From: Candidatus Bathyarchaeum sp.
GTDB lineage: Archaea > Thermoproteota > Bathyarchaeia > Bathyarchaeales > Bathyarchaeaceae
DNA: 14,045 bases
Reading direction: 5' to 3'
Assembly (NCBI GenBank): GCA_026014495.1
Contig: JAOZIF010000148.1
Coordinates: 1 to 14,045 of the forward strand
Part shown: positions 1 through 14,045 of the stretch, in pieces
Position numbering within the stretch: position 1 is the first letter of the stretch
Layout: every line of letters begins with the position of its first letter
The notes under the pieces: generated by a model
Told to the model about the DNA's origin: nothing
What the model saw: the letters and a program-made list of their open reading frames with translations, nothing else
Database searches by the model: none
Made by a program: the position numbers and the translations under genes

Positions 1-475
1 CGCCTCTTTCGAGATATTCAAGAACAAACCACCAGTCACCAATTAACGGAAAAGTTGCTTTGTCCAGCATTGGTATGTCATTTAATTCTTCGTGAGTGTG
101 CTTGGCTCCTAAAGGCGCCATTGACGGATTCATAACCGTGGTATAACCCATTTTTGAATAGCGATAACCAGTCGTAAAAGTTGACGGAATAGAGTAGCCA
201 ACACCAGACCTTGTTATGGCAGTCTTGTATTCAACATCTTTCACATGATCTTCTGGGCGCAAGAGTCTACCAGTGTTTACTTCTCCACCAGCAATGTGAG
301 TGTGAATGTCCACGCCACCAGGCATCACAGTTAAGCCAGTCGCGTCAACAATCTTTGCCTTGAGGTCACTAACAGTTTCAACGATTTTTCCATTCCGTAT
401 GGCTATATCCATTTTTTCTCCGTTAATCCCGTTGATGGGATCAAAGACAAAGCCGTTTTTTATCAGTAACTCCAT
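1..475 (-). CDS. fwdA: Formylmethanofuran dehydrogenase subunit A, 5' part (runs off the window start)
   Basis: Not in the ORF track; translated by hand from the ATG at 475-473: MELLIKNGFVFDPINGINGEKMDIAIRNGKIVE...VMPGGVDIHTHIAGGEVNTGRLLRPEDH...STFTTGYRYSKMGYTTVMNPSMAPLGAKHTHEEL. Contains the amidohydrolase PGGVDIHTH metal motif and the FwdA-type GYRY..MGYTT block. Starts 1 nt after the fwdB stop codon. Confidence 0.93.
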   Translation of the reverse strand, partial: MELLIKNGFVFDPINGINGEKMDIAIRNGKIVETVSDLKAKIVDATGLTVMPGGVDIHTHIAGGEVNTGRLLRPEDHVKDVEYKTAITRSGVGYSIPSTFTTGYRYSKMGYTTVMNPSMAPLGAKHTHEELNDIPMLDKATFPLIGDWWFVLEYLERG

Positions 476-476
476 T

Positions 477-1940
477 TTAGTTTGCCTCTTTACTCTTTTG
501 TGATTTTATACGTCGAACTTCTTCGAGTATTCTAGTCAATATTTCTTCATCTGAAAGGAACCCTTCTGGGGCCTCAACTACTTTTTTGAGAGGAAGTGGT
601 ACATGATCCATACGATAGGCAGTACCTTCTTTTTCTATACCTACGATTGACGATGGGAAGACCACGTCGCCTACCATCGAGGTGACGTTCATGTGAGGGT
701 CAATTACGATAAGAGGGTTCTTGACTAGGTGTTCAGCCGCTTTTTTCGGAAAGTTACTAACAGGGTCTGAAGCAATCACAAGGGCTGCGTCTGACTCTTT
801 TCGCAATAAAATGTCGACGACAGATGTTTCTCCTGGGTTGTATTGAGGATAACCTAAGGAAAAATCAATTGCGTAAGGATAGCCGCTCTGCCATGTGAAA
901 ACTGTGTTTGCACCGGTAACGTTAAAATGTCCTCTCATAGGTATGATGACAAATTTTGTTCGCATGTTTAAATCGCGTATGAGTGAAATTGCATCCTCTA
1001 TGTTTCTAAATTTACCTGCGCTCTGAGTTAAACCCATACCGAAAAATATTACCCCAAACTGGGCATTAATCATGACGTCAACTAGCTCTTCCAGATATTT
1101 CACCGAAACGCCGCCAACCTCATCAACGTCAAGCTCCTGTTCCTTAACTAGTGCGCGTATTGCCTGCATTAGTTCAAAGTCTTTGCCTGGTTTGACTTGG
1201 ATGAAATAGTCAGCCGCTTTGGCAGTCATTGTTTCTCGGACATCAACTACTACTAGTTTGCGTCCTTCTTTATTCAGGGTTTCAGGAGGCTTATTGTCAC
1301 TTACAGTTTCAGTGCTTTCACAGTGGAGGCCTCTTCTCCTTGCAGCACTTGACAGCTTTTTCTCGCCTATTGAAGCCTTAACTTTGTTAAGATAACTTTT
1401 CCATTCACTAGATTCAAATCGTCCGTCTGTGAATGATGTATACCGTTCTAAGTGTCTTGGATGTGCGCTCCATGGGTCACATCCCCAATAAATAATCAAA
1501 TCGGCACGGTGCCTAATCTGCCCCAATGTGGCTGTTGGGATTCCCACTTCTTGAACACCTAGAATTGACGGTCCATGACAAACAACTGCCGTGTTATCAA
1601 GGACACCGCCTACATTTTCCGCAATCTCCACGCCTACCCGTTGGGCTTCGCAGTCAGTAGAACTCCAACCATACAATATTGGATAGTTGGCGTTGGCGAG
1701 AATCTCAGCGGATTTGTGTATTGCTTCTTCATAGGAAACAGGAACCAGTTTTCCATCCTTTCGTACGAGAGGCGTTTTAGTGCGATGCTCGCTTATGTAA
1801 TTTAGAAATTTGGACTCACACATTGCACAGCCGTTTTTCACCTGAGTTACTTTGCCATCTGCGATGGTCAATTCAATGTCGTCACATAAACAGCCGCAAA
1901 CTGGACATGTTACAGATTTAACTATTGACATAACTTTCAC
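477..1940 (-). CDS. fwdB: Formylmethanofuran dehydrogenase subunit B (Mo/W-bisPGD catalytic subunit), Cys form
   Basis: N-terminal CPVCGCLCDDI [4Fe-4S] motif; metal-ligand motif VCHGPS with codon TGT at 1580-1578 (Cys, not Sec); RADLIIYWG, HPRH, IPMRGHFNVTG and YNPGET blocks. The GTG start overlaps the fwdD TGA (GTGA); an alternative ATG is at 1931. Confidence 0.93.
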   Translation of the reverse strand: MKVMSIVKSVTCPVCGCLCDDIELTIADGKVTQVKNGCAMCESKFLNYISEHRTKTPLVRKDGKLVPVSYEEAIHKSAEILANANYPILYGWSSTDCEAQRVGVEIAENVGGVLDNTAVVCHGPSILGVQEVGIPTATLGQIRHRADLIIYWGCDPWSAHPRHLERYTSFTDGRFESSEWKSYLNKVKASIGEKKLSSAARRRGLHCESTETVSDNKPPETLNKEGRKLVVVDVRETMTAKAADYFIQVKPGKDFELMQAIRALVKEQELDVDEVGGVSVKYLEELVDVMINAQFGVIFFGMGLTQSAGKFRNIEDAISLIRDLNMRTKFVIIPMRGHFNVTGANTVFTWQSGYPYAIDFSLGYPQYNPGETSVVDILLRKESDAALVIASDPVSNFPKKAAEHLVKNPLIVIDPHMNVTSMVGDVVFPSSIVGIEKEGTAYRMDHVPLPLKKVVEAPEGFLSDEEILTRILEEVRRIKSQKSKEAN

Positions 1941-2338
1941 TTTCCAAATTGGCTTTTAAGTAATTCTTTCAAGCTTAAGACCGGCTTATCAGGAGCTGCC
2001 TCAACTTCAGCGGGAGTTCCTCTGAAAGAAGGCATCCCAATGCTTGTTGTCTCGTTGCTGACAATTGAGTTAGCCCAAGGTCCATAAGGAATGTAAATCA
2101 TGCTGGGCATTGCACCTCTTGGATACTTTACCGCCCTAAGCACTACAGCGCCATTTGGAGTCGTCACCAGAATATTTGTTTTGTTCTTTATCCCCAGTTT
2201 CTTCATGTCACATATATCCATGTAACACATTGTGGTGCTTTCAAAATACCCTTTTGTGGCTTTTCCAGCCTCTTTGCCTACGCCCTGCTCAATAGTTCGG
2301 CCTGTAAGCAAAGTTACATGTAACTTTTGTTGAACCAT
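1937..2338 (-). CDS. fwdD: Formylmethanofuran dehydrogenase subunit D (molybdopterin-dinucleotide-binding domain)
   Basis: LLTGRTIEQG, IYIPYGPWAN and TTSIGMPSFRG motifs typical of FwdD; 133 aa; 4-nt overlap with fwdB. Confidence 0.9.
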   Translation of the reverse strand: MVQQKLHVTLLTGRTIEQGVGKEAGKATKGYFESTTMCYMDICDMKKLGIKNKTNILVTTPNGAVVLRAVKYPRGAMPSMIYIPYGPWANSIVSNETTSIGMPSFRGTPAEVEAAPDKPVLSLKELLKSQFGK

Positions 2339-2371
2339 ATTGCCTGACCTTACAAATAGGAAATTGTGGAG

Positions 2372-2381
2372 TTATATTTAA
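2372..2381 (-). promoter_or_regulatory. Putative archaeal TATA box for the fwdDBA operon
   Basis: The minus strand reads TTAAATATAA, about 33 nt upstream of the fwdD ATG. Confidence 0.5.
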
Positions 2382-2513
2382 GTGGTGAGTTTCAAAAAAA
2401 TGTAGAATTTAACATTGATCAAAGTCTGTAGCTACTTTTGGGCAGACAATTGCAGAGTAGTTACACTTAGACGGTAATTGTTGAAAAATCAAAGTTAGTG
2501 TCATAAACTAGTT

Positions 2514-3302
2514 TCAGAACACTATCCTTTCTGGGCAGGTATAGATGTTAATACGTTTTCCTCTTATGAAGCCCGCCAAAGTCAAACATGCAGATTCAGC
2601 CATCGTTATACCTGAAGAAAGTGCAGCTGACAAGGAGGCAATGATTGGCAAACCAACATTTGCTACTTTGAACGCTACGTCACCTGACATTCTCCCACTC
2701 AAAGCCAAGAAACAATCACCAAAATCAACCTTATTTAAAGCAGCCATACCAATCACTTTGTCTACGGCATTATGCCTACCCACATCTTCAGCCAAAGCAA
2801 CCAATTGACCACCAGCCTTGTATATTGCGGCAACATGAAAACCACCTGTTCGTCGGTAACCTTCAGCTTTGAAGTTAAGTTGTTTAACGCTGTCAAATAT
2901 GATTTGAGCTTTAACCTTTAGGCTCGATTTTACTTTGAGGTTTTTGTCGGAGTTCTGGTAAAGTGAGCCATCTCCGCAAGCTGAGTGGATTATACGTGCA
3001 TGGAGCCTTGAAATCTTTACACGTTCTTTAACTTTGATTTCTGGTTTCAACTTAACGTAACAAGTGCTTTCAGATTCTTTAAAAATGACTTCTTCAATTT
3101 CTTCGATAGATTTGAGTATGCCTTCAGACAGAAAATGTCCAACTGCTAATGCTTGAATGTCTGTTGGTGAGCACAAAATTGTTGCCCAGAAATTCGTGTT
3201 AATCAAAAGGTAAAGCGGCTTTTCTTCAGCAATGTAGTCTGGGATGATTTGAGCCTTTCCTGTGGACATGTCAAGCCGAGTTATGTTTACTTGCTGAACC
3301 AT
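2514..3302 (-). CDS. fdhD: Formate dehydrogenase accessory sulfurtransferase FdhD
   Basis: Signature EDVGRHNAVDKVIG, plus TGGFHVAA, LSGRMS and LAGFIRG blocks. The ATG at 3302 is preferred over the track's GTG at 3311 because AGGTG (3313-3309) looks like its ribosome-binding site. Confidence 0.9.
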   Translation of the reverse strand: MVQQVNITRLDMSTGKAQIIPDYIAEEKPLYLLINTNFWATILCSPTDIQALAVGHFLSEGILKSIEEIEEVIFKESESTCYVKLKPEIKVKERVKISRLHARIIHSACGDGSLYQNSDKNLKVKSSLKVKAQIIFDSVKQLNFKAEGYRRTGGFHVAAIYKAGGQLVALAEDVGRHNAVDKVIGMAALNKVDFGDCFLALSGRMSGDVAFKVANVGLPIIASLSAALSSGITMAESACLTLAGFIRGKRINIYTCPERIVF

Positions 3303-3402
3303 ATTCAACACCTATCTTGTTATTCATTTCTCAGATTAAATAATATAACGTGTTTACGGCTTCAGCAGTTTGGCTTCAAATAATAAGAAAATTTTGAAGG
3401 TA

Positions 3403-3412
3403 AATTAAATAG
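3403..3412 (+). promoter_or_regulatory. Putative TATA box for mobA (AATTAAATAG)
   Basis: The identical 10-mer occurs at 6347-6356 in front of tusA. The two copies lie 52 and 55 nt upstream of their start codons. Confidence 0.45.
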
Positions 3413-3463
3413 GTTGGACATGAATCCATAAACCTGAGCAAAAAAAATTGTTGTTATAAGGTA

Positions 3464-4552
3464 ATGGGCATGGCTAATCGCGCTGCAATAATACTTTCAG
3501 GAGGAAGAGCTGAAAGATTTCAAAATGCACAAGAAATTTGGCAAGACAAAGCTCTTGTTGTGCTTCATGGAAAGCCTCTTCTTGTTCATGCTGTTGAAAA
3601 CGTTAATGATGTTGTAGACGAAGTCGTGGTGTGTGTAAACAACGAAAAACGAAAAGCACACTACCTTGAAGTTCTAAAAAAACACAACATAAAAAACGCT
3701 AAACTACTTGTCGATGAAAAACGTAACAATATGGGCGGACCTATTGTTGGGATTCTAACTGGACTTTTTGCTGTTAAAGCAGATTATTGTTTTACACTTC
3801 CTTCTGACATGCCTTTTTTCCAGCCAAATGTCATCGATTACATGTTTGAATCACTAAAAGATTCACGTGTTTTAGTGCCGATGTGGCCTAATGGGCGGCT
3901 GGAAACGCTGACAATGGTTACTAAAAAACCGGATGTACTGGAAATTGCGAAAACACTTTACACGTTAAAGCGCCCCCGTTCCGACGACATAATGCGTGGA
4001 GCATTAAATGTTGTGCTTATGTCGATTGCCGACGAACTAATGGTTTTGGACCCCAAACTAAAAAGTTTTATTAACATTAACTCTCAAGCAGATTTTGTTA
4101 AGTTGCAGCCCCGTCAAGGTCAAGGACCATTTGTTGAAAGCGTGAGATTAACCTTTGGTGACCTGCCACTGCCTGAGCTGTTGAGGCTTCAAAAAGCTTC
4201 AGAACTGTTAAGTGATGACAACTTGTTGGAAGCATCAAAAGTCCTCTTTTCATGTTCAACTCAGTTAGAAACAGAAGGCTCGTATTTTTGGGCAGCAGTA
4301 AGCCGGGAAACTGAAGGAAAGTGTCTTCTACGTTTATCGGAACAGCAAGGATGTTCAGAATTTGCTCAACAGTATTTAGTTGATTGCAAAGAAGCGCTTC
4401 TGAAAGCTGTCAAGAATTATGAGTTGGAAGCTAAGTTGTACGACCATTATCATAGCATTTTCTTGGCAGAACGCGCAAGGTCGAACATGAATTGGTGTAA
4501 ATCTTTTGTTCGGGGTAAACTTTGCAAAATTGAAGGCTCTGCTTCAAGATAG
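3464..4552 (+). CDS. mobA: Molybdenum/tungsten cofactor guanylyltransferase (MobA-like NTP transferase) with an extra C-terminal helical domain
   Basis: ILSGGRAERF..DK, GGPIVGILTG, LPSDMPF and FININS motifs cover residues ~1-210. A further ~150 aa have no recognised motif. The gene is divergent from fdhD. Confidence 0.8.
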   Translation: MGMANRAAIILSGGRAERFQNAQEIWQDKALVVLHGKPLLVHAVENVNDVVDEVVVCVNNEKRKAHYLEVLKKHNIKNAKLLVDEKRNNMGGPIVGILTGLFAVKADYCFTLPSDMPFFQPNVIDYMFESLKDSRVLVPMWPNGRLETLTMVTKKPDVLEIAKTLYTLKRPRSDDIMRGALNVVLMSIADELMVLDPKLKSFININSQADFVKLQPRQGQGPFVESVRLTFGDLPLPELLRLQKASELLSDDNLLEASKVLFSCSTQLETEGSYFWAAVSRETEGKCLLRLSEQQGCSEFAQQYLVDCKEALLKAVKNYELEAKLYDHYHSIFLAERARSNMNWCKSFVRGKLCKIEGSASR

Positions 4553-4630
4553 CCTGTTCAGAGTTGTGACTGTTTTAAATCTTCTGAAGCTGTGTGTGCC
4601 GCTTTTTGAAAAGATGTCATTGTGATGTTT

Positions 4631-4708
4631 TGGTAGCGGGGAGTTGATTTGAACAACCGATCTCTGGGTTATGAGCCCAGCGGGTTCACCTGGCTACCCC
4701 ACCCCGCT
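4631..4708 (-). tRNA. Initiator tRNA-Met (CAT), archaeal type, CCA encoded, no intron
   Basis: The minus strand reads AGCGGGG TG GGGT AGCCAGGTGA ACCC G CTGGG CTCATAA CCCAG AGATC GGTTG TTCAAAT CAACT CCCCGCT A CCA. It shows an A1:U72 pair, G11:C24 and three G:C pairs at the base of the anticodon stem, all initiator hallmarks. Confidence 0.97.
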
Positions 4709-4871
4709 ACGTTGGGGCTAAAAGTTTTTGCCAGTCTAACTTTGTAGCCCGATGGATACCTTTTGTCGCACTCTTTCTTAAGCTTTGCTTTATCTTGTGT
4801 TTTGTTTCGGTTTACACTTGTCGTGGATGTGATGTTATATTTTGTGTGGTAACGGAAATCCTTTAACAATC

Positions 4872-4880
4872 CTTAAATTT
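4872..4880 (+). promoter_or_regulatory. Putative TATA box of the malic enzyme gene (probably a leaderless mRNA)
   Basis: CTTAAATTT ends 22 nt before the ATG at 4903, and no Shine-Dalgarno sequence lies in between. Confidence 0.35.
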
Positions 4881-4902
4881 CATAACTCTGAAAGCACAAT
4901 AC

Positions 4903-6261
4903 ATGACCAAAAAGTTAACCGTGGACGAACTTCTTGAAAAAGCAAAGAAACCTGCCAAGCTGGCGTTAGCTTATCATCCTTTCTACGCGGGAAAAGTTCA
5001 GGTTATGCCAAAATGTGTTATACGTGGTTCACAGGACTTTGCTATCTGGTATACTCCAGGTGTGGCTGCGTCCTGTAAAGCAATAAAAGATGACCCTGAA
5101 CAGGTTTTTTCTCATACGAGCAAATGGAACTATGTGGGTATTGTGAGTGACGGAACACGTGTGTTGGGTTTAGGTGACATCGGTCCAGAAGCTGCAATGC
5201 CTGTTATGGAAGGAAAAGCTTTGCTTTTTAAGTATCTTGGTGGTGTGGATGCTTTTCCTATATGTTTGGCAACAAAAAAGCCAGAGGATTTAGTTACTGC
5301 GTGTAAGTGGCTTGAGCCCACGTTTGGCGGCATAAACTTGGAGGATATTTCTAAACCTAAATGTTTCCATGTGCTAAACAATGCCCGTGATGAACTTAAT
5401 ATTCCCGTTTGGCACGACGACCAGCAGGGAACTGCCACAGTCATTCTGGCTGGGCTAATTAATGCCCTGAAGCTGGTTGGAAAACCTATGGATCAGGCAA
5501 AAATTGTTATACTTGGTGTAGGCGCGGCGAACACGCGAACTGCTTTGGTTGTTATGCGTGCAGGAGTTAAAGCTGGCAACCTAGTGATGGTTGATAGTCG
5601 CGGGATTTTGCATCCAAACCGAAAGGATGTGGAAGCAAGAAAGGAAGAGAATCCTTGGAAGTGGCGTTTTTGTCTTGAAACTAACAGTGAAGGACTTACT
5701 GGTGGTCCAGAAGAGGCACTGAAGGGTGCGGATGTTGTTATCGCTGCTTCTAAGCCAAGTCCTGATACTATCAAAAAGTCTTGGGTTAGTAGTATGGCAA
5801 CTGATTCGATTGTTTTTGCGTGTGCGAATCCAATTCCTGAGATTTGGCCTTGGGACGCAAAAGAGGCAGGAGCAAAGATTGTAGCTACTGGTCGTTCGGA
5901 TTTTGATAATCAGATAAACAATTCGTTGGGTTTTCCTGCTATCTTCAGGGGAGTTTTGGATGTTAAAGCCACGACTGTAACTGATGATATGTGTATTGCT
6001 GCGGCGAATGAGTTGGCGATTTTTGCGGAGGAGCGGGGCATCACCGAGGATGATATTGTTCCACGTATGGATGAGTGGGAAGTCTTTCCTAGGGAAGCTG
6101 TTGCGTGTGCTTTGGAGTCTATCAAGGAAGGTGTTGCTCGGGTCAAGCCAAGCAGGCAAGAGTTGTATGAACGGGCAACGCACATCATTAAGACTGCTCG
6201 AGAATCCACCGAGTTGTTGATGAAAAAAGGGCTTATTCCGCCTCCGCCAGAAGATATTTGA
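4903..6261 (+). CDS. NAD(P)-dependent malic enzyme (short MaeB-type, no PTA domain)
   Basis: VSDGTRVLGLGDIGPEAAMPVMEGKALLFK, GINLEDI, WHDDQQGTA, FACANPIPEI and ATGRSDFDNQINNSLGFPAIFRG motifs; 452 aa. Confidence 0.95.
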   Translation: MTKKLTVDELLEKAKKPAKLALAYHPFYAGKVQVMPKCVIRGSQDFAIWYTPGVAASCKAIKDDPEQVFSHTSKWNYVGIVSDGTRVLGLGDIGPEAAMPVMEGKALLFKYLGGVDAFPICLATKKPEDLVTACKWLEPTFGGINLEDISKPKCFHVLNNARDELNIPVWHDDQQGTATVILAGLINALKLVGKPMDQAKIVILGVGAANTRTALVVMRAGVKAGNLVMVDSRGILHPNRKDVEARKEENPWKWRFCLETNSEGLTGGPEEALKGADVVIAASKPSPDTIKKSWVSSMATDSIVFACANPIPEIWPWDAKEAGAKIVATGRSDFDNQINNSLGFPAIFRGVLDVKATTVTDDMCIAAANELAIFAEERGITEDDIVPRMDEWEVFPREAVACALESIKEGVARVKPSRQELYERATHIIKTARESTELLMKKGLIPPPPEDI

Positions 6262-6265
6262 GAAA

Positions 6266-6320
6266 AAGCTGGTTGATGGGTGCTTTGGGGCGTCCAGCTT
6301 CTTTTCTTTTTGGTTTTTTG
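6266..6320 (+). terminator. Putative terminator after the malic enzyme gene
   Basis: AAGCTGG (6266-6272) and CCAGCTT (6294-6300) form a 7-bp stem, followed by cttttctttttggttttttg. Confidence 0.45.
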
Positions 6321-6331
6321 CCCTGTCAAGC

Positions 6332-6348
6332 CTATAACATAGTTATAA
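6332..6348. promoter_or_regulatory. Palindromic operator candidate CTATAAC-ata-GTTATAA upstream of tusA
   Basis: 6-3-6 inverted repeat directly 5' of the TTAAATA box; the same motif occurs at 12708-12724. Confidence 0.6.
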
Positions 6349-6410
6349 TTAAATAGAGGGGAAACTATTTAGGTTATACAAAGAATTTTTGGTTTGTTGG
6401 AGGTTTGTAA

Positions 6411-6653
6411 TTGGGTAACCAAACTAAACCTGACAAAAACCTTGACTGCGTTGGTCTTTACTGTCCTGAACCCGTCTTTAGGACCCGTCAGGAACTCGAC
6501 AAACTTGATGTAGGCGAGGTTTTGGAGGTAATTGCGGACGACCCAGCTGCTGAGGCTGATATTCCTCTTCTGGTCAAGAGGCTTGGTTTAAAACTTCTTG
6601 AGATGTACAAAGAAGGCGATCAGATTCATTTTGTTATCAAAAAAGTAGAATAG
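6411..6653 (+). CDS. tusA: TusA/SirA-family sulfur carrier protein
   Basis: LDCVGLYCPEP (CPxP motif) and LEVIADDPAAEADIP; 80 aa; TTG start with GGAGGT at 6399-6404. Confidence 0.9.
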   Translation: MGNQTKPDKNLDCVGLYCPEPVFRTRQELDKLDVGEVLEVIADDPAAEADIPLLVKRLGLKLLEMYKEGDQIHFVIKKVE

Positions 6654-6667
6654 GAAGATTGTAACGC

Positions 6668-7843
6668 TTGAGAAAAGTGTATATGGATAACGGCGCTGGA
6701 ATGCCTCTAGATTCTAGAGTATTTGAAGCCATGAAACAGTACTTCATGGATGATTACGGTAATCCTTCTTCATCGCACTCTTTTGGAAACGCCGCCAAAA
6801 GCGCTATTGAGACTGCACGAGAAAAAGTTGCCCAGTTGATATCTGCGGAGAAGCCTCAAGAAATAATCTTTACTTCAGGAGGCACCGAATCCAACAATCT
6901 GGCAATAAAGGGTGTTGCCTACCGCAACCGTGCCAAAGGAAACCACATCATAACAACAGCTATCGAGCACATGTCTGTGATAAACATCTGCAAGTACCTT
7001 CAAAAAGAAGGCTTTGAAGTAACCTACGTTCCTGTAGACAAACAGGGCGTAGTTGACCTCAAAAAACTCAAAGCTGCAATAAACGAAAAAACCATACTCA
7101 TTTCAGTTATGTATGCAAACGGCGAAATTGGAACCATTCAGCCGATAAATGAGATTGGACAGTTAGCCAAAGAAAACAATGTTTTGTTTCATGTTGATGC
7201 TGTGGCTGCGGCAGGAAAGGTGCCAATAAACGTTCAAGAACAAAACATTGACCTTTTGTCAGTTTCTTCTAATGACATGTATGGACCCAAAGGCGTGGGT
7301 GCCCTGTACATAAAGAAGGGAACAAAGATTGTGCCCATCATTCAGGGTGGTGGTCAAGAGAGTGGATTGCGTTCAGGAACAGAAAACATTCCGGGCATAG
7401 TTGGCATGGGCAAAGCTGCAGAGCTTGCGCAATCTGAGATGGAATCTGAGAGCAAACGTTTGATTGGCCTGCGGGACAACCTAATCAAAGGAGTTTTGGA
7501 TAAAATTCCTTACTCTTTTTTGAATGGTCATCCCACAGCGAGACTTCCTAATAACGCAAACCTCAGGTTTAGTTATATAGAAGGGGAGTCTCTCATTTTA
7601 GGTCTGGACATGTATGGAATCCAAGTGTCCTCAGGCTCTGCGTGCACATCAAAAACGTTGCAGCCTTCGCATGTGCTCATGGCGATAGGTTTGCCCCATG
7701 AACAGGCTCACGGGTCTTTGGTGTTCACTTTGGGCAAACAAACCACACAAGAGGATGTGGATTACGTGCTGGAACTATTACCCGATGTGGTGAAAAGATT
7801 ACGGGCGCTTTCGCCCCTAACCCCAAAGGAACTCTTGAGGTGA
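6668..7843 (+). CDS. iscS: IscS/NifS-family (group I) protein, atypical: the PLP Schiff-base Lys is replaced by Asp
   Basis: GNPSS, FTSGGTESNNLAIKG, EHMSV, ANGEIGTIQPI, GGGQESGLRSGTEN and SSGSACTS (Cys326). The usual S(G/A)HKxYGPKG motif reads SSNDMYGPKG. Confidence 0.92.
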   Translation: MRKVYMDNGAGMPLDSRVFEAMKQYFMDDYGNPSSSHSFGNAAKSAIETAREKVAQLISAEKPQEIIFTSGGTESNNLAIKGVAYRNRAKGNHIITTAIEHMSVINICKYLQKEGFEVTYVPVDKQGVVDLKKLKAAINEKTILISVMYANGEIGTIQPINEIGQLAKENNVLFHVDAVAAAGKVPINVQEQNIDLLSVSSNDMYGPKGVGALYIKKGTKIVPIIQGGGQESGLRSGTENIPGIVGMGKAAELAQSEMESESKRLIGLRDNLIKGVLDKIPYSFLNGHPTARLPNNANLRFSYIEGESLILGLDMYGIQVSSGSACTSKTLQPSHVLMAIGLPHEQAHGSLVFTLGKQTTQEDVDYVLELLPDVVKRLRALSPLTPKELLR

Positions 7844-7852
7844 AAATAAAGT

Positions 7853-8230
7853 ATGTATAGCGAAAAAGTTATGGACCATTTCAGTAAACCACGAAACGTA
7901 GGCGAAATAAAAGACGCAGACGGAGTTGGAACCGTAGGCAACCCTGTCTGCGGCGACCTCATGACCATGTACATCAAAGTAAAAGACAACAAACTAGTTG
8001 ACGTAAAATTCAAGACATTTGGCTGCGGAGCAGCAATAGCCACAAGCAGCATGACCACCGAACTTGCAATCGGGAAGACCATTGAAGAAGCACTAAAAAT
8101 TAGCCGCGCCGAAGTAGCAGAAAACCTTGGAGGTCTTCCTCCCATCAAAATGCACTGCTCTAACCTAGCCGCCGACGCATTGCACGAAGCAATCAAAGAC
8201 TACCAAAAGAAACAAAAAGCAAAGCCATAG
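7853..8230 (+). CDS. iscU: Fe-S cluster scaffold IscU/NifU-N
   Basis: YSEKVMDHF..PRNVG, GNPVCGD, FKTFGCGAAIA and LPPIKMHCSNLA, with all three Cys, the Asp and the His present. The GAGGTGA ribosome-binding site at 7837-7843 includes the iscS stop codon. Confidence 0.95.
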   Translation: MYSEKVMDHFSKPRNVGEIKDADGVGTVGNPVCGDLMTMYIKVKDNKLVDVKFKTFGCGAAIATSSMTTELAIGKTIEEALKISRAEVAENLGGLPPIKMHCSNLAADALHEAIKDYQKKQKAKP

Positions 8231-8258
8231 CGTTCTTGTTTAGCTAATTTCTCTTTTC

Positions 8259-8293
8259 TATTAGACGCCTAATAGAGGTTCATTGTTGAAAAC
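8259..8293 (+). repeat. Dispersed 35-bp element, copy 1
   Basis: TATTAG-acgc-CTAATA-GAGGTTCATTGTTGAAAAC; 30/35 identical to copy 2 and 31/35 to copy 3, without gaps. Confidence 0.85.
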
Positions 8294-8397
8294 AGTGTTT
8301 TTTGAGGAAATTCTATGAACGACTGTTTTTTGTGTGCAGTTGTGACTTTTTTAGTGTTGTTATGATTTTTCTGGTTTTTACTGTTTGTTTTTGCATG

Positions 8398-9471
8398 TTA
8401 GTATTGTAGCTTGCCCAATCTCTGTCGAAAATGCTTGTGAATAAACCTCAAAACTGATATTAAGATGGAATTGCTTCCGACAATAACTGTTGTTCTTTTT
8501 TTAATTGTTGGATTCCAGATTTTGTCACCAGGAAGATTTGTAATGAAATCTATTTTGTTTACGTTTTTCTTTTTGAAAATGTTGTGAGTTATTTCTTTAG
8601 ATAAGAAATTACCTGGAGCATACTTTTTGAACTTTGAATTGTATGACGTTTTTACAAAAAAGGCTGTGCCGTTGTAGTTGAAAACCAACAAATAAGCAAT
8701 TGCTTGACCCTTTACTTCTAAAAACCAAACTTCAGGTTTGTATATTGGTTCAATCTTTGCATTTGCTTTAGCTGCAGTCAAAAAATTATACAGTTCATCT
8801 TCTTTTTGTTCTCCGTTTTGTTCTCGCAAGTTGTTCTTCCAGCTCACTTTTTCAATAGCAAAAATTCTGTCAATTGATTTAGAGTTCAGTTCATCACCAT
8901 AGATTTTCCATGTTCCCAATTCGCTGAGTTTGTGTTGTCTCCTGCGAAATTCTTTGCGAACTTTACCCTTTAATGAGCTGTAAAACTGTTCCCACTCTGA
9001 TTCTACTTGAATTATGGTTCTTCCCATAATTGGCGCTTTCAAGAGATGAAGTCCTTTTTGCCGACAAACTTTTTCTAATGTTTTTAGATTAGACTCACTT
9101 TGGAACGTGATGGCAATTATTCTGAATTTTAATCTGTTAAACAAAAACTCGACCATTTGAGTTATACACTCTTCACGGTATTCTTTGGAAATAACAAAGT
9201 CTGAATACACAACATTGCTCAGGTTACACACATACTTAACATGGAACATCTTTTGTATTGCCAACGGAACCAGTCCTACAAGTCTGTCTTCAACCCAGAA
9301 AGTTAACACCAAAGGACTCCCGCCCCTGTTTGAAGCATAACTCATTTCATTGCTAACTAAGCGACTGTACAAAAATGGGTTCTCGCCAGAAATCTCCAGC
9401 GCACGATTCCATTTGCTCTCTACTTCCGTGACCTCGTTGCAGTTAGTGATTACTTTTGTGGAGATTTCCAT
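8398..9471 (-). CDS. GNAT-family acetyltransferase, CelD/BcsL-like (tandem GNAT fold)
   Basis: 357 aa with LVGLVPL, YSDFV, RKEFRRRQHKLSELG, IEKVSWK, IAYLLVFNY and Y...F.KYAPGNFL..IDF patterns typical of this family. The gene is AT-richer than its neighbours. Confidence 0.72.
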   Translation of the reverse strand: MEISTKVITNCNEVTEVESKWNRALEISGENPFLYSRLVSNEMSYASNRGGSPLVLTFWVEDRLVGLVPLAIQKMFHVKYVCNLSNVVYSDFVISKEYREECITQMVEFLFNRLKFRIIAITFQSESNLKTLEKVCRQKGLHLLKAPIMGRTIIQVESEWEQFYSSLKGKVRKEFRRRQHKLSELGTWKIYGDELNSKSIDRIFAIEKVSWKNNLREQNGEQKEDELYNFLTAAKANAKIEPIYKPEVWFLEVKGQAIAYLLVFNYNGTAFFVKTSYNSKFKKYAPGNFLSKEITHNIFKKKNVNKIDFITNLPGDKIWNPTIKKRTTVIVGSNSILISVLRFIHKHFRQRLGKLQY

Positions 9472-9567
9472 TTCATTAAAACGTATACTGTTATCTGTTT
9501 ATTTCTTTTTTCATTTTTTGTAAGAAATGTGTTGTTACTTGTAGTTTATTCACACTTCTGTGCGGTA

Positions 9568-9602
9568 TATTAGGAGTCTAATAGCAGTTCATTGTTGAAA
9601 AC
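9568..9602 (+). repeat. Dispersed 35-bp element, copy 2
   Basis: TATTAG-gagt-CTAATA-GCAGTTCATTGTTGAAAAC, a direct repeat of copy 1. Confidence 0.85.
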
Positions 9603-9724
9603 TAGCTTTTTCGTGAAAAATTTCTGCACCGCACACGTTCACTACCAAAAGTTCACACATCTTAGCACATAAAAAATAGAACAACACATTCTTTGGAAAA
9701 CATGGATGCACACGTGCTATTGGT

Positions 9725-10378
9725 CTATGCTTGAAATGCCGAAGGACAAAGCTTGTTTAGGCTGCACCTGTCACATTTTGGTTTTCTTGCTGTGCAAACG
9801 TTTCGTCCATGAAATATCAACAGGTTGGTGATTTTTTTCCAGTGGCTCTTTGGAACAATCTCCATAAGGTCTGCTTCAATCTTGTCGGGGTTCGTGTTTT
9901 GTGTTAGTCCAAGTCTTTTGGAGAGTCTACGAACATGGGTGTCCACTGCTATTCCAACAATTACTCCGTACGCGTTTGATAACACTATGTTGGCTGTTTT
10001 TCGGGCAACCCCCGGCAACTCAACCAACTCCTCCATTGTACTTGGAACTTTAGAATCATATTTTTCGACAAGAAGTCGACCAGCATTTTTGAGGTTCTTA
10101 GCCTTGTTTCGGTAAAAGCCCGTGGACCTGATGTCCTCTTGAAGCTCCACTAAATCTGCGTTGGCGTAATCCTTTGCAGTTTGGTACTTCTTGAAAAGAG
10201 ATTTTGTGACAATATTCACCTGTTTGTCTGTGCATTGCGCAGAAAGAATCGTGGCCACCAAAATTTCCAGCGGATTATGGTAATGCAACGCAGTTTTAGC
10301 ATCTGGATACTCCTTTTCTAATAACTCAATAATTTTCAGTACTGTTTCTTTTTTTTCGGGTTCTGTTTTAGTTTCCAT
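9725..10378 (-). CDS. nth: Endonuclease III (HhH-GPD DNA glycosylase/AP lyase with a [4Fe-4S] cluster)
   Basis: LVATILSAQCTD, HhH motif LPGVARKTANIVL, AVDTHV and C-X6-C-X2-C-X5-C (CTARKPKCDRCSLNKLC). The ATG at 10378 follows GAGGTGA, so the track's GTG start at 10387 is probably part of the ribosome-binding site. Confidence 0.95.
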   Translation of the reverse strand: METKTEPEKKETVLKIIELLEKEYPDAKTALHYHNPLEILVATILSAQCTDKQVNIVTKSLFKKYQTAKDYANADLVELQEDIRSTGFYRNKAKNLKNAGRLLVEKYDSKVPSTMEELVELPGVARKTANIVLSNAYGVIVGIAVDTHVRRLSKRLGLTQNTNPDKIEADLMEIVPKSHWKKITNLLIFHGRNVCTARKPKCDRCSLNKLCPSAFQA

Positions 10379-12110
10379 GCACTTCACCTCTAATTACTTC
10401 AGCAACCTTTTCTGGGTCTTCGACAGACTTGCAGATTCCCCCAAAGCACACATACGCAGTAGGCACATCTGTAACTGGATACCTAAGACCTTTTAATCTG
10501 TCTTTTTCATGTTCTGGGTCCAATACTTCAACAACCTTCAACGGATTGTATGCTTTGAGGCTCTCGTTAAGAAACCGAGATGTCACCCCATCTTTTCTTG
10601 AACCAACTATGTGTATTTGCATGGAATGAAGATGCATCTCAACCGCTAAACCATAAACGGCACCCATTAGACCGTGCCGCTGATAATTTGAAGCAAAAAA
10701 CTCCAGTGTTTTCTTGGCAGCGTCAAAATATTTCTGATTTCCCGTTAAACTGTACAACCTCAACAAAACGTCAACTGCTACGCTGTTTTCTTCCAAAGGC
10801 TTATCTAACAATTTCAAAGCCCCAAACGCGCCACTTTCTTCAAGCCTATCATGGAAGCCTCCATTGCTGTCCCAAAGATTGCCCAGCATAAACTCTGCAA
10901 GCTGCTCTGCTTTATCCAAAAACTTTCGTTCCAAACTAACTTGGTAACAATCTATCAAACACTTAGTCATGTAAACTTGGTCTGCTAGAAGCCCAGAAAG
11001 ATGGCTTTTGCCTTCAAGGATGTAGTGACTCATTGCTTTGTTGGAGTTGAATGCTCTCTCCAGTAGCGACTCAACAGTTCGCAGAGCAAACTTCTGGTAT
11101 GACGACTCCTCAAGAACCACTGACGCTAACAGATAAGCTGAAACCATCATGGCATTCCAGTTAACAAAAATTGTCGTATCTATTTTGGGAGGTGTTTTGT
11201 TTTTTCGCTCCTTTAGACTAAGCTTGTAGTAAACTTCGTCAGCATCTTGACTACCATAAAAGCCGCCATTTTTCTGGTCACTAAGCTTAGCATTAATGTA
11301 TGCTAATATTCCCTTGGATGTGTCCTTGAATGATTGCTCTCCCGTAACCTGATACGCTTCCAGATAATTAACTAAAAGTTTAGCGTTGTCTTCACACATC
11401 TTTTCATAGTGGGGTATGCTCCAGTCACGAGTCGTAGAATAACGAAAAAAGCCCCCCTCTTCTGTGTCGTAAATGCCACCCGACTCCATTGCCGTCAAAG
11501 TTTTCTTTACTATAGATAACGCTGCAGGTTTCCCTTCAAGATGATGTATCAAAAGAGCAAGTCTCAATGCCTCGCTGTGCGGAAACTTTGGTGCAACACC
11601 AAACCCCCCATAAACAGAGTCAAACCGCGAAGCAACCTCCAACGTCAACGCATCAACAACTGACTGGAAAACATCGCTGCCCAAAACAGGCGACACTTGA
11701 GGTTTTAGCATCTTTTGTTGCAGTTCCGTTATTCTGGATTTGAGATTGCCTTTCTCTTTTTGGTACGTTAGGCTTACATGCTCAAGCAAAACCATCATCT
11801 GCTGCGGAGGAATATACGTACCACCAGTTAACACCTCCCCGTCAGGAGTCAAAAAGGCGGTGCTTGGCCAACCTCCCATATTATATCTTTTATCGATGTC
11901 TGGCCGCTGGTCTCGATCCACTCTTATTGGCACAAACAGTTCTTCAACAAGCCGCGCAACCTCACTGTCTGAATATGTTGTCTCATCCATAACATGACAC
12001 CAGTGACACCAAACAGCACTTATGCCCAAAAGAATCGGCTTATCCTGCTCTATTGCCTTCCGGAAAGACTCTTTGTTCCATGGCAGCCATGAAACTTTGG
12101 TTTTTGTCAT
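10368..12110 (-). CDS. DUF255/YyaL (SSP411/SPATA20-like) protein: thioredoxin-like domain plus six-hairpin glycosidase-like barrel
   Basis: WLPWNKESF..A...DKPILLGIS..WCHWCHVMDETTY, RVDRDQRPDID..Y..GGWP..AFLTPDG, FD..YGGFG.APKFP, GGFFRYST..DWSIPHYEKM..DNA and NWNAMM motifs; 580 aa; overlaps the nth start by 11 nt. Confidence 0.88.
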   Translation of the reverse strand: MTKTKVSWLPWNKESFRKAIEQDKPILLGISAVWCHWCHVMDETTYSDSEVARLVEELFVPIRVDRDQRPDIDKRYNMGGWPSTAFLTPDGEVLTGGTYIPPQQMMVLLEHVSLTYQKEKGNLKSRITELQQKMLKPQVSPVLGSDVFQSVVDALTLEVASRFDSVYGGFGVAPKFPHSEALRLALLIHHLEGKPAALSIVKKTLTAMESGGIYDTEEGGFFRYSTTRDWSIPHYEKMCEDNAKLLVNYLEAYQVTGEQSFKDTSKGILAYINAKLSDQKNGGFYGSQDADEVYYKLSLKERKNKTPPKIDTTIFVNWNAMMVSAYLLASVVLEESSYQKFALRTVESLLERAFNSNKAMSHYILEGKSHLSGLLADQVYMTKCLIDCYQVSLERKFLDKAEQLAEFMLGNLWDSNGGFHDRLEESGAFGALKLLDKPLEENSVAVDVLLRLYSLTGNQKYFDAAKKTLEFFASNYQRHGLMGAVYGLAVEMHLHSMQIHIVGSRKDGVTSRFLNESLKAYNPLKVVEVLDPEHEKDRLKGLRYPVTDVPTAYVCFGGICKSVEDPEKVAEVIRGEVHGN

Positions 12111-12253
12111 GAAAAGACCTACTTTTCTAAAAAACTTGCTATGACCTAAGCAATTTTTTGGCTAAATACTTTGAGTAATCACACCTTTTTTTGATACAAT
12201 TCTACAGGCACCAAAAAATGGGGGCCTAGGAGATGTTTCATTCGTAGCCTGCA

Positions 12254-12685
12254 TCAGATTAACAGGTTTATATCCGCGTCTGCAGCTATGTCTAAGAACG
12301 CTGCAGCACCTGCGATTTGGTCCACCTCAGGGATTAATGTATCCTTTGTTACTCCAAACATCTCCATGGTAGGACTGCACGCATAGATTCTCACATTTCC
12401 CGTAGCCTTCATCCGTTTAAGCATCTCATATGGTGTGGGATATTTCATTTCTTTGAGTTTTGTTTTCAACATCTCTTCATGTTGCTTGTATGTTGCGGGG
12501 AGTCCAGCCTGTTCCATGGCTCCCTTTTTGAGCATGTTAAGTCCCCAGAAAGTAAAGTATAGATGTACTTCCATGTCCATAGCTGCTGCCGTGGAGCCTA
12601 ATGTGAATGCACATAGGAGTTTGTCTATGGTGCCGCTGTGGACGACTAGTGCAACCTTCTTTTTTTCGGGCATAAAAATTTCCAT
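12254..12685 (-). CDS. DsrE/DsrF/DrsH-like (DsrE2/COG2210-type) sulfur-carrier or peroxiredoxin-like protein
   Basis: VALVVHSGTIDK, AAAMDMEVHLYFTFWGL, IYACSPTMEMFG and AGAAAFL motifs with the conserved Cys. The true start may be the ATG at 12673. Confidence 0.82.
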   Translation of the reverse strand: MEIFMPEKKKVALVVHSGTIDKLLCAFTLGSTAAAMDMEVHLYFTFWGLNMLKKGAMEQAGLPATYKQHEEMLKTKLKEMKYPTPYEMLKRMKATGNVRIYACSPTMEMFGVTKDTLIPEVDQIAGAAAFLDIAADADINLLI

Positions 12686-12707
12686 CCTTTACGGTAAATT
12701 AATAATA

Positions 12708-12724
12708 CTATAACGCTGTTATAA
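12708..12724. promoter_or_regulatory. Palindromic operator candidate CTATAAC-gct-GTTATAA overlapping the dsrE TATA box
   Basis: Same 6-3-6 palindrome and flanking bases as 6332-6348. On the minus strand it overlaps AAAAAATTTATAA, a BRE/TATA-like sequence. Confidence 0.6.
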
Positions 12725-12796
12725 ATTTTTTGTAGCTGTGTTTTTTGTGTTGTTTTATGTCTTTGTTTGTTGCTCCATAACGCTTATAACGAACAA

Positions 12797-12812
12797 ATGA
12801 ATATATATTCAT
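12797..12812. promoter_or_regulatory. Perfect 16-bp palindrome ATGAATATATATTCAT, an ArsR/SmtB-like operator candidate
   Basis: Exactly self-complementary, with a TGAA-N6-TTCA core. It lies 7 nt after TTATAA (12784-12789). Confidence 0.5.
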
Positions 12813-12979
12813 ATGAAGTTTATCTCAAAAGTGTGGTGAACCAAACGAAAAAAGGAAAACAAGACATGATAAAAACCGTCATCAAAAACAATAAACAATC
12901 AAACACAAACTTCATTGCCTACAATCAACTAACAGAACCATGGTACCTTCTTAGAAGCTAAAACAGGAAATCGAACATT

Positions 12980-13708
12980 ATGGTTTTAAGAAACATCGTA
13001 AAAATTGACGAAAAAAAATGCAACGGGTGCGGAGTATGCATACCCGCATGTGCTGAAGGCGCCATCCAAATAATTGACGGAAAAGCCAGACTAGTCAAAG
13101 ACATATACTGCGACGGTCTAGGCGCCTGCCTAGGAAAATGCCCCCAAGACGCCATAACAATCATACAAAGAGAAGCCCAAGAATTCGACGAAAAAGCAGC
13201 AGAAAAACACGTGAAACAAACCAGATCCACAGCTTCACTTGTCTGCCCTACTCCTACTGCATGTCCTTCAGTAAAAGCGATGCAATTCCCAGAAGAATCC
13301 ACCGAAAAATCAGCCTCAATGGTTACCGAAAACAGGAAAACAAGACTGACCACATGGCCTGTTCAGCTAAAACTGATGCCGCCTAATGCTCCTTTCTTGA
13401 AGAATGCTGATTTGCTGGTGACTGCTGATTGTGTGCCTTTTGCGTACGCAGATTTTCATGAGGACATGTTGAATAACAGGGTTCTTGCTGTTGGGTGCCC
13501 TAAACTTGATGATGCTAGCCTCTACAGGAACAAGTTGGCTGAGATATTTCGCACAGCGGACATCAGAAGCGTTACAGTGGTGAACATGGAGGTTCCTTGC
13601 TGTTTTGGTTTGAAGCGTTTGGTTCAAGAAGCTATGGAACTTTCAGGAAAGAAGGTTCCATTGAGGCAAGAAACAATCAGCATTAAAGGAGAAAAATTAG
13701 CCAAATAG
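12980..13708 (+). CDS. Fe-S protein: N-terminal 2x[4Fe-4S] ferredoxin domain plus a conserved Cys-containing C-terminal domain
   Basis: CNGCGVCIPAC and CDGLGACLGKCP motifs, a linker with two CP dipeptides, then WPVQL..ADCVPFAY..GCPKLDD..MEVPCC. Resembles the ferredoxin-like proteins often encoded with the hybrid-cluster protein in anaerobes. Confidence 0.75.
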   Translation: MVLRNIVKIDEKKCNGCGVCIPACAEGAIQIIDGKARLVKDIYCDGLGACLGKCPQDAITIIQREAQEFDEKAAEKHVKQTRSTASLVCPTPTACPSVKAMQFPEESTEKSASMVTENRKTRLTTWPVQLKLMPPNAPFLKNADLLVTADCVPFAYADFHEDMLNNRVLAVGCPKLDDASLYRNKLAEIFRTADIRSVTVVNMEVPCCFGLKRLVQEAMELSGKKVPLRQETISIKGEKLAK

Positions 13709-13711
13709 GAG

Positions 13712-13960
13712 ATGAAAAATAGTTTGGAATGCTCAAATGCAGAATCGTGCCCAGGAATCAAAAAGTTTCTTCGACCAAAGCCAGAATATATTCAGTGCCC
13801 AAACTGTGCTGGAAACGTGGAAATTTGGAGCGACGAAGATACTGCTGTTTGTGATATCTGCGGTAAAGAAGTTGGCAGGTCTGAAAAAGAAAAGTCCTGT
13901 TTAGACTGGTGTGAATACGCCGACAAATGTAGGGCAATAATAAGCAGCAAGAAGCACTAA
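13712..13960 (+). CDS. Small Cys-rich putative metal-binding (zinc-ribbon-like) protein
   Basis: 82 aa with 9 Cys: CPG, CPNC..VEIWSDE..CDIC and CLDWC-X5-C. Starts 3 nt after the upstream gene's stop codon. Confidence 0.7.
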   Translation: MKNSLECSNAESCPGIKKFLRPKPEYIQCPNCAGNVEIWSDEDTAVCDICGKEVGRSEKEKSCLDWCEYADKCRAIISSKKH

Positions 13961-14006
13961 GCATTTGCTCTTTTTGGTGCTTTTCCCTTTTTTCTGAAAA
14001 AACCTA

Positions 14007-14041
14007 GTTTTCAACAATGTACCTCTATTAGTCTCCTAATA
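14007..14041 (-). repeat. Dispersed 35-bp element, copy 3 (inverted relative to copies 1 and 2)
   Basis: The minus strand reads TATTAG-gaga-CTAATA-GAGGTACATTGTTGAAAAC, followed by TAGGTTTTT (copy 2 has TAGCTTTTT). Confidence 0.85.
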
Positions 14042-14045
14042 TGGA

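Follow-up and report, generated by a model that had tools for sequence, protein, structure and literature searches.

A conserved tusA-iscS-iscU operon with a lysine-less IscS, probably distinct from the adjoining Mo/W-cofactor genes, in a Bathyarchaeon

The window, that is, the whole stretch of 14,045 nt that was analysed, comes from contig JAOZIF010000148.1 of a Candidatus Bathyarchaeum sp. The host is a sediment archaeon of the Bathyarchaeia, and its 2.19-Mb genome is 93% complete. The following features were located in the window.

2-2338, minus strand: fwdD, fwdB and fwdA (the last truncated at the window edge), subunits of a tungsten/molybdenum formylmethanofuran dehydrogenase
2514-3311, minus strand: fdhD, accessory sulfurtransferase for the sulfido ligand of Mo/W-bisPGD (TIGR00129)
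3464-4552, plus strand: mobA-like nucleotidyltransferase, 362 aa (PF12804, 95.6 bits, residues 8-154)
4631-4708, minus strand: tRNA-Met, an unrelated spacer gene that separates the Mo/W genes from the tusA operon
4903-6261, plus strand: malic enzyme gene, an unrelated spacer between the same two groups
6277-6296: terminator-like hairpin, 3' of the malic enzyme gene and before the tusA operon
6333-6347: palindromic operator TATAAC-ATA-GTTATA, which lies 64 nt before the start of tusA and overlaps a TATA-like, A/T-rich stretch
6411-6653, plus strand: tusA, sulfur-carrier protein, 80 aa, TTG start behind GGAGG (PF01206)
6668-7843, plus strand: iscS, 391 aa, of the Asn-Asp type that lacks the PLP lysine (PF00266, 281 bits)
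7853-8230, plus strand: iscU, Fe-S scaffold, 125 aa (PF01592, 172 bits; TIGR03419, 211 bits, above cut-off)
12254-12685, minus strand: gene for a 143-aa candidate sulfur carrier of the DsrE family (Pfam DrsE_2, PF13686, 102 bits)
12709-12723: the other palindromic operator, reading TATAAC-AGC-GTTATA on the minus strand; it lies between the divergent dsrE and fer4 genes, 24 nt before the start of the dsrE ORF

Profile matches confirmed every gene that the earlier note had named (fwdDBA, fdhD, a mobA-like gene, tusA, iscS, iscU and a DsrE-family gene). Among the window ORFs, tusA and iscS are 14 nt apart and iscS and iscU 9 nt apart.

The Mo/W-cofactor genes were assigned by curated models. FwdB scored 569.3 bits against TIGR03129 (cut-off 327.8), the FwdA and FwdD models matched too, and this formylmethanofuran dehydrogenase is a likely client of FdhD and MobA. 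FdhD reached 206.1 bits (cut-off 140.9), is encoded once in the genome and has one Cys, in an S-A-C-G loop. The MobA models stayed below their cut-offs for the mobA-like protein, of which about 150 C-terminal residues had no family match. The fwd-fdhD-mobA genes lie beside tusA-iscSU in 2 of 80 related loci; therefore, the Mo/W link appears incidental, and the proposed extension of a sulfur relay to FdhD and Mo/W-cofactor maturation is not borne out.

The IscS protein has the fold, family score and Cys loop of a class-V cysteine desulfurase (IscS/NifS, EC 2.8.1.7), and the Schiff-base lysine of the S-x-H-K motif is absent, its place being taken by Asp203. Asn202-Asp203 stand for His-Lys in the motif S-S-N-D-M-Y-G-P-K-G, and in the D-A-x-Q motif the PLP-contacting Gln is Ala180, so that three PLP-site residues are altered. 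The protein passed the NifS model TIGR03402 with 559.8 bits (cut-off 530.75), a curated model that is blind to the absent lysine. The persulfide-forming Cys326 on the flexible loop (S-S-G-S-A-C) is kept, as it is in all 82 aligned sequences, and N-D was found in all 81 relatives in the alignment. The tree placed the window IscS in a single clade of 85 Asn-Asp sequences (support 0.948) with zero Lys-type sequences inside; the clade covers several archaeal phyla at 60-87% identity, and N-D and the Cys loop are invariant in the 85 sequences. On sequence grounds, the window IscS thus belongs to an old, conserved Asn-Asp clade. It is predicted to lack Schiff-base PLP binding and would therefore be unable to draw sulfur from cysteine.

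The best PDB match was A. fulgidus IscS2 (4EB5, E 4e-141), which likewise carries S-S-N-D. The A. fulgidus IscS2-IscU pair (PDB 4EB5, 4EB7, 4HVK; D199K variant 4R5F) resembles the pair described here in Asp for the PLP lysine, the Cys loop and an iscU directly downstream. Published work reports that the A. fulgidus IscS is inactive as a desulfurase and that one of its cysteines serves as a ligand of the [2Fe-2S] cluster on IscU (Marinoni 2012, Yamanaka 2013 and Pagnier 2014, as cited in the available text of PMC7585200). The two systems differ in that tusA is the first operon gene here and dsrE is co-regulated in trans; TusA or DsrE partners and the sulfur source are not discussed in the available portions of the literature found on the A. 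fulgidus system.

TusA scored 82.8 bits against PF01206 (cut-off 28.6) and carries the C-P-E-P motif with Cys18, a residue kept without exception in the 76 TusA proteins encoded beside Asn-Asp IscS genes; its score against the NCBIfam TusA equivalog was 63.5 bits, below the cut-off of 78. IscU carries Cys33, Asp35, Cys58, Cys102 and L-P-P-I-K, with the ligands invariant in 77/77, and is the sole Fe-S scaffold found in the genome, which contains a single copy each of iscU, tusA and dsrE. A tusA gene lies directly upstream on the same strand at 70 of 75 Asn-Asp IscS loci (it is missing at the other five) compared to 2 of 71 Lys-type loci. The gene order of the tusA-iscS-iscU part is therefore kept in relatives. 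The first locus set was partly seeded with the peptide N-D-M-Y-G-P-K-G; in a search seeded with the Lys-type paralog, tusA also stood beside all four Asn-Asp sequences recovered, including those of two MAGs labelled Eubacteriales. Since the Asn-Asp clade is of single origin, the tusA association may be one event that was later retained, and a Fisher P for these neighbour counts overstates their independence.

The DsrE-family protein scored 74.8 bits against the DsrE2 sulfur carrier model NF047629, below its equivalog cut-off of 210 bits, and its Cys103 is invariant in 41/41. The gene is 4.4 kb from the tusA-iscS-iscU operon here and lies inside the operon in sister lineages: orthologs with 73-81% identity are directly upstream of tusA at five loci (L026, L027, L029, L031 and L069). 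A DsrE-like gene within 3 kb accompanies 39 of 84 Asn-Asp IscS genes and none of 75 Lys-type genes.

The palindrome TATAACNNNGTTATA occurs at 6333-6347 and 12709-12723, two sites in the window compared to 0.01 expected by chance, and no site was found at fdhD or mobA in the window. The 2.19-Mb genome holds four perfect and five one-mismatch sites, eight of them intergenic, and sites lie upstream of tusA, dsrE, cysK/M, a Lys-type IscS gene and a small HTH gene. In the 19 nearest relatives, the palindrome stands 62-68 nt or about 100 nt before tusA, and its 3-nt spacer varies. The dsrE site recurs upstream of dsrE at a related locus (L009) and of the Ca. Bathyarchaeum tardum ortholog, a genome in which the orthologous targets also have the operator, and the site precedes the Lys-type paralog in five of six genus members. 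Genome-wide, the palindrome is no commoner than its reversed control: this genome has 4 perfect sites versus 3, and B. tardum has 15 versus 15 at one mismatch or fewer; therefore, it is placement alone that argues for operator function. By this placement, TATAAC-N3-GTTATA marks a predicted sulfur regulon. The operator common to tusA and dsrE, which the earlier note had pointed out, is thus real and conserved in relatives. Together with the cross-phylum gene order and the invariant carrier cysteines, it supports the proposal that TusA, DsrE and IscS-IscU are functionally linked.

The earlier note had described this IscS as the only one and as lacking the Schiff-base lysine. The lysine is indeed absent and no other IscS lies in the window, whereas the genome encodes a second enzyme on contig C161: an intact 390-aa IscS/NifS paralog, 54% identical to the window IscS, with S-S-H-K-M-Y-G-P-K-G and the Cys loop. 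The paralog is free-standing, with no iscU beside it, and is fronted by the operator of tusA, dsrE and the cysteine synthase gene. Because this intact Lys-type enzyme is present and operator-linked, the claim that the locus works without a conventional cysteine desulfurase does not hold for this genome; a second desulfurase elsewhere in the genome is an outcome that the earlier note had itself listed as counting against its proposal. In most sampled Bathyarchaeia genomes there is a Lys-type enzyme too, SufS-like or NifS-like, and three related genomes (G001, G076 and G055) have the Asn-Asp type only, which makes a desulfurase-free sulfur supply possible for the cassette in general. No rhodanese match was obtained in this genome, and SufB/D had no match in this genome or in any of five complete Bathyarchaeia chromosomes; given the incompleteness of the genome, the SufB/D absence rests partly on the relatives.

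The window probably contains two separate units, a housekeeping tusA-iscS-iscU Fe-S assembly operon in which IscS is served via TusA/DsrE carriers, and an ordinary adjoining fwdDBA-fdhD-mobA Mo/W cluster. If the crystal structures of A. fulgidus IscS2-IscU are a guide, the Asn-Asp IscS would hold IscU and lend Cys326 to the nascent [2Fe-2S] cluster. Sulfane sulfur would pass from TusA Cys18 to IscS Cys326 and IscU, opposite to the direction in E. coli, and the DsrE-family protein, through Cys103, may be a second carrier upstream of TusA. We infer this direction, from carriers to IscS/IscU, from gene order alone. Since the carriers share their operator with the C161 enzyme, they can be loaded from cysteine here by that enzyme; the Asn-Asp-only genomes indicate that the cassette is independent of the Lys-type enzyme, so that inorganic sulfane sulfur is just as possible a source.

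E. coli has an active IscS with the lysine, and it is this enzyme that loads TusA and FdhD. The protein families are alike here, with the TusA C-P-x-P cysteine kept and FdhD above the NCBIfam cut-off. The TusA-adjacent IscS is predicted to be unable to load carriers, and the flow would therefore have to reverse or start at another enzyme.

The earlier note's own model treats the 13 kb as one relay and cofactor locus without a working cysteine desulfurase, in which sulfide or polysulfide enters through DsrE/TusA and reaches both IscS Cys326/IscU and FdhD. The linkage of TusA, DsrE, the Asn-Asp IscS and IscU is real, the three Asn-Asp-only genomes fit the model, as do the missing rhodanese and SufB/D matches and the single copies of FdhD and TusA, and sulfide-fed Fe-S assembly is established in Methanococcus and for the SMS system (PMC7585200; PMC12192291). 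Nevertheless, we consider it unlikely, given the intact paralog under the shared operator, the Lys-type enzymes of most sampled Bathyarchaeia, the 2/80 adjacency, the operator-free fdhD and mobA, and the tRNA gene, malic enzyme gene and hairpin that intervene.

Somewhat less probable again is the textbook direction, in which the free-standing Lys-type IscS/NifS is the sole mobiliser and serves TusA (tRNA thiolation, Moco) and, directly, IscU. The Asn-Asp IscS would then be a structural partner or cluster ligand only, and the place of TusA in the operon would reflect co-regulation rather than a supply of sulfur to IscS-IscU. Such a role suits a paralog that has no neighbouring IscU gene of its own and shares its operator with the tusA operon and cysK/M, and E. 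coli IscS loads TusA according to the available text of PMC11302051. However, the Lys-type enzyme varies among cassette-bearing genomes (NifS-like, SufS-like, IscS-like or none), so there is no conserved partner desulfurase; DsrE-like genes join the Asn-Asp type only; and tusA beside Lys-type IscS at 2/71 loci is unexpected for a mere client of the active desulfurase. A reading of the Asn-Asp IscS as a pseudo-enzyme in decay, in a cluster without special meaning, as its three changed PLP-site residues might suggest, is highly improbable in view of its intact reading frame, the invariance of N-D and the Cys loop across its multi-phylum clade, and a partner IscU that is the only Fe-S scaffold found.

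Beyond the two-unit reading, a wider one can be put forward tentatively, and we hold it to be rather doubtful. In Bathyarchaeia without SufB/D, TusA-(DsrE)-IscS(Asn-Asp)-IscU may be the sole Fe-S machine, its carriers loaded with inorganic sulfur without PLP-dependent cysteine desulfuration. The machine, together with cysteine and homocysteine synthesis, may be governed via TATAAC-N3-GTTATA by a cysteine-rich XRE-type regulator, a candidate that, on the same tentative footing, would be previously undescribed. If true, cysteine desulfurases and free sulfide on SMS would be joined by a third sulfur supply for Fe-S clusters. We found no paper describing either the TusA-Asn-Asp IscS-IscU cassette or the operator.

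Three further systems invite comparison. The minimal ISC system MIS (MisS-MisU, Garcia et al.), as far as the available text of its reviews goes (PMC13066941, PMC12192291), works with a cysteine desulfurase, lacks an intermediate sulfurtransferase and has no chaperone or carrier genes beside the pair. It shares with this locus an adjacent IscS-like and IscU-like pair (here with the 9-nt gap) in an anaerobic archaeon, whereas here the IscS-like member has no PLP lysine and a TusA carrier gene (plus DsrE) is attached, 14 nt before iscS. In Methanosarcina acetivorans, IscS1 of the IscS1-IscU1 pair (MA0808/MA0807) has no catalytic lysine and may act like A. fulgidus IscS; the pair is uncharacterised because the recombinant protein was insoluble, and its adjacent genes are unmentioned (PMC7585200). 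The DsrE/TusA relays of sulfur oxidisers (DsrEFH, DsrE2, DsrE3, TusA) feed dissimilatory oxidation through DsrC or sHdr (PMC3397948, PMC11094781). They likewise pair a DsrE-family protein with TusA, each with a conserved active cysteine; in contrast, no dsr/hdr genes are near this locus, the carriers are partnered by an Fe-S scaffold, and the DsrE-family score is under the DsrE2 equivalog cut-off.

The operator arrangement recalls the Fe-S regulon of bacterial IscR, an Rrf2-family protein: in both, a single palindromic operator precedes genes for Fe-S assembly, for a desulfurase and for cysteine synthesis, and the candidate regulator here is likewise cysteine-rich, with an operator site before its own gene. 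Judged from its sequence, it is instead an XRE-type HTH protein of 133 aa with no Rrf2 match.

The source genome of the window belongs to the class Bathyarchaeia and comprises 2.19 Mb in 196 contigs, with 93% completeness. Its nearest relatives are Ca. Bathyarchaeum species. The genes of the window were mapped from an ORF listing together with Pfam/NCBIfam scans, and an Rfam scan of the window returned only the tRNA. The map contains each gene that the earlier note had named, and that gene list is therefore complete in the window.

Genes of the window (coordinates, strand, gene)
2-2338, minus strand, fwdA (truncated at the window end), fwdB and fwdD
2514-3311, minus strand, fdhD
3464-4552, plus strand, mobA-like gene
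4631-4708, minus strand, tRNA-Met
4903-6261, plus strand, malic-enzyme gene
6411-6653, plus strand, tusA
6668-7843, plus strand, iscS
7853-8230, plus strand, iscU
8398-9471, minus strand, GNAT-family gene
9725-10387, minus strand, endonuclease III gene
10368-12110, minus strand, DUF255 thioredoxin-like gene
12254-12685, minus strand, DsrE-family (DrsE_2) gene
12980-13708, plus strand, ferredoxin-domain gene

Residues at the lysine-motif position were taken from alignment columns. The window IscS reads S-S-N-D-M-Y-G-P-K-G where desulfurases carry S-x-H-K, and thus Asn202-Asp203 stand in place of His-Lys. Furthermore, Ala180 occupies the Gln position of the D-A-x-Q motif, and Cys326 is retained. 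Among solved structures, A. fulgidus IscS2 (4EB5, E 4e-141) was the best match and has S-S-N-D like the window protein; the next PDB match was 4R5F, the D199K variant of the same enzyme. A degenerate DNA pattern derived from an A. fulgidus IscS2 peptide gave only two unrelated bacterial matches. The inactive A. fulgidus IscS has already been published, and according to PMC7585200 the lysine is missing from M. acetivorans IscS1 as well.

To compare gene neighborhoods, 80 loci with a relative of the window IscS were fetched. Asn-Asp and the Cys loop were found in 80 of 80, in a set biased to Asn-Asp because these residues were part of one of the six seed peptides. A further 80 loci were seeded with the Lys-type IscS paralog of the same genome (5 from Bathyarchaeia, the rest from DPANN archaea, CPR bacteria and Clostridia). 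An Asn-Asp IscS was encoded in four of these 80 loci, each time with tusA upstream. Among assessable loci, tusA lay within 1.5 kb upstream on the same strand in 70/75 Asn-Asp loci, compared with 2/71 Lys-type loci. A DsrE-like gene was present within 3 kb in 39 of the 84 Asn-Asp loci and in none of the 75 Lys-type loci; iscU was directly downstream in 77/84 and 45/75, respectively. The Asn-Asp sequences formed a single clade (85 sequences, support 0.948) without any Lys-type member; therefore, the TusA/DsrE association is a retained clade trait and not the product of many independent events. Three arrangements with dsrE were seen, namely dsrE-tusA-iscS-iscU, tusA-dsrE-like-iscS-iscU, and tusA-iscS-iscU-dsrE. 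In the first of these, DsrE shares 73-81% identity with the window protein. TusA Cys18, DsrE Cys103 and the IscU ligands showed no variation. These neighborhood counts uphold the link from the TusA/DsrE carriers to IscS and IscU. Two loci from MAGs labeled Eubacteriales (L134 and L155) carried an Asn-Asp IscS with tusA and iscU on bacteria-assigned contigs, and L155 also had a DsrE-like gene, which suggests horizontal transfer or misbinned contigs.

The locus had been described as lacking a conventional cysteine desulfurase. In a whole-genome Pfam Aminotran_5 search, contig C161 yielded another IscS/NifS gene, the intact Lys-containing copy that the earlier note had proposed to look for, and the description is therefore wrong for this genome. 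This paralog shares 54% identity with the window IscS and exceeds the NifS cut-off. Its sequence contains S-S-H-K, D-A-V-Q and the Cys loop, and no iscU adjoins it on C161. A Lys-type enzyme, NifS-like, SufS-like or IscS-like, also accompanied the Asn-Asp type in four of five chromosome-level Bathyarchaeia genomes and in Ca. B. tardum, and a SufS-like match above 400 bits was found in most of 121 sampled Bathyarchaeia genomes. The Asn-Asp type alone was found in three genomes (E of 1e-25 or better): CP070791.1 (G001), G076 (same genus as the window, 95% complete) and G055 (same order, 96% complete, without SufB/D).

The genome contains single copies of iscU, tusA, dsrE and fdhD, and neither SufB/D nor rhodanese was matched in it at 93% completeness. 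SufB/D was also absent from five complete Bathyarchaeia chromosomes and was not found in the family of the window; within the class, 26 of 61 genomes had it. With a single iscU in the genome, and no SufB/D there or in its family, this lineage therefore appears to have no Fe-S scaffold system other than the lysine-less IscS-IscU pair. Across the Bathyarchaeia sample, SufB/D and the IscS-IscU types looked partly complementary. Lys-type IscS occurred without tusA in some families, and Asn-Asp IscS occurred together with tusA in others. The three genomes without a class-V desulfurase-like match all had SufB/D.

A shared operator at tusA and dsrE had also been proposed. The palindrome TATAACNNNGTTATA occurs twice in the window against 0.01 expected, 64 nt 5' of tusA and 24 nt 5' of dsrE. 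Genome-wide, 4 perfect and 5 one-mismatch sites were found, 8 of them intergenic, a count not above the reversed-pattern control and thus not a significant enrichment; the case for the operator therefore rests on placement and conservation, and both confirmed it. In the 19 nearest relatives, the arms are kept at a fixed distance 5' of tusA with a free spacer. Besides tusA and dsrE, genes preceded by a site include the Lys-type IscS paralog, a 110-aa ORF without assigned function, and a cysteine synthase CysK/M (TIGR01136, 370 bits; L170:3550-4560, equal to contig C194:6050-7060), 27 nt upstream of which lies a perfect operator (C194:6009-6023). Upstream of the Lys-type paralog, 5 of 6 genus members carry a TTTAAATA box followed by TATAAC-N3-GTTATG. 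The complete genome of Ca. B. tardum has operator sites ahead of its tusA and dsrE orthologs and ahead of those of the 110-aa ORF and an HTH gene. Further sites there precede genes for a CysK/M-like protein, another DsrE-like protein, a MetY-like Cys/Met PLP enzyme and a flavodiiron protein. Perfect sites also precede Lys-type IscS genes in four other families. By its placement, TATAAC-N3-GTTATA marks a regulon of sulfur-assimilation and Fe-S assembly genes.

The HTH gene of the source genome encodes a 133-aa XRE-type protein (L171:2708-3109, equal to contig C189:2708-3109) whose C-terminal tail is rich in Cys (C-x2-C, C, C, C-x2-C). A one-mismatch palindrome (C189:2678-2692) lies 16 nt upstream of its start, and its Ca. 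B. tardum ortholog (77% identity) is likewise preceded by one. G055 encodes a homolog with 50% identity, 1.9 kb away from the cassette of tusA, Asn-Asp iscS and iscU. The protein matched no characterized family: searches against PDB sequences and NCBIfam models gave no match, and an Atlas search returned only 'HTH cro/C1' clusters. We regard it as a candidate regulator of the sulfur and Fe-S regulon that would also control its own gene. The shared operator points to this candidate and outlines an archaeal counterpart of bacterial IscR/CymR-type sulfur/Fe-S regulons.

The A. fulgidus IscS-IscU crystal structures raised the question of where an IscS incapable of desulfurating cysteine obtains the sulfur of the cluster that it helps to hold. 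In these structures, A. fulgidus IscS serves as scaffold partner and cluster ligand (PMC7585200; PMC13066941), and by analogy the Asn-Asp IscS would have the same role. Alongside the residue changes, synteny, co-regulation and gene inventory, which are direct observations, we infer that TusA, with the help of DsrE, would bring sulfane sulfur to IscS Cys326 and IscU. MIS, as reviewed, includes a desulfurase and lacks an intermediate sulfurtransferase (PMC13066941; PMC12192291), and our search of open-access papers and bioRxiv found no linkage of TusA/DsrE with IscU/IscS in archaea. The attachment of TusA/DsrE to exactly the Asn-Asp clade offers a concrete, testable answer on the sulfur source. 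Since no Fe-S scaffold system besides IscS-IscU was found in the lineage, this answer concerns housekeeping metabolism and not a spare copy. For the loading of the carriers, the co-regulated Lys-type enzyme and cysteine synthase favor a cysteine route in this genome. Desulfurase-independent loading is favored by the variable or absent desulfurase in other cassette genomes and by the rarity of tusA beside an active IscS.

The earlier note, whose carrier-IscS-IscU link and operator stand, loses its extension to Mo/W-cofactor genes along with the missing-desulfurase premise. The fwd-fdhD-mobA set lies beside the tusA operon in only 2/80 loci, both from the nearest relatives, and a palindrome scan of the window found no operator at fdhD or mobA; the Mo/W genes were rejected as part of the sulfur unit on these grounds. 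In the window, a tRNA gene, the malic-enzyme gene and a terminator-like hairpin separate the set from the tusA operon. Only residues 8-215 of the 362-aa MobA-like protein (3464-4552) match MobA models, all below cut-offs, and its C-terminal ~150 residues match no family.

Around dsrE (10368-13960), the ferredoxin-domain gene (12980-13708) and an 82-aa ORF are divergent from dsrE, and the DUF255 thioredoxin-like gene follows it. This arrangement recurs in Ca. B. tardum (L190) and, in part, in locus L015, and these neighbors may be redox partners of the DsrE carrier.

Finally, an intergenic repeat of ~35-60 nt, with a T-A-T-T-A-G / C-T-A-A-T-A hairpin and the core GTTCATTGTTGAAAAC, has three to four copies in the window (8259-8320, 9568-9629, 13989-14042 inverted, and a partial copy at 2468-2487). 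Small mobile element, terminator and regulatory motif are its candidate natures. Genome-wide, at least 57 blastn matches were found on 40 contigs, always between genes.
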